DNA from: an uncultured delta proteobacterium
Lineage (GTDB): Bacteria; Myxococcota_A; Polyangia; Fen-1088
DNA: 64,000 bases
Direction: 5' to 3'
Assembly: GCA_963796685.1 (NCBI GenBank)
Contig: CAWCMR010000005.1
Span: 352,001-416,000 of the forward strand
The position numbers and the translations under genes are program-made. Of this stretch, positions 1 to 64,000 are shown piece by piece (the stretch's first letter is position 1; every line of letters starts with the position of its first letter). Under the pieces are notes generated by a model. It did no database searches. It had not been told where the DNA came from and was given only the letters and a program-made list of their open reading frames with translations.

Positions 1-12
1 AGGAAGCGCGAC

Positions 13-939
13 GTGAAATCGGGAAGCCGTCTGGAACAGGTCCTGGAGAGCGGTCAGTTCGCCGTGACCACCGAGGTCGGCGCGCCCAAGGGCTGCCTGC
101 CGGACGTCCTGCGCAAGAAGGGCGCGCTGCTCGCCTCGTCGTGCGACGCCATCAACGTGACCGACAACCAGGCGGCCGTGGTGCGCATGTCGAGCTTCGC
201 CGGATGTCTCCTGCTCAAGGAGACGGGAGCGGAGCCCGTGCTGCAGATGGTGGTGCGCGACCGCAATCGTCTGGCTCTGCAGAGCGACATCCTGGGCGCC
301 GCCGCGCTCGGCATCCGCAACGTCCTTTGCCTGGCCGGGGATCACCAGCTTCTGGGCAACCATCCCGGCGCCGTCGGGGTCTACGATCTCGATGCCATCC
401 AATTGGTTCAGACGATCAAGGTGCTGCGGGACGAGCATCGGGTCCTGGGCGGCGATGCCATCTCCGGGGACGTGCCGCTCTTCATCGGCGCGGTCACCAA
501 CCCGTTCGCGGAGCCCGCGGACCTTCACCTGCTGACCCTGGCCAAGAAGATCCGCGCCGGGGCCGACTTCATCCAGACCCAGGCCATCTTCGATTTTTCG
601 CGATTCGCCGCCTGGATGGACAAGGTCAGGCAGCAAGGCCTGCACGAAAAAGCGCACATCCTGGCCAGCGTGCTGCCCATCAAATCGGTCGAGATGGCGC
701 GCCGGATGCGTGGCGGGGTTCCGGGGGTGCGCGTTCCCGACGACATCGCCCTTCGCATCGAGCGGGCCGGCGATGCGCGCGCCGAGGGCATCCGCATCTG
801 CATCGACCTCATCGAGCAGCTCAAGAAGGTACCGGGCGTCCATGGCGTTCACATCATGGCCGTCGCCGGGGAAGACGCGGTTCCGGGCATCGTGAAGCAG
901 GCCGGCCTTTCGCCCCGCCCGCGGCGCGATGCCGATTGA
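13..939 (+). CDS. metF: Methylenetetrahydrofolate reductase
   Basis: Motifs AINVTDN, RDRNRLALQSD, CLAGD, KKIRAGADFIQTQ, HGVHIM. Confidence 0.9.
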   Translation: MKSGSRLEQVLESGQFAVTTEVGAPKGCLPDVLRKKGALLASSCDAINVTDNQAAVVRMSSFAGCLLLKETGAEPVLQMVVRDRNRLALQSDILGAAALGIRNVLCLAGDHQLLGNHPGAVGVYDLDAIQLVQTIKVLRDEHRVLGGDAISGDVPLFIGAVTNPFAEPADLHLLTLAKKIRAGADFIQTQAIFDFSRFAAWMDKVRQQGLHEKAHILASVLPIKSVEMARRMRGGVPGVRVPDDIALRIERAGDARAEGIRICIDLIEQLKKVPGVHGVHIMAVAGEDAVPGIVKQAGLSPRPRRDAD

Positions 940-1051
940 CGGGGTCGCTCGAGGATGGCGACGTGATGGCGATGAAGGCCGGGTTTCACGTGCTGGACTG
1001 AAGTGCCCCCGCCGTGCATCGCTCCCCGGGCGGTGCTATGAAGACGCGCCC

Positions 1052-1744
1052 ATGCGCCCCTGGCAGGTTCTGGAAAGCATCAAGACGAAAGAAGGCATCC
1101 TCGAGCTACGACGCCGGGGCGAGCGCGACTTTCTGATGACCATCGCAGGCCGCGTGCTGATGACCAGCCAGCACCACCGCTCCGAAGATGTTCTGGCGGA
1201 CATCGCGTGCGCGGCGCTCGCCAAGAAGAGACGTCCGCGCGTTCTGCTCGGCGGTCTTGGCATGGGCTACACCTTGCGCGCGGCCCTCGATGGGATGTCC
1301 CCCGGCGCGGCGCTTACCGTGGTCGAGCTGAACCAGAAGGTCGTCGACTGGAACCGCGGAGCCCTCGGGCCCCTGGCCAAGGCCCCCCTGACCGACCCGC
1401 GCGTGAAGGTGGTCGTGGCCGACGTGGCGCGGGTCATCGCCCAAGCGCGCGCGGGCAGCTACGACGCCATCCTGTTCGATCTGTACGAGGGGCCGCACGG
1501 CGTGGCGAACCGCGACTGGCATCCGCTCTACGGCAGCGAGGCCTTGCTGCGGACGCAAGCCGCGCTCGGTCCGGACGGCATCTTCGCGGTGTGGTCCGAA
1601 GAAGCCGATCCGCCCTTCGAAGAGCGCCTGAAGAAGAGCGGCTTCACCGTCAAACGCCACAAGAGCGGCCAAGGCGGACGCATCCACGTGGTCTACCTGG
1701 CCCAGGTCAACGCAAAGGAGTTGCGCGGTCGCGCGCCGGCGTAG
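1052..1744 (+). CDS. Spermidine-synthase-like SAM-dependent methyltransferase-fold protein
   Basis: VLLGGLGMGYTL SAM-binding motif, VVELN, YDAILFD; start moved to ATG 1052. Confidence 0.75.
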   Translation: MRPWQVLESIKTKEGILELRRRGERDFLMTIAGRVLMTSQHHRSEDVLADIACAALAKKRRPRVLLGGLGMGYTLRAALDGMSPGAALTVVELNQKVVDWNRGALGPLAKAPLTDPRVKVVVADVARVIAQARAGSYDAILFDLYEGPHGVANRDWHPLYGSEALLRTQAALGPDGIFAVWSEEADPPFEERLKKSGFTVKRHKSGQGGRIHVVYLAQVNAKELRGRAPA

Positions 1745-1843
1745 TCCGGACGGATACCGCGGGCAAGCGCTGGCTTGCATTTGCGTACGCAAAACCCCAG
1801 AATGCGTCGCACTGGAGCCGGGTTGAAACCATCGGTGCCTATC

Positions 1844-2647
1844 ATGCAGACGCGATTGTCGATTGTCATCGGGGCCGCCTTGTATGCCTTCCTCGTCACG
1901 TCGCCCGCCGACGCCAAGAAGGGCGCGCGAAGTGACCAGGGCAGCGCTCGCGGCTCCGTGTTCAAGGTCGAGGTGGACAAGTCCCACGCTCTCGACGAGC
2001 ACCAGATGGTGATCCGCATGTCGCGACCGCCGGGCAAAGTTCAGCTCACGGTCAAGACCGAGGAAGGCGCGATCATCGCCGACCTGCAAGAGGACTTCAC
2101 GGGCAGGCCGGCCGGCGCGCCGCTGACCGTGAAGTGGGACCAAGACAAGGACCAACCCATCGGCTCCATCGAGCTGCGCATGTACGATCGGGACGAGCAC
2201 TACATCGACCAGGAGTACTCGGCCTGGTTCGTGCCGATCCCGCACGAAGAGGTCAACTTCCGCACCGATTCGTCCGACATCGACGCCCCCGAGGTGCCCA
2301 AGCTCGAGGCCGCCTTCGCCAAGGTGCAGGAGATTCTGTCGAAGGACAAGGCGCGCGAGCACAAGAACCTGACCCTGTATGTGATCGGACACACCGACAC
2401 CGTTGGCAACGCCGCCTACAACCTGAAGCTGTCGCAGGCGCGCGCGCAGTCGCTGGCGCGCTGGTTCCACCAGCGCGGCGTGCGCATCCCCATCGCGTAT
2501 GAAGGATTCGGCGAAACCGCGCTGAAGGTGCAGACGCCGGATCAGACCGACGAGTCACGCAACCGCCGCGCCGACTACATCCTCGCCGACGAAGCGCCGC
2601 CCATGGTGGGCACCGGCGGCTTCAAGCCGGGTTGGAAGCGGATTTAG
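1844..2647 (+). CDS. OmpA-family peptidoglycan-binding protein, secreted
   Basis: Signal peptide; GHTDTVG..YNLKLSQARA..GFGE..NRR OmpA C-terminal motifs. Confidence 0.85.
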   Translation: MQTRLSIVIGAALYAFLVTSPADAKKGARSDQGSARGSVFKVEVDKSHALDEHQMVIRMSRPPGKVQLTVKTEEGAIIADLQEDFTGRPAGAPLTVKWDQDKDQPIGSIELRMYDRDEHYIDQEYSAWFVPIPHEEVNFRTDSSDIDAPEVPKLEAAFAKVQEILSKDKAREHKNLTLYVIGHTDTVGNAAYNLKLSQARAQSLARWFHQRGVRIPIAYEGFGETALKVQTPDQTDESRNRRADYILADEAPPMVGTGGFKPGWKRI

Positions 2648-2657
2648 GGTGATACCA

Positions 2658-2711
2658 CCTCGCCCCGCGCAGCGGGGAGAGGTCGCCGAGCGCAGCGAGG
2701 CGGGTGAGGGG
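2658..2711. repeat. REP-like palindromic element (CCTCGCCCCGC..GCGGGGAGAGG..GGGTGAGGGG family)
   Basis: Two nested hairpins between convergent genes; related copies at 24115-24235 and about 63181-63328. Confidence 0.75.
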
Positions 2712-2726
2712 CATCGGTCTGGTGCT

Positions 2727-5159
2727 CTAGAAGGGTTGGGTAACCCTGGCGCCCTGCCCCGCGTAGCCGCGGTCGACGGTGCGGTTGCGCCACCATAAGA
2801 GCGCCACGGGCAGCACGATGACGGCGGCGCCGAGGCAGAAAACCTCGCCCAGGATGGCCATGGCGCCGAAGCCGCGCAGGGCCTGGCTGTGCGCGGCCAG
2901 CAGCGAACCGTAGCCCACGATGGTGGTCCACGAACAGAGCACCACGGCCGCACCCGTGGTGGCCACCGCCGACGAGATCCGTCCCTCTTTGTCCAAGCGC
3001 CCCACCATGTTCAGTGCGTATTCGGCGCCGATCCCCAGCGTGATGGGGATGGCGATGAAGTTGAGGAAGGTGACCCGCACGCCCAGCAGGCCCGCCGTGC
3101 CGATCATCCACCCCACGCCCAGCACCACCGATGCCACCACCTTCAGCGCCGAGGTCGCCGGTCGAACGACCAGCAACACCAACACCACCAGCCCGGCAAA
3201 GGCGAGGCCGGTGGCCCGCGGACCATCTTTCAAGATCGACCGCAACATCGCGCCCAGAACCATGGGCTGGCCCGAGCTTTCGAGCGTCGAGCCGTCCGCG
3301 AGGTGAAGGCTCTGCAACACCCCCGCGATGCGCAGAAGCTCCTTGCCGTCCCACATGGTGATGTGCTCGTCGTGGTAGGCCAGCACCACGCGCCCGATGG
3401 TGCCATCGGTCTCGGTGAAGGGGTAGCGCACCAGCGCGGGTAAATCCCGAGGCTGGAGCAGGCGCAGATTCTCCGGCGGGCACAAGGCCTCGAGCTCGCG
3501 CCGCTGCGACGCCGGGAGCACGGCCATGGCCGGGTCGTGCAAGAGGTTGCGAATCTCGTCCAGCACCTCCAGCTTTTTCTGTTGCACGAGTTGGGTACCA
3601 GGCAGGACGTCGTAGATGGTGACCACGTGACCGATGCGCGGTCTGTCCTGGGCGTCCTGGCGACGGACGGCGGCGGGGATCAGCGGCACCTGCTCGATTC
3701 GATCGGCCAAGAGCGGCACGGGGCTGTACCAGTGCCCAAAGGTGCCGAGGAGATGGCCATCCGCCGCTTGCCGCTCCGCCGTGGCGCCGGTGTCGGCCCG
3801 CAGCCGGCGAAAATCGTACTCGAAGGGGTCGTGCAGGAAATGGCCGAAGCCGACGGCCGCCACCGCGCTCGCCAGCACCGCGCCGGCGCCCAGCAGCGCG
3901 AACCGGCGGGTAATGAAATCGCCGAGAAAGTGCAGCCCGAAGGGAGCGGTCGTGCGCAGCCCGAGCTTCGCGTCGAGCAAGCGCAACAGCGCGGGCAACA
4001 CCGAGAAGGCCGCCGACCAGCACAGCAGGCTTCCCACCGCGCCCATCAGGCCGAAGTGGGAGAACCCGCGGAAGCTGGTGAGCGCGAGCGAAGCATAGGC
4101 CACGGCGGCGGCCAGGGCGGCGACCAGGGTGCTCTTCCAGGTGGCGGCCACGGTGTGCCGCAGGCGAACGCCGACGGGCTCGGCCGACGCCCGCGACAGC
4201 TCCCGGAAACGGGCCAGAAAGACGATGCCGTGGTTGATGCCGTTGCCGAGGATGATCGAGCCCAGGAAAGCCGTCGACGAATTGAGGTACCCGGACACGA
4301 GCTTTTCGGTGGCGAAGGCCAGCACGGTGCCCAGGGCCGCGGGGAGCACCACGAGCGGGATGGCCCAAACCGATCGGAAGAAGAGCGCGATGGACAAGCC
4401 GATGACCAGCACGCAGATGGCGGTGACGACCACGACGTCCTGCTCCACCGCGCGGCGATTCTCGAGCGCGATCATCACCGGCCCCGTGGGGGTCACGCGC
4501 ATGTCGGGATGAAAAGCCTGCGGCGGATGGCTTGCCACGAAGGCCTCCACCGCCTGGACCAGCGGCTCGCCCGCGCGCTCCTGAAAGACGCCGCCCGAGT
4601 CCGAGGGCAGTGCGACGACCCAGGCGAAACCGTCCCGGGCAAAGGTCCCATCAGGGAAGCGCTCTTCGAGCGGGCTTGGGTGCCGCCGCTGTTTGAGCGC
4701 GTCGGTCAGCGAGGCCGGCTCGGCCTCGTCATCCAAATCGAGCGCCAACGGGTTTTTGCGGGTGAGGATCTTGGAGCGCAGGCGGTCTCGGCCTTCAACC
4801 AGATCGTCCAGCGACGTGTAGAGCCAGGCGTTGCGCTGGACGAAGTCGCGCACCTCGTTCATCTCGTACGCCGCCAGGGCGCACACCTGCGGCGGCAAGC
4901 TGCGTAGGTACTGGGTCAGCGCGGCGGCGAAGCGCAGGTTGGCAGCGCGGTCCGGGGACTTGATGGCCACCATCAGCGGGCCAAGCTCGTGCATGCGCTG
5001 GGCGTTCTTCTTCAGAACCACCACCGCCGGGTCGCTGTTCGGCAGAAGCTCGGCGAACGAGGTGCGAAGCTCCAGCCGGGAAGCCACGAGCGAAGCGCCC
5101 GCGCCGACCAACGTGGCGACCGAGAGAACCAACCACGAGCGTTCGAGCAAACGTGCCAT
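2727..5159 (-). CDS. MMPL/RND-family transporter (HpnN-like)
   Basis: Two TM bundles with IILGNGINHG and ITLGIGAEY motifs; real start taken as MARLLERS at 5159 (upstream part of the listed ORF is antisense to the DUF2911 gene). Confidence 0.85.
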   Translation of the reverse strand: MARLLERSWLVLSVATLVGAGASLVASRLELRTSFAELLPNSDPAVVVLKKNAQRMHELGPLMVAIKSPDRAANLRFAAALTQYLRSLPPQVCALAAYEMNEVRDFVQRNAWLYTSLDDLVEGRDRLRSKILTRKNPLALDLDDEAEPASLTDALKQRRHPSPLEERFPDGTFARDGFAWVVALPSDSGGVFQERAGEPLVQAVEAFVASHPPQAFHPDMRVTPTGPVMIALENRRAVEQDVVVVTAICVLVIGLSIALFFRSVWAIPLVVLPAALGTVLAFATEKLVSGYLNSSTAFLGSIILGNGINHGIVFLARFRELSRASAEPVGVRLRHTVAATWKSTLVAALAAAVAYASLALTSFRGFSHFGLMGAVGSLLCWSAAFSVLPALLRLLDAKLGLRTTAPFGLHFLGDFITRRFALLGAGAVLASAVAAVGFGHFLHDPFEYDFRRLRADTGATAERQAADGHLLGTFGHWYSPVPLLADRIEQVPLIPAAVRRQDAQDRPRIGHVVTIYDVLPGTQLVQQKKLEVLDEIRNLLHDPAMAVLPASQRRELEALCPPENLRLLQPRDLPALVRYPFTETDGTIGRVVLAYHDEHITMWDGKELLRIAGVLQSLHLADGSTLESSGQPMVLGAMLRSILKDGPRATGLAFAGLVVLVLLVVRPATSALKVVASVVLGVGWMIGTAGLLGVRVTFLNFIAIPITLGIGAEYALNMVGRLDKEGRISSAVATTGAAVVLCSWTTIVGYGSLLAAHSQALRGFGAMAILGEVFCLGAAVIVLPVALLWWRNRTVDRGYAGQGARVTQPF

Positions 5160-5432
5160 GGCCGTCCCTAGAGCAAACGCGATGCCAGCGTGGCGCGAGG
5201 GCTCTGCGCGATCCGTGGCGCGCGAATTCCGGCGCAAGAAGCAGGGCGCCGCCGGCCCCCGTCGTGCGCGGGTGGTGAAAATCCGGTGAAAAACCATCAG
5301 CGCTCGCACCGGGCGCCGCTTCGCCCTGCCACGTGCAAGTGTCCGGCGCCGTGCTAAGTAGAATCCGGCTTCGCTCCAAGGATTCGAAAGTCTCGCAAGG
5401 ATACGACAGCCAAGCGAAAGGAGAGTGATTTC

Positions 5433-6290
5433 ATGTCCCAGTTCCCGCAGCTCGCACTTCCCCTCGTTGCCGCGGCAACGGTGGTTCTTGTTTCCGCCAA
5501 TGCCTCCGCGCAATTGGAGCTTCCGCGCCCCAGCCCGGCAGCTAAAGTCTCGCAGGTCATCGGCCTGACCGAGATCACCGTCGACTACAGCAGCCCCGCG
5601 GTCAAGGGCCGTCCCATCTGGGGCGCGCTCGTGCCCTACAACCAGATGTGGCGCACCGGCGCCAACCAGGCCACCAAGATCACCTTCAGCCACGACGTCA
5701 CCTTCGGCGGCAAGCCGGTGCCGGCCGGGACGTATGCACTGTTCACCATCCCCACGAAGGGAGAATGGACGGTGATCCTGAACAAGAAGGCCGACCAATC
5801 CGGCACCGGGCGCGAGTACAAGGCCGACCTCGACCTGGTGCGCTTCCAGGTCCACGCCAAGCCGGCCCCGCACCGCGAGCGCATGGCCTTCCTGTTCTCG
5901 GACTTCACCGACGACAAGGGCACGCTCGACCTGGAATGGGACAAGTTGCGCGTCGCCATGCCCATCAAGGTCGACACCGAAGCCCAGGCGATGGCCAACA
6001 TCTCCAAGAGCATCGACGGCACGTGGCGGACCTACGCCAACGCCGCCCGCTACCTCGCCGAGACCAAGAAGGACTACGACACCGGGCTCAAGTACATCGA
6101 GCAATCGCTCAGCTTGAAAGTGGACTGGTTCAATCTGTGGATCAAGGCCACGCTCCTGGCCGACAAGGGCAAGACCAAGGACGCCATCACCGTGGGCGAG
6201 CAAGCCTACGAGCTCGGCCAGAAAGCCGACTTCTTCTTCCTCGAGCCCGAGATCAAGAAGACCCTGGCCGAGTGGAAGAAGAAGGGCTGA
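5433..6290 (+). CDS. DUF2911 domain secreted protein with TPR-like tail
   Basis: PRPSP..ITVDYSSPAVKGR.IWGALVPY..WRTGAN signature; GGAG RBS. Confidence 0.85.
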   Translation: MSQFPQLALPLVAAATVVLVSANASAQLELPRPSPAAKVSQVIGLTEITVDYSSPAVKGRPIWGALVPYNQMWRTGANQATKITFSHDVTFGGKPVPAGTYALFTIPTKGEWTVILNKKADQSGTGREYKADLDLVRFQVHAKPAPHRERMAFLFSDFTDDKGTLDLEWDKLRVAMPIKVDTEAQAMANISKSIDGTWRTYANAARYLAETKKDYDTGLKYIEQSLSLKVDWFNLWIKATLLADKGKTKDAITVGEQAYELGQKADFFFLEPEIKKTLAEWKKKG

Positions 6291-6351
6291 GCCCGTAGGC
6301 GACCGGCCGTCATAGCTTCCCAGATCTCCGCCATGGCGCCATACTGCAAGC

Positions 6352-6873
6352 ATGGCTTGCCACCCTGGGCGGCGAATCGTCGCCGGCCTCGTTCTTTGCG
6401 CCCTTGCCGGGTGCGCGACCACCGCCAACATTTCCCAGACCAACGGCCTGACGTACGAGGCGGACATTCTCGGCTCGGACGCGAATTCCCTGCGCGTGCG
6501 CGACAACTACGGCCGTGAGATCGTGGTCCCCGGCGGAGATGTGGCGGACATCGACCATCCCGGCAATGTGCTCCTCACCATCGGCGTGGTCCTGGTCGTC
6601 ATGTCCGCCCCGATGATCATCGGGGACCTCGCCCATCGGGACCAGTCTCAACAGAGCGAATGGTCGGGAATGGGGCTCGCAATGGGTATTCCGATGGCCG
6701 TCACCGGCCTTTCCCTCGGAATCCCCGCGTGGCTTCGCTACAGACACTCCAAGCGCGAGGCCAAGGCCTTTGAGGACGCGAACCCTATCCTCCCCATTCC
6801 TCGGCCCGCCATGTTCTCGCCCTATCCGTATCCCTATCCCCCGCCCTATCCGTATCCGCGCCCACAGTGGTGA
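6352..6873 (+). CDS. Hypothetical lipoprotein with two TM helices and Pro/Tyr-rich tail
   Basis: Lipobox LAGC; hydrophobic segments; PYPYPYPPPYPYP C-terminus. Confidence 0.55.
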   Translation: MACHPGRRIVAGLVLCALAGCATTANISQTNGLTYEADILGSDANSLRVRDNYGREIVVPGGDVADIDHPGNVLLTIGVVLVVMSAPMIIGDLAHRDQSQQSEWSGMGLAMGIPMAVTGLSLGIPAWLRYRHSKREAKAFEDANPILPIPRPAMFSPYPYPYPPPYPYPRPQW

Positions 6874-6967
6874 GCTGCGCAGCTGCGCACGTAGGGCCGA
6901 GCGAGATCCTTTTTGAGCTGAGCCGTCACCGAGACAGTTCCATCGAATCCCTCCAAACTAGGATCGC

Positions 6968-8302
6968 TTACATACCGTGTATCTGGCAGGGGTCGGTTGC
7001 ATGCTTGAGCGCGACCTCTCCAATAAGCTGTCGCGATTCTCCAGACGTGGTTGCTTCCGCAGCGGCACGAGCGGTGACGAGTAAGGTCTCCGCGCCGCTC
7101 GGCCAGATGAAATTCACCTGCCGCGGAAAGGATCGCTTTGCATCATCGTCGGCACGCAAAGCGCCACCTGCCCAAACGCAGCTGCCGCTATGACCGCCTT
7201 GACGATGAGGCGCGAAGAAGAGGCCAAGCTCGGACAAGGCGAGTCGCGCGTTGTTCGGCCCTAGCATCGTGCATCGAACCACGGCCACCGCGGGCGCCTT
7301 CAACACGACCGGCTCCGGATCCAGACCGAGCTGCGCCGTGATTTCCGTGAGGGTCTTCGTCTGCACATGCGTAGCCCCTGTGCCTAGGCCAGTCCACGTC
7401 GACAGCCGGAGTCGGACATCCCCGGGCGAGGTGATGCGGAGCTCGAACCGCCCTTCCAAATCCGTGTCCGCTCCACGGACATCGAGCAGCACGCGATCGA
7501 GTGCTGAAAAGGCGCTCGGCCTTACGGGCTCGACGGAGACCAGTGCAGCCAGCGGCGACCCGTCCGCGTCCACGACCCGACCGCGAACCTTCAGCAGAGG
7601 CCGGGCGACTCGCACGGTTACGGAATAGCGCTTACCCGCATGGGCTGTGATACTGCTGGTCCCAAAGCGAGGCACCTCACCACGGGTCGTGGAGAACAGC
7701 GTGACCTCTCCTTCAGGGACGCCATCCGGCCCGAACGAGATCTTACCCTGGTCGCTGGAGCAGCAAGCCTCATAGCGGGCTCGGATGGTCCCTGCTTTCT
7801 CGACGAACCAACCAAGCCCCGCGTTTGGAAGCGGCTTTCCCTCCGCGTCTACGACCGTCACGTCGACGATCGGCGCGGTTCGGAGAGTGATCGTCAGATT
7901 GGATGGGCTTCCTGGCAACCGCAGCGTCGCCGTGGGTACCATGAATGGTAGATACCCAGCGGACGTGAAGACAACATTGGCGCCGACCGAGCCCGGTGCC
8001 CCCGGCGCCCACGCCATTCGAAACGAACCAGACTGATCCGAGGCCGTGCTTGCGAGCTCGGTATCACAGGGGGTAAGCACGTTCTCGAGGACGACTGTCT
8101 TTCGTTCTTCTTCTGCGCAAAGAACGACCCTCACCCCTTCGATGGGAGCGCCGCTTTGAGCATCGAGGACAGCACCCTGGATGATCGGCGGGAAATCTCG
8201 GCCAGCACTCCGGGGCGTTGCACACCCGGCGAGACCTACTACCACGAGCAGACTCGCAGTTGCCCGTCGTCCCCAAAACCTATGCGCGCGCGGCTCAGTC
8301 AC
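6968..8302 (-). CDS. Lipoprotein with carboxypeptidase-regulatory-like (prealbumin-fold) repeats
   Basis: Lipobox LAGC; repeated G.V.D..G.P..GV.V and TD..G.F motifs. Confidence 0.65.
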   Translation of the reverse strand: MTEPRAHRFWGRRATASLLVVVGLAGCATPRSAGRDFPPIIQGAVLDAQSGAPIEGVRVVLCAEEERKTVVLENVLTPCDTELASTASDQSGSFRMAWAPGAPGSVGANVVFTSAGYLPFMVPTATLRLPGSPSNLTITLRTAPIVDVTVVDAEGKPLPNAGLGWFVEKAGTIRARYEACCSSDQGKISFGPDGVPEGEVTLFSTTRGEVPRFGTSSITAHAGKRYSVTVRVARPLLKVRGRVVDADGSPLAALVSVEPVRPSAFSALDRVLLDVRGADTDLEGRFELRITSPGDVRLRLSTWTGLGTGATHVQTKTLTEITAQLGLDPEPVVLKAPAVAVVRCTMLGPNNARLALSELGLFFAPHRQGGHSGSCVWAGGALRADDDAKRSFPRQVNFIWPSGAETLLVTARAAAEATTSGESRQLIGEVALKHATDPCQIHGM

Positions 8303-8461
8303 TGCCTAGGTTGTCCATAGCATTCTCTCGCTCACTGGGTCAATAATGCGCGTGGCCGAACATGAACGGCTGATGCAGGCCATGGCTCACACGGGCTTCA
8401 GCGACGCCATCGGATCGGGTGTATCATCGCGGCGGACCCAGGCAGGCCCGTAGCGGGAGAG

Positions 8462-9466
8462 ATGGCTCGCAACGACCGCATAGTTCGTGTGGAAGCTCTC
8501 AAACAGGCATTGTGCGCCTCGCGGGTGGGCGTCCCGCTCAAAAGCCTCGCCGAGCGCCACCACTGGGATCTGCGCGGCCTGTACCGCGACATCGATGCGC
8601 TGGAGAGCGCGGGCTACGTCGTCGAACGAGACAACCACCGCTATCGCATCGTCGGCAACCCGCGCAGCACCGCCGGCGTCCCCGATGCCGACGAGCGCCT
8701 GGCCCTGTACCTGGCCCGCCAGAACGCCCGCGGCTGGAAAGAGACCTCGCTCGGCAAAGCCCTGGATCGCCTCTGGCACCGCGTGAGCTCCACCGGCGAC
8801 GGCCAAGCCGCCCTCTTGCCCATCGAATCCACGCCCTGGATCGCGACCCGCGAGCTGACCGGCCTCGACCTTGGCGCCCACCGGACCATCATCGCCACCC
8901 TGGAACGGGCCACCCGCGCACGACTGGCAGTCAACGTCCGCTACCTCGCCCTTTCGAGCGGCCAAGTTTCGAGCCGGGTGCTCGAACCCGGCGAGCTGTA
9001 CTGGGATCCTGGCCTCGAGACCCTCTACCTCATCGCCTGGTGCCGCCTGCGCAACGACGTACGCGTCTTCGCCGCCCACCGCTTCCTCGCCGTGGTGCTG
9101 ACCGACGAGCACTGCGCGCCCCGACCAGGAACCCGATCCCGCTCCGCCCTGCGCAGCGCCTTTCGCGTGTGGCGAAGCGAGCACGTGGAAAAAGTCCGCA
9201 TCTGGTTCTCGCCCGAGGTGGCCGACGAGATCGGCGAACGAACCTGGCTGGCCGATCAGAAGCTGGAAAAGGGCAGCAGCGGCACGATCCTGAGCGGCGA
9301 AGTCGCCGGACTCGCCGAAGTGGAGCGATGGATCCTCGGCTACGGCCCGGCCGCAAAGGTCCTGGCGCCGAAGGCCCTGGCGAAGACGGTGGCCGAGAAG
9401 CTGCGCGCGGGGGCGGCAGGGTACGCGAAAGATGCGCTGACGGAGCAAGAAAGGGAGCGGAGGTAG
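8462..9466 (+). CDS. WYL-domain transcriptional regulator (wHTH-WYL-WCX)
   Basis: N-terminal LYRDIDALESAG HTH; LYLIAWCRLRNDVRVF WYL motif; RWILGYG...LAP WCX. Confidence 0.9.
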   Translation: MARNDRIVRVEALKQALCASRVGVPLKSLAERHHWDLRGLYRDIDALESAGYVVERDNHRYRIVGNPRSTAGVPDADERLALYLARQNARGWKETSLGKALDRLWHRVSSTGDGQAALLPIESTPWIATRELTGLDLGAHRTIIATLERATRARLAVNVRYLALSSGQVSSRVLEPGELYWDPGLETLYLIAWCRLRNDVRVFAAHRFLAVVLTDEHCAPRPGTRSRSALRSAFRVWRSEHVEKVRIWFSPEVADEIGERTWLADQKLEKGSSGTILSGEVAGLAEVERWILGYGPAAKVLAPKALAKTVAEKLRAGAAGYAKDALTEQERERR

Positions 9467-9484
9467 TGAAACAGCCTGTTTCAC
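9466..9484. promoter_or_regulatory. Perfect palindrome GTGAAACAG-C-CTGTTTCAC, candidate operator
   Basis: 9-bp arms directly after the WYL stop codon; function inferred. Confidence 0.4.
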
Positions 9485-9505
9485 GGTTGAACGTCGAGGC
9501 CGCCA

Positions 9506-9542
9506 TCGCGAATTTGGCCACCGGCGGTGGCCAAATTCGCGA
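9506..9542. terminator. Long perfect hairpin between convergent WYL and MNT genes
   Basis: TCGCGAATTTGGCCACC-GGC-GGTGGCCAAATTCGCGA, 17-bp stem; no clear U tract. Confidence 0.45.
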
Positions 9543-9677
9543 GACCCGCATGAAGGAATTTTCTCCGAGAAACCCGAAATGCCCGCGTTCATGCCAAGAG
9601 CAAGACGTCAACGCCGCGCAGTCAGGCTCCCGGTCACGAGCCGCCCGCGAGCAAGCTCGTGACCGCAGTTTGGAGCT

Positions 9678-9962
9678 TCACAGGGCCACGGCCTCGGCCA
9701 AGATGCGACTGCGAAGATGCGGGCTGAGCCCATCGTCCGTCACCACGTCCACGGCGCGTCCCAGTATCCCCACGAGATCCTGCTCGATCCCGATGAGATC
9801 CAGGAGCGTGCGTCCCGGTTCCATATCTACGAGCAAGTCGACATCGCTCGCGTTCTTCGCTTGGCCACGCGCCATCGACCCGAAAAGGCGCGGATTTCTC
9901 CCCCCATGCCGGGCAACGACAGCCAAGACCTCGGCGCGCTTGCTAAGGAGAACCTCGTCCAT
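9678..9962 (-). CDS. Minimal nucleotidyltransferase (MNT/MntA-type antitoxin), no HEPN partner seen
   Basis: RLFGSMARG...SDVDLLV, LGRAVDVVT, ILAEAVAL. Confidence 0.85.
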   Translation of the reverse strand: MDEVLLSKRAEVLAVVARHGGRNPRLFGSMARGQAKNASDVDLLVDMEPGRTLLDLIGIEQDLVGILGRAVDVVTDDGLSPHLRSRILAEAVAL

Positions 9963-10200
9963 GACGCCAATTCTAGCACCTGAAGAAGGCCGAGGATCGA
10001 AGCCGAGCTGCGTGGCGAATCTTGGACCAGTAGTGACAAAGAGGTGGCGTAGGGTGGTGACGACGTTGAACGGAGGACTCAGGTGAGCTTCGAAGGACTA
10101 TTCAGAAAATCGACAGGATTCGATCTAGTTGGGCACCGGGGGCGCCTAGCCGATCCGGCCCGCGGCCCGGCTGTTGTCCCTGTGGTGACTGGAGGATGCG

Positions 10201-12936
10201 ATGGCCGATAGTTCTCCTGCCAAGAGCTTCACGGAATTCTTTAGCGTGGCCACTCGCGGCTTCTCACCATACGATTGGCAGCGCCTGGTGGCGCTCGATG
10301 GTCTGCCGGAGGTTCTGCCAGTGCCGACCGGGCTCGGGAAGACCGAGATTGCCCTCGCATGGGCTTGGCGACGGCTTGTGGCCGCTCGGCCGGAACCGCT
10401 TCACCTCGTCTACTGCCTACCGATGCGCAGCCTTGTGACGCAGACGACGCAGCGCCTTCGGGGGTACTTCGACCTTATCCGAACCCATGACGCCAGGTTA
10501 GATGTGGGCGTTCATCAGCTCATGGGCGGTGCGATCGATGAGGAGTGGGCGCGATGGCCAGAGAAGCCTTGGATCCTTGTTGGCACGCAAGACCAGCTCC
10601 TGTCCCGGGCGCTCAACCGTGGGTACGCGATGAGCCGTTTCGAGTGGCCAGTACACTTCGGGCTACTCAACAACGATTGCCGTTGGGTCATCGACGAAGT
10701 CCAGCTCATGGGACCGGGGCTCTGGACGTCCTCCCAGCTCGACTGGATGCGAAGAAAGCGGTTTCCAGCGTTGAAGCCCTGCCTCACAACCTGGATGAGC
10801 GCTACCGTCGGCACCTCCTTTCTGAGCACCACCGACCGCGCGCGCGAGGGAATTGGCGAGGCGTCACCTGCGCAGGTCGAGTTCGAGGGAAAGCTGAAGG
10901 AGTCACTCGATGCCGATCAAGGTCTCTCGTGGTGGCGTGAGGCGAGGCGGCCAGTCGAATGGACGAAGGCCAACACGGCAGATCGTCTTTCGGACGAAGT
11001 GCTCAAAGCACATGAGGCGGGGACGCTTTCGCTCATCATCTGCAACACCGTGAACATGGCTCGCGACGTATTCCGCATTTTGTCGGTGGAGCACAAGGTT
11101 CTGCTCACGTCCCGCTTCCGCCGAGGAGACCGCGTTGTGCACGAGCAGCGGCTCCTCGACTTCGATGCGACCCGAAAGGCCGGCAAGCTGCCGAAAGACC
11201 ACCCAGGCCTCATCTGCGTGAGCACCCAGGTGATCGAGGCGGGCGTGGACATCTCGGCGCATCGGCTCTGGTCCGAGCTTGCGCCGTGGCCCTCGGTGCT
11301 TCAGCGCCTCGGTCGCCTCAATCGAAAAGGAGACGATCAAGGCGCTTGTGCATGGCTCTGGGAGACGCCGAAGGAGAAGGGGCACGGCACGACCGACCGG
11401 ATCGGTCCATACGAAAGCTCGGACATCGCGCGCGCGAAGAAACTCGTCGAAGGGATGTCGCCGCTCTCGCGGGAGAAGCCATTCCCCGAGGCGGTCGCTG
11501 AGCTGGAAACGCAGGCTGCGAAGGATGTGCGCGAAGCGCTGCAACCAAAGCTGAGCCCTCTTCCACGCGCGATCGACGTCCATGGGCTGTTCTCCACCGA
11601 GCGTGACGTTCACGGTGGTTTCACCGATGTGAGCGCCTTCGTGCGTGGGACTGACCCCGATCTCGACGTGACAGTCTTCTGGCGCGACTGGTCAGGTGAC
11701 AGCCCGCCGCGCGGTGATGACCTCGACGGACTTCTGATCGATCCAGCGAGCGAGGGTTGCCCCGTGTCCTTCCCGCGTGTTCGGACGATGCTGGAGAACG
11801 GCAAGAGCAAGGCTTGGCTGTGGAACGACGAGGCCGACCGCTGGGAGCGCGCGAACCACTGGGAGATACACCCCGGCATGCTCGTCATGCTGAAACGCGA
11901 CGTGGGCGGCTACGACGCGACCGAGGGGTGGACGGGAGACATGTCGAACGTTCTCCCCGACGTGCCGCGCGCGGGGCGTGGCACGACCTTGCGAGACGAT
12001 GCCTGGACGGAGATCGGCTACTGGTCGCGACTCCAGGACCATCTCAATGACGCCCGTCGCGAGGCAGAGGCATTGTGCAAGACGCTTGGGCTGAACGGTG
12101 ACTTGCGTACAGCGGTCATCCAAGCTTCGGGGCTTCACGACCTCGGCAAGGCGCATCCCCAGTGGCAGGCCGCGTTACCCGATCGCTCTGGTATTCCCGC
12201 CGCACTACTCGCCAAGAGTCCGCGCGTGCTAGCGGTCGATGTGGTGGGCGAAGCCGCCGCAGTTCGAAGCCAAGTCCTTCGGCTTCGGCCGGTGGCGCTG
12301 TCGCTGCCCGACGAAGCGCGGAAACGCGACCGCAAAGAGGTCGTCCGACTCCGGTGGGCCATCGACGACAAGCTGGCCGAGAAGGACCTGAGCTCGCTGC
12401 GAGAGATCTCCGTCGTTCTCTGGGCAGGGCATGTGCAATTCCGCCCCGGCCTGCGCCACGAGGCGGCCTCCGCGCTCGCGATGTGGCGGAAGTACCGCGA
12501 CGGCGGCGACACGTATCCTGCCCTTGCTGTCTACCTGGCAGCGACCCACCACGGAAAGGTGCGTACGGTGCTGCGATCGACCACTGGCGAGCCCAATGAT
12601 GTGTTTGGCGTCCGTACCGAGCCCAGCTCCCTGGTGCTTGGCTCGGAGCAGTGGCCGCTCGACTTCTCGATCACCAAGGACGGGGCCGAGGGCCGCTGGG
12701 AGGGCAACGAGTTCGTGCTGACGGGGCACGGCTGGACTGGCCTAGTCGCTGATCTGCTCGGCCCCTGGCGACCGGAAGAGGCGGGCGATGCCGGCGTCGT
12801 GCCGGAGACCGAGCCGCGCCATCTTGGGCCGTTCGCTTTGGCATATCTGGAGGCACTCGTCCGTATCGCCGACTGGCGAGCGAGTGCCAACCCGAGCGCG
12901 AGTATCAAACCAAGCGAGGTGCGTCGTGGCGGCTGA
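10201..12936 (+). CDS. cas3: Type I-G Cas3 (SF2 helicase N-terminal, HD nuclease C-terminal)
   Basis: PTGLGKT, DEVQ, SAT, STQVIEAGVD, QRLGRLNR; HD motifs DHL, HDLGK, RHE, HHG, ADW at the C-terminus. Confidence 0.95.
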   Translation: MADSSPAKSFTEFFSVATRGFSPYDWQRLVALDGLPEVLPVPTGLGKTEIALAWAWRRLVAARPEPLHLVYCLPMRSLVTQTTQRLRGYFDLIRTHDARLDVGVHQLMGGAIDEEWARWPEKPWILVGTQDQLLSRALNRGYAMSRFEWPVHFGLLNNDCRWVIDEVQLMGPGLWTSSQLDWMRRKRFPALKPCLTTWMSATVGTSFLSTTDRAREGIGEASPAQVEFEGKLKESLDADQGLSWWREARRPVEWTKANTADRLSDEVLKAHEAGTLSLIICNTVNMARDVFRILSVEHKVLLTSRFRRGDRVVHEQRLLDFDATRKAGKLPKDHPGLICVSTQVIEAGVDISAHRLWSELAPWPSVLQRLGRLNRKGDDQGACAWLWETPKEKGHGTTDRIGPYESSDIARAKKLVEGMSPLSREKPFPEAVAELETQAAKDVREALQPKLSPLPRAIDVHGLFSTERDVHGGFTDVSAFVRGTDPDLDVTVFWRDWSGDSPPRGDDLDGLLIDPASEGCPVSFPRVRTMLENGKSKAWLWNDEADRWERANHWEIHPGMLVMLKRDVGGYDATEGWTGDMSNVLPDVPRAGRGTTLRDDAWTEIGYWSRLQDHLNDARREAEALCKTLGLNGDLRTAVIQASGLHDLGKAHPQWQAALPDRSGIPAALLAKSPRVLAVDVVGEAAAVRSQVLRLRPVALSLPDEARKRDRKEVVRLRWAIDDKLAEKDLSSLREISVVLWAGHVQFRPGLRHEAASALAMWRKYRDGGDTYPALAVYLAATHHGKVRTVLRSTTGEPNDVFGVRTEPSSLVLGSEQWPLDFSITKDGAEGRWEGNEFVLTGHGWTGLVADLLGPWRPEEAGDAGVVPETEPRHLGPFALAYLEALVRIADWRASANPSASIKPSEVRRGG

Positions 12937-15070
12937 GCTTCGTCTTCCGGTTCTGGCACTACCCGGCCTGTCTCCCGACAGCCTCGGTAACTACCTCGCG
13001 TCCCTCGGCCTCCTACGCGTTCTCAGCCGGAAGTGGCCAAGCACGCGCATCGCATGGCGCGACGAGGTGCTGCAGGTTGTGGGCGGGCCTGCGTCGCTGG
13101 ATGAGTTGCTCGACGAGCTCGTGCGAGTCGCAGGCGAACGTACGTGGACCGAGTACGACAAAGCGTGGTCTGATGCGCAGAAGAAGGGCACGAAGGCCAA
13201 GTCAGGAGAGCCGCTGGCGCTCTGGCAGGCGCAGGCGGACGAGAACCATCTTGGGTTGTTCGCGGCGCACGTAGTGCCGCACACCCGCGCCTTCAACCCG
13301 CTTCTCGGAACTGGTGGAAATGCCGGACGGCGGGACTTCGCGGCGGGATGGAGGCAAGCGGTCGATGCTCTCGCTACGGCCCGCACGAGCAAACCGAAGA
13401 AGTCCAAAGGACGCGGGAAGAGGGCTTCGGTCTCCGATGGCGATGCAGACAACGATCCCGACGACAGGCGGAAGGAGCTGGGAGCGTTCCTCCTCGGGCA
13501 ACCGGTCACCTGGCTGCTCGAGAAGCTCGGAGCTGGTTCCTGGTTCAGCGAGGCGACGAAGCTCTATAACAGCGGCCAGTCGCCGGCTCGCGAAGGGCAG
13601 ATCTCGCCTTGGGCGATGGCAATCGCATGCGAGGGCTTGGCGCTCCTCGCCGGTGGTCCCTCCCGCCGGCTCGGTTCTCGCTCACGTATCGCCGGAGCAT
13701 TCCCCTTCGTAACTCAGCCCGCCGCATCCGAGAAGGCGGGCGAGGTGGATCGTGTGCGTGCAGAGATCTGGGCGCCGTTGTGGCAGCGACCCATGACTAT
13801 CGCCGAGACGGCGACGCTACTCCTGCGTGGTCGAGCGGAGCTGCACGGAAGAGGCGCGCTGACATCAGCCGCCTTCGCGACAGCTATTCGAAAGAGGGGC
13901 GTAGACGCTGGCGTCAGCGAGTTTCGCCGCTTCACGCTCGGCAGGACGACGAGCGCCAACACATTTGAGCCGCGGTTCGAGGCCCGCTTCCCCCTCGATG
14001 CCAATATTGATGCGGCGGGCGCGGCGACTTCAATCGCACTCGAACGCATCACCGCGCTGATCGAACAGCGCGGGTTCCCAAGAGACGGTAAGCGATTTGC
14101 TGGCCTTCGTGGCCCTATCGAGGCCGCGCTACTCGACGTCGCAGCCGAGCTTCAGCGTTCAGAGGCGGCGATCGCGTTGCTCGACGCGATCACCGGGGCA
14201 CTGGACCGCATCGACCGCAATCGCAGCTTCCGCGCGGGCAAGGTCCGCTGGGAGCCGCTGCCCCTTGAGTGGCTACCTTCGCTGTTCGCCGACGAGCGGC
14301 CCGCGGTCGAAGCGCGGCTAGCTCTGTCGGTCGTGTCGGCCTTCCCGGCCGCACAGCCCTTCGCGACGTATCGCTTCGGTGTCGAGTGGGGCTTTGGCCG
14401 CTATGAGCACACGGAGCGACCGCCCGCCCGCTGGATTTGGGGCCCCGGCCCACTTGCCCGTGTCCTTGGGACGCTTCTGTCACGAAGGCTCCTTGACGAG
14501 GCGACCGCAGAGGGGGACAGCGTCTGGGCCCAGGGCCGCGCGCCTTTGCCTGCCACGACGGCACACGTCCATCTGTGGCTCACCAACGAGATCGACGAGT
14601 CGCTATTGGCATCGTGGCTCTCACGGCTCGCGCTCTTCGACTGGCGGAAGGTACCTCAACAGATGCGCTCGCTCCTCAGTGGTCAGGCCACGGCTCCGCG
14701 AGCCGATGGCCAGCTGGCATTGCTGGGGCTCATGCAGCCCCTCGTTGATCGGCGGGCCTTGGTCGTTCGAAGTCTGTCGCCGAGCGACCTCCTCTCCGAT
14801 GCCACAGGCGCACGCACGACAGCGGCCGCGCGATCCCTCGTCACGCTGATCCGCTCGGGAGACATCGACACCGCCGTGAGGCTCGCGAGCAGCCGCTACG
14901 CGATGGCCGGCGCGCGCCTCGCATCGTTCGGCGTCCCTTGGCGTGCTCGTGACACGGACCATCTCGGCGCGGCCTTTCTCTTCACCATTCCTGACCGCGA
15001 TCGGGCGGTCCTTTTCGAACGCTGGCTTCGTCCTCGACGCCGGCAGCAAGGAGACCAAGCACATGTCTGA
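12926..15070 (+). CDS. cas8g: Type I-G large subunit Cas8g (Csx17/Cas8u)
   Basis: LGNYLASLGLLRVL N-terminus, FNPLLGTGGNAG, SPW...EG, AFPF, EIWAPLW; GTG start overlaps cas3 end. Confidence 0.88.
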   Translation: MAAELRLPVLALPGLSPDSLGNYLASLGLLRVLSRKWPSTRIAWRDEVLQVVGGPASLDELLDELVRVAGERTWTEYDKAWSDAQKKGTKAKSGEPLALWQAQADENHLGLFAAHVVPHTRAFNPLLGTGGNAGRRDFAAGWRQAVDALATARTSKPKKSKGRGKRASVSDGDADNDPDDRRKELGAFLLGQPVTWLLEKLGAGSWFSEATKLYNSGQSPAREGQISPWAMAIACEGLALLAGGPSRRLGSRSRIAGAFPFVTQPAASEKAGEVDRVRAEIWAPLWQRPMTIAETATLLLRGRAELHGRGALTSAAFATAIRKRGVDAGVSEFRRFTLGRTTSANTFEPRFEARFPLDANIDAAGAATSIALERITALIEQRGFPRDGKRFAGLRGPIEAALLDVAAELQRSEAAIALLDAITGALDRIDRNRSFRAGKVRWEPLPLEWLPSLFADERPAVEARLALSVVSAFPAAQPFATYRFGVEWGFGRYEHTERPPARWIWGPGPLARVLGTLLSRRLLDEATAEGDSVWAQGRAPLPATTAHVHLWLTNEIDESLLASWLSRLALFDWRKVPQQMRSLLSGQATAPRADGQLALLGLMQPLVDRRALVVRSLSPSDLLSDATGARTTAAARSLVTLIRSGDIDTAVRLASSRYAMAGARLASFGVPWRARDTDHLGAAFLFTIPDRDRAVLFERWLRPRRRQQGDQAHV

Positions 15071-16241
15071 AACAGAGAATACTAAGCTGACCCCAAGCGA
15101 GGTTCTGAAGAGCGAGTCGCCACTCATCCTAACGGCAACTCTCGAGCCGATTGTTGGCGACCGGTTCCAACCTGCCGGATTCCCCGAGATCGGCCATGTC
15201 ATCTACAAGGCACCTCGTAAGGAAGGCACTACCGAGAACGTCTGCATCGTCGATAGCGCCGCCAGCATGGCCAACCATCTCGAGTCGGTCTGCCAGCGCG
15301 GCCCGCACGACCTCGATCTCGTCGAGGACCTCGACGGCATGCCCCACATCCGATGCGTCACGGGCGACCCGAAGGATAAGAAGCTGCCGACCGAAAGCCG
15401 CGAGGTTGTCGTCACAAGTCTCACGGAGGGCCACCGCATCGCATCCTCCTATTTCGTCGATGGGATTGTTCTGAACCAAGACGGAAAGAGGGAGGTGAGG
15501 AAGAGCAAAGAAGGCAAGGATGAGCCTCTGACACTAGAGCGTGACCTCATCGACAAACTCGGCATCGTCCTGCCCGGAAGCTCAAGAGCGCACCCCACGG
15601 CTGACAAGTGGTGGGCTGTCTTCAAGACCATCTTCGAACTCGACCCGAACTCACTCGTCCACGGCGTGCTCTTTCCGCAGTGGCAGATCAAGATCCCCCG
15701 CGCACTCACAGCGCATCTCGAGGCTTTCGGCGCCGGCCGTGTCGATCGCTCCGGCGTCAAGTTCGACAGGTTGGGAAAGACGACCTCCGGCCAGCCGATC
15801 TTCGCGATCGACGATGCCATCGCAGAGTCGATTCGTGCAACCTTCGTCCTGGACGTCAGCCTGATCCGCTCATTTGGGCGAACGAAGAAGGAAGGCGACA
15901 CGGAAACGCAGCTCGGCCTATCGAAGCCGCAGCAGGAGTTCCTCGTCGCGCTCGCCCTGTGGAAGATCCAGAAGCTCGTCGAGTCCCCGTTCCGTTTCAG
16001 GTCCGGCTGCCACTTGCGTTGCACGAGCCTCACGAGCGGCAAGCGAGAGGTCTCGATCCACCCCGACATCAAACACGCGATCAAAGCTGCTGCTTTTCGA
16101 AGCCAGGAACCCGGTGACGGTGCTCCAAAGCTCCCGATCATCACCGACGTGTTCTGGCCTCGTGACGAGCTGTATCGGGAAGGCCAGGCCGAGAGCGCCA
16201 ATACCCCAAAGAGTGACGACGATACGCCGGAAGAGGCGTGA
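15063..16241 (+). CDS. csb1: Type I-G Cas7 (Csb1)
   Basis: RFQPAGFP, VDSAASMANHLE, GHRIAS, DPNSLVHGV, IPRAL, SGVKFD, FRSGC. Confidence 0.92.
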   Translation: MSETENTKLTPSEVLKSESPLILTATLEPIVGDRFQPAGFPEIGHVIYKAPRKEGTTENVCIVDSAASMANHLESVCQRGPHDLDLVEDLDGMPHIRCVTGDPKDKKLPTESREVVVTSLTEGHRIASSYFVDGIVLNQDGKREVRKSKEGKDEPLTLERDLIDKLGIVLPGSSRAHPTADKWWAVFKTIFELDPNSLVHGVLFPQWQIKIPRALTAHLEAFGAGRVDRSGVKFDRLGKTTSGQPIFAIDDAIAESIRATFVLDVSLIRSFGRTKKEGDTETQLGLSKPQQEFLVALALWKIQKLVESPFRFRSGCHLRCTSLTSGKREVSIHPDIKHAIKAAAFRSQEPGDGAPKLPIITDVFWPRDELYREGQAESANTPKSDDDTPEEA

Positions 16242-18064
16242 TGCTGGTCGTTCTTCGCCAGGAATTTCCACTGGGGCGCTTTCACGCCACCCCGTGGCGT
16301 GTGAACCCATTCGACGACCCTCACGGCGAATGGCCTCCGAGCCCTTGGCGGTTGGTCCGTGCCGTCACCGCGCGCTGGTACCAGTGGACGCGCGAGGAGC
16401 AATCCGCCCCGGACATCGCCGAGCTTGAGCGCTTGCAGGCCGCGCTGTGCGCGAGCACGTATGCTTTTCAGCTTCCCACAGACGCGCGGAAAGGCAGCCC
16501 ACTCAGGCAGTACCATCCGACCGAGTTCAAGATGGATCCGCCGAACTGGAGGCACGTCGCCCGCTTTCAACGCGCCGTAGGGAGCACGGCGGGCAGCAAC
16601 GAAGCCGCGACCTCGAAGGACAAGAAGGCCAGGTCAAAGGCCGCTCGGAGCAAGCAAGCGACGCCGGAGGAGAAAGCCAACGAAGAGGCCAGGAAGAAGA
16701 TCAAGGACCTCAAGGGCGTGAAGCTCGTCGAGGAGAAGCACGATGGTCGTCTGGAATGGGAGGTAACGGTCAAAGACAAGGACGCAGACGAGAGCAAGAA
16801 GAGAGTCCAGGAGATCCTCGGTGTTCCGATGGGTTCTTGGCAGAGAGTGGCAGATGCCGGATCTCGCGGTTATGGGACGAGTCTTGTCCAGGACAACTAC
16901 TGGTGCGTCCCTCCAGAAGAGCCGGTATGGTGGTTCATCGAAGGTGACTCGTGGACGCCCCAACTCGTCACGGCGCTTGAGCAGTGCCTCTCACGCATGA
17001 CCTACTTCGGAAGGGCCGAGACGCTCACGCGCATTCGCTGCGCGGGTCCACAGGATCCAATCCCTGTACGCAACTGTCGGCTCATCGAAAGACGCGCATC
17101 TGCCGCCGTCCCGGTCCTGACGCCGCTCCAAGGCGCCACGCGGGCCGACATCGAGCGCATCACGGACGATCCGGAATCCGAGAAGCGTGCGGTGCCGCCG
17201 GGTGCGATTTTCCTCTACGCGGTTCGGCCGCCTCGCCCTGCTGCTCGTGAGCGCCGACGAACACCTACTCCTCGGCTCGACTGCCATCTGATGCAGTTTG
17301 CATTGGGCTGGAACGTCGCCCCCGATCCTCGCGCGATAGTACGGCTGACCTCGCGGTTTCGGGGGGCAATCCTTCGCGAGCTTCTGCACCTCAAGACGGG
17401 AGATTCATCGGCGACGTGGACGCGCGTCGGTCGCGAGGTGCGTGCGTCGATCACGGACATGGCCGGCAAGGACGCGGACAACGCCCCACTCAAGGGACAC
17501 CGCCACACGGAGTTCTTCGCTTGGTGCGAGGACGGGCACCCAACGCGTATCGTTGTTTGGAGGGGGGCACGCGTCTTCGATGCTGACGAGCAAGACGCCA
17601 TCCTGACAGCAGCGTCCCGCGACGTGTCCTGGGCAGCTGCAGGCTCAGACGCGTACGAGTGGAAGGTGCGCCTCATCCCTCTGGATCGAGATGTTCCTGC
17701 GCCGCCTGGATTCGATGCTCAGCCTTCGATCAGTTGGGAGTCGGTCACGCCCTACGTGCCCCTCCGGCACCATCTTCGTGGCGGCAAGGAGAGGACGGGC
17801 GAGTCGATCGCCGCTCAAATTCGCCGGGAGCTCATACAACGCGGCTTCGCGGACGGCGATCGAGTGGGGGTCCAATGCGAGGAATCCCCGATTTGGGTGT
17901 CGGTCCATGTTCCACGTCGAGAAGCAGACAAACGAGCATTCATCGGCGGTCGCCGTGGCCAGTCATCAGTCCGACTACATTTCCCGGCGCCCGTCGTTGG
18001 CCCCATCAGACTGGGCCACTCTAGTGCCTACGGGCTAGGCCTGTTTCGCCCAACGAAGCTGTGA
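16238..18064 (+). CDS. csb2: Type I-G Csb2 (Cas5-Cas6 fusion) with a charged insertion
   Basis: GRFHATPW..EWPPSPWRL, YFGRAE, WESVTPY, C-terminal GHSSAYGLGLF G-loop. Confidence 0.92.
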   Translation: MMLVVLRQEFPLGRFHATPWRVNPFDDPHGEWPPSPWRLVRAVTARWYQWTREEQSAPDIAELERLQAALCASTYAFQLPTDARKGSPLRQYHPTEFKMDPPNWRHVARFQRAVGSTAGSNEAATSKDKKARSKAARSKQATPEEKANEEARKKIKDLKGVKLVEEKHDGRLEWEVTVKDKDADESKKRVQEILGVPMGSWQRVADAGSRGYGTSLVQDNYWCVPPEEPVWWFIEGDSWTPQLVTALEQCLSRMTYFGRAETLTRIRCAGPQDPIPVRNCRLIERRASAAVPVLTPLQGATRADIERITDDPESEKRAVPPGAIFLYAVRPPRPAARERRRTPTPRLDCHLMQFALGWNVAPDPRAIVRLTSRFRGAILRELLHLKTGDSSATWTRVGREVRASITDMAGKDADNAPLKGHRHTEFFAWCEDGHPTRIVVWRGARVFDADEQDAILTAASRDVSWAAAGSDAYEWKVRLIPLDRDVPAPPGFDAQPSISWESVTPYVPLRHHLRGGKERTGESIAAQIRRELIQRGFADGDRVGVQCEESPIWVSVHVPRREADKRAFIGGRRGQSSVRLHFPAPVVGPIRLGHSSAYGLGLFRPTKL

Positions 18065-18395
18065 GTAGTCGGCACTGGCGACAAGATATTTCTGAGGTCC
18101 AGCCGCCGCAGCACGGCCACGACGCAATCGTCGGCGTACAAGCGAAGGGCCAACGCGCGCTCCTTACTTCCTTTGCTCCACCAGCTGGCTTGGATATCGC
18201 TTCTGCAATTCCGCGACTAGACTTTCGGCATTCGCCCAGTCGCTACAGATTAGGTCGTGATGGTCGTAGTAGTACGCCAGCGCCGCATGCACCTCGGCCA
18301 ACCCGAGGCGCGGATTGGCCTCCCCAATCTCGTCCGGGGTCACACCCCGGTGCTCGTAGTCGGAGGCGATCAGGCTGACCTTGATATCGGTCCGA

Positions 18396-18545
18396 TCAGA
18401 GGTGCGTCTTCGCTTTGAGGGACGCGAGCAGTGCGGGCATGGCGGCCCGATCCTTCTCTCGAGCCGAAGCTTTCTTGCTCGCGATCACTCGCCCGAGGGG
18501 AGGGAGCTTCACCGTGAAGTCGTCGATTGGGTAGTCGATCACCGA
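18396..18545 (-). pseudogene. C-terminal remnant of a nucleotidyltransferase-like TA protein
   Basis: VKLPPLGRVIASKKASAREKDRAAMPAL matches the usual NTase tail; catalytic N-terminus missing. Confidence 0.45.
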
Positions 18546-18784
18546 CAGCGAGCGAGGCACCTCGACAGCCTTTCCATGGGAGTGAGGGTGAGGTTGTAGA
18601 GGGCGTGCTCGATGTCTCCAACGTCGAGCTGGCACCCCGACGAGAGCCGCTTCGCCACCCTGCGCCGATAGAGCCGGTCGGATTTCAACTTTTCGAGCCT
18701 GTATTCGGTTCCCCACCTCGCCCTCGCCCCTTGGCGAGCGATCTCGCTCCGCTTTTCGGAGGTCAGCGAGGCAGCGCGAGCCAA
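18539..18784 (-). CDS. Small basic protein (ARAASLTSEKRSEIARQGARARW motif), probably a 5'-degraded TA partner
   Basis: Recurrent small DNA-binding-type motif; LTPMERL tail. Confidence 0.45.
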   Translation of the reverse strand: MARAASLTSEKRSEIARQGARARWGTEYRLEKLKSDRLYRRRVAKRLSSGCQLDVGDIEHALYNLTLTPMERLSRCLARCR

Positions 18785-18845
18785 GGTCCTGGTTTTGGCT
18801 CAGCATCACCCGCCCTTCGAGCGGCGGCGAGCATATCGCCCACTT

Positions 18846-19098
18846 TCACCCAATCATCACGCGGCGACAGAACCGCGCGATGTCAGCGTGCGGGATCTGG
18901 ACGACCGTGGAATTGAGCCTTCGGGCATCGCCCTTCAGGGGCACCCCTTTTGCGGTGAGCCGGTCGACCATGCGGAAAACTGTAGCATTGCCACCCGCTG
19001 TCCCGCCATCAAAGCGCCAGCTCCCCCGCTCCGCCCCGACGAGCACGCGGAACGGGGCGAGGAATGCGTCCTGGTCCGTGCGCATCCGCCGAGGCTGG
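18846..19098 (-). pseudogene. Chimeric remnant: vapC fragment joined to an MNT-like N-terminus
   Basis: [14 protein letters not shown] and LTAKG match VapC at 21023-21421; IPHADIARFCRR resembles MNT starts. Confidence 0.55.
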
Positions 19099-19180
19099 CC
19101 AGGGCGACTTCACGACACGGATTCTCAACCTCCCGTCTCGGATGCTGAACGCACCCCGTTGCGGTATAGTCCTACCGTCG

Positions 19181-19642
19181 ATGAGCAAGCGTCCAACATT
19201 TCGCCGCGCGCCGGATGAGCTCAAACCCGGGGTCGTCGGAGCATGGCCGACGGACAGGCCGGATCCTGCCTCCGTGGCGACGCAGGTGCACTACCGAGCC
19301 AGCGGCGAGCACAAGGACTACCCGTCATCGACAGGAAGTTGGACGCTCGGCCCGGTCAGGGCCGACAAGGCCAAGTGCCAGCGGTTCGCCGAAGCGGACT
19401 GGCCACTCGTGCAGGACGCGCTTCGCCAGGCCATTTGCTGTCGTTGCGTAAGTCGCGACTTCCGCGGCAACTTCCCCTCTCGGGTCTGGGCCTTTGTCAA
19501 CGGTGTGTTGCACGAGGCGAGGTTGACCAACGAAGCAGCCGGCGAGTACCACGGCTTTCCCCTCCAGTATGAGGACCAGCAGCCCAAGGATCCGAATAGG
19601 ATCCTAAGGAACGCACCCCATGTCACGATCCCTGTCGATTAA
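19181..19642 (+). CDS. Hypothetical protein, possible nuclease toxin
   Basis: Motifs Y..SGEHK, FPSRVW, HEARLTN..GEYHGFP; TATAGT -10 at 19165-19170; overlaps next gene. Confidence 0.65.
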   Translation: MSKRPTFRRAPDELKPGVVGAWPTDRPDPASVATQVHYRASGEHKDYPSSTGSWTLGPVRADKAKCQRFAEADWPLVQDALRQAICCRCVSRDFRGNFPSRVWAFVNGVLHEARLTNEAAGEYHGFPLQYEDQQPKDPNRILRNAPHVTIPVD

Positions 19643-20960
19643 GTGGGACCCGCTCGATCAGCCGTCGGCAACCGATCCGGTCGAGCGAAAGACGTGGGCC
19701 GCCTTGAGTATCCAAGTGGACGGTCGGTTTGCCAGCAGGCTGTGGGACCGTCAAGCCGCCGCCGAACGCCAGAACCTTTATGTCCCGGCTTTTCCGATTG
19801 CCCAGTGGCTCATCGCCAACTGGTGGCAACTGCTCTTCGAGCCGGGCATCGCCGAGGATGTTCCACCCGCCGGCACCACTGCGCCCGCACACCGGGACTG
19901 GCTGGAACGGCATTGCCTTCGCGCGGCCGACGCCGGCTTGCTGCTGCCCAGGTTGTGCCTATTTAGCAGCGGTCGTGGCGTCTGCGCACAATGGACCGCC
20001 GACGAGCCCGATGCCTACCCACAAATGCCGGGCATCTTTGTAAGTAGCGATGGGATGAATCTCGATGCGGCCGAGGCCGAGCGCGGTTTGCGGGAATTCG
20101 TTACCGAAGTGCTCTCGCGGGTCGCGGATATGCCGGACCCGCGGGTTGTGCACGTTCGGGCGAACTGGGAAGCCATCTCGCGCGCGAACCCCGATGAACG
20201 ATCCTTCTGTCAAGCGGCCGGCAGGATGGGTCTGGACCCTTATGCATCGGAGCACTGGCCGCCAGGCTTGGTCGATTTCCTCGAAACCGGTCTTGGGGAC
20301 GATCAGGATACGCCGTTGGTGCAAGACTTTCTCGAGGCCGCCAGCGCCGAAACGGCCGTGGCCGAGTGGCAGTGGACGGCGCGTGTCGAGAAGAGCCTCT
20401 CACTCCGCGCGACACCCACGGACGTGTCGAGAAGGTTGGGCCGCCCGGACCTGTACCGTCCAGCGAAGACCGGATGCGCGACAGCTCGCAGCGTACGCGA
20501 GAAAATCGACCTCGCCCCGGTCGAGGCTGTCGAAAATCTGACCGACGTGTCCCGTGCCTTGATGCTCGGAGCTCTTGAGTTTCAAGAGGTCAATCACCTG
20601 CCAAGCCGGCGCGTGCAGGCGGTCGTGGGTTGGAAATCCGATCATACTCCGGTGGTGGCCGGCCCCATCCCGAGTAGAGATGCAAATCGACGCTTTCTAG
20701 AGGCCCGCGCTTTGTACCACGCGATATTCGCCTGCGATCGCGGCCCACGGCTTGCTACGAACGCCCACACGTGGGATCAGCAGGCATCGCGCGCCTTCGC
20801 TGCCGAATTGCTGGCACCGCAGGCGGTCCTTGTCGATGAGACAACCCACTATTCGGGAGACCGAGACTCCCTTGTCAGGACGCTGGCGAGCCGCTATCGA
20901 GTAAGCACCCAGGTCATTGGCTACCAACTCGAAAACGCCGGTGTCGGCGGCATGGACTGA
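19620..20960 (+). CDS. ImmA/IrrE (DUF955)-like protein with degenerate HExxH
   Basis: RRFLEARALYH (canonical RFxxAHELGH), QQASRAFAAELLAP, C-terminal HTH LASRYRVSTQVIGYQLEN. Confidence 0.75.
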   Translation: MSRSLSIKWDPLDQPSATDPVERKTWAALSIQVDGRFASRLWDRQAAAERQNLYVPAFPIAQWLIANWWQLLFEPGIAEDVPPAGTTAPAHRDWLERHCLRAADAGLLLPRLCLFSSGRGVCAQWTADEPDAYPQMPGIFVSSDGMNLDAAEAERGLREFVTEVLSRVADMPDPRVVHVRANWEAISRANPDERSFCQAAGRMGLDPYASEHWPPGLVDFLETGLGDDQDTPLVQDFLEAASAETAVAEWQWTARVEKSLSLRATPTDVSRRLGRPDLYRPAKTGCATARSVREKIDLAPVEAVENLTDVSRALMLGALEFQEVNHLPSRRVQAVVGWKSDHTPVVAGPIPSRDANRRFLEARALYHAIFACDRGPRLATNAHTWDQQASRAFAAELLAPQAVLVDETTHYSGDRDSLVRTLASRYRVSTQVIGYQLENAGVGGMD

Positions 20961-21022
20961 GCGCTCGGTGGCTGCCTCGCCGCCCCATCGCCAAGGCTCG
21001 GTGTGTCTAGAAGGCACGTGTC

Positions 21023-21421
21023 TCACCCCATCCAGTCCTCCACCTTCAACCCGGGCACGCGGGCGAATTCGCCGACGTTGCTGGTGACCACGATCCGGCG
21101 GCTCGCCTGCGCGATCGCCGCGATCATCAGGTCGCGATCCCCGATGGGACGGCCTTTCGCGGTCAGGTGGGCGCGGATGCTGGCGTAGCAGTCCGCGGCG
21201 GCCGCGTCGAAATCGAGCACGCGGAACGGGGCAAGAAATGCGTCCTGGTCCGTGCGCGTCCGTCTAGGCTGGTGGCTCTTGGCGGCACCGAACCACATCT
21301 CGGCCAAGGTGATGGCAGCAACCGCAATGGCCGAGGGGCCGACCTCGCGCGCGCGCGCCGTCAGAGGTTCGTGCAACTTCATCAGATGGATGCAGGCGTT
21401 CGTGTCGAACAGGTAGCTCAC
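21023..21421 (-). CDS. vapC: VapC PIN toxin
   Basis: [37 protein letters not shown]; GTG start overlaps vapB stop. Confidence 0.92.
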
Positions 21422-21666
21422 GGCGAATCCAGATCGACATCCTGCAGCTGGACATTCATCGGCTCGATCTTCGCGGCATGGCGCATCTCGCGCAGGCGCT
21501 CCCAGTATCCGCGCGGCCACGCCTTGCCGTGCAGCGGCTCCAGGACAACCGCATCACCCTCGCGACGGATGCGAACCTCGTCGCCGGAAAATCGGTATTC
21601 CTTCGGCAGGCGGACCGCCTGCGACCTTCCGTTGCGGAATAGTTTTGCCGTAGCTGTCGATGCCAT
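21418..21666 (-). CDS. vapB: VapB antitoxin (AbrB/MazE fold)
   Basis: [20 protein letters not shown]. Confidence 0.92.
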
Positions 21667-21783
21667 GGTTCTTCCTCTAGCGGTAGATACCAGTATATAC
21701 CATGTTCCCTCGACCTAGCGCAACCTCACCCAAGCCCCACGACCTGCGTTACAATGCCGTTCACCTAGTCGAAAGGATCCTCC

Positions 21784-22941
21784 ATGCTGACCCTGCCCGC
21801 GCTCAAGATTCAGCAGTTTGCCAAGGAATTCTACCTTCTCAACCTTTCTGCCGGCGATGTGGAACGCCTGGTGCGCTTCGAGGTGCTGGGCGAGGCGGGG
21901 GCCGCGGGCGTCGAGGGCAAGAAGGCGCGCAAGCCGAAGGCCAGCGGCGTGAACTGGGGCGAGCTCGAGAAGAAGGTCGGCACCAGCGACAAGGCGTTCC
22001 AGCGGCCCATCATCCGCAAAAAGATCGACGAGCTGGCGCAGTACTATACGAGCTGCCGCGAGAGCGATGCCCTGCCCGCCATCCCCGGCTCGGTCATCCT
22101 GACCACCGACGAGAAGGTGTCGTTCACGGCCGCGGGCGCGAATCCTTTCCTGGGGTTGCTCCAGATCTCCGAGGAGGAGGGCACCTTGCGCGCGCTCGAC
22201 GGCCAGCACCGCCTGCTGGCCCTGGCCGCGCTGCTGCACGATCCGGCCACCAGCGATGAGGATCGTGCGGCGGCGCGCCGGCTGCAGGTGCCGGCCATTC
22301 TGTTCAGCGGCCTCAGCGACGACCAAACCGTCGAGATGTTCGTCACCATCAACGCCAAGCACACGCGCCTCAACGCCTCCCTGCTGGTCAGCCTCAGCGG
22401 GCGCCAGCTTTACGGCGACGCGCGCATGGGCAAGGTCCACGACGCCATCCGTGCGCTCAACAACCAGGCGTCGAGCCCGCTGGCGGGCCAGATCAAGTTG
22501 CTCGGCGTTGGCCCGGGGCGCGTGCAACAGGCGGGGCTGGCGCAAGAGATGAAACAGATGTTCGACGATTGGGAGCGCAAGGATCCGGCGCTGGTCGCTC
22601 GGTTCGAGGTCGAGGCCAAGGAGTTCTTCCTGGCCTACTTCAAGGAGATCGCGCGTGTGTTCGCCCAGGCCTGGGACGGCAAGAAGTATTCGATCAAGAG
22701 CACGATGGCCCTGCGGGCCTTCATCCAGGTGACGCCGGAGGTTCTCGGCCGCGCCCTCACGGCAGGGGGAGCCTCGCGCGCCGATGCCTTGCGGACCGTG
22801 CTCGCCCCCTGGGCCGAGCGCGTGGGCAGCCCGCGCTTCGAGACCGCCGGCGCCTGGCGAGCCAAGGTCGCGGGCGGCGGCAAGGAAACCACGCGCCTGC
22901 TCGCGCGTGAGCTGGTGGCCGCGCTGGGAGGTGCCGCGTGA
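21784..22941 (+). CDS. DGQHR domain protein (DndB/ParB-like superfamily)
   Basis: FQR, LDGQHRL, FVTIN motifs; AGGA RBS. Confidence 0.85.
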   Translation: MLTLPALKIQQFAKEFYLLNLSAGDVERLVRFEVLGEAGAAGVEGKKARKPKASGVNWGELEKKVGTSDKAFQRPIIRKKIDELAQYYTSCRESDALPAIPGSVILTTDEKVSFTAAGANPFLGLLQISEEEGTLRALDGQHRLLALAALLHDPATSDEDRAAARRLQVPAILFSGLSDDQTVEMFVTINAKHTRLNASLLVSLSGRQLYGDARMGKVHDAIRALNNQASSPLAGQIKLLGVGPGRVQQAGLAQEMKQMFDDWERKDPALVARFEVEAKEFFLAYFKEIARVFAQAWDGKKYSIKSTMALRAFIQVTPEVLGRALTAGGASRADALRTVLAPWAERVGSPRFETAGAWRAKVAGGGKETTRLLARELVAALGGAA

Positions 22942-23414
22942 GCCCCCAAGCCAGCCTCGAGGTCGAGCTGCAGAGCATCGTGCGCGAGAATGAAGGCGAC
23001 TTGCTGGCCTTCGCGCGCAAGATCTACGAGCACGGCTACCGCCAGGGTCTCGCGTCGCGCACGCAGGGCCAGCCCGAGAACGTCGTTTCCGTTCCCGAGC
23101 CAACTGCGCCTCAGCCTGTTGCCGAGCAGGGACCGCTGTTTCCGACGCGCTCGAGGGTCGCGGTTGCATCCGCCCCAGACGAAGAAGTCGGAGAGCCCGA
23201 CGAAGGCGACGCCCCGATCGAAGAGGAGGCCTACACCTGCGACCACCGCGTGCGCGGCAGCATCACCGCGGCCGGCTTGCAAAGGAAGATCGAACGCCTC
23301 TTCGATCTCTCCCGTTTCGCCATCGACATCGTCATCTGCCGGCGTGGCGATGCCGAACGCCGACGTCTCAAGAGCACGGTGAAGCTGAAGAACTATCTGC
23401 TGGAAGGCGAGTAG
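22938..23414 (+). CDS. Hypothetical protein coupled to the DGQHR gene; possible ubiquitin-like C-terminal domain
   Basis: GTGA start/stop overlap; helical N-terminus, acidic linker, compact C-terminal domain. Confidence 0.65.
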   Translation: MSPQASLEVELQSIVRENEGDLLAFARKIYEHGYRQGLASRTQGQPENVVSVPEPTAPQPVAEQGPLFPTRSRVAVASAPDEEVGEPDEGDAPIEEEAYTCDHRVRGSITAAGLQRKIERLFDLSRFAIDIVICRRGDAERRRLKSTVKLKNYLLEGE

Positions 23415-23438
23415 GCTTGGCCCGGGAGCGGCACGACC

Positions 23439-23834
23439 TCACCCGCCCGCGTCCATCATCTCGACGAGCTGACGCGGGGAAAGAATGCGGATCCCTCGGT
23501 ACTCGCCCAAGACGAGCAAGTCCGCGTCGCCGGTCAGGATGACGTCGGCTTGCCCCGCGATGGCGGCTGCCAGGACCTTGCCGTCGTCGCGATCGCGGCA
23601 AACCGGTAGAGCCTTGGGCCGCACCAGCGTCGCCCGCTCGCGATAGGCTTTCAGGAGTGGCACGTCGGCCGGGTCGGTGTCGAATTTGCGGCGCAGGGTT
23701 CGCGCCAACTCTTCCAGCAAAGCGGGCGACGTGATGAGAGCCACTCGCATCAGCCTGCGCTTGACCAGGTCGCGGCACAAGCCGTCGGCGACCATACCGG
23801 CGACCAGAACGTTGGTGTCGCAGACAACCTTCAC
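23439..23834 (-). CDS. PIN-domain toxin (PIN_3 type)
   Basis: VVCDTNVLV, CRDRDDGKVL, ILTGDADLL. Confidence 0.88.
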   Translation of the reverse strand: MKVVCDTNVLVAGMVADGLCRDLVKRRLMRVALITSPALLEELARTLRRKFDTDPADVPLLKAYRERATLVRPKALPVCRDRDDGKVLAAAIAGQADVILTGDADLLVLGEYRGIRILSPRQLVEMMDAGG

Positions 23835-24049
23835 GACACGGCTTTGAACGCGTCTTCGTCGGTATAGATACCCTTGGCGCGCGCCTTGGGAATAAGCAGG
23901 CGGCGGGACTTGTCGAAGGCATCGGCCCAGATTTGCTGTTGCACGGCCCGGCGGACGAATTCGCTCTCCGTCATACCCTGTCCTTTGGCGGCTCGACTCA
24001 ACTCGCGCCGCAGCAGGGGAGGAAGGCTGATGGTCACCGTCGCTCTCAT
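23831..24049 (-). CDS. Ribbon-helix-helix (CopG) antitoxin
   Basis: TVTISLP...SEFVRRAV; GIYTDED tail; overlaps PIN start. Confidence 0.85.
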   Translation of the reverse strand: MRATVTISLPPLLRRELSRAAKGQGMTESEFVRRAVQQQIWADAFDKSRRLLIPKARAKGIYTDEDAFKAVS

Positions 24050-24114
24050 GTAAGACAATTTATGACAGGCAAGGCTCCCTTTCAAGAAGTTGCTACGCAC
24101 GTGCATTCTCCGAT

Positions 24115-24235
24115 CCCCTCGCCCCGCGCAGCGGGGAGAGGGTTAGGGTGAGGGGCCAGCGCACTCTCTCGCATGGCCGAACCCCTCACCCGACGCGCTT
24201 CGCGCGTCGACCTCTCCCCGCTGCGCGGGGCGAGG
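24115..24235. repeat. Inverted pair of REP-like elements (BIME-like)
   Basis: Right copy reverse-complements to near identity with the element at 2658-2711. Confidence 0.75.
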
Positions 24236-24311
24236 TGAATCTTCCAAGCACTCGCAAGCTCTCGATTCTGCACGGCATTCAACCCGTTCGGTGCTCTAGC
24301 GCGGCGCCCCC

Positions 24312-25634
24312 CTACCCCGCCGCCCCCGCTGCCGCCAACAGCGCGCTGACGGCGTAGTCGTAGTCGAGCTGGGTGCCGTCCCACAACGGTTCGTTCGAGT
24401 CCGGGCCGAGGTCGAGCCCGCGGTCGACGGCCCATTCCGCCAGCCAAGCGTGGGCGTCGTCGACGTGCTCGCGTGGTGGCTCTGCCGGCAAAGGCTTGCC
24501 GGTTGGCGAGGTGAACAGCAATTCGCCCGCGGCAGAACGCGTGACGGACCAGCCGCCCTCGTGGATCAGATGGTGGTGGGCGGTACACAGGGTCACCAGG
24601 TTGTCCACGCTGGTTTCGCCACCGTGCAACCAGTGCCGAATGTGATGGCCGTGCAGGAAGCGGGTGTGGGTGCAACCAGGAAAGCGGCAGCCGCGGTCGC
24701 GGAGCGCGAGCACACGACGAATGGCGGGCGGAATGGTGCGGGTGCGGCGACCGATGTTCAATGGCGGGGTGTCCGATTGTGCGCCGCTGGCGCCGACGGC
24801 GAGCAGGCCACAGTCGCAAGCCACCCTGCGCAGGGTTTCCGGCGAGATTCGCGTGCCGTCGTCGAGCGTGCCGGCCATGGAGCCGTCCGGCCCGAGAGCG
24901 TCCTGATCCAGGTGCACCACGACCTGGAAGCGTTCGCCTCCGGTTCCCGTCCCTCGATTGCCGGCAAGGAAGGACTCGGCGAGAGCGACCATGCCGTCTG
25001 CGCGCGATGGCCAAGACGCTCCCGCGGAAGCGTCTGCGTGTCTGCCATCACACTTTCGCGCTTCCGCGGAAGCGGCGTCTGGGGCAGAAGCCTCATTTCC
25101 ACCATGAACCTCTCGCGCCCGCTCGACTGCGCGCATAACCAGATCCGTCTCGTCGGGTGACAGGACGATCTCGAGCTTCACCATTCCGCCCGGCAGCTCC
25201 CGCTGGCGGACGGAACGCTCCTCGGGCGATGGGGAATCGTCGGAAGCTTGGGCGGTTCGGTACCCGCGACACAAGCGTTCGAGCTGCGCGCCGGTTGCGA
25301 ACAAGGCCACCTCCAGTAGGCGCGCTTCATTGTCGGGCGTGGCGGCGCGGGTCAGGGCCCGCACCTTGGCATAGGACACCTTGCCCGACCGCAACGCCTC
25401 ATCGATGGCGGGCAACTTGCCGAGCGCGCGCGCCACGCGCACTTTCTCGCGCGCGGTGGTCGAATCCAAGCCCACCCGCCAAGCGAGCCAGTGCGCACAG
25501 GACACGGCGCCCTGTTCGTACCACCCACCGGCTTCGTCGAACTGCCGGATGCACTCGAGCAACCTGTGCGTGGCCGCATCGACGTGCGCCGACAAGCTCG
25601 CTATCTCCTGACCCAATTCCTCGACGGAAGACAT
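24312..25634 (-). CDS. DUF222 (13E12-repeat family) HNH endonuclease
   Basis: RDRGCRFPGC..HGHHIRHW.HGG.T..DNLVTLC..HH..IH; start ATG 25634 chosen from promoter position. Confidence 0.9.
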   Translation of the reverse strand: MSSVEELGQEIASLSAHVDAATHRLLECIRQFDEAGGWYEQGAVSCAHWLAWRVGLDSTTAREKVRVARALGKLPAIDEALRSGKVSYAKVRALTRAATPDNEARLLEVALFATGAQLERLCRGYRTAQASDDSPSPEERSVRQRELPGGMVKLEIVLSPDETDLVMRAVERAREVHGGNEASAPDAASAEARKCDGRHADASAGASWPSRADGMVALAESFLAGNRGTGTGGERFQVVVHLDQDALGPDGSMAGTLDDGTRISPETLRRVACDCGLLAVGASGAQSDTPPLNIGRRTRTIPPAIRRVLALRDRGCRFPGCTHTRFLHGHHIRHWLHGGETSVDNLVTLCTAHHHLIHEGGWSVTRSAAGELLFTSPTGKPLPAEPPREHVDDAHAWLAEWAVDRGLDLGPDSNEPLWDGTQLDYDYAVSALLAAAGAAG

Positions 25635-25640
25635 GGGCGA

Positions 25641-25669
25641 ACTATACAAATGTTCAGTTACACGATCAA
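25641..25669 (-). promoter_or_regulatory. Sigma70-type promoter TTGATC-N17-TATAGT overlapped by a LexA-like box CTGAACATTTGTATAG
   Basis: Exact 17-nt spacing; ATG begins 7 nt after -10 (leaderless); box at 25642-25657 resembles the Myxococcus LexA site. Confidence 0.65.
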
Positions 25670-25765
25670 GTCACAATTCAACTGAATTCAATTGAGACCG
25701 ATTGCCGATTCATTGTCCTTGCCTGACAAACGGCCCCCGTATCCTGGTGGCAAGGAGGTATCTCC

Positions 25766-27469
<1,704 letters not shown>

Positions 27470-27473
27470 TATC

Positions 27474-27764
27474 ATGCGGAATGTGTACCTGGTGTGTTAC
27501 GACGTGTGCAACGACAAGAGGCTGAAGCGGGTCTACAAGGCCATGCGCGGGTACGGCGACCATCTGCAGCTCTCGGTGTTCCGCTGCGAGCTTTCCGCGC
27601 GCGAGCGCGCCGAAATGATCGCCGAGCTTTCGCCCCTCATCGCCCACGACGAGGACCAGGTGCTCATTATCGACATCGGCCCGGCAGACGGGCGCGCAAG
27701 CCTGGTCTTCGATGCCGTTGGCAAGCCGTACGTGGCACCAGAGCGCCACGCCATCATCGTGTGA
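27474..27764 (+). CDS. cas2: Cas2
   Basis: YLVCYDV..DKRL, HLQLSVF, DQVLIID. Confidence 0.95.
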   Translation: MRNVYLVCYDVCNDKRLKRVYKAMRGYGDHLQLSVFRCELSARERAEMIAELSPLIAHDEDQVLIIDIGPADGRASLVFDAVGKPYVAPERHAIIV

Positions 27765-28005
27765 GCCGTGCTCTCTGACAACCGCATAGCTCATTTGGTT
27801 TTCCACGATGCGAGCGGCGACGTGCTTCGTCGGCCTCCGTCGACGCTCGCAGTTCCGAAAGGGCCGAAACACCTAACACCTGCAACAGAAAGGAGACCGG
27901 CGCAAATCCGGCATGGGCTTTTCCGTCAGAATCCGTCGTGCTTTCACCACCCGCTCGCAACAGGCGCCCCAACCTCCTGTATCTCCATGCCAATCGGCAG
28001 GAGCC
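27765..28005 (+). promoter_or_regulatory. CRISPR leader with TGCGAGCG / CGCTCGCA / CGCTCGCA motifs
   Basis: Non-coding stretch between cas2 and first repeat; 8-mers at 27809, 27844 and 27952. Confidence 0.8.
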
Positions 28006-31000
28006 CTATCCGTCGTCCCCGGACGACGGCCCCATTGAAGCCCAATGTTTGACTGAGAGGTTATCATTATGACCTTTAGCTATCCGTCGTCCCCGGACGA
28101 CGGCCCCATTGAAGCGAAGGGAGAAGGCCACGGCCGTCTCCGAGGCCACCTATCCGTCGTCCCCGGACGACGGCCCCATTGAAGCCGCGGGATGGACATC
28201 TGCGTAGCCGCCACGCCAGGAACCTATCCGTCGTCCCCGGACGACGGCCCCATTGAAGCAGTTGGTGGGGTCAATCGATGTCTTCGGAATCGTTAACCTA
28301 TCCGTCGTCCCCGGACGACGGCCCCATTGAAGCGAGCCGTTGGCGGCCGAGCACATGCAGACCCCGAACTATCCGTCGTCCCCGGACGACGGCCCCATTG
28401 AAGCGAGCGCGGCGGAAATTCAGTGACCGGCTGGATGGTGCCTATCCGTCGTCCCCGGACGACGGCCCCATTGAAGCCGCAAGGCTTCGCGGAACGTCGC
28501 TGGACTCATTCGCCTATCCGTCGTCCCCGGACGACGGCCCCATTGAAGCAAGCGTGGCACGCCAAGGAGAACGCGGGGAAGTAACTATCCGTCGTCCCCG
28601 GACGACGGCCCCATTGAAGCCATTGTTCCCACTGCAAAGCATCGATGCCCAGCGCCTATCCGTCGTCCCCGGACGACGGCCCCATTGAAGCCACTCCAAG
28701 AAGGCCGCGGTCGAAGCTACCCTCACGCCTATCCGTCGTCCCCGGACGACGGCCCCATTGAAGCCGACTCCATCTCCTCGGAGGTGTACAACCCAAACGC
28801 TATCCGTCGTCCCCGGACGACGGCCCCATTGAAGCACCATCATGCGCTCGCCGATCTCGCCAGGGTTCCACTCTATCCGTCGTCCCCGGACGACGGCCCC
28901 ATTGAAGCGCGTGGAGTTGACCGAGGACGAGATTGAGACCGTGGCTATCCGTCGTCCCCGGACGACGGCCCCATTGAAGCGCGGCCCCGGGCACGACGAC
29001 CTGGCGCCCATCATCCGCTATCCGTCGTCCCCGGACGACGGCCCCATTGAAGCTACCGCGGAATGAGCGGCCTTCGTCTGACCACGGACTATCCGTCGTC
29101 CCCGGACGACGGCCCCATTGAAGCCGACGATGGGAAAATCCAGATCTATCACGGGGATTGTCTATCCGTCGTCCCCGGACGACGGCCCCATTGAAGCTGC
29201 GTGGGCGTGTAGCTCGAGGATGCGGAGAAATCCAGCTATCCGTCGTCCCCGGACGACGGCCCCATTGAAGCGGATAAGCTCCCCGGGCTCACGCAGCCAT
29301 CGACCGGCTATCCGTCGTCCCCGGACGACGGCCCCATTGAAGCCTTCTTGGGATCATCCGCCGAGGAGGTTTCGGACCCGCTATCCGTCGTCCCCGGACG
29401 ACGGCCCCATTGAAGCCTATCCTTGCCGGCCTAACCCTTTCCGCTTCCGTGGCTATCCGTCGTCCCCGGACGACGGCCCCATTGAAGCGAGCTCCTCGAA
29501 GGCGTGTGGGTGACCGGAATGGCCACCTATCCGTCGTCCCCGGACGACGGCCCCATTGAAGCATGGCTACTTCGCTCCCTTCCGGGCGTCGCGGGCCAGC
29601 TATCCGTCGTCCCCGGACGACGGCCCCATTGAAGCCTCCTTCACCCCTAGTAGACCCGCTAGCGCTAGGAACTATCCGTCGTCCCCGGACGACGGCCCCA
29701 TTGAAGCTTTAGCATCGCGTCAATCGGCGTCGGTGCAGCACCTGCTATCCGTCGTCCCCGGACGACGGCCCCATTGAAGCGGATCGATCCAGCGACCCCA
29801 CCGTCGGCCGGAAGCGTCTATCCGTCGTCCCCGGACGACGGCCCCATTGAAGCATTCCCCTCCCAGTGGAGGGCCATCACCGATGAGAGCAACCTATCCG
29901 TCGTCCCCGGACGACGGCCCCATTGAAGCTGCGTGCTGATGGCACGTGTTGGATCAACATCGGGGCTATCCGTCGTCCCCGGACGACGGCCCCATTGAAG
30001 CTCGTCGGTGGCCTGCTGGACGGTCTGCGGTCCCTTCTATCCGTCGTCCCCGGACGACGGCCCCATTGAAGCCAGTCGGGAGGCTGCGGGCGGACAGCGG
30101 CAGATTCCCTATCCGTCGTCCCCGGACGACGGCCCCATTGAAGCGCGTCTGTGCGGGGGATTATGCCCAGCTCGTGGACGCTATCCGTCGTCCCCGGACG
30201 ACGGCCCCATTGAAGCGCGCGCTTCCGCCTTCCGCTGCGTGGGGGTCTTGGCCTATCCGTCGTCCCCGGACGACGGCCCCATTGAAGCGCGATCGCCTTA
30301 GTAGACGCCGCGTTCTCTTCCAGCTATCCGTCGTCCCCGGACGACGGCCCCATTGAAGCGCAGATGTCTGCTGAAGCTCAAGAAGACGAATCCGAAACTA
30401 TCCGTCGTCCCCGGACGACGGCCCCATTGAAGCGACCTGAAGGGTGGAAAGGCGGGAACTGGAACCCAACCTATCCGTCGTCCCCGGACGACGGCCCCAT
30501 TGAAGCGCCGATTCCAGCATCGGCGATCGCTGCCGACATCTCTATCCGTCGTCCCCGGACGACGGCCCCATTGAAGCCACTTGAGCGACCACACGTGGTG
30601 CTGGCCATCGTAGGTCCTATCCGTCGTCCCCGGACGACGGCCCCATTGAAGCGGAACTTATGCGGTCACTCCCGGAGGCCTCCACACGCTATCCGTCGTC
30701 CCCGGACGACGGCCCCATTGAAGCGTAGATCGTCTCCGCGAATGGCGTGCTACCAAATCCACCTATCCGTCGTCCCCGGACGACGGCCCCATTGAAGCCA
30801 AGACTTTCTCCTGTCTTGCGATGCCAATCGTATCTATCCGTCGTCCCCGGACGACGGCCCCATTGAAGCCAGCGGTCGGGCCGGCGCCACCACGGTCTTG
30901 ACCGGGACTATCCGTCGTCCCCGGACGACGGCCCCATTGAAGCCTGGGCCGGCTCGACCGACCAGGGCGTCGGTGTGCCCGCTATCCGTCGTCCCCGGAC

Positions 31001-34000
31001 GACGGCCCCATTGAAGCGAGCGTCACCGAGTCGTAGGCGGCGGCGAGAGTGATCTATCCGTCGTCCCCGGACGACGGCCCCATTGAAGCGCCAGGTGGCG
31101 CGCTCCCAGGTGGGCGTTCGTCGCAGCTATCCGTCGTCCCCGGACGACGGCCCCATTGAAGCAGCGTGGGCGTGTAGCTCGAGGATGCGGAGAAATCCAC
31201 TATCCGTCGTCCCCGGACGACGGCCCCATTGAAGCGCGGTCATCTATGCCCACAAGTACGGGATGATGTTCCTCTATCCGTCGTCCCCGGACGACGGCCC
31301 CATTGAAGCAACAATGACGAACACATTCGCCCCCGCACGTGTTCCTATCCGTCGTCCCCGGACGACGGCCCCATTGAAGCCTTTCTGTGGTGAGAGTTAG
31401 CGTCGGGGTAACTTCCCTATCCGTCGTCCCCGGACGACGGCCCCATTGAAGCCATGGAGTACCTGACAACATGACCAAGATCGAAGACTATCCGTCGTCC
31501 CCGGACGACGGCCCCATTGAAGCAGGACTCTGTGAACGTCAACGCGGCCACGTCGACTACTATCCGTCGTCCCCGGACGACGGCCCCATTGAAGCATCAA
31601 GGCGTTGCAAGTCAAGCCGGTGTCACAATAATGACTATCCGTCGTCCCCGGACGACGGCCCCATTGAAGCCTATGGTGCCTGTTACGACAAAGGCGGAGC
31701 CTATTGGCTATCCGTCGTCCCCGGACGACGGCCCCATTGAAGCCTCGATCGTGGCGCTCACCGGCGCTAGCCCGCCACCTATCCGTCGTCCCCGGACGAC
31801 GGCCCCATTGAAGCTCGGGTGAAGCAAGGGTTTCCGGCACGCGCCACGGAACTATCCGTCGTCCCCGGACGACGGCCCCATTGAAGCCAGCCTTTGCAAT
31901 ACGGCTATACGCTCAACGATCACCTATCCGTCGTCCCCGGACGACGGCCCCATTGAAGCATCGATTGCCTACCTCAGAAGGGATGGCCCGGGGACGCTAT
32001 CCGTCGTCCCCGGACGACGGCCCCATTGAAGCGGGGGATCTTTCAAAGGCTTCACCGGGGGCTGTATCTGGCTATCCGTCGTCCCCGGACGACGGCCCCA
32101 TTGAAGCATCGGCATTGGAACATCCCAACGGCGCGGATCCGGGTCTATCCGTCGTCCCCGGACGACGGCCCCATTGAAGCGCAAAGCCCGCGACGATGAT
32201 GAGGCGCGGTTCAACCCTATCCGTCGTCCCCGGACGACGGCCCCATTGAAGCGTAGAGGGGCGGGAAGGCTTTGGTCATGTTCTCACCTATCCGTCGTCC
32301 CCGGACGACGGCCCCATTGAAGCGGTACATGCGGGGAAGTGCGTCCCTCACCACATATTGACTATCCGTCGTCCCCGGACGACGGCCCCATTGAAGCCCG
32401 AGCGAGCTGCTGCAGGCCGTTGCTGTTGTTCACTATCCGTCGTCCCCGGACGACGGCCCCATTGAAGCGCTTGGGGTGGTGCCGTTTGGTCGGCAAGCAC
32501 GCCTGCTATCCGTCGTCCCCGGACGACGGCCCCATTGAAGCCATTTCACGAACAGGTCGTACGACACGCCGTCAAGCCTATCCGTCGTCCCCGGACGACG
32601 GCCCCATTGAAGCTTCTGACGGCGGTGGCGGCGGTGGCGGCGTAGGCGGCGGCTATCCGTCGTCCCCGGACGACGGCCCCATTGAAGCACAATGACGCTC
32701 GGTATCACGACATGCGCCGAAGCCACCTATCCGTCGTCCCCGGACGACGGCCCCATTGAAGCTTGATGGCATCCGCGCGCATCTTCGCATCCGTCGCACT
32801 GCTATCCGTCGTCCCCGGACGACGGCCCCATTGAAGCTTGCGCTACGTTGCGCCCGTTTGACCACACCGTGCTTGGCTATCCGTCGTCCCCGGACGACGG
32901 CCCCATTGAAGCATCCTACCAAAAGCGAGCGCTACCTGAAATCAGCGACAGCTATCCGTCGTCCCCGGACGACGGCCCCATTGAAGCCAATGGCCGTTTG
33001 GAGGCCTCTGTGCAATCGGCTTGGCTCTATCCGTCGTCCCCGGACGACGGCCCCATTGAAGCGTCTGTAGCTCTATGCTACATGTCTTGAGGGTCGTACC
33101 TATCCGTCGTCCCCGGACGACGGCCCCATTGAAGCTATTCGTGGTTACCGACCACGCGCGGATTCATTGTCAACTATCCGTCGTCCCCGGACGACGGCCC
33201 CATTGAAGCCTTACGACATGCGCCTTTCCTGGCCGCGTAGCCACCTATCCGTCGTCCCCGGACGACGGCCCCATTGAAGCCATCAACCCGCTGCTGAGCT
33301 AGCAGGAGGAGTCCCATGCTATCCGTCGTCCCCGGACGACGGCCCCATTGAAGCCGCGCCTGCGAATGCGGCTCGCCGGATTTCTTCCCCTATCCGTCGT
33401 CCCCGGACGACGGCCCCATTGAAGCACAGAACTCGAACGAGAAGTCGGAACCGAAGAAGCCAGCTATCCGTCGTCCCCGGACGACGGCCCCATTGAAGCT
33501 CCGACCTGGCGGAACGACAAGCGGGGCAGGGGTAAACTATCCGTCGTCCCCGGACGACGGCCCCATTGAAGCCCTCGGCTATCGCAGAGCTGCTACATCC
33601 ATCGACCCCCTATCCGTCGTCCCCGGACGACGGCCCCATTGAAGCACCGTGGCCTGGACCCGCCTCGCCGCCACTGCGGACCTATCCGTCGTCCCCGGAC
33701 GACGGCCCCATTGAAGCCGCGAGGCGGGTGCGCGGCTCGAAGCCTACGCGCGACTATCCGTCGTCCCCGGACGACGGCCCCATTGAAGCCGAAGTTTCCA
33801 CGTCAGGATACCGGCGGGTTTCATCCTATCCGTCGTCCCCGGACGACGGCCCCATTGAAGCGTTGAGATCGCGCTTCGATAGCGGATGGCCACGATGAGC
33901 TATCCGTCGTCCCCGGACGACGGCCCCATTGAAGCTCTCTACATCATGGGCGGAGCGGCGCTCTTGGTTGTGCTATCCGTCGTCCCCGGACGACGGCCCC

Positions 34001-35094
34001 ATTGAAGCACGCTCACGCTGACGGCGTCCAGACTGCGAGGGAGTGAACTATCCGTCGTCCCCGGACGACGGCCCCATTGAAGCTCGCCGACAACGACAAC
34101 TCCGGAGGTGCAGCATGAGCTATCCGTCGTCCCCGGACGACGGCCCCATTGAAGCTGAGGGGCAGGAGGGCGTGGGGAGGCCGAAAGGCGCCTATCCGTC
34201 GTCCCCGGACGACGGCCCCATTGAAGCGTGGGGTGCCGGGAGCCTTCGACCGTGCAGTCAGGGGCTATCCGTCGTCCCCGGACGACGGCCCCATTGAAGC
34301 GCCTTGAGGAGCTTCTTCAGCCGGTCGAGCCCGCCGCCTATCCGTCGTCCCCGGACGACGGCCCCATTGAAGCATGGTGATGTGGTCGAATTTGCGAGCC
34401 CGAGAAACAGCCTATCCGTCGTCCCCGGACGACGGCCCCATTGAAGCGATGGAATGGCGAGCTCGATTTCAGAGCGCTGGAGCACTATCCGTCGTCCCCG
34501 GACGACGGCCCCATTGAAGCTTCGAAGCCCCACGGGGGCGTCACAGCGTGAAGCCAGCTATCCGTCGTCCCCGGACGACGGCCCCATTGAAGCAGCTCTG
34601 CTTCAGCGAAAGCTTGGTCGGCCAAACCACCTATCCGTCGTCCCCGGACGACGGCCCCATTGAAGCGAGTACGAGTCCCGCGGCCTCGGCCAGGGTCGCC
34701 AGCCTATCCGTCGTCCCCGGACGACGGCCCCATTGAAGCGGTTGCGGGCGCGGCCTGGTATCTGACCAACGCAGCTATCCGTCGTCCCCGGACGACGGCC
34801 CCATTGAAGCACCCCAGGTCAGGCCCTATAGTACCCGTATAGTACCTATCCGTCGTCCCCGGACGACGGCCCCATTGAAGCGTGTTCACCCAGGCAAGGC
34901 GAGCCGTGCGCCCAATCTATCCGTCGTCCCCGGACGACGGCCCCATTGAAACCGAGGAAGCGTTCAGGCTCGCACTGACTCCGGAGCTATCCGTCGTCCC
35001 CGGACGACGGCCCCATTGAAGCGACATGACTGCGCGCTTTCTCCTCGGGCCGGCCAGGCTATCCGTCGTCCCCGGACGACGGCCCCATTGAAGC
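28006..35094 (+). CRISPR. CRISPR array: 98 repeats of CTATCCGTCGTCCCCGGACGACGGCCCCATTGAAGC (36 bp), 97 spacers of 34-40 bp
   Basis: Repeats enumerated by eye; CCGTCGTCC/GGACGACGG hairpin; ATTGAAGC 3' handle sets orientation; repeat 96 ends TTGAAAC. Confidence 0.99.
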
Positions 35095-35200
35095 CCAACG
35101 CCGCGGAGGTATCGAAACTTCACATAACTTTACGCGCCAGCAACACGTGCGCAGCAATCCCCCATCATCTTGAAAGCTTCACCCCGCCGAGGAGAGCTTC

Positions 35201-35545
35201 ATGCAAACTGTCGAAGGCACGTCGCGCACATGGCTTGGCCCGCTTGCGAGTCTCGTTTTTGCGGTCATCGGAGTAACGGGCGTTCTGATGTTCTTCCACG
35301 TGCGGTTCCCGGGCATGGCCATCCTTCATGAGCTGGGAGGGATGTTGTTCGTGGTCGTGGCGGTGTGGCACCTGAAGCTCAACTGGAAGACGCTCTGCCG
35401 TTACTGCTGTCATCGCAAGGGCCTTGCCGGGCTGCTCGTGGGTGCGCTGCTGATGACGCTGTTTGCGGGCCTTGGGCTGGGGCACGACAACAGGCACCGC
35501 GAGCGCCACGGCGGACCGACTTGCCAAGAGGCTCGGACGCGCTGA
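35201..35545 (+). CDS. DUF4405-like small membrane protein (His-containing TM helices)
   Basis: VTGVLMFF, LHELGG, WHLKLNWK; GGAGAG RBS. Confidence 0.7.
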   Translation: MQTVEGTSRTWLGPLASLVFAVIGVTGVLMFFHVRFPGMAILHELGGMLFVVVAVWHLKLNWKTLCRYCCHRKGLAGLLVGALLMTLFAGLGLGHDNRHRERHGGPTCQEARTR

Positions 35546-35656
35546 GCGCGCGCCTTCATCGGGACTGCGTGCGACTGGTACGTGGCGCAGAGGTCGTCGA
35601 TCGGATACTGCAAGAGATGTAGACATCGCTATTACAAGTGGAGGAGACTGTTCGCC

Positions 35657-36547
35657 ATGTCCGAGCCCACCTCAGTCAGTCCCATCACCGGCGTCGCCGC
35701 GGGAGTTCCCTTTCTCGCTTTACCGCCTTCAGTCGGTGCCGGCATGCCCGAAGGCAGCCAGCATGCCGTGCCCATCATCGTGGCCTGGCACCTCATGGAT
35801 CCACCTCGCAGCGAATCCGCCTTCGCCGCGGCCTTGCCGTTGAACGGTTTGAATGCGTGGCGACTGTACCTGGGGCTGCCCATGTGCGGCGCTCGCCTTC
35901 CCCCGGGCGGACCCGAGGCGCTGATGCGGCTCTTCTATCAGGACGCCGTGCTCAAAGGATACCAGCCCATCGCGAATCAGGGCGCCGCGGAGCTCCCCGC
36001 CGTGCTCAGGGAGGCTCGAGAGCGGTTGGGACTGGAGGACGGCCCTGTCGCGCTTGTTGGCGGCTCGATGGGCTCGATCATCGCGGAGCTCGTGCTGACC
36101 GAGTCTGCTCCGGCCGCCGGCATCGAGGTGGCGGCGGCGGTGCTGATCAGCCCGGTTGCACAGCTCCGCCCGATGGTTGAGGCCATTGGTCGCCGTTACA
36201 ACGTCACCTACCCGTGGTCCCCTGAAGCCATGCGCGTCGCCGAGCGGTTGGACTTCGTGGCACGCGTGGACGACATCGTGCGTGCCGGACAACCGGCCAT
36301 TCGGCTAATCGTCGGGGCCGAAGACGACCGCGAGGGATTCATCGAGCCCGCACTGCGGTTGCAGTCCGCGCTGACCAGGCGCTACAGCGATCGATCGCGA
36401 GTCGATCTGGTCATCATTCCGGGAATGGGGCACGCCTTGGCGGAAGAGCCGGGCATTGCGCCGGCACCGCAAACCGCGCATGCCGCCGTCGCGGACCAGC
36501 ACACCATGGCGTGGTTTCTCGCGCACCTGCCAGGCTGCAAGCCATGA
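35657..36547 (+). CDS. Alpha/beta hydrolase
   Basis: GGSMG nucleophile elbow, GAEDD acid, PGMGH histidine. Confidence 0.8.
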   Translation: MSEPTSVSPITGVAAGVPFLALPPSVGAGMPEGSQHAVPIIVAWHLMDPPRSESAFAAALPLNGLNAWRLYLGLPMCGARLPPGGPEALMRLFYQDAVLKGYQPIANQGAAELPAVLREARERLGLEDGPVALVGGSMGSIIAELVLTESAPAAGIEVAAAVLISPVAQLRPMVEAIGRRYNVTYPWSPEAMRVAERLDFVARVDDIVRAGQPAIRLIVGAEDDREGFIEPALRLQSALTRRYSDRSRVDLVIIPGMGHALAEEPGIAPAPQTAHAAVADQHTMAWFLAHLPGCKP

Positions 36548-36571
36548 GGCGTGGAGCGAGGAACGCTCCCG

Positions 36572-37639
36572 TTACACAGGAGCGGGCCTTTTCGACGTGA
36601 CCGCCAGAAGGCAATGGGCGTTGTGGTGAAAGGTGCCGGTGGTGGCCCAGCATAGGCTTTGACAGCCGCCCCGACAGATTGGGCCGAAGGCGCAGTCGCG
36701 ACAGCCGGGACCGAGGGCGGCGGGCGAGAAGGCGCGATTGTAGGCGAACGCGTGCGGATCGTCCCACAGCTCGGCGAGGCAGCGGGTTCTGAGGTTGCCC
36801 TCGTCGGCGGCGCCGGCGGGCAGCGAGAGACAGCCGCGCACGGTCCCGTCGCTGGTGATGCCGACGACCTGGATGCCGGCTGCGCAGCCGGTCCAGCAAC
36901 GCTCTATCAGGGCCCGGCCGGTGCGCAGGCGAGGCTCGTGGCGGCTCATATACCCGATGTTGTCTGCTGCTTGCACGAAGAAGGGCGCCCGGGCTTGCAG
37001 GGCCAGCAGTTGGCTTTCGAGCTCCGGCAAAGCGCTCGGCGGCAGGCAGAAGGAGCCGCCGTGGCTGCCGGAGTCGCCGCGGCGGGCACGCCCGTGGGGC
37101 ATGGTGAGCTGGAGTTGCCAGCCGGAGAAGCCATGGGCGATCAGGAGGTCGAGCGTATCGTCCAACCGGTGCAAGTTGGCGCTGTTGACTTGCGTGACGG
37201 CGCCGATACGCATCCCGCGTTCGCGCAGGGCCTGGGCGCCCTTCAGGGTCCGCGCCAAGCCGTCCGATACGCCACGCAGACCGTCGTGCACGGCGGGCGG
37301 CCCGTCGATGGAGAAGGTCACGGCCGAGAACCCGCAAGCAATGAGCGTGTCGGCCTGGGCCGCCACGGACAGACCGTTGGTGATGAGCTCGAGCTGCATG
37401 CCGGCCTCGCGAACGGCCCGCGCCAGGGTGGGCCAGTCGGGTCGCAACAGGGGCTCGCCGCCGGAGAAGGTCACGGATTGACAGCCGAGGCCCGCCAGCT
37501 CGCCGATCAGGGCCAGCCCCTCGGCCGTGTCGAGCTCGCGGGCCCGGGCTTTGCCGGCATCCGATCCGCAGTGCACGCAACGGGCGTCGCAGGCAAGGGT
37601 CAGCTCCCACACGCAGATCCTGAGTGGCCAGTGGTCCAT
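36572..37639 (-). CDS. Radical SAM/SPASM enzyme B (splicease/PlpX-like clade)
   Basis: VWELTLACDARCVHC, SGGEP, ADNIGY, GCAAG..DGTVRGC, CRDC..C.GGC; start overlaps upstream stop. Confidence 0.9.
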   Translation of the reverse strand: MDHWPLRICVWELTLACDARCVHCGSDAGKARARELDTAEGLALIGELAGLGCQSVTFSGGEPLLRPDWPTLARAVREAGMQLELITNGLSVAAQADTLIACGFSAVTFSIDGPPAVHDGLRGVSDGLARTLKGAQALRERGMRIGAVTQVNSANLHRLDDTLDLLIAHGFSGWQLQLTMPHGRARRGDSGSHGGSFCLPPSALPELESQLLALQARAPFFVQAADNIGYMSRHEPRLRTGRALIERCWTGCAAGIQVVGITSDGTVRGCLSLPAGAADEGNLRTRCLAELWDDPHAFAYNRAFSPAALGPGCRDCAFGPICRGGCQSLCWATTGTFHHNAHCLLAVTSKRPAPV

Positions 37640-38766
37640 CACGTACCGGTGGGTGGCGAGGTCGGGGCCCGGGCCGACGCGGAATTCCCGGCGCGCTGAA
37701 TGCAGTAGGGATTGTCGTAGATGGTTCCCGTCACCGCATAGGCCATGGTGGTGCAACCGGCACGACAAAGGCGCCTGTAGGGACAAGTCTTGCAGAAGCC
37801 TTCGAGCAGCCGTTCGTCCCAGCGGGTGTTGTAGGCGAAGCGCTCGGCCTCGCGCCAGATGGTGCCAAGCGGGGTCTGGCGAATGTTGCCCACGACGAAC
37901 TCGCGCGGGTGCGACGGGCAACCCTTCACGTCGCCGTTCGAGCAAAAGGCGATCACCTGGCAGCCCGCCATACACCCCGCCCAGAACGACTCGACGCCCA
38001 TCACCGACCCGCGCAGCGCCGGCTCGTGTCGACCGTAGTAGCCGATGTTGTCTGCCACCGCGATGCGCATGCGTCCGTCGCGGACCAGGCTTGCGAGCAG
38101 ATCTTGCAAGCCCGAGATGCGCTCGGGCTCGACCAGGTATTGGTCGCGGTAGCTCAGCAAGCGCCCGAGCGGCATGCACAGTTGCACCTGCCACAGGTCC
38201 ACGCCAAGCCCCACCAGTTGCTCGTACATGCGACCGAGGTCGTCGATATTGCCCCGATGCACCTGCGTGATGACGGCCGTCTTCAGGGGCGATGCGGCCA
38301 CCCGCCGGATCGCCGCCAGGACAGCGTCGTAGCTCGATGCCGACCCGTGCGCCGGCACCCGGATGCGATCGTGGACGCTGCGCTCGCCGTCCAGCGACAG
38401 CGAGACGCCCTTCATCCCGAGCCGCACCATCCGATCGATCACACTCGAGCTCAGGCGAAGGCCATTCGTGATGAGACCAACGTTCATCCCCAGCCCGATG
38501 AGCCGTTCGGCAAGGGTGGCCCAGTCCGAGCGGACCAGGGGCTCTCCCCCGGTCAGGAGCACTTCGAGGCAGCCGATCTCGGCCAGCTGCACCGCCAGGT
38601 CGAGCGCCTCCGAGGTGGTGAGCTCGTCGGCCGCGGCATGCCCCGAGGCCGACTCACAATGAATGCAGCGCAGATTGCAGGCCTCGGTGATCTCCCAGAA
38701 GCAGCTACGTGGAACACGCGGGAGCAGGGTTGGCGTGGCCTCGCCAGGCTCGCGGTGTGGATCCAT
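37639..38766 (-). CDS. Radical SAM/SPASM enzyme A (splicease/PlpX-like clade)
   Basis: WEITEACNLRCIHC, TGGEP, ADNIGYY, GCMAG..NGDVKGCPS, CKTC..CRAGC..NPYC. Confidence 0.9.
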   Translation of the reverse strand: MDPHREPGEATPTLLPRVPRSCFWEITEACNLRCIHCESASGHAAADELTTSEALDLAVQLAEIGCLEVLLTGGEPLVRSDWATLAERLIGLGMNVGLITNGLRLSSSVIDRMVRLGMKGVSLSLDGERSVHDRIRVPAHGSASSYDAVLAAIRRVAASPLKTAVITQVHRGNIDDLGRMYEQLVGLGVDLWQVQLCMPLGRLLSYRDQYLVEPERISGLQDLLASLVRDGRMRIAVADNIGYYGRHEPALRGSVMGVESFWAGCMAGCQVIAFCSNGDVKGCPSHPREFVVGNIRQTPLGTIWREAERFAYNTRWDERLLEGFCKTCPYRRLCRAGCTTMAYAVTGTIYDNPYCIQRAGNSASARAPTSPPTGT

Positions 38767-38780
38767 GGTTGGCGCGCCTG

Positions 38781-39881
38781 CTAGTCGGGAAACGAGACGC
38801 CCTTGTACACCGGGACGGCGCAGAGCATGTAGCCTGGGCCGTTCTTTACATACTGGAGATCGGTGGAGGTCGGGGCTGCGTTGAGCCCGTTGCGCGTCGT
38901 GATGCCGTTCGGCTGACAACACGAGGTCAGGTTCAGGAGCATCTGCGAGATCTCTTCCGGCGTCCCCGTGGCAAAGAGCTGCGTGAGGCTGGTCGTCCAA
39001 TCCGTGGTCAGCGCGGCGAAGCACTGACACAGCCGGCTCTTCTGATCCGTCGAGAGGCTCGACTCGCCGATGGCTTGGTCGAGCTCGGTGGTCACGCTCT
39101 GGGTGCAGGCCGGCGCTGCGTCGGTGGAGGGCGAGCCGTCTGTGACGAGATCGACGCTCCCCATCGCGTCCACGGCCGTGTCGCGCGATTCGGGGGCATC
39201 CATGCCGCCATCCGCGCCGCCCATCCCTCCGGTGCCGCCCACGCCGCCCATCCCTCCGGCCCCCGCCACGCCGCCCATCCCTCCGGCCCCCGCCACGCCG
39301 CCCATCCCTCCGGTGCCGCCCGCGCCGCCCTTGCCTGTCGTACTACCACCGGCACCCGCGGCGCCGCCCGAGCCGCCCACCGTCGCATCGACAGCGACCG
39401 TTCCACCCGCGCCGCTCCCGCCGGTTCCCGTCGTGCCGCTGTGGTTCGAGTTGTCGCCGCACCCCGCGGCTGCCAGTCCGAGCAGCAAGAAGCCCCCCAG
39501 CACGGCCCCGGACAGTTTGCGCGTGAAATCCCGTCGAGCCGGCCCGGCGCTGCTCCCCCCGACAAGCAGAGCATCCCGCAGCTCGTCCACCAGCTCGTCG
39601 GCCTTCCACGAGCTGAGCAGCTCGGCCTGGGCCGTCACCGGTCGGAGTGGTCGCTGCGAATCGACGGCGCTTGCGACGACATCGCGGAGCAGTCCCTTGA
39701 GGGGCTGCCAAAATTCAGGATCGTTCCGTCGCCGTCGCAGCAGAGCGTAGAATTCGTCGTACGTCTCTTCCAACCCCGACCAAGGACGGAGGGCTGCGCC
39801 CTGGCCAGCCAGGAAGGTACGAACCCGCTGGGTGATGGTGGGGACTATGACAGGCGTATTCATGTCCACCAGCGTACGCAT
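38781..39881 (-). CDS. Putative rSAM substrate: N-terminal domain, internal Tat-lipoprotein signal, Gly-rich linker, Cys-rich domain, C-terminal VYKG
   Basis: RRDF...LAAAGC at about aa 115-141; ends AVPVYKGVSFPD, 14 bp before rSAM A. Confidence 0.7.
   Translation of the reverse strand: MRTLVDMNTPVIVPTITQRVRTFLAGQGAALRPWSGLEETYDEFYALLRRRRNDPEFWQPLKGLLRDVVASAVDSQRPLRPVTAQAELLSSWKADELVDELRDALLVGGSSAGPARRDFTRKLSGAVLGGFLLLGLAAAGCGDNSNHSGTTGTGGSGAGGTVAVDATVGGSGGAAGAGGSTTGKGGAGGTGGMGGVAGAGGMGGVAGAGGMGGVGGTGGMGGADGGMDAPESRDTAVDAMGSVDLVTDGSPSTDAAPACTQSVTTELDQAIGESSLSTDQKSRLCQCFAALTTDWTTSLTQLFATGTPEEISQMLLNLTSCCQPNGITTRNGLNAAPTSTDLQYVKNGPGYMLCAVPVYKGVSFPD
39216..39323. repeat. 27-bp coding tandem repeat x4 (GGMGGVAGA-type)
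   Basis: gccgcccatccctccgg(ccccc/tgcc).. units in the linker. Confidence 0.85.
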
Positions 39882-40086
39882 GGCGCGCTGCCGAGTCTAC
39901 CAGCCTGTGCAAGGCACTGCCTGGCCGCTGTGATCCCAGCCACGACCCTGGTTGGCCAACGACAGCCGAGAGTCGCAACAATTCGCCGACCCCGACGTCG
40001 ACCTCGATATCGCCCACCGCGATTGTCTTGGACTTACCCAGGAAAGGGGGCAGCCTTCTCCTATCAAATTGCAGGAGGCAATCACC

Positions 40087-40218
40087 ATGGGCGACAAATC
40101 ACCGAAAGCGAAGAACAAGGCCAGGAAGCAAGACACTGCGGACAAGAATCAAAAGGCGTCGGCTGCTGCGGCGAAGATGTCGCCGTCACCGGTGTTTCCC
40201 GGAAAGAAGGCCCGGTAG
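40087..40218 (+). CDS. Small Lys/Ala-rich protein (MGDKSPK...), 43 aa
   Basis: GGAGG RBS about 8 nt upstream; highly basic. Confidence 0.55.
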   Translation: MGDKSPKAKNKARKQDTADKNQKASAAAAKMSPSPVFPGKKAR

Positions 40219-40299
40219 ACTCGGGTTTGGTGCTGCGCCCAAGCGACGGTGGTGTTAGGCTCTGCCGGCCGGAGAAACCACCTGGTCCAGAGTCGCACG

Positions 40300-40962
40300 G
40301 TGCATGACATCATCTCCTTTGCCCTCGTCGCGTTCCCGTCGCTGGTCGTAATCGTCAACCCGGTGACGGTCACGTCGGTTTTCATCACCCTCACGGCCAA
40401 CGCCACGCCGGAGGCGAAGCGAGCGATCATTCGGAAGACCACGCTTACCGCGTTCGTCGTCCTCATGGTCTTTGCCGTCTCCGGAACCCTCATCTTCAAG
40501 TTCTTCTCGATTACCATCGGCGCCTTCCAAGTTGCCGGAGGCATCATCCTCTTCTCCGTCGCCATGGGAATGCTTCACGCGAGGACCTCGCGGACGAAGC
40601 AGACACCGGAGGAGATGGACGAAGCGATGACCCGTGATGACATCGCCGTCGTTCCGCTGGCGATCCCGATCGTCTCCGGTCCGGGTGCCATCACCACGGT
40701 CATTGTCCTTTCCGGCGAGACCCGCGCCATTCCCAACATGGCGATCCTCTTTCTCGCCATCGTCGTTGTCATGGCCATTGTCTTCGTGATGTTGCGGAAC
40801 GCGGCCAGAATCCAGAGGTTCATGGGCCCTTCCGGCCTCAACATCACGACACGGCTGATGGGCCTGGTTCTCGCCGCCGTCGCCGTTCAGTTCGTCGTCC
40901 ACGGCATCGAAAGCGTCCTGCCGGAGATCGTGTCGGCGATCCACACCGGACCGAAACCGTAG
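40300..40962 (+). CDS. MarC-family membrane protein
   Basis: IVNP, AFQVAGGIIL, IAVVPLAIP..GPGAI, TRLMGL. Confidence 0.9.
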   Translation: MHDIISFALVAFPSLVVIVNPVTVTSVFITLTANATPEAKRAIIRKTTLTAFVVLMVFAVSGTLIFKFFSITIGAFQVAGGIILFSVAMGMLHARTSRTKQTPEEMDEAMTRDDIAVVPLAIPIVSGPGAITTVIVLSGETRAIPNMAILFLAIVVVMAIVFVMLRNAARIQRFMGPSGLNITTRLMGLVLAAVAVQFVVHGIESVLPEIVSAIHTGPKP

Positions 40963-41033
40963 CGGTCGCGCCTGGATTGCACCCCATGCGGGGTTCAAGT
41001 AGTGTGCGGTGAGCTGCGAAAGGAGAGGGATTT

Positions 41034-42200
41034 TTGCACATCGGAATCAACGCCCTGTATCTGCTGCCTGGCAAGGTGGGCGGGGCGGAAACCTACACAC
41101 GCAACCTGGTCAAGGGGCTGGTCGCCGCTCGACCGGAGGACACCTATTCCATCTTCATCAACCAGGAGAGCGCCGGCATCTTCGAGTCCCTGGCGCCCGG
41201 AATCAACGTGGTTCCCTGCCCCATCAAAGCCAGCCGCCGTCCCGTCAGGATCCTGTGGGAGCAAGGCGTGCTCCCTTTCCAGGTGCGCGCGCGCAAGATC
41301 GACGTCCTGCTGTCCACCGGGCTGACAGCGCCCTTCTATTGCCCGACGAAATCCATCCTGGTGCTCTACGACCTTCAGCACGTCAACCAGCCGCAGAACT
41401 TCCCCAAGTCGTATCTCTTGTTTCTCAAGAGCATCATCTACGCCAGCGCGAAGAGCGCGGATGCCATCCTGACCATCTCGAATCACGTCAAGAACGACAT
41501 CGTGAATTTCTATCACATCCCACCCGAGCGCATCGAGGTGACCCACCTTGGCGTCGATCGCGAGCTGTTCGACGTGAACCGACGCCCCTTGACCCCGGCC
41601 ATTCGGCAGAAATACGGGCTGCCCGAACGCTACCTTCTCTACGGGGCAGCCTCGCTTCCGCACAAGAACCACCCCAGGCTGTTCGCGGCCTTGCAGTACG
41701 CCAAAAAGCAGATCCCGGAACTGAAGCTCGTCTTGACCGGCGCGCGCGACAAGGGCGAGGACGCGCTGGCCAGCGAGATTCGCCGCCTGGGTTTGCAAGA
41801 CGACGTGGTCCTGCTCGGCTGGATCCCCTTCGAGGATGTTCCCCCCATCTACGCCGGCTGCGAAGCCTTCGTGTTCCCCACCCTGCACGAGGGTTTCGGT
41901 CTGCCCGTCATCGAGGCCATGGCGTGCGGCGTGCCGGTCCTCTGTTCTCGCATCGAGCCGCTCATCGAGGTGGCGGGCGATGCCGCGATCTTCTTCAATC
42001 CGCTCGACCCCGAAAGCATCGGCCAAGCCATCGTGTCCCTCCTGACCCACCCGGCGGCGCGCGCGGAATGGGTGCAAAAGGGCCTTCGGCGCGCGCAAGC
42101 CTTCACCTGGGAAGAGACCGCCAGAAAGACCCTCGCCTTCATCGATTCCGTGGTGGGGGGTGCGACCCACGCCGCCCCCGATACCGCGGCGCCGAGATAG
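41034..42200 (+). CDS. GT4 glycosyltransferase
   Basis: GGAETY, PHKN, FPTLHEGFGLPVIEAMACG. Confidence 0.9.
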   Translation: MHIGINALYLLPGKVGGAETYTRNLVKGLVAARPEDTYSIFINQESAGIFESLAPGINVVPCPIKASRRPVRILWEQGVLPFQVRARKIDVLLSTGLTAPFYCPTKSILVLYDLQHVNQPQNFPKSYLLFLKSIIYASAKSADAILTISNHVKNDIVNFYHIPPERIEVTHLGVDRELFDVNRRPLTPAIRQKYGLPERYLLYGAASLPHKNHPRLFAALQYAKKQIPELKLVLTGARDKGEDALASEIRRLGLQDDVVLLGWIPFEDVPPIYAGCEAFVFPTLHEGFGLPVIEAMACGVPVLCSRIEPLIEVAGDAAIFFNPLDPESIGQAIVSLLTHPAARAEWVQKGLRRAQAFTWEETARKTLAFIDSVVGGATHAAPDTAAPR

Positions 42201-42210
42201 ACGCGGGCGC

Positions 42211-42813
42211 TCAGGCCCGCTTGCGCGCCAGCAGCACGAACTCGTTGTGCCGGAACAAGTGGCCGACGAACCGCGGGAAGGGGAAGGAGTAGTGCTTCTC
42301 CACCTCCAACCCGAGGCTGGTGGCCAGGCGGGTGAGCGCCGTGAAGTCGAACAGCTCCACGTGGGTCGGATCCGAGCGAAATCCCACTTCCTGCGGGGTG
42401 ATCAAGACCACGCGTGCGCCCACCCGGATGAAGGGCAGGTAGGTGGCGACCAGCGCGCGGGCTTCGTCGAAGTGCATGTGCTCGGCGACGTGCGAAAGCA
42501 GCAGGGCATCGAAGCGCCCGGGATGGCCGTACTCGGAGGCGAAGAACTCCTCGGGTAGGAAGGCGGTGTAGCCGCGCTCGCGAACCGTGGCCACCGACTC
42601 GGGGTTGTGGTCGACGCCCACGCCCTTGCCGGCCAGGTTGTGAAGGTTCCTTCCCAAACCGCAACCGACGTCCAAGACAAGACCGAGGTCCAGCGAGCGC
42701 AGATGGCGCCGGTAGGGCCGCTGCACGTCGAGCAGCCGCTTCCACCACAGAGACTCCTGGCGCCTCAACCACTTGGTGTAGTCGGCGTCACTGGTGCGGG
42801 TCCGGGCCTTCAT
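42211..42813 (-). CDS. Class I SAM-dependent methyltransferase
   Basis: VLDVGCGLG, FDALLLSHVAEH, DPTH. Confidence 0.85.
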   Translation of the reverse strand: MKARTRTSDADYTKWLRRQESLWWKRLLDVQRPYRRHLRSLDLGLVLDVGCGLGRNLHNLAGKGVGVDHNPESVATVRERGYTAFLPEEFFASEYGHPGRFDALLLSHVAEHMHFDEARALVATYLPFIRVGARVVLITPQEVGFRSDPTHVELFDFTALTRLATSLGLEVEKHYSFPFPRFVGHLFRHNEFVLLARKRA

Positions 42814-42870
42814 GACGCCAACCTAGCAGCGCCGGGCTGGCCGGTCCACTGGCGCGGACAAGCGCATCGA

Positions 42871-44020
42871 TCACCCGGCCAGCACCCGCCGGTACAGGGC
42901 CTCGTAGCGATCGATAGCCGGACCCGGTCGAAACCGCATTTCGGCCACGTGGCGGGCCGCGCGCGACATGCGCCGCCGCAAGTCCTCGTCGGTAAGCAGG
43001 CGCCGCACGTGCTTGGCCATGCCCGCGATGTCGCCGGGCGCGGCCAGGAAACCGGTCTCGCCATCCACCACGACCTCGGGGAGGCCGCCCACGTCGGAAG
43101 CCACCACGGGAACGCCGCAGGCCATGGCTTCGAGCGCGGCCAGGCCGAAGCTTTCGGTCAGGCTGGGCAGCAAGAAGAGGTCGCTGTGCTGCAGCAGCGA
43201 GACCAGAATCGCTCTTCTCGCCCAGGAAGCGAACGTGCGATGCAAGGCCCAGGGACGCAACCAGGGCCTCGACGCGCGACCGCTCGGGCCCCTCGCCCAC
43301 CAGATCGAGCCGCGACGGGACCTCGGCCCGCACGGCTGCGAAGATGTGCACCACGTCGTCCACGCGCTTGAGCGCCCGAAAGTTCGAGATGTGGGTCAGG
43401 ACGCGTGGGCGCGGGGCCGGGCCGGCGCCGGGACCAGCGCGCCCATCGGATGGCCGGAAGGCATCGGTGTCCACGAAGTTGGGAATCACCTCGATGGCCA
43501 CCTCGCGGGGAAGGCCGAGCTCTCGGTACGCGGCCTCGGCCAGCCAGCGCGAGGGCGCGGTGATGGCATCGCTTTGGCTCACGGCAAAGCGGGCAAGGGG
43601 CTGAAATCGAGGATCCGACCCGACCAAGGAAACGTCGGTTCCGTGCAGGGTGGTCACCATCTTGGGCGCACAGAGCCCCAGCACCTGGCGGGCCAGAAAA
43701 CCGCTGACCGCGTGCGGGATGGCGTAATGCAGATGAAAAAGGTCCAATTTTTCCGCCCGCGCCACCTCGATCATCTTGGCGCTCAACGCCAAGGCGTAGG
43801 AGCGCTCGGCCAGCAAGGGATAGTCGAGCGACTCGACCTGGTGGCAGGTGACATTCGGGGAATCGGGATCCAGCCGCACGGGCGGCCGGTCGCTGAGGAT
43901 GCACACGCGGTGGCCGCGGCGGCCGAGCGCCATGCCGATCTCCGTGGCCACCACGCCGCTTCCGCCGAAGGTGGAGAAACAGGCGATTCCGATGCGCAGG
44001 CTGGGCCGCGAGACCATCAT
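42871..44020 (-). pseudogene. bshA: BshA glycosyltransferase, frameshifted (+1 at about 43207; possibly an assembly error)
   Basis: GGSGVVATE, HLHYAIPHA, TTLHGTD, HISNFR..KR in one frame; ESFGLAALEAMACG in another. Confidence 0.85.
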
Positions 44021-45648
44021 GGCTCCAAGTCTTGAATGTCGGTGGCGAAAGGGCTGACCGCGCCGAGCCTGTCCATCACCAGGCGCTTGAGGGCCATGAC
44101 CCCCACGCGGCCGGCCAGGGACGGCCAGCCGTAATAGCGCTCTTGCGGCGTCCGGTGCGGAAACAGGGCCAGCTCCAAGCGGCGGATGCGGCGCAAGGTG
44201 GTTTCGTCGCGCTCCACCAAGGTGCGGGCATAGCGATCGATCAGGCGCCCCAGTCCGTGCGCCACGCTGGCACGTACGCGCCGGGCCGGCCGTTGCAGGC
44301 GAGGGCCGGCCGCCTCGACGGCGGCGGCGATCTTCTCCAGCGCAGGCGCGATGGCATGGTCGACCAAGGCGCGCAGCTCCTCGGGACTGGCCGCGCCCGA
44401 GGGGATGGCGGCGGGCAGGCGCGCGTGCAACACCTCGGGTGGTGCCGACAGATCCGCGGCGCCGAGCCCGAGCTGCGCCAGCCACCTGCGCGTGCGGGCA
44501 TCCACGCAACGAAAACGTGCGCGCGGCACCAGCAGCGGCGGCGTCAGGCCAAAGTGCGCGTACAGGGGCGAAAGCTGGGCGAAGTAGTTGATCTCACCCG
44601 GTCCCCCGACGTAGGCCACCGTCGGCAACAGGGTGTCTTGGACGATGGGGCGAAGCAGCGCCGAGGTGGAAAAGCGCAGGGGCGCGCTCGCCAGCGTGCG
44701 CAGGATCTCCTGGTGGCCGAAGACTTCCGGACTGCCGGCCAACCCCCAGGACGCGTCGCCGGTGCTTGCGACTTTGCGTTGGATGCGAAAGCGGGGACCG
44801 GTTTCGCCGTCGCGATGGAAGAAGACGAGCGCGCCGCGCTCGCGAACCGCCACTTGTTCGTCGAAACCGGCCGCAGCCAAGGCGGCGTGCCGCTCTTGCA
44901 GCCTCGCCTCGATGGCTTCGCTCTCGTCCAGGCAGACGTGGTAGATGGGCGCGGCCTGCTCCGCCACCCGCGCGTCGCGAGGATTGAAGACCAGCAGCCC
45001 CTCCTCGGCGAACACAGCGGCGATCACCCGTGCGAAGGCCCGGGCCATGGATTGCCCCGGCCGATAGTGCTCGCGCAGAAGGGCCAGTGTCTCTTCGGCA
45101 GCCGGGCCCGGTTCGAGGGTCTCGGCCAGGGTGTCGAGTAGCCCGGTCACCTGGGCGGGCAGCGTGCGGTGGGCAACCGAGGCGCGCGCCTGGCCTTCAT
45201 CGGGCAAAACCAGACGAATCGGCTCCCCATCTCGCCCCGCGACCACGCACGAACAGATCTCCTCGAAGTCGTGATCCTCGGTTTGCAGCCAGAAGAGCGG
45301 CACGCAGCGCACGCCGGACTCGGCTTCCATGGCGCGCGCCACGGCGATGGCCGAGGCTGCCTTGTAGAAAGCATAGAGCGGACCCAGGAAGAGCCCGACC
45401 TGCTGGCCGGTGGCGACGACGGCGGTTTGTCCCGCGGCCAGCTTGTCCAGGTTGGCCTGGCGAGCCGGGCTGGGCGGTAAATCCGACTGCTGCTCGCGCA
45501 AGACCTCCAGCACCGCAGGCGCCACGTCACGCCCTGCGGCAAGAAGGGCGCGCTCGATGCGCGCCGCCGGCTCGCGGAAGCGAGACGCGAAGAACGCATG
45601 TGCAGCAGGCTCACCTGCGAGGTAGGAATTGGAAAATGCGCGGCCCAC
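44017..45648 (-). CDS. bshC: Bacillithiol cysteine-adding enzyme BshC
   Basis: ATGQQVGLFLGPLY..YK, FWLQTEDHD, ALLRP..QD, YVGGPGE..Y, PQER. Confidence 0.92.
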   Translation of the reverse strand: MGRAFSNSYLAGEPAAHAFFASRFREPAARIERALLAAGRDVAPAVLEVLREQQSDLPPSPARQANLDKLAAGQTAVVATGQQVGLFLGPLYAFYKAASAIAVARAMEAESGVRCVPLFWLQTEDHDFEEICSCVVAGRDGEPIRLVLPDEGQARASVAHRTLPAQVTGLLDTLAETLEPGPAAEETLALLREHYRPGQSMARAFARVIAAVFAEEGLLVFNPRDARVAEQAAPIYHVCLDESEAIEARLQERHAALAAAGFDEQVAVRERGALVFFHRDGETGPRFRIQRKVASTGDASWGLAGSPEVFGHQEILRTLASAPLRFSTSALLRPIVQDTLLPTVAYVGGPGEINYFAQLSPLYAHFGLTPPLLVPRARFRCVDARTRRWLAQLGLGAADLSAPPEVLHARLPAAIPSGAASPEELRALVDHAIAPALEKIAAAVEAAGPRLQRPARRVRASVAHGLGRLIDRYARTLVERDETTLRRIRRLELALFPHRTPQERYYGWPSLAGRVGVMALKRLVMDRLGAVSPFATDIQDLEP

Positions 45649-45680
45649 TGTTGGCGGTCAGTATACTCGGCAGAGCTTGC

Positions 45681-48274
45681 TTGTCCCGGAGGAGCCTCGG
45701 CTTCTTCGTAGCGATTGCGATCCCGATCATGTCCCTCATCTCCCTCATGTCCCTCATCCCCCTCGAGGCCAACGCCAGCCCACCCCCGCCCCAGCCCGAC
45801 GCGGCCGAGATCCAGCTTGGCCTGCGCAAGCTGGGAGTGGTGGGTAGCGTCCTTTACGTGGCCGCCCATCCCGACGACGAGAACACCAACCTCCTCGCCT
45901 ATCTGTCGAAGGAAAAGCTGGTGCGCACGGCCTATCTCTCGCTCACGCGCGGGGACGGCGGGCAGAACCTGATCGGCTCCGAGCAAGGTCCTGACCTGGG
46001 CGTCATCCGCACACAGGAGTTGCTGGCGGCGCGCCGGCTCGACGGGGCCGAGCAGTTTTTCACCCGGGCGCGCGACTTCGGCTACTCGAAGAATCCCGAG
46101 GAAACCCTTCGCATCTGGGGCAAGGACGCCGTGCTGGCCGATGTGGTCCAGGTCATTCGCCGCTTTCGTCCCGACGTCATCGTCACGCGCTTCTCGCCCG
46201 AGGTGAGCGAGACGCACGGGCACCACACCGCCTCGGCGCAGCTTGCCCTCGAGGCCTTTCACGCGGCGGCGGATGCGAATTTCCACCCCGAGCAGCTTAA
46301 CGCCGACGTGCGGCCGTGGCAGGCGCGCCGGATCCTCTGGAACCGCTCGTCGTGGAGCATCACCCCCGGCGACGACCTGTCGGGCTTCCTGAAGATGGAC
46401 GTGAACGCCTACATTCCGTTGCTCGGCATTTCGTGCGGCGAGCTGGCCGCGGACAGCCGCAGCATGCACAAAAGCCAGGGGTTCGGGGTGGCGCCCACGC
46501 GTGCGCCCATCATCGAGTACTTCAAGCTGCTCGCCGAGTCCGAGCCTTCGGCGCCGCTCCACGGCTCCGTGCTCGACGGGCTCGACTTCTCATGGGCGCG
46601 CTTCAAGGGCACCTCCGCGCTCAGACGCCTGGTCGAGCGCACCTTGCGCGCGTTCGAGCCGGCGGCCCCGTACAAGAGCATCCCAGCCCTGGTCCAAATC
46701 GACCAGGCCTTGGACAGCGTGGCCGATGCGGGTTGGCGGACCAAGAAGAAGGCCGAGGTTCGCGACCTCATCCTGGCCTGCGCCGGGCTATTCAGCGAAG
46801 CGACCTCGGCCGACTACCGGGTCGTGCCCGGCGCCTCCATCGAGGTCACCGCGACTGCCGTCAACCGCTCGCCGGCGAAGATCGCCCTGCGCGAGGTTCG
46901 CTTCCTGGGCGGCGCGATCGCGGACGGGCACGGCGCTGCCGATGGGCACCAGGCGCGCGTAGACAAGCCGCTCGGTACGGCGGAGGTGAAGCGGGTCCTG
47001 CGCGTGCCGTCCAGCTCCCCTTGACCACACCGTATTGGTTGGCGTTGCCGCCCGAGCCGGGACTGTTTCGCGTCCAGGATCCCTCGCTGATCGGTCTTGC
47101 CGAGGCCGAGTCGCCCCTCGCCGTCGAATTCGTGCTCGACATCGACGGCCACGCCCTGACGGTCCGCCGCCCCATCGACTTCAAGTGGACCGATCCGGTG
47201 GCGGGCGAGCGCCACCGTCCTCTCGAGGTCACGCCCGCAGTTTCGGTGCGCCCCGCCACCAAGGTCCTCATGTTCCCGCGCGGCGAGGCGCGCACGCTGT
47301 CCGTTCGCCTGACGGCCGGCGCCCCCTCCGTCGCTGGCACGCTTCGCCTGGAGATGCCGGCAGGGTGGTCTGCGACCCCTGCCACGCAACCCTTCGCGCT
47401 TTCGGGCAAAGGCGCGGAAGCCGAGCTCGCCTTTCACGTTCAGCCGCCGCCGCCAAGCAACGGCCAGCAAGATTCCTCGACCCTGCGCGCGGTGGCCGAC
47501 GTCGGTGCGCTCCACCTTTCCCAGGGAGCAATCCATATCGAGCACGCCCATATCCCCATCCAGACCGTGCTCGACCGCTCGGACGTGCGTTTGGTCTCGT
47601 TCGCCATCGAGCGGCAAGGAAGCAAGATTGGCTACATCCCCGGGCCGGGCGACGAAGTCCCGGCCGCGCTTCGCCAGGTCGGCTACGAGGTCACGTCCAT
47701 CGGCGACGACGTGCTCGCCGGCCTCGTCCCCGGCAGTCCCGCGTTGGCCCGCTTCGATGCCATCGTCATAGGCGTGCGCGCCTTCAACACCGACGAGACG
47801 CTGCGCCGGGCGCACGCGGCCCTCATGGCCTACGTCGAGGCCGGCGGCACCCTGGTCGCGCAGTACAACACCAACAATCGTCTGGCCCCGCTGGCGACGC
47901 CCATCGGGCCCTTCCCCTTCGAGATTGGCCACGAGCGCGTGACCGACGAATCCGCCGCCGTTCACTTCCTTCATCCCGATCAACGCATCCTCGACGCCCC
48001 CAATCGCATCACTGCGCGTGACTTCGACGGCTGGATCCAAGAGCGCGGGCTGTACTTCGCGTCGACCTGGGATCCGCGCTACCAGACCGTGCTCGGCATG
48101 AACGATCCTGGTGAGCCGAGCCTGGACGGTGGCCTGTTGTGGGTACGCCACGGCAAGGGGGTCTTCATCTACACCGGCCTGGCCATCTTCCGTCAGTTGC
48201 CGGCCGGCGTTCCCGGCGCGTTCCGACTGTTCGCCAATCTCTTGGCCGCGGGACATGAGCAAGATGCCCGATGA
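45681..48274 (+). pseudogene. Secreted long-form PIG-L/LmbE deacetylase, frameshifted (-1 at about 47015; possibly an assembly error)
   Basis: AHPDDE, RGDGGQN, HGHH; continues LPLTTPYWL to FRQLPAGVPGAFRLFANL in a second frame; TTG start gives a signal peptide. Confidence 0.8.
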
Positions 48275-48386
48275 GACGCCGCCCTCGGCCCCGCCGCTGA
48301 GCTGGACAGCGCTTTACCTCATCGTCGCCGGGACGCTGGTCTTGGAAATCGCCGCCTTCGCGGCCTTCACCTGGATCTACCGGTGA
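48255..48386 (+). CDS. Small single-TM protein upstream of the sodium:solute symporter
   Basis: One TM helix; GTGA overlap with the symporter start. Confidence 0.55.
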   Translation: MSKMPDETPPSAPPLSWTALYLIVAGTLVLEIAAFAAFTWIYR

Positions 48387-50104
48387 GCGCGCTCGACTGG
48401 GTGGTGCTGCTCGGCACCCTCGCCGCCATCGTTGGCTATGGCACCTGGAAGGCGCGCGGCCGGCAAGACATGGCCCACTACCTGCGCGGCGGGGAAGACA
48501 AGTGGCACACCATTGGCCTGTCCGTCATGGCCACGCAGGCCAGTGCCATCACCTTTCTCTCCATGCCGGGTCAGGCGTACCAAGACGGCATGCGCTTCAT
48601 CCAGTTCTACTTCGGCCTGCCGCTGGCTATGATCGTGCTGTCGGTCGTCTTTCTGCCCCGCTATTTTCAGTTGCGCGTGTTCACGGCCTACGAGCTCCTC
48701 GAGACGCGCTTCGACCGCAAGACCCGGCAGTTGACGGCGTTCCTGTTCCTGCTCCAGCGCGGCCTTTCCGCCGGCATCACCATCTACGCGCCCGCCATCA
48801 TCCTGTCGTCCGTGCTGGGCTGGCCCTTCCGGCTGACGTGCCTGGGCATCGGCGGCGTGGTCATCGTGTACACCGTCATCGGCGGCACCCGGGCGGTCAG
48901 CCAGACGCAAAAGCAGCAGATGCTGGTCATGCTGGGCGGGCTGGTCGTCGCGTTCGTCCTCATCGTCGCGCGCCTGCCGTCCGAGGTCTCCTTCCGCAAC
49001 GCCCTGCACATCGCGGGCACGCTGGGCAAGCTGAACGCGGTCGATCTCTCCGTCGATCCGCGCGCGCGCTACACGCTTTGGTCGGGGCTGCTCGGCGGTT
49101 TCTTTCTGGCCATGGCCTACTTCGGCACCGATCAATCGCAGGTGCAACGCTACCTCGGCGCCCACAGCACCACCGAGAGCCGGCTTGGCCTGCTGTTCAA
49201 CGGGCTGGTCAAGATCCCGATGCAGTCGCTGATTTTGTTCGTGGGCGTGATGCTCTTCGTCTTCTACCAATTCAACGCGCCCCCGGTCTTCTTCAACCAG
49301 GTCGCGCTCGCGCGCGCCAAGCACACCGCCTTCGCCGGCAAGCTCTCGTCCCTCGAACGGGCGCACGCGGACGCCTTCGCGCACAAGCGCAACGAGATCC
49401 AGGGGCTGGACCAGGCGCTGCGCCGGGGCGACGCCACGGCGATTGCAGCCAGCGAAGCGCGGGTGCGCGCGGCCGAGGCTACCTCGGCGACCATTCGCCT
49501 GGAGGCCAAGCAAACCATCGCCCAGGCCCTGCCCGGCGCCAACACCAAGGATGCCGACTACATCTTCCTGTCGTTCGTCATGCGCAACTTGCCGCGCGGG
49601 CTGGTGGGTCTGTTGCTGGTGGTCATCTTCTGCGCGGCCATGTCGGCCGTGGCCGGCGAGCTGTCGGCGCTGGCGTCGACCACGGTGGTGGACTTCTACC
49701 GTCGTAGCGTGCGCAAGGACGCCTCCGACGCGCACTATGTCCGGGCGGCGAAATGGTTCACGGCAGGCTGGGGCGTGCTGGCCGTCCTGTTCGCGACCTT
49801 CGCTTCGCTGATCGACAATTTGATCCAGGCCGTGAACATCCTCGGCTCGCTCTTCTACGGCACCATCCTGGGCATCTTCCTGGTGGCGTTTTCCCGCCAC
49901 GTGGTGCGCGGGACCGCCGTGTTTCTCGCGGCCATCGTCGCCGAGGCCATCGTCGTCGGCGTCTTCCTGGGCACGGACATCAGCTTCCTCTGGTACAACG
50001 TCATCGGCTGCGTGAGCGTGGTGCTGCTGGCGGCCGTTCTGCAAATGGTCTTGCCCGGCCCGCATCTCCAAGGCGCACCGGCGCGTCCTCGGTCAGAAGC
50101 TTGA
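48383..50104 (+). CDS. Sodium:solute symporter (SSS)
   Basis: ATQASAITF, TAYELLETRF, YFGTDQSQVQRYL; many TM helices. Confidence 0.92.
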   Translation: MSALDWVVLLGTLAAIVGYGTWKARGRQDMAHYLRGGEDKWHTIGLSVMATQASAITFLSMPGQAYQDGMRFIQFYFGLPLAMIVLSVVFLPRYFQLRVFTAYELLETRFDRKTRQLTAFLFLLQRGLSAGITIYAPAIILSSVLGWPFRLTCLGIGGVVIVYTVIGGTRAVSQTQKQQMLVMLGGLVVAFVLIVARLPSEVSFRNALHIAGTLGKLNAVDLSVDPRARYTLWSGLLGGFFLAMAYFGTDQSQVQRYLGAHSTTESRLGLLFNGLVKIPMQSLILFVGVMLFVFYQFNAPPVFFNQVALARAKHTAFAGKLSSLERAHADAFAHKRNEIQGLDQALRRGDATAIAASEARVRAAEATSATIRLEAKQTIAQALPGANTKDADYIFLSFVMRNLPRGLVGLLLVVIFCAAMSAVAGELSALASTTVVDFYRRSVRKDASDAHYVRAAKWFTAGWGVLAVLFATFASLIDNLIQAVNILGSLFYGTILGIFLVAFSRHVVRGTAVFLAAIVAEAIVVGVFLGTDISFLWYNVIGCVSVVLLAAVLQMVLPGPHLQGAPARPRSEA

Positions 50105-51410
50105 GCATCTCCTCGGCCGGGGCACGTATCTCCGGGCTGAGATGAGAAAGACCTTTCTCTGGCGTGACGGCCACGCACAACGCTTCGTAGAGCGGCGAGA
50201 GACGCTCGTCCATTCCAGTCTCCTTAAGGAGCTCAATGGCTTTCTTGCCCACCCCGTGCTTAAGACACGTCTGACAAAACATCGTCAATTCCACCACGAC
50301 CACCCCGGCCGGCGTGTTATCGGATGAGTCGAGACTGCCAAGGACTTGCGCTACTCGGCGTCTGGCCAAGAGCCAATCACCTTTGTCAAGCCATGACATC
50401 GCTGAGAAGATGAGCGCTTGCCGTGCCGCGATGCTACTGACCTCCAACGCCCGCAGGACCACGGCGTCGGGAAAGCCTGTCTTGGAGAGGCCATCGCCCA
50501 CCACAAAAGGAGTATCGAGCACATCCTCCGACCGGGCGCTAAGAGAGAGAAAATGATCGACTTCTTCCGGTCTCGAAAACTCAGGCAGAGCGGGAAGATC
50601 GCCGCGTCCGATGGCTTCAAGGACCCTTGGATCAATGGGTAGACCCGAACCTGGCAACTTCGTCCCTAGCAAATCACGCTTCTTGCTGTAGTTGCCTGTC
50701 AGGACCTTTGCAAACGTGATCTTGTATCGCATCGACAACACGGGATTGCATGCCAGAGCCTCCGCAAATCGCTTGGCCGTCATTCCCTTCGGCCACCTCA
50801 CCTTGGCCTTGAGGATATTCGCGCGCACGTCCCGCAGCGCCCGCGCGCGATCCACGACGGGGGCCAGATGGGCGTCCTCGCCCGCGAGGTCGAGAAGCTC
50901 ACGAAGCTCGCTCATCCGGCCACACTCTTCGAGCAGAACATGGATGGCGCGCAGCTTGAGTTGCCTGCGCAAGGCGGGCTCGTCGATCGCCGAGGCGAAG
51001 GCGAACAGCTTGGCCGTCCCGCCGGCGATCGCTCTTTGGCCTGCAGTCGTGGCCAGGAGATCCTCGGCCCGGCGCCGCAACTCCCGATCGCCATAGAAGA
51101 CCCGCAAGAACTCGACCAGCCATCTCAAGCGCCGCCGCAAACGGCGGCTCGCGCGCATCAGGTACCAGATGTTGAAGAAACGCTCGGCCATCTGAAACCC
51201 GAGCTTGCCGGTCTCGGACAGGGACACCTTCGAGAGAACTCCCTGGCGACACAACCGGTCGAGCTGGGCGGACACGACGTTGATCCCGATCCGCGTGCGG
51301 CTTGCGCAGTCGGCAGCGGTCATCGGATGCCAGTGAAGCGCCACCGTGTTGACGATGAGCTGGCTTTGGGTCGGTAGATCCTCGAAGCGCGCCTTGTAGT
51401 AGGGCGAGGA
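50001..51410 (-). pseudogene. C-terminal remnant of an ATPase-wHTH-helical repeat protein
   Basis: PYYKARFEDLP, VSAQLDRL, ERFFNIWYLMR; no Walker A/B; runs about 100 bp into the SSS 3' end. Confidence 0.55.
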
Positions 51411-51452
51411 GGTGGGGGTTGTAGATTGTGGAGGCAAAGCGCTTCACGGAGG

Positions 51453-51915
51453 TCATCGCACGTGCCTCTCCCAGTAGCGGCGCAGGAGTCCTGAGCGAAA
51501 CCGCCAGCGACCTTGGTGCTCCACCAAGTAGCCGTCGTTAAGCAACACGTCGAGAAGCCAGATCAGGGTCGTGGTTCGTTCGGCAAGATCAGGAATCTGA
51601 ACGCCTAGACACTGGGACAAGGACGACATCGTGGCGCCCTTCGATTCACGCGCGCATGTCGCGAGAACGAGCCGTGCGAATTTGTCCTCCGGCGTGCCCA
51701 GCGCCTCGCGGAGCCGCCCCACCCACGAATTGAAATAGGTCTTGCGCGCCAGAAGCAGCGCTGGCGAGTCTCCTCGAGAAAACGGTCCGCGGTCGTTCCA
51801 TCGTAGGGACCAAGACGCCAGTCCCGAAGATCGTTGATGGTATCGGTAAGGAGGTACCGACGGGTCACGCTGTCCAGGCCCACCGAGCCGGCAAGGACGA
51901 ATCGGAGTTTTGCCA
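51453..51915 (-). pseudogene. Fragmented AAA-ATPase remnant (partner of the downstream ATPase)
   Basis: LRFVLAGSVGL..TINDL in one frame; LLDVLLNDGYL..WRFRSGLLRRYW in another. Confidence 0.55.
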
Positions 51916-52236
51916 GCGCGCAGCAGAGCATCCCAATCTGCGTGTGCTTCGGCTGGGAAGATTGGCGGGCGAAGCCCCGGAATCGCCAAGGCAGCATCCG
52001 CCAGCACGGCGGAGTGCCAGCTTGCGCCGGCCCGCTCTGGCAGACCCGCCACGCGTTCCAGTCGCACCAGAATCGCCTCGAACGCTTGGTATGCGTGATC
52101 GAGCGAGAGTGCCACAAGCGCGGCCTGGGCATCGCCGTGAAAGGGATCAGCGCCGCGGGCGCGGCCTAGATGAGTCTTCCCAATCGCGGTGACACTCGGC
52201 AGCCGCAAGGGCCGCGCGTGCTTCGGCCGGGCTCAC
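51916..52236 (-). pseudogene. Truncated HepT-like HEPN toxin
   Basis: LDHAYQAFEAIL, SWHSAVL, GLRPPIF; breaks at ALLR, before a full RxxxxH motif. Confidence 0.6.
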
Positions 52237-52610
52237 AAGGGCACTCCGTCCTTGCGAACGCGCTCCTTCAGCGAAACGGGCGCCTCCGACATTTCGATGA
52301 CATGGACATCCAGCCCACATGCGCGACCGACGAGCGAGGCCACCAGGAACGGATCGGAGCAGCCGTCTACCAACACGTCGATGTCGCTTCGCTCGCCCGG
52401 CTCTCCCCAGGCATACGAACCGAAGAGCCAGGCGTCGGCGCAGAGTCCCTCGGCTCGGGCACGCTCGATGGCGCCGCGAACGCCGGGCAACACGCCTCGG
52501 CGTCGAGCCTCGGACTGCTCCCCCTCCTTCGTCACTTCTTCCTCGAAATGCGCCCGTACGGCGCGACCGAAGGCGCGTACGAGGTCGGGATTCGGCAACC
52601 GCGGGAGCAT
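52233..52610 (-). CDS. MNT nucleotidyltransferase antitoxin
   Basis: WLFGSYAWG...SDIDVLV, LDV, KDGVPL. Confidence 0.8.
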   Translation of the reverse strand: MLPRLPNPDLVRAFGRAVRAHFEEEVTKEGEQSEARRRGVLPGVRGAIERARAEGLCADAWLFGSYAWGEPGERSDIDVLVDGCSDPFLVASLVGRACGLDVHVIEMSEAPVSLKERVRKDGVPL

Positions 52611-52723
52611 GGACACAGAATGACAGCAGGTATCACGCCGGGCAAGACCTACGAGCCCCGCAATACCGAGCACGGGGTCGCCCAGGCTGGGCACCAGCGG
52701 GAGCCCGGGGCGGGCACAAAAAC

Positions 52724-53383
52724 TCAGCGCTCCTTGCAGAACCAGGGCGCGTTCGTACCGGAGCCGGCACAACATATCTGCATGGTCTTGCGATAGGTCT
52801 TTTCGTCGGGGCCGCACAGGCGCCTACGCACGCATTCCGCGAAGCCCCAGTCGAAGGGACGCCTGGCCTCGGCGGTTTCGTCGCCGAGCTCACGCGGTTC
52901 GGGCCGTGGCGGAAGCCCTGCTTCTTGGCGACAGAGCGCGTACTCGCGCGGCGTTTTTGGCGGGGGAGGCAGGATCTGCATGGGTGGCTCGCCGCCACCA
53001 CGATCGAACAGGTCGCGCTTGCGATCGAGAGCCTTGCTGATGGCGCGCAGGCTCCACCAGGAGCCCATCGGCGAGCCCACCCGATCGAGCGCATCGAGCG
53101 CCCGTCTGCGAAGATCCACGGGCATGTCGGGATCCTCGGCAACGGCCAGCAGTGGCTGTTCGGCGGCCAGGCCGTCGTTGCCGAGAGCGGCGAACCAATC
53201 GATCCACGTGCCCACGCTGCCGGCAAGCAATCCGCACGCTCGCATCTCGCGAAAGGCCGTCACCATGTCGGGAACCAGCGGCGCGGCCTCCGGGCCTCCG
53301 ATGGTCGAGGTCGCGTGCGCGACGGCGGAAGCCATCGCATCGGTCTCGGCATAGCGAGGTGCGCTTGCGCAAAGCCCGGGCAA
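52724..53383 (-). CDS. Hypothetical protein, probably degraded
   Basis: Long ORF with helical repeat-like segment; no motif recognised. Confidence 0.3.
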   Translation of the reverse strand: MPGLCASAPRYAETDAMASAVAHATSTIGGPEAAPLVPDMVTAFREMRACGLLAGSVGTWIDWFAALGNDGLAAEQPLLAVAEDPDMPVDLRRRALDALDRVGSPMGSWWSLRAISKALDRKRDLFDRGGGEPPMQILPPPPKTPREYALCRQEAGLPPRPEPRELGDETAEARRPFDWGFAECVRRRLCGPDEKTYRKTMQICCAGSGTNAPWFCKER

Positions 53384-53466
53384 CGCCTGTTTGAGAGCGG
53401 GCGCGAATTGTGCACATACTCATGATATTGCTTGATATCCATCATAAGCGGGATACGATAATTCAC

Positions 53467-53733
53467 ATGACACCTGAGGTTCGTGCGTACCTGGCCGAGA
53501 TCGGACGACGCGGGGGGCGGCGCAGTCGGCGCGTTCTGCCGCCGGAGACCGCTCGGCGAATGGTGCGGCTGCGCGAAGCGAGGCGTGCCTTCAAACGCTT
53601 CCACGCGAGGTGCTTCTGGTCTTCGCCGAAGGACTACGTGGTGACAGTGGAGGACATTGCGTGGGTCGCACGCCAGCTGATGACCCACGGTGGACGTGAT
53701 GGCTGGCGGACGGGAGCGAGTCTATGCCGCTAA
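53467..53733 (+). CDS. Small basic protein, putative antitoxin of the AbiEii-like gene
   Basis: YLAEIGRRGGRRS, CFWS, LMTHGG; overlaps next gene. Confidence 0.6.
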   Translation: MTPEVRAYLAEIGRRGGRRSRRVLPPETARRMVRLREARRAFKRFHARCFWSSPKDYVVTVEDIAWVARQLMTHGGRDGWRTGASLCR

Positions 53734-54500
53734 CCTCGTTCCAGGCCGCCATTGCCGAGCTCCTGGCAGTCAATCGCTCTTTCGACAGCTATCTGGCCGG
53801 CGGCGCGGCGCTGCACCTCGAGCCCAACTCCAAACGGTACAGCAACGACCTCGACTACTTCCACGACTCGGAGGAGCGGGTTGCGGTGGCGGTCCGCGAC
53901 GATACGCGATTGCTCGAACAGTCGGGCTACGAGGTCGAGGTATTGATGCAGCAGCCGGGTTTCACGCGCGCGATCGTGCGCAAAGGCGAGGAAGCGACCA
54001 AGCTCGAATGGGCGCACGATTCTGCATGGCGCTTCTTGCCCACGGTTCGCAGCGAACGTTCGGGCTTTCAGCTCTCGGGCGTGGATCTCGCCATCAACAA
54101 GCTGCTGGCGCTGGTCGGCCGCGACGAACCGCGCGACTACCTCGACATCCACGAAGCGATGGACCTACTGCCTCTTGGGGCCTTGTGTTGGGCCGCAGCC
54201 GGGAAGGATCCCGGTTTCACGCCCGCCATGTTGCTCGATCTGCTGCGCCGTCGCGGCCGGTATCGCCCCGAGGACTTCGGCCGGCTTCACCTCGCAGAGC
54301 CGGTCGACCTACCGAAGTTGAAACAGCGGTGGTTGGCCGCTCTGGACGAGGCCGAGCACTTCTTCACCACGCGCGACCCGAGCGAGATCGGTTGTCTCTA
54401 CTATTCTCGTTCGTTGGGGAAATTCGTCGAGCCACGGCCAGGCGACGACGTGGTTCCGCACTACGGTCGCCCGGGCGGCGTACTTCCCACCGTGGGGTAG
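53724..54500 (+). CDS. AbiEii/AbiGii-family nucleotidyltransferase (type IV TA toxin-like)
   Basis: YLAGGAAL, RYSNDLDYF, NKLLAL.GR.EPRDYLD. Confidence 0.8.
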   Translation: MPLTSFQAAIAELLAVNRSFDSYLAGGAALHLEPNSKRYSNDLDYFHDSEERVAVAVRDDTRLLEQSGYEVEVLMQQPGFTRAIVRKGEEATKLEWAHDSAWRFLPTVRSERSGFQLSGVDLAINKLLALVGRDEPRDYLDIHEAMDLLPLGALCWAAAGKDPGFTPAMLLDLLRRRGRYRPEDFGRLHLAEPVDLPKLKQRWLAALDEAEHFFTTRDPSEIGCLYYSRSLGKFVEPRPGDDVVPHYGRPGGVLPTVG

Positions 54501-54517
54501 CTGGTGCAATTCTCACC

Positions 54518-55684
54518 CTATTCCCGATCCTTGATCGGTGTCTCGCGCAGGTCCGCCGTGGTCACCGAGGTCGTGCCGAACTTCTTTTGGATGCGGTCGA
54601 GGGCGGCGTTGAGACGGCCGCTGCGGCGATCGGAATCGAAGAGCGAGAGCTGTCCCTCCCCCGCGAGAATCGACTGGGCCGAGACGCCCGTGAGCCGAAC
54701 CTTCTGCTGCAGGCGCTGGGCGGAAAGCAGCGCGCTGGCCGCGCGGTAGAGCGCCTGACCGTCGTCGGTCGGCTCGGGCAAGGTCGTTCGGCGCGTGAGC
54801 AGCGTGAAGTCGGCCAGCTTGAGCTTGAGCTGCACCACGGTCGTCTTCCTGCCCGCCTGGCGCAGGCGGCGTCCCACGCGCAGGGCCTGGGCATGCACGT
54901 ACGGCAGCAGCGCCTCCTTGCCGGCCAGGTCCTCGTCGAAAGTGTCCTCGGCCCCGATGCTCTTCGCCTCGCGGTCGGGCACCACCTTGCGCGGATCGAT
55001 CGCGCACGCCAGATCCCACAGATCGCGACCACCCGACACGCGCTTGCCCAGCCAATCGGGATCGGCGTCCGCGATCTGGCCGATGGTGCGCAGGCCAAGC
55101 TCGGCCAGCACGGCCTCGGTCTTGGGGCCCACGCCCCACAGACGCGCGACGGGCAGCGGGGCAAGAAACGTCCGCTCCGCGCCGGGCGCGACTTCCTTCT
55201 GTCCGTTCGGCTTGGCCAGATCCGAGGCGATCTTGGCCACGAACTTCACCGAGGCGATGCCGGCCGACGCGGGCAGGTCCACCTCGGCCGCGATGCGCGC
55301 ACGCAGGTCGGCGGCGATCTTGCCCGGAGGGCCGAAGAGCTCGCGCGACGCGGTCACGTCCAGGAACGCCTCGTCGAGCGAGAGCGGTTCGATGAGCGGG
55401 GTGACCGAAGCCATGATGGCGAACACCGCGTCGCTTGCCTCCGCGTACGCCCCCATGCGTGGCGGGACGACGATGGCCGTGGGCGCCTTGCGCACGGCGA
55501 TCGCCATGGGCATGGCCGAGCGCACCCCGAAGGGGCGCACCTCGTAGGAGGCGGCCAGCACGACCCCGCGCTTCGGGTGGCCGCCCACGATCACGGGTTT
55601 GCCGCGCAGGTCGGGAAAATCGCGCTGCTCGACCGACGCATAGAAAGCGTCCATGTCGAGGTGAATGATGGCGGCGGCGCTCAC
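54518..55684 (-). CDS. dinB: DNA polymerase IV
   Basis: IIHLDMDAFYASVEQ, SYE.R.FGV.SAM, SLDEAFLD, AKIASD..KPNG. Confidence 0.95.
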   Translation of the reverse strand: MSAAAIIHLDMDAFYASVEQRDFPDLRGKPVIVGGHPKRGVVLAASYEVRPFGVRSAMPMAIAVRKAPTAIVVPPRMGAYAEASDAVFAIMASVTPLIEPLSLDEAFLDVTASRELFGPPGKIAADLRARIAAEVDLPASAGIASVKFVAKIASDLAKPNGQKEVAPGAERTFLAPLPVARLWGVGPKTEAVLAELGLRTIGQIADADPDWLGKRVSGGRDLWDLACAIDPRKVVPDREAKSIGAEDTFDEDLAGKEALLPYVHAQALRVGRRLRQAGRKTTVVQLKLKLADFTLLTRRTTLPEPTDDGQALYRAASALLSAQRLQQKVRLTGVSAQSILAGEGQLSLFDSDRRSGRLNAALDRIQKKFGTTSVTTADLRETPIKDRE

Positions 55685-55789
55685 GTACAGAAACGGTAGG
55701 GCTTGCCGGACGGGATTTCAATTCAGTATGTAAGCGACGAGCGACGCAGCCAGCCGGGATAGATCGGCCGTGCACATGCTAAACTCCGC

Positions 55790-56227
55790 TCACCCTCGTT
55801 GCTCTGAACGCGGGCGCAGTCCCATCGATGAAGCTGCTCTCATTTGGTGGATGTCAAACGTGACGAATTCCGTGAAGTTGTTGTGAAGGGCGGTCACGAT
55901 GTGGATGCAGTCGGAAGAGCGAAGAAATACCGTGGGCGGCAGCGTGGCAAAGGCCTCGGCCGCCGCTCTCATGATCAAGCTATCGATCGGAAGCCACGTC
56001 CAGAAGCCTGCCAAATCATCGTGCTGAAACTGCCGAACTGCGGCCGTGAAGTCTCTCCGATTCCAGTCTCCTTCGCGCAGACGCCGATGAAAGACCGCCA
56101 TGAGCTCGGGCCGAACCAGCTCCGAGACACATACTCCGTCTTCCGTCTCGAGGAGCTGACGTAACGCCCGGGATTCCTTTTCCGGGACGTAGAACTTCGC
56201 CACCGCAGATGTGTCGCAAGCAATCAT
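55790..56227 (-). CDS. VapC-type PIN toxin
   Basis: CDTSAVAKFYV.E, LRSSDCIH, FVTFD. Confidence 0.85.
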   Translation of the reverse strand: MIACDTSAVAKFYVPEKESRALRQLLETEDGVCVSELVRPELMAVFHRRLREGDWNRRDFTAAVRQFQHDDLAGFWTWLPIDSLIMRAAAEAFATLPPTVFLRSSDCIHIVTALHNNFTEFVTFDIHQMRAASSMGLRPRSEQRG

Positions 56228-56473
56228 CGATCGCCGCGAATCGCATCCAGATCCTCGAGCACGCTGCCCGAGGTCTTGCGAGATAGCAGAAGCTCGGTAC
56301 TCGGGCAACAAGGTTCGCCCTGGTCGCCGCGAGCGCAGCAGGGCCGGTTTGGCCAGCACTGCGACGGGTCTGCCCCGGTCCGTAATGGCTATCGGCGCGT
56401 TCGACCGGGCTGCCCGTCTGACGTGCTCACCCGTCGTCTGATGGAGCTGCTTGATACTGATGCTGGATCGCAT
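56224..56473 (-). pseudogene. Phd/YefM antitoxin, frameshifted (+1 at about 56296) into the toxin frame
   Basis: ISIKQLHQTTG..ITDRGRPVAVL; natural tail RKTSGSVLEDLDAIRGDR* lies in another frame with ATGA overlap. Confidence 0.75.
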
Positions 56474-56542
56474 GGTGTAACGGTGACACTTCGTCACCAT
56501 GCGGTCAAGCTCAAGCGCTACTTGCCCGCGTCGAAGGCCGAG

Positions 56543-58027
56543 CTATTCCGTGACGGGGACGCCGCTCTGGTCGCACGAGTAGAACGAATCGTAGTCTCCG
56601 ACCACCGACAGATTCTGGCCCTTGACGTTGTCCTGCCAGGCGCAGGTGGGCATGCAGCAGTCCTGCATGGTGGTGATGGTGTAGCCCGACTTGAACGAGG
56701 AATCCGCGGCGGCCTGCTCGGGCGTGGCGACCGCGGGATTCACGGCCGGCAGGCCCTGCGGCGCCAGCTTGCACCCCGTGACCTGGGTGAGGTGCGTTGG
56801 GCATTCGACCCGCTTGGCGTAGATCTTCCAGTTGATGTGGTAGTAGGTGTTGGCGTTGTTCGATTGCGTGCACGAGTTGATGGATTCGTTGGTCACCGTG
56901 GTCGAGCTGGACTTGAACTTTCCGCATGAGGTGGCCACGTTGGCCTGGCAGGTCGCCGAGGACAACGTGGCGGTGGTGACCAGGTTGTTGCTGTTCTTGC
57001 AGCCCGCGACCTGGGTGGCCGCGTTCACGCCACCCGAGCCGGGCTCGCCCTCGGTCGGGAACTGGGTGTAGAGGTACTTGCCCGAGGGACTCTTCATCGA
57101 CGCGTTCGGATCGCACGCGTTGAAGGCGCCGAAGCCGCCCGCGCCCATGAACACGTCGAAGTTCTGGCCGCCGCCGGCCGAGGTGTTGAAGGCCTGCACC
57201 ACCAGGGGCGGCGGAATGGGAATGGCCGAGGCGCCATTGCCGCTGACCTGCGCCTCGTTCTCGGGCAAGCTGAAGACCAGCTGGTAGCACTGGCAGCAGC
57301 TGATGGTCACGTTGCCGTCGATGCCGCCGGTTTCCACGTCGTGGCCCACCACCGCGTAGTTCAGGCCCGTGTAGCCGTCATCCAGGGCAGCCTGGGCCAT
57401 CTCGTCGGAGAAGAGCATGAAGCGAGGGCACAGGAAATTGACCTGCGCGCCTTGCTTGGTGCCTTCGCACGCATTCTGCCCCTGCGTGCAGACGCCACCG
57501 CCGGGCGACGTGGCGGAGCCGGCTTGGCACCCCTTGATGTAGAACTGATTGATCATCTGGTTGGGCGGAGGCAGCGCATAGACGAGGGGTGGAGGTCCGG
57601 TATCGATGGGGGCATCCACGGCGGCGTCGGCCTGGGTCGTGCCGCCCGCGCCCGAGGAGGAAGAACCGCCCGACGAAGACGTGCCGCCCGCGCCACCGCT
57701 GGGAACGCCGCCGGCGCCACCGTGCGCGGCTCCGCCACCACCCGCGATGCCACCCTCGCCGGCCGATCCGCCCGCGCCCGTGCTGCCGCCACTGTTCGCC
57801 GAGCCGCCGAGGCCCGAGGCGCCACCGCCGGCCGTCGTGCCGCCCGCGTTCGAGGCTCCGCCCGAGCCCGGTGCGGTGGAGGTGCTCGTCGAGGTGTCGG
57901 TTCCCGGCGCACGCGCGCGTGCACAACCACCGAGGGTCAGCCCAAGCGCGCAGGCCGCCAACAGCAGCCGCGCGCTGGCAGGCAGGAAGGTGGAACGCAA
58001 GATGTCAAGACCTGGAACTACGGTCAT
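56543..58027 (-). CDS. Lipoprotein with circularly permuted GH45 endoglucanase domain
   Basis: Lipobox LGGC, Gly-rich linker; CCQCYQL, VVQ..NT, NFDV..GGFG, VECP..L..TGC, then TTMQDCCMPTCAW at the C-terminus. Confidence 0.8.
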   Translation of the reverse strand: MTVVPGLDILRSTFLPASARLLLAACALGLTLGGCARARAPGTDTSTSTSTAPGSGGASNAGGTTAGGGASGLGGSANSGGSTGAGGSAGEGGIAGGGGAAHGGAGGVPSGGAGGTSSSGGSSSSGAGGTTQADAAVDAPIDTGPPPLVYALPPPNQMINQFYIKGCQAGSATSPGGGVCTQGQNACEGTKQGAQVNFLCPRFMLFSDEMAQAALDDGYTGLNYAVVGHDVETGGIDGNVTISCCQCYQLVFSLPENEAQVSGNGASAIPIPPPLVVQAFNTSAGGGQNFDVFMGAGGFGAFNACDPNASMKSPSGKYLYTQFPTEGEPGSGGVNAATQVAGCKNSNNLVTTATLSSATCQANVATSCGKFKSSSTTVTNESINSCTQSNNANTYYHINWKIYAKRVECPTHLTQVTGCKLAPQGLPAVNPAVATPEQAAADSSFKSGYTITTMQDCCMPTCAWQDNVKGQNLSVVGDYDSFYSCDQSGVPVTE

Positions 58028-58059
58028 CCGGTAAGGGTAGCAAGACCGGGCGAAAACAG

Positions 58060-58137
58060 GTAGGGGCGGGTTTGAAACCCGCCCCTACAGATGCGAGAAT
58101 AGACGTACGAATCCGTAGGGGCGGGTTTGAAAACCCG
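58060..58137. repeat. GTAG-type REP pair (GTAGGGGCGGGTTTGAAACCCGCCCCTAC plus a partial copy)
   Basis: Palindrome 58060-58088; second copy 58115-58137. Confidence 0.8.
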
Positions 58138-58143
58138 GTGTTC

Positions 58144-59745
58144 TCAATGCCACTCCCAGTTGATGTAGCCTGGCTTGGCGTCGGCCATGGCGTTGACCAT
58201 CAGCTCGACCAATCCGCCGTAGTGCAGGCCGGCCTTCTCGTGGGCCTTGTAGAACGAGATGATCTCGCGCATCTGCCCCTTGCAGTTGCTGCACGGGGCG
58301 CAGACGTATTTGTGGTTCTCGGCGCCCATGGGCTCGCCCTGGAAGGCCTCCAGGATCTGCCTGAATTTTCGCCGCCCCGTGAGATGGTGACGCCAACTGG
58401 CGAAATTGCGTCCGCTCATGATGGCGAATCCCGAGCCGCCGCCGCAGCAGTAGTTGTTCACCCCGTGCGGGGTCATCTCGCGGAAGCGCTCTTTGGGCAC
58501 GACCTGGCCCAGGATTTCCCGCTGCGGCGACACGATCCCCATCAGGCGCACGTAGTTGCACGGGTCGTGCAAGGTGACGGGGAAGTCGTTGCGGCTCTTG
58601 TCGAAGCGGATGGCGCCGGAGCGCGCGATATCGCGCAGAATGGGCATGGAGCTTTCGCGCGGAATGTTGAGCCCGCCGGTCAGCACCTTGTCGGCGATGA
58701 CGGTGAGCGCCTTGTGGGCGTGCCCGCACTCGCCGAGGACGATCTTCTTCACGCCGAGCTTCTCGGCGATCTGCATGTGGCGCAGGGCCGTGCGCGCGAA
58801 CTGCACGTCGTCGTAGAAGACGCCATAGTTGATGCCGTCGTAGGCGGGCGCCTCGCTGGACATGGTCCAATTGAGGCCGGCCTGGTTGAAGAGCAGGCTG
58901 AAGCCGCCGATGTTCTCGGGCCAGGCCATGATCTCGCCAGCGTTGTGGATGAGGAGGATGTCGGCGCCCTTCTTGTCGAACGGCGTGACGACCTTGATGC
59001 CGGTCTTTTCGCTGGTGTCGTCGTCGATGAACTCCATGTTGCTCTTGAGCACGTCCGGGTTCATGCCCGTGGACGAGCCGACCTTGAGCTGCAACATCGA
59101 GCCGTCCTCGTGCAACTCTTTGGGGTGGATGCCCATCTCCTGGCTGGCGATCTTGCGGATCTCGCGCGCCATGAGCCCGTTGTCGACGCCCATGGGACAG
59201 GTCTGCGCGCAGCGCCGACAGAGGTTGCAGCGGTAGGAAAGCTCCAGCAGCCGGACCACCGTCCGCCAATTCAAATCGATGTCGCCATGGACGAAGGTCG
59301 AGGCGCCCTTGACGTACTTGAAATAGATGCGGCGAAGGATCTCCGAGCGGAACGACGGTCGGTACAGCTCGTTCTTTCCGCTTTCCTCGAAGATGTGGCA
59401 GGCCTCCGAGCAGGTCTGGCAACGCGCGCAGTGCTCGACGGAGAACAGCAACGGCTGCAGGAAGGTCCAGTTGTCGGCCGCGGAGAAGAGCTTGCGCAAG
59501 CCCGACAAGAAGGCATTGACCAACCGCTCTTCTTCCGCCGGGGTCGTGGGCTTCGGGATATTGAGCGCGATGGTGTCGTCCAAGCAGACGAGCTTTTGGC
59601 GAACCTCGTCGGCGAGCGGGGCGATCCGGGGCTCGTCTTCCAATTTGTCGAAGGGTGGTGGCAGCGGGACCTGGTCTTCAAGCCCCACCTTGGCAACCGG
59701 GCCGTCGCCCTGGGAGAAGGAGCGAAAGGTCACGCCGCCGCTCAT
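58144..59745 (-). CDS. DsrK/HdrD-like Fe-S oxidoreductase (CCG domain)
   Basis: CARCQTCSEAC, CNLCRRCAQTCP, ECGHA, HDPCN, NYCCGGGSG, PCSNCK. Confidence 0.85.
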   Translation of the reverse strand: MSGGVTFRSFSQGDGPVAKVGLEDQVPLPPPFDKLEDEPRIAPLADEVRQKLVCLDDTIALNIPKPTTPAEEERLVNAFLSGLRKLFSAADNWTFLQPLLFSVEHCARCQTCSEACHIFEESGKNELYRPSFRSEILRRIYFKYVKGASTFVHGDIDLNWRTVVRLLELSYRCNLCRRCAQTCPMGVDNGLMAREIRKIASQEMGIHPKELHEDGSMLQLKVGSSTGMNPDVLKSNMEFIDDDTSEKTGIKVVTPFDKKGADILLIHNAGEIMAWPENIGGFSLLFNQAGLNWTMSSEAPAYDGINYGVFYDDVQFARTALRHMQIAEKLGVKKIVLGECGHAHKALTVIADKVLTGGLNIPRESSMPILRDIARSGAIRFDKSRNDFPVTLHDPCNYVRLMGIVSPQREILGQVVPKERFREMTPHGVNNYCCGGGSGFAIMSGRNFASWRHHLTGRRKFRQILEAFQGEPMGAENHKYVCAPCSNCKGQMREIISFYKAHEKAGLHYGGLVELMVNAMADAKPGYINWEWH

Positions 59746-60707
59746 TTCCTGATCTCCGTCGGGTTTTCCATGGCCAGGTCGGCCCAGGTCTTCTTGCCCG
59801 CGCCGCGGATGTGCTCGGCATCCCATGAAACCTTGTACGCGAGCAGCTTGGCGATTTTGGCTTCCTGCGGGCCGCCGGCCAGGTTGGGTCTGTCGTTCCA
59901 GCGGATGGCGTGGTACGCGAAATACTTGCCCACGAAATGGGACATGTGCGTAAGCGGGATGTAGGCGACGAGCGAGCTCGACAGCACCACCGTCGCCGTC
60001 GGCAGAAGCCAATCGATGCCCGTGCCCGGCAGAGACGTCAAATTGAAGGCCGTCAGGTTGGTCGCGAACGCCATCGCCAGGTCCGCGTGCCTATCCACCA
60101 ATCCGAAGGTGAGCAAACCGGAGGCGAAAGTGACGATGAAGAAGACGAGATTGAAGATGTCCGCGGGCACGGTGTGCGCCCGCAGCGCGGGCAGGGTCAG
60201 TCGTCGGTGCAAGAGCGAAAGAGCCCCCAGGCAACCAAGTGCAAGGCCGGCAACGCCGAGCACCAGCACGATCTCATGGGCAACTTTCCCCGGACCTCCG
60301 GCGAGAAGCTGCGGCGCAAGCGCGCGCCCAAGGCCCGCCAACAGCGCCAGCCCCGCCGCGCCTCCCGCCAGGTACAAACCCAAATGAAAGGGAAACGTAC
60401 GCGCCCAAAGCTGGCGGTTGTGCTCCCTGACCGAGGACAGCAGCAGCACTTCGGGAAGGGTGGCCTTGACCGCGCCGAGCGGGGACGTCTTACGCGGCTG
60501 CTTCCACCAGTCGGCTTCCTCCATGAACGAGCCGCCGTAGCGGGACTTTCCCGCGGGCGCATGGGGAACAGGATAAAGCTCCCAGCGCATGTGCATGGGC
60601 AGCCTCGCCCACATGACGAAGCGGGCGATCACCGTGACCGTGAACGAAACCAGCGCCAGGTAGCATAGGAGGTAGGGTAACTGGGACACCTGGCTGGCTA
60701 ATTGCAT
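59742..60707 (-). CDS. DsrM/NarI-like cytochrome b membrane subunit
   Basis: RWELYPVPH, PFHLGLY, YIPLTHMSH; ATGA overlap with the DsrK-like gene. Confidence 0.82.
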   Translation of the reverse strand: MQLASQVSQLPYLLCYLALVSFTVTVIARFVMWARLPMHMRWELYPVPHAPAGKSRYGGSFMEEADWWKQPRKTSPLGAVKATLPEVLLLSSVREHNRQLWARTFPFHLGLYLAGGAAGLALLAGLGRALAPQLLAGGPGKVAHEIVLVLGVAGLALGCLGALSLLHRRLTLPALRAHTVPADIFNLVFFIVTFASGLLTFGLVDRHADLAMAFATNLTAFNLTSLPGTGIDWLLPTATVVLSSSLVAYIPLTHMSHFVGKYFAYHAIRWNDRPNLAGGPQEAKIAKLLAYKVSWDAEHIRGAGKKTWADLAMENPTEIRK

Positions 60708-61025
60708 TTTCCGGGCCGCGGTCGAGCGGTAGGGCATCGCGCGGGCAATCCCGGGATTCGGCCGAAATACCGAGTGCCCGGAAATTCGCGTCCCGCGCGC
60801 ACGCCGCTAGGCCATCAAATATGCTGGCATAGGCCGTGGCCGGCGCTGGCTCCGCTCGTTGCCGGGGCCGGCCCGGCACGTCGGATGGCTCCGTTCCCGA
60901 GTGCCGCGCACACCACCCGGGATCGCACACGCGTTCCGGGTGCCGTCAGGGGAGAATAGCGAGAATGAGCGGGAGCTGTCGGGAGAGGATCGGATGGGTT
61001 TCGGTGGTAACATCTTCACGACGAC

Positions 61026-61503
61026 ATGATCGACTTCGAGGAAGCGAAACGGATCCTCGCGGCCTTCGAGCGCGAAGGCGTGGAGTACGTCATGGTCGGA
61101 TCGATGGCCATGGCCGCTCAGGGCTTGGTGCGGGCCACGCGAGATGTCGATTTCTTCGTCGCCGCGACTGCGGCCAACGTAGAGCATCTACGGCGAGCCC
61201 TTAGGGGCTTGTACCAGGACGACGCAAATGTGGACCAGTATCCGGGTGGAGGACCTTGCTGGCGACTATCCGGCCATCGAGTATGTTCCACCCGATGCTC
61301 CCTACTCCCTCGATCTTCTCTCAAGACTGGGCGAGGCCTTTCGCTACGAGACCATCGAGAGCGAAGAGCTGGTTCTCGACGGAATCCGGATTCGCGTCGC
61401 CACGCCCGAGATGCTCTACCGCATGAAGAAGGACACGGTGAGACCGCAAGACCGCCTGGACGCCGAGCAACTGCGCCGTCTCTTCGAGCTCGAGGAGGAG
61501 TGA
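61026..61503 (+). pseudogene. Nucleotidyltransferase-fold TA protein, frameshifted (+1 at about 61238)
   Basis: YVMVGSMAM..RATRDVDF, then LDLLSRLG..MKKDTVRPQDRLD in a second frame. Confidence 0.7.
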
Positions 61504-61742
61504 TGGGTGTACGCAAGTTTCACTCCGTCGAAGAGATGCGCGGACCTTTGCCTCTGCCGCGACTTGATCCCGAGAACCTGCGGATCGCTTTCGGGCTCTC
61601 CTCGCTCGCGGGTGGAATGAGGCCAATTGGCCGAACGCCGGGCGTGCGCAAGTTCCGTTCTTGGAACGAGGCCCTCGCTGCAAAGGCGGCCGATGAGGTC
61701 GCGTCTTTGCGACGTTCTTCGTCCGGGACCAATCGGAGATAG
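61503..61742 (+). CDS. Small protein coupled to the NTase (MGVRKFHSVEEM...PGVRKFRS)
   Basis: GAGGAG RBS, TGATG overlap; internally duplicated VRKF motif. Confidence 0.6.
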   Translation: MGVRKFHSVEEMRGPLPLPRLDPENLRIAFGLSSLAGGMRPIGRTPGVRKFRSWNEALAAKAADEVASLRRSSSGTNRR

Positions 61743-61798
61743 CGCGTTTGCCCCGATGGCGCTGGCCCCGCTGGGCACCGCGACGTCCTGTATAGTGC

Positions 61799-63136
61799 TT
61801 GCGCGATCTCCGCGGGTTGGGCTCGTTGAAGAAGAAACTCACTCTGGCACCGCTGGTGGCGGCGACCTACTTCATGGTCGCCGGGGGTCCGTACGGTCTC
61901 GAGGAGCTGCTGCACAAGAGCGGCTACCAGGCCGCCGTCGCCATCTTGTTGCTCGTGCCCCTGCTGTGGTGCGTGCCCACCACCCTGATGGTCGGCGAGC
62001 TGGCCAGCGCTTTGCCCGAGGAGGGCGGCTACTACGTATGGGTCCGGCGCGCACTGGGGCCGTTCTGGGGCTTTCAAGAAGCGTGGCTCTCCCTGTGCGC
62101 CAGCGTATTCGACATGGCCATCTACCCCACCCTGTTCGTGCTGTATCTCGGCCGGATGTGGCCGGGCGTCGTCAGCGGACCGGCGGCTTTGACTATCGGC
62201 GTAGGCGTGGTGGTCACGTGCGCGGCCGTGAACCTGCGTGGCGCGCGCACCGTGGGTGGCGCCTCCGAGTGGATGGCCGTGCTGCTGCTCGGGCCCTTCG
62301 CGATCCTGTGCGCGCTGGCCTGGTTCGGACCGGCCCACCCGGCAGCCGTCCAGCCGGTCGTTGGTGCGCGCGGTGGCAACTTCCTGGGCGGTGTGCTCAT
62401 CGCCATGTGGAACTTCATGGGTTGGGACAACGCCTCGACCGTGGCCGGCGAGGTGGAGCGTCCGCGGCGCGACTATCCGCGGGCCATGCTGGCCGCCACC
62501 GCGCTCGTCGTGCTGACCTATGTCGTTCCGGTCCTGGCCGCGCCACGAACCGGCCTTTCGCCCGAGGCGTGGACGACGGGTTCGTGGGTGGACGCCGGAC
62601 GCCTCCTCGGCGGAGCGCCGCTGGCGCTGGCCATCGCGGTGGGCGGCATGGCGTGCGGCCTGGGCATGATGGACGCGCTCGTCATGTCCTACTCGCGCCT
62701 GCCCATGGTGATGGCCCAGGAGGGCTACCTGCCGCGCATCTTCGCGCGCCAGCTCCCCGGTACGGGAGCGCCGTGGGTGTCCATCGTCGGCTTGTCCATC
62801 GCCTGGTCCCTGGCCCTGACCTTGGGGTTCGAGCGGCTCATCGAGCTGGACGTGATTCTGTACGGCCTGGCGTTGGTGCTGGAATTCTTGGCCCTGGTGG
62901 TTCTGCGCGTGCGCGAGCCCGACCTACCCCGCCCTTTCCGCGTTCCAGGTGGAATACCCGCGACGGCGCTTCTCGGCGTGGGGCCCGCCGTGCTCCTCGC
63001 CCTCGCCTTCGCCGGCGAACACCACGATCACCCGGACCAGATCGGCGGCGTGGTTCTCGGCGTGGGCCTGGCCTTCGCCGGACCGATGGTCTACGCCGTG
63101 GCGGCCGGATTCCGCCGCCTCGCGCGGCCTGGGTAG
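61799..63136 (+). CDS. APC-family amino acid permease
   Basis: VAGGPYGLE, ELASALPEEGGYY.W, WNFMGWD, YPRA. Confidence 0.9.
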   Translation: MRDLRGLGSLKKKLTLAPLVAATYFMVAGGPYGLEELLHKSGYQAAVAILLLVPLLWCVPTTLMVGELASALPEEGGYYVWVRRALGPFWGFQEAWLSLCASVFDMAIYPTLFVLYLGRMWPGVVSGPAALTIGVGVVVTCAAVNLRGARTVGGASEWMAVLLLGPFAILCALAWFGPAHPAAVQPVVGARGGNFLGGVLIAMWNFMGWDNASTVAGEVERPRRDYPRAMLAATALVVLTYVVPVLAAPRTGLSPEAWTTGSWVDAGRLLGGAPLALAIAVGGMACGLGMMDALVMSYSRLPMVMAQEGYLPRIFARQLPGTGAPWVSIVGLSIAWSLALTLGFERLIELDVILYGLALVLEFLALVVLRVREPDLPRPFRVPGGIPATALLGVGPAVLLALAFAGEHHDHPDQIGGVVLGVGLAFAGPMVYAVAAGFRRLARPG

Positions 63137-63413
63137 TAAGAGCCAGCCCTTTCAAGGTGTTCGCTGGGCCTAGATCCTCGCCTCTCCCCGACGGTCCCCG
63201 ACGGGGAGAGGCCGACGACGTCTGCGTCGGCGGGTGAGGGGGCACTCGCGCAAGGGCGACTTCTTCTGCCCCTCACCGGCCGCGCTTCGCGCGGCGCCCT
63301 CTCCCCGCGTGACCGCGGGGCGAGGGGATGTGGCCGCTGCGCGGCCTCCGGGAAGCAAATCCCGGTTTCAGGTGCGGGCCTCTCAACACCTTGAAAGGGC
63401 TGGCACCTACTAC
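63133..63413. mobile_element. MITE-like element with terminal inverted repeats enclosing a REP pair
   Basis: Perfect 20-bp IR GCCAGCCCTTTCAAGGTGTT (63142-63161) / 63385-63404, extendable to 29 bp with 2 mismatches. Confidence 0.65.
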
Positions 63414-63426
63414 GGATGGCGGCCTT

Positions 63427-64000
63427 CTAGTGGTGATATAGGATCGGTGCGCGCTTGCCTTGCGCGGCGGCCACGAGGGTCTTTTCCAGACTGGCCAGGA
63501 GATCCTTGTTGCCGTCCTGGTGGTAGCCGGCCAGGCGGCGCTCGCAGTCGGGCAGGCGCTCGATGAATTGGCCGAGCCTCTCGTCATCGATCGCGTCGGC
63601 GGCCAAGCCGTAGCCCTCGCGCTCGAGGTAGCGCGCGTTCAGGACTTGCTCGAATTGACCCTGGATCGGCACCGCCAGTATGGGGCGGTGCAAGTACACC
63701 GCCTCGCCCAGCAAGGTGAAGCCCGCGCTCGCCACCACGCCAGCGGCAGTGCGGAGGTCGTCGATGAAGGTCGCCTCGGAAAAGGGCCGGAAGCGCAGGT
63801 TGCCGTCGACGAGGTCGCTCTGGATATCCCGGCGCAGGCCATAGACGCGGCACTCGCGTCCACTACGCTTCAGGATCTCGGGCAGCGCCGTGTTGGAGGT
63901 CGAGGTTTGGTACACGAGCAGGTGCCGGCCGGGCTCGGGGCGCGCGGCCAGGATCTCCGGGCGCAGGATGGGCGGGTGCAACGAGGTATTGGGCTTGCGC
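63427..64000 (-). CDS. GT-B glycosyltransferase (MJ1255/VC2487-like), 5' part outside the window
   Basis: PPILRP, LLVYQT, AGFTLLGEAVYL..P...P..GQFEQ..NA. Confidence 0.75.
   Translation of the reverse strand, partial: RKPNTSLHPPILRPEILAARPEPGRHLLVYQTSTSNTALPEILKRSGRECRVYGLRRDIQSDLVDGNLRFRPFSEATFIDDLRTAAGVVASAGFTLLGEAVYLHRPILAVPIQGQFEQVLNARYLEREGYGLAADAIDDERLGQFIERLPDCERRLAGYHQDGNKDLLASLEKTLVAAAQGKRAPILYHH

Follow-up and report, generated by a model that had tools for sequence, protein, structure and literature searches.

A paired radical SAM/SPASM cassette of uncultured Myxococcota that probably makes a chemically modified envelope protein

A cassette of three genes was identified in a stretch of 64,000 nucleotides (the window; positions 352,001 to 416,000 of contig CAWCMR010000005.1, assembly GCA_963796685.1) from an uncultured member of the Myxococcota. 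It encodes a protein with an internal lipobox, termed SUB, and two radical SAM/SPASM enzymes, termed rSAM-A and rSAM-B, and its probable product is a chemically modified protein of the envelope, of an undescribed kind. No Pfam or NCBIfam model covered the cassette and no description of it was found in the literature searched. The reading favored here, with slightly better than even confidence, is that of a self-contained cassette in which a RiPP-like precursor the size of a protein is matured.

Gene organization

The open reading frames listed for the window place the three genes on one strand, in the order SUB, rSAM-A, rSAM-B:

39881..38781, minus strand: SUB, 366 aa, stop codon TAG at 38783-38781
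38766..37639, minus strand: rSAM-A, 375 aa radical SAM/SPASM enzyme of the A-type clade
37639..36572, minus strand: rSAM-B, 355 aa radical SAM/SPASM enzyme of the B-type clade

SUB and rSAM-A are separated by 14 nt (38780-38767). rSAM-A and rSAM-B overlap in the sequence TGATG, where the TGA of rSAM-A (37641-37639) and the ATG of rSAM-B (37639-37637) have one base in common. These coordinates confirmed the layout of three linked genes, with a 14-bp gap and a TGATG overlap, that was described in an earlier note on this DNA. The cassette is flanked by one divergent and one convergent gene, and its coupling on a single strand is tight. The surrounding genes encode an alpha/beta-hydrolase-fold ORF (matches below the Pfam cut-offs), MarC, a GT4 glycosyltransferase and a methyltransferase; none of the flanking genes recurred at homologous loci. 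No exporter gene was found at the cassette, no sigma factor gene was adjacent, and no PqqD/RRE gene or clear peptidase gene adjoined it. The lack of the latter two, and of any YG dipeptide in SUB, had been recorded in the earlier note and was borne out by the domain search, the neighbor check and the SUB sequence.

The two enzymes

rSAM-A matched the Pfam families Radical_SAM (residues 23-181) and SPASM (263-327), and rSAM-B matched Radical_SAM (from residue 3) and SPASM; neither enzyme matched anything else, an RRE included. The motifs FWEITEACNLRCIHC/VWELTLACDARCVHC and ADNIGY were found in the two enzymes. Among 26 orthologues of the A type and 24 of the B type, the CxxxCxxC and SPASM cysteines were invariant or at least 90% conserved; motifs and cysteines had both been pointed out in the earlier note. 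Both enzymes look active, because all the cluster cysteines are kept across these 24-26 orthologues.

The best NCBIfam match of rSAM-A was the splicease family TIGR04103, which we take to be the same as IPR026482, with 244.6 bits (cut-off 725), followed by TIGR03913 with 238.6 bits (cut-off 591.75). rSAM-B scored 197.5 and 186.9 bits against the same models and cut-offs. All other families scored at most 155 bits, among them the AhbD, NirJ and mycofactocin models with 84-155 bits for both enzymes. A total of 463 homologues of rSAM-A were found at E ≤ 1e-20, and the best 120 of these 463 had no name beyond a generic radical SAM/SPASM label. rSAM-B was 37-38% identical to the A-type enzymes.

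In quick tree searches, with SH-aLRT values as the only support, the A-type and the B-type enzymes each formed a clade (98 and 96, respectively). Both fell into a superclade (93) together with a clade holding the Nostoc TIGR04103 and Azospirillum TIGR03913 enzymes, far from the other SPASM enzymes of this genome. The top match to TIGR04103 and the superclade in common with the annotated Nostoc member support the splicease likeness claimed in the earlier note. The phylogenetic placement suggested there as a check gave, as judged from sequence, two separate old clades beside, and outside, the clade of annotated spliceases. This position, and scores of about one third of the TIGR04103 cut-off for both enzymes, count against the reading favored here. 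The sub-groupings within the A and B clades matched, as expected under joint inheritance.

Architecture of SUB

SUB had no Pfam or NCBIfam family match, the Nif11 and NHLP leader models included. The following segments were distinguished:

39543..39881, minus strand: residues 1-113, conserved helical N-terminal domain, candidate cytoplasmic leader/recognition domain
39459..39542, minus strand: residues 114-141, signal-peptide-like, with RRDFTRK, a hydrophobic stretch and the lipobox L-A-A-A-G-C, ending at Cys141
39126..39458, minus strand: residues 142-252, Gly/Ala/Thr-rich low-complexity linker of variable length
38811..39125, minus strand: residues 253-357, helical Cys-containing C-terminal domain
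38790..38810, minus strand: residues 358-364, V-Y-K-G-V-S-F, conserved tail and proposed modification site, with the Tyr359 codon at 38807-38805

The true start may be Met7 (39863), since homologues begin there. The conserved domain in front of the lipobox was not mentioned in the earlier note. It is about 115 residues long, was predicted by AF2 as helices at pLDDT about 88-96, and has conserved columns including R21, F23, L24, P33 and W58 in a 42-sequence alignment. No fold match was found for it (Foldseek E > 1; VIA Z ≤ 4.8). By analogy with binary spliceases, in which a leader helix docks on the enzyme in place of an RRE (PMC11414181), the domain is probably a docking or activating element. 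A complex prediction of SUB 1-125 and SUB 255-366 with rSAM-A scored 0.35 (best of three controls 0.02), graded by the tool as weak support; by the tool's own account, such a grade is wrong in most cases in which the guess lacks prior likelihood. The output gave no interface. Of 80 solved complexes 58 passed the tool's mark, as did 2 of 110 mismatched pairs; with a score no higher than 0.60, however, it was passed by only 7 of the 80 and by both mismatches. Swapping out the N-domain chain lowered the score from 0.35 to 0.02; contact agreement between runs was at least 55% and partner pLDDT at least 84.

Cys141 was invariant (42 of 42 sequences), and the lipobox cysteine of SUB family members was found at a median position of 136 (range 103-147). 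The lipobox thus lies not near the N-terminus but behind the helical domain. The Tat label given to SUB was not supported: RRDFTRK is a feature of the window copy, and only 21 of 82 family members have RR in front of the lipobox. Lipoproteins do not typically have their signal segment 115 residues into the chain, and this speaks against the favored reading; with a segment that acts as a co-translational signal anchor, the tail would be out of reach of the cytoplasmic enzymes. The linker, predicted at pLDDT below 50 and read as disordered, is unconserved, its length and composition differing among homologues (Gly-rich, Asp/Thr/Ser-rich or Pro-rich).

The C-terminal domain was predicted to have helices across residues 265-321 (AF2, pLDDT about 90), and C287, W295, L299, F303 and L315 were invariant in the alignment. 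Six cysteines follow the lipobox in SUB and in 53 of 82 family members, and eight in 15 of 82. As thioether formers exist among SPASM enzymes, and weak matches to the SCIFF, PapB and StsB models were observed, the enzymes could be thought to crosslink the six cysteines, through thioethers or otherwise, as in sacti- or ranthipeptides, with the tail as a recognition or sorting motif. This alternative, raised in the earlier note, was found to be very improbable. The number of cysteines ranged from 2 to 14, C287 was the only invariant one past the lipobox, and a homologue (locus L041, genome G027) with no cysteine past the lipobox nevertheless kept the tail and both enzymes. The thioether-maturase models also scored 3-4 times below the splicease model. 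An invariant Cys141 in a lipobox context and mostly even cysteine counts fit export and the formation of ordinary disulfides in the exported domain.

The C-terminal tail

SUB ends in ...GPGYMLCAVPVYKGVSFPD, with the tail V-Y-K-G-V-S-F-P-D. Of 65 family representatives, 62 have the motif Y-x-[G/A]-[V/I/A]-x-[F/L] no more than 16 residues from the C-terminus, and the other three lack the usual end. The motif was also found in all 35 complete homologues of the fetched loci; the conservation of a YKG(V)xF tail, which the earlier note had proposed to check, was thereby established. Y359, V362 and F364 were invariant in the 42-sequence alignment and G361 was at least 90% conserved. The residue following the tyrosine varied (K, R, M, A, V, L). 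The tail V-Y-K-G-V-S-F-P resembles the splice tag of PlpA2, ..A-V-A-A-x-Y-G-V-V-F-P (Table 1 of PMC10533398), with one extra residue after the tyrosine. The annotated TIGR04103 enzyme of Nostoc adjoins a Nif11 precursor with x-Y-G, which ends in ..A-L-Y-G-L-P-P-E-L-F. From these observations we infer that SUB is likely to be the substrate and the tail the site.

Tyramine excision is put forward as the chemistry only tentatively, at somewhat less than even confidence. X-Y-G is the defining splicease site, while SUB has no YG and the spacing is Y-x-G. Other Tyr-centered chemistry on the same substrate and site is therefore to be weighed: a cyclophane or darobactin-like C-C or C-O bond that links Tyr359 with Val362 or Phe364; the action of one of the enzymes as an epimerase or hydroxylase on the invariant Val or Phe; or the removal of a larger unit, which the extra residue would allow. 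Such chemistry would agree with the invariance of all three residues, with the position of A and B as separate old clades and with weaker matches of rSAM-A to the crosslinking maturases DynA (70 bits), StsB (88) and SkfB (74), and two separate steps would suit two intact enzymes. It is nevertheless considered unlikely. The splicease and GDL-motif families were by far the strongest matches (245 and 239 against at most 155 bits), and the variable residue after the tyrosine excludes a crosslink to its side chain. G-V-x-F-P also follows the tyrosine in the PlpA2 tag, where Val and Phe are unmodified according to the available part of PMC10533398, so the invariance of V362 and F364 may reflect recognition only.

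Homologous loci

Homologues of SUB were found in 65 representative clusters among 1.84 billion proteins. Tail and synteny recurred in about 100 homologues, a pattern far beyond chance. In the fetched loci SUB homologues adjoined the same type of rSAM pair; 32 loci had a SUB homologue, 30 of which were assessable. Both an A-type and a B-type enzyme were directly downstream in 25 of the 30, one enzyme being cut by a contig end in three of these 25, and the claim that the upstream protein is a conserved partner was thus borne out. At L039 the A-type enzyme was cut by a contig end. Four loci had one type only: B at L042, A at L055 and L061, and A with a 58-aa B-like match at L046.

A single SUB was present in the fetched stretch at 20 of the 25 loci with both enzymes. 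The gene order was SUB-A-SUB-B at L065 and probably also at L047, where A (cut by a contig end), SUB and B were found, and genome G037 had three SUB genes with three enzymes (A, A, B). These loci and those with A or B only permit one precursor per enzyme, which counts against the favored reading. An explanation could be that A and B are self-sufficient maturases of the same chemistry, each tuned to its own precursor copy or conformational state, and that the common SUB-A-B operon lost or relocated a second precursor; one enzyme suffices in the paralogous cassettes described below. This is, however, improbable. Most loci keep both types next to a single SUB, the window's own genome has only one SUB, and the A and B clades have matching sub-groupings. 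Moreover, at each of the four one-type loci the missing type was present at another locus of that genome. That both enzymes are needed appears moderately likely.

No other gene family recurred near the cassette, except one gene in 5 of 31 loci. This is relevant to the view that SUB is not a substrate and that the enzymes make or modify a small molecule, like the pairs AhbC/AhbD and NirJ1/NirJ2. SUB would then be a co-transcribed, membrane-anchored accessory (receptor, scaffold or anti-sigma-like) and its tail a binding or sorting signal. The AhbD, NirJ and mycofactocin matches would fit, and cytoplasmic N-terminal helices, one hydrophobic segment and an outside domain resemble single-pass signaling proteins. 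The probability of this view is rated as very small, as no further pathway gene is conserved alongside the cassette, a neighboring sigma factor gene is lacking, ribosomal peptides are the substrates in all of the closest enzyme families, the SUB tail resembles a proven splice tag, and paralogous enzymes adjoin lipoproteins with repeated Tyr motifs.

Comparison with known systems

Among known systems the spliceotide systems (PlpX/PlpY-PlpA, PcpXY-PcpA and the binary RhaX-RhaA), whose spliceases remove tyramine from the peptide backbone, are similar in that an rSAM/SPASM gene directly follows a ribosomal precursor. TIGR04103 is the best curated family for both window enzymes, and PlpX belongs to IPR026482 according to PMC11002830. 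The target would again be a tyrosine with a small residue behind it, in a flexible part of the C-terminus. G-V-x-F-P is found here and in the PlpA2 tag, and an RRE gene is lacking, as in the binary spliceases (PMC11414181). The window cassette differs in its two enzymes instead of one, their separate clades and low scores, and its Y-x-G instead of Y-G site. SUB has a novel 115-aa domain in place of a Nif11 or NHLP leader, together with a lipobox inside the chain and a Cys-rich domain that is folded, and genes for a leader peptidase or an exporter are lacking.

The GDL-motif (DUF1843) systems with TIGR03913 enzymes, for example on plasmid AZO_p3 of Azospirillum lipoferum 4B, rank second among the curated families, with 239 bits for rSAM-A and 187 for rSAM-B against a cut-off of 591.75, and the reference enzyme lies within the A/B superclade. 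Their single enzyme has about 475-520 aa, and their tyrosine lies near the N-terminus of peptides of about 60 aa, followed by a helical GDL domain. At this position Y-G-G, Y-G-V, Y-M-A and Y-A-A occur, and Gly directly after Tyr is thus not universal among kin systems.

anSME and QhpD/QhpC are rSAM/SPASM enzymes whose targets are whole proteins, modified ahead of export. The SPASM enzyme is cytoplasmic, and its targets carry an export signal and function outside the cytoplasm, as proposed for SUB. The chemistry is different (formylglycine formation or Cys-Asp/Glu thioethers), neither a lipoprotein precursor nor paired enzymes are known to be involved, and anSME (PDB 4k37) is distant, with 65 bits against the A-type profile. 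The short name of TIGR04133, 'rSAM_w_lipo', points to a lipoprotein as the partner of an rSAM/SPASM enzyme; here the likeness is by name and score (151.5 bits for A and 111.1 for B, far below the cut-off of 425).

Single-enzyme cassettes with lipoproteins, not mentioned in the earlier note and some with canonical x-Y-G, were found on contig C25 of the same genome:

842337-844148: paralogous single-rSAM lipoprotein cassette
1584917-1586563: paralogous single-rSAM lipoprotein cassette
31209-32786: paralogous single-rSAM lipoprotein cassette

They also occur in relatives from the same genus, and consist of one superclade rSAM, 42-44% identical to rSAM-A, and, directly upstream, a lipoprotein with repeated x-Y-G or x-Y-M-A. 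As in SUB, the lipobox cysteine is followed by a low-complexity linker. It is preceded by an extended Arg-rich N-region of only about 20 aa, in contrast to the 115-aa domain of SUB. The paralogous precursors have three to six repeated Tyr sites instead of one C-terminal site, and lack the helical Cys-rich domain. With hhalign, SUB aligned to them in the signal/lipobox segment only (15% probability), and no homology was found between its N-domain and their short N-termini. A non-Gly residue after Tyr thus recurs in kin systems, in the Y-M-A sites and in DUF1843 peptides. The Y-M-A cassettes manage with one enzyme, and two enzymes for one Tyr count against the favored reading.

Proposed maturation

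In a self-contained maturation cassette, the tail of SUB would be acted on in the cytoplasm at the invariant Tyr359 by rSAM-A and rSAM-B, old paralogues that by sequence are both intact and would be non-redundant. A further step, at the modification site or beside it, would fall to the second enzyme. The N-terminal domain would dock on or activate the enzymes, as the leader helix or the Y protein does in known spliceases. SUB would then be exported and lipidated at Cys141, signal peptidase II cutting before this residue, so that the 'leader' would be lost along with the signal peptide; the chances for and against this mode of leader removal are judged to be evenly balanced. The product would be an envelope-tethered lipoprotein with a modified C-terminal tail. 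Judging by the paralogous cassettes, lipoproteins as splicease targets recur in this lineage and are not a one-off. A tethered ketoamide tail, if formed, would be an electrophilic, protease-directed warhead.

Organization of the cassette

The genes for SUB, the proposed precursor, and for rSAM-A and rSAM-B, two radical SAM/SPASM enzymes, are arranged in tandem on the minus strand. The cassette and its boundaries in the window are as follows.

39881..38781, minus strand: SUB, 366 aa
Spacer between SUB and rSAM-A: 14 nt
38766..37639, minus strand: rSAM-A, 375 aa
37639..36572, minus strand: rSAM-B, 355 aa
40249-40962, plus strand: MarC gene, divergent boundary of the cassette
35582-36547, plus strand: alpha/beta-hydrolase-fold ORF (matches below the Pfam cut-offs), convergent boundary

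The TGA of rSAM-A and the ATG of rSAM-B have one base in common (TGATG). The ORF coordinates, the 14-nt gap and this overlap bore out the three-gene arrangement described in the earlier note. The start of SUB (start region 39863-39881) is ambiguous: judged by its homologues, whose first residue corresponds to Met7 (M-x-T-P-x-I-V-P-T-I-T-Q-R-V-R), the true length may be 360 aa. No promoters or terminators were found in a scan of window positions 36300-40300. The organism's own genome (G000) holds one SUB, one rSAM-A and one rSAM-B.

A large CRISPR array is located about 1.5 kb from the cassette (31559-35096), with approximately 47 copies of the 36-nt repeat CTATCCGTCGTCCCCGGACGACGGCCCCATTGAAGC at a period of about 73; six-frame "ORFs" with repeated peptide motifs in this array are artefacts of the repeats. 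A Cas4-Cas1 fusion of 567 aa is encoded upstream of the array (25766-27469, plus strand; Cas_Cas1 4.9e-87, Cas_Cas4 8.7e-16). Amid unannotated ORFs are genes for a DndB-like protein (PF14072, 2.3e-14; 21784-22941, plus strand) and a DUF222/HNH endonuclease protein (24312-25649, minus strand), which beside the CRISPR locus may constitute a defence island.

The SUB family and its conserved tail

A phmmer search with the last 116 residues of SUB against 1.84 billion representative proteins (E<=0.001) gave a family of 65 representative clusters. Whole-genome searches of 60 relatives, together with one scan of species-representative genomes using a 12-sequence alignment, recovered 32 SUB loci. The records with names were MAGs labelled Myxococcota, Deltaproteobacteria, Myxococcales or Polyangiaceae, the odd labels among the carriers being three Rickettsiales, one Dehalococcoidia and one plain "bacterium", and no cultured organisms appeared among the SUB-carrying records. 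Pfam and NCBIfam scans of 42 members at E<=1 returned low-complexity matches only (e.g. SD-repeat adhesin models). With the whole SUB model, Foldseek gave no match in the PDB at E<=0.001, a VIA wide fold search gave generic helical bundles at a best Z of 4.8, and the ESM Atlas search for SUB was uninformative (best score 0.75). SUB represents a protein family without annotation, so far restricted to uncultured Myxococcota-type MAGs.

The hallmarks of the family emerge when 42 full-length members are aligned. The N-terminal domain, about 115 residues long and with R21, F23, L24, P33, W58 and others conserved, was modelled by AlphaFold2 as helices with a pLDDT of about 90. The linker following C141 is disordered and differs in length and composition between members. 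Past the linker is a small helical domain, in which C287, W295, L299, F303 and L315 are invariant. The protein closes with the tail, residues 358-364 (V-Y-K-G-V-S-F), where Y359, V362 and F364 show no variation and G361 is conserved to at least 90%; the C-terminus in the window reads ...CAVPVYKGVSFPD. SUB contains no YG dipeptide, as the earlier note had remarked.

The pattern Y-x-[G/A]-[V/I/A]-x-[F/L] was present in 62 of the 65 representatives, no more than 16 residues from the C-terminus, and in all 35 complete SUB homologues from the loci; in the three exceptions the usual C-terminal end is absent. In these 97 sequences combined, the residue after the tail Tyr is K in 75 and otherwise R, M, A, V or L. 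Between 0 and 13 residues lie beyond the tail Phe. Mycofactocin-like C-terminal chemistry was rejected because residues (0-13) follow the tail and because MftC scores lower.

Signal-like segment, lipobox and cysteines

A lipobox of the pattern [LVI][ASTVI][GAS]C was found in SUB after a charged n-region and an h-region: RRDFTRK is followed by LSGAVLGGFLLLGLAAAG and then by C141. This cysteine is invariant, in lipobox context, in 42/42 sequences, and across the family its position has a median of 136 and a range of 103-147. In bacterial lipoproteins the signal peptide usually comes first in the chain, whereas in SUB the lipobox Cys is at 141 and the conserved helical domain precedes the signal-like segment. 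SUB had been labelled a Tat-lipoprotein in the earlier reading. The window copy does have the twin arginine, with A-R-R-D-F-T-R-K set against the Tat consensus S/T-R-R-x-F-L-K, but the label does not seem to extend to the family: RR stands before the lipobox in 21 of 82 members, KR or RK in 7 more, and the closest relatives of SUB have R-T or R-A at this place.

Six cysteines follow the lipobox in 53 of the 82 members and eight in another 15, the full range being 2 to 14, apart from one locus (L041) with none. Such even counts would fit disulfides in an exported domain. A rival explanation is that the enzymes install Cys crosslinks instead of acting on the tail. This is highly improbable, because L041 keeps the tail and both enzymes despite having no cysteine after the lipobox; moreover, conserved donor Cys residues in the core, as in sacti- and ranthipeptides, were not found in the SUB family.

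Kinship of rSAM-A and rSAM-B

Both enzymes consist of the Pfam domains Radical_SAM and SPASM, with no other Pfam domain. Residue 23 of rSAM-A and residue 3 of rSAM-B mark the start of the radical SAM domain, and there is therefore no fused RRE; no PqqD-like RRE was found fused to either enzyme or among the neighbours of the cassette in the window. The Pfam domains and the survey of neighbours thus agree with the earlier statement that no PqqD/RRE gene is adjacent. The motifs CxxxCxxC, WEIT/WELT..C and ADNIGY and the SPASM cysteines, also reported earlier, are present in both enzymes and have been retained in the orthologues compared (26 A-type, 24 B-type).

The top NCBIfam family was TIGR04103, with 244.6 bits for rSAM-A and 197.5 bits for rSAM-B, both short of the cut-off of 725. 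TIGR03913 was second (238.6 and 186.9 bits, below its cut-off of 591.75), and all other families scored 155 bits or less, including TIGR04133 "rSAM_w_lipo" (151.5 and 111.1 bits, below its cut-off of 425). Five rSAM paralogues of the own genome scored 211-246 bits against TIGR04103, none of them over the cut-off. TIGR04103 is presumably the same family as IPR026482, which is consistent with the Nif11 x-Y-G precursor of a TIGR04103 enzyme from Nostoc. PlpX, the founding tyramine splicease, is placed in IPR026482 (PMC11002830). The nearest solved relatives in a PDB sequence search were SkfB (106 bits) and PqqE (89 bits), and the best 120 database homologues of rSAM-A carried no name beyond a generic radical SAM/SPASM label.

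Reference enzymes for phylogeny were taken from annotated plasmids (Nostoc, TIGR04103; Azospirillum, TIGR03913). A quick ML tree, with SH-aLRT support only and one annotated TIGR04103 member, separated an A-type clade (98) and a B-type clade (96) from a third clade (93), to which the two references and the single-enzyme Myxococcota paralogues belong. The three clades share one superclade (93), distant from two other SPASM enzymes of the own genome, and A and B fall outside the clade of the annotated TIGR04103 member. The same three clades were obtained in a larger quick tree of 79 enzymes (A 82, B 91, third clade 95). Clade positions and scores below the cut-offs together indicate that A and B are kin of spliceases and not members of the curated family.

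Co-inheritance of the two enzymes with SUB

Thirty of the 32 SUB loci were assessable, since L049 and L064 end right at SUB. A-type and B-type enzymes were both present in 25 of these 30 loci. The pair is complete in 22; in L044 and L053 B is cut by the contig end, and in L047 A is cut at the contig start. A is visible in L039, where it is cut by the contig end. The single-type loci are L042 (B only), L055 and L061 (A only) and L046 (A and a 58-aa B-like match), and in 4/4 the missing type is supplied by another locus of the same genome: L042 and L046 complement each other in genome G010, and in two CSMAG MAGs L055 is paired with L060 and L061 with L058. Gene order varies: L040 (G037:C63) has a tandem run of three SUB genes ahead of A, A and B, L065 has SUB-A-SUB-B, and L067 has two SUB genes ahead of A and B. 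The possibility that SUB is not a substrate of the enzymes carries very little weight. An independent action of A and B, instead of an action in sequence, is unlikely.

No recurrent extra gene family was found near the cassette among 31 loci, except for one gene of about 500 aa in five of them. It lies a few kb or less from the cassette in L036, L037, L038, L041 and L050 and is absent from the window.

The tail compared with known splice sites

Splice tags used in protein engineering include the PlpA2-derived ..A-V-A-A-x-Y-G-V-V-F-P and the PlpA3-derived P-I-R-P-x-Y-G-L-P-I, as given in Table 1 of PMC10533398. The SUB tail in its context, A-V-P-V-Y-K-G-V-S-F-P, has G-V-x-F-P after the Tyr in common with the PlpA2 tag but carries a K between Y and G. 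Unlike the X-Y-G splice site of spliceases, the site in the SUB family is Y-[K/R/M/A/V/L]-[G/A], and by this comparison the tail resembles a splice site lengthened by one residue.

The Nif11 precursor of the Nostoc TIGR04103 enzyme ends ..A-L-Y-G-L-P-P-E-L-F. Beside TIGR03913-type enzymes, three DUF1843 peptides on a plasmid of Azospirillum lipoferum 4B (L099) carry Y-G-G, Y-G-V and Y-M-A, and those on a plasmid of Aureibacter tunicatorum (L101) carry Y-A-A, Y-A-A and Y-G-A. In these DUF1843 ("GDL motif") peptides the Tyr site is near the N-terminus, at the same position, and differs between paralogues of one cluster. The GDL-motif/TIGR03913 systems have adjacent DUF1843 peptides; SUB has no Pfam match.

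Single-enzyme lipoprotein cassettes

Paralogues of the enzymes in the own genome include the following, on contigs C25 and C12.

G000:C25:842337-844148, plus strand: cassette L003/L068, a 200-aa Gly-rich lipoprotein followed by one splicease-like rSAM
G000:C25:1584917-1586563, minus strand: L093, a 548-aa rSAM extended at its C-terminus by about 170 aa
G000:C25:31209-32786, minus strand: third cassette, a 146-aa lipoprotein followed by a 377-aa rSAM
G000:C12:50786-51406, minus strand: truncated rSAM paralogue, 206 aa, directly after an 889-aa ORF

The lipoprotein of L003/L068 has three canonical x-Y-G sites (L-Y-G, V-Y-G and V-Y-G), its orthologues within the genus have 3-6, and its rSAM is 43% identical to rSAM-A. 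Orthologues of L093 (L074-L079, L094-L097) are preceded by a lipoprotein of 90-180 aa that lacks Y-G and contains x-Y-M-A-(Q/P)-x-P two to five times, the final copy at the C-terminus. A three-frame read upstream of L093 in the own genome showed no precursor ORF of this kind. The 146-aa lipoprotein of the third cassette also lacks Y-G and shows V-P-Y-L-V-A-L-P, A-Y-V-P-I-P and L-V-Y-I-Y-Y-M-Q. In a relative (L081, G047:C652) a lipoprotein-like precursor of 387 aa upstream of an rSAM has eight Cys-rich D-x-D-x-D-G repeats, each ending in a Tyr motif of mixed type (Y-G-V-P, Y-G-P-P, Y-A-A-P, Y-M-G-P, Y-M-A-V). The match of the 206-aa paralogue to rSAM-A is confined to the C-terminal half of the latter (residues 158-358, 35% identity); the paralogue could be a fragment of a gene or a fusion. 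As the DUF1843 peptides and the paralogous lipoproteins carry Y-M-A and Y-A-A, a non-Gly residue after the Tyr is, on sequence grounds, seen beyond SUB as well.

In every one of the paralogous precursors the lipobox Cys comes after an extended, Arg-rich N-region. Lipoproteins as precursors for splicease-like enzymes are thus a recurrent theme in the lineage, and the SUB cassette is its most elaborate form. An NCBIfam scan of 13 paralogous precursors gave no matches. An N-terminal helix common to SUB and these precursors (QRVRxFL versus RVERFL) was considered and dropped, since hhalign aligned the signal/lipobox region alone, with a probability of 15%.

Proposed route and its alternatives

Since Fe-S/SAM enzymes are cytoplasmic, modification of SUB by rSAM-A and rSAM-B would have to take place in the cytoplasm, ahead of export. 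In spliceases a leader helix or a Y protein serves for docking or activation (PMC11414181). By analogy the N-domain, the one cytoplasmic portion of SUB that is conserved, makes a good candidate docking or activating element. Complex prediction with SUB residues 1-125 and 255-366 and rSAM-A as the partner gave a score of 0.35, against 0.02 for the best of three controls, which the tool rates as weak support; of 80 solved complexes 58 attained the tool's mark, as did 2 of 110 mismatches, but at 0.60 or lower only 7 of the 80 attained it, along with both mismatches. The score was 0.02 in the control where only the N-domain chain was replaced; the runs agreed in at least 55% of contacts, with a partner pLDDT of at least 84. 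The predicted complex is a hint and no proof of N-domain docking, and the output gave no interface. Following modification, SUB would be exported and lipidated at Cys141, and signal peptidase II would remove the N-domain and signal in one piece, which would explain the absence of a leader peptidase gene.

Splicease-type editing at Tyr359 is the most likely chemistry. The Y-M-A cassettes have one enzyme each, and the SUB cassette has two intact, co-inherited enzymes for one tail Tyr. A different Tyr-centred chemistry at the tail is conceivable and rather doubtful. Returning to splicease-type editing, spliceotides are described as inhibitors of serine and cysteine proteases (PMC11626197), and it may be speculated that a tethered lipoprotein with a ketoamide tail would present a group reactive towards proteases.

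A more far-reaching reading is put forward tentatively, with considerable reserve. In it, SUB and its relatives would be a new class of ribosomal, post-translationally edited lipoproteins, whose leader is their own extended signal sequence, with a docking domain of 115 aa, cut by signal peptidase II. Two co-evolving splicease-like enzymes would carry out a two-step Tyr-x-Gly reaction distinct from tyramine splicing, leaving a covalently reactive, membrane-tethered tail in the envelope of Myxococcota, for example as a protease trap.

Novelty and implications

No source of ribosomal alpha-keto-beta-amino acids other than spliceases is known, and these enzymes are under development for protein engineering and protease-inhibitor discovery, according to PMC11414181, PMC10533398 and PMC11626197. 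The main genome mining for spliceases (Scott et al. 2022) used the frequency of YG motifs near SPASM genes, as summarized in a review (PMC10849128). Figures of 27 characterised and 939 predicted spliceases, quoted in PMC10533398, presumably come from this work. Because published mining relied on YG frequency, a family with Y-x-G sites may have been overlooked. The Y-G lipoprotein cassettes may already be in that survey; the two-enzyme Y-x-G family is less likely to be. Among the full texts searched, none joined spliceotides with lipoproteins and none joined radical SAM/SPASM, a lipoprotein precursor and a lipobox; one mentioned both spliceases and myxobacteria. None of the curated models covers SUB or puts A or B in a named family.

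Should the cassette act in the way proposed, the range of sites open to splicease-like enzymes would be wider, and there would be a natural example of a folded, exported lipoprotein as a substrate, with removal of the leader without a dedicated peptidase. It would also raise the mechanistic question of what a single Tyr needs two paralogous radical enzymes for.
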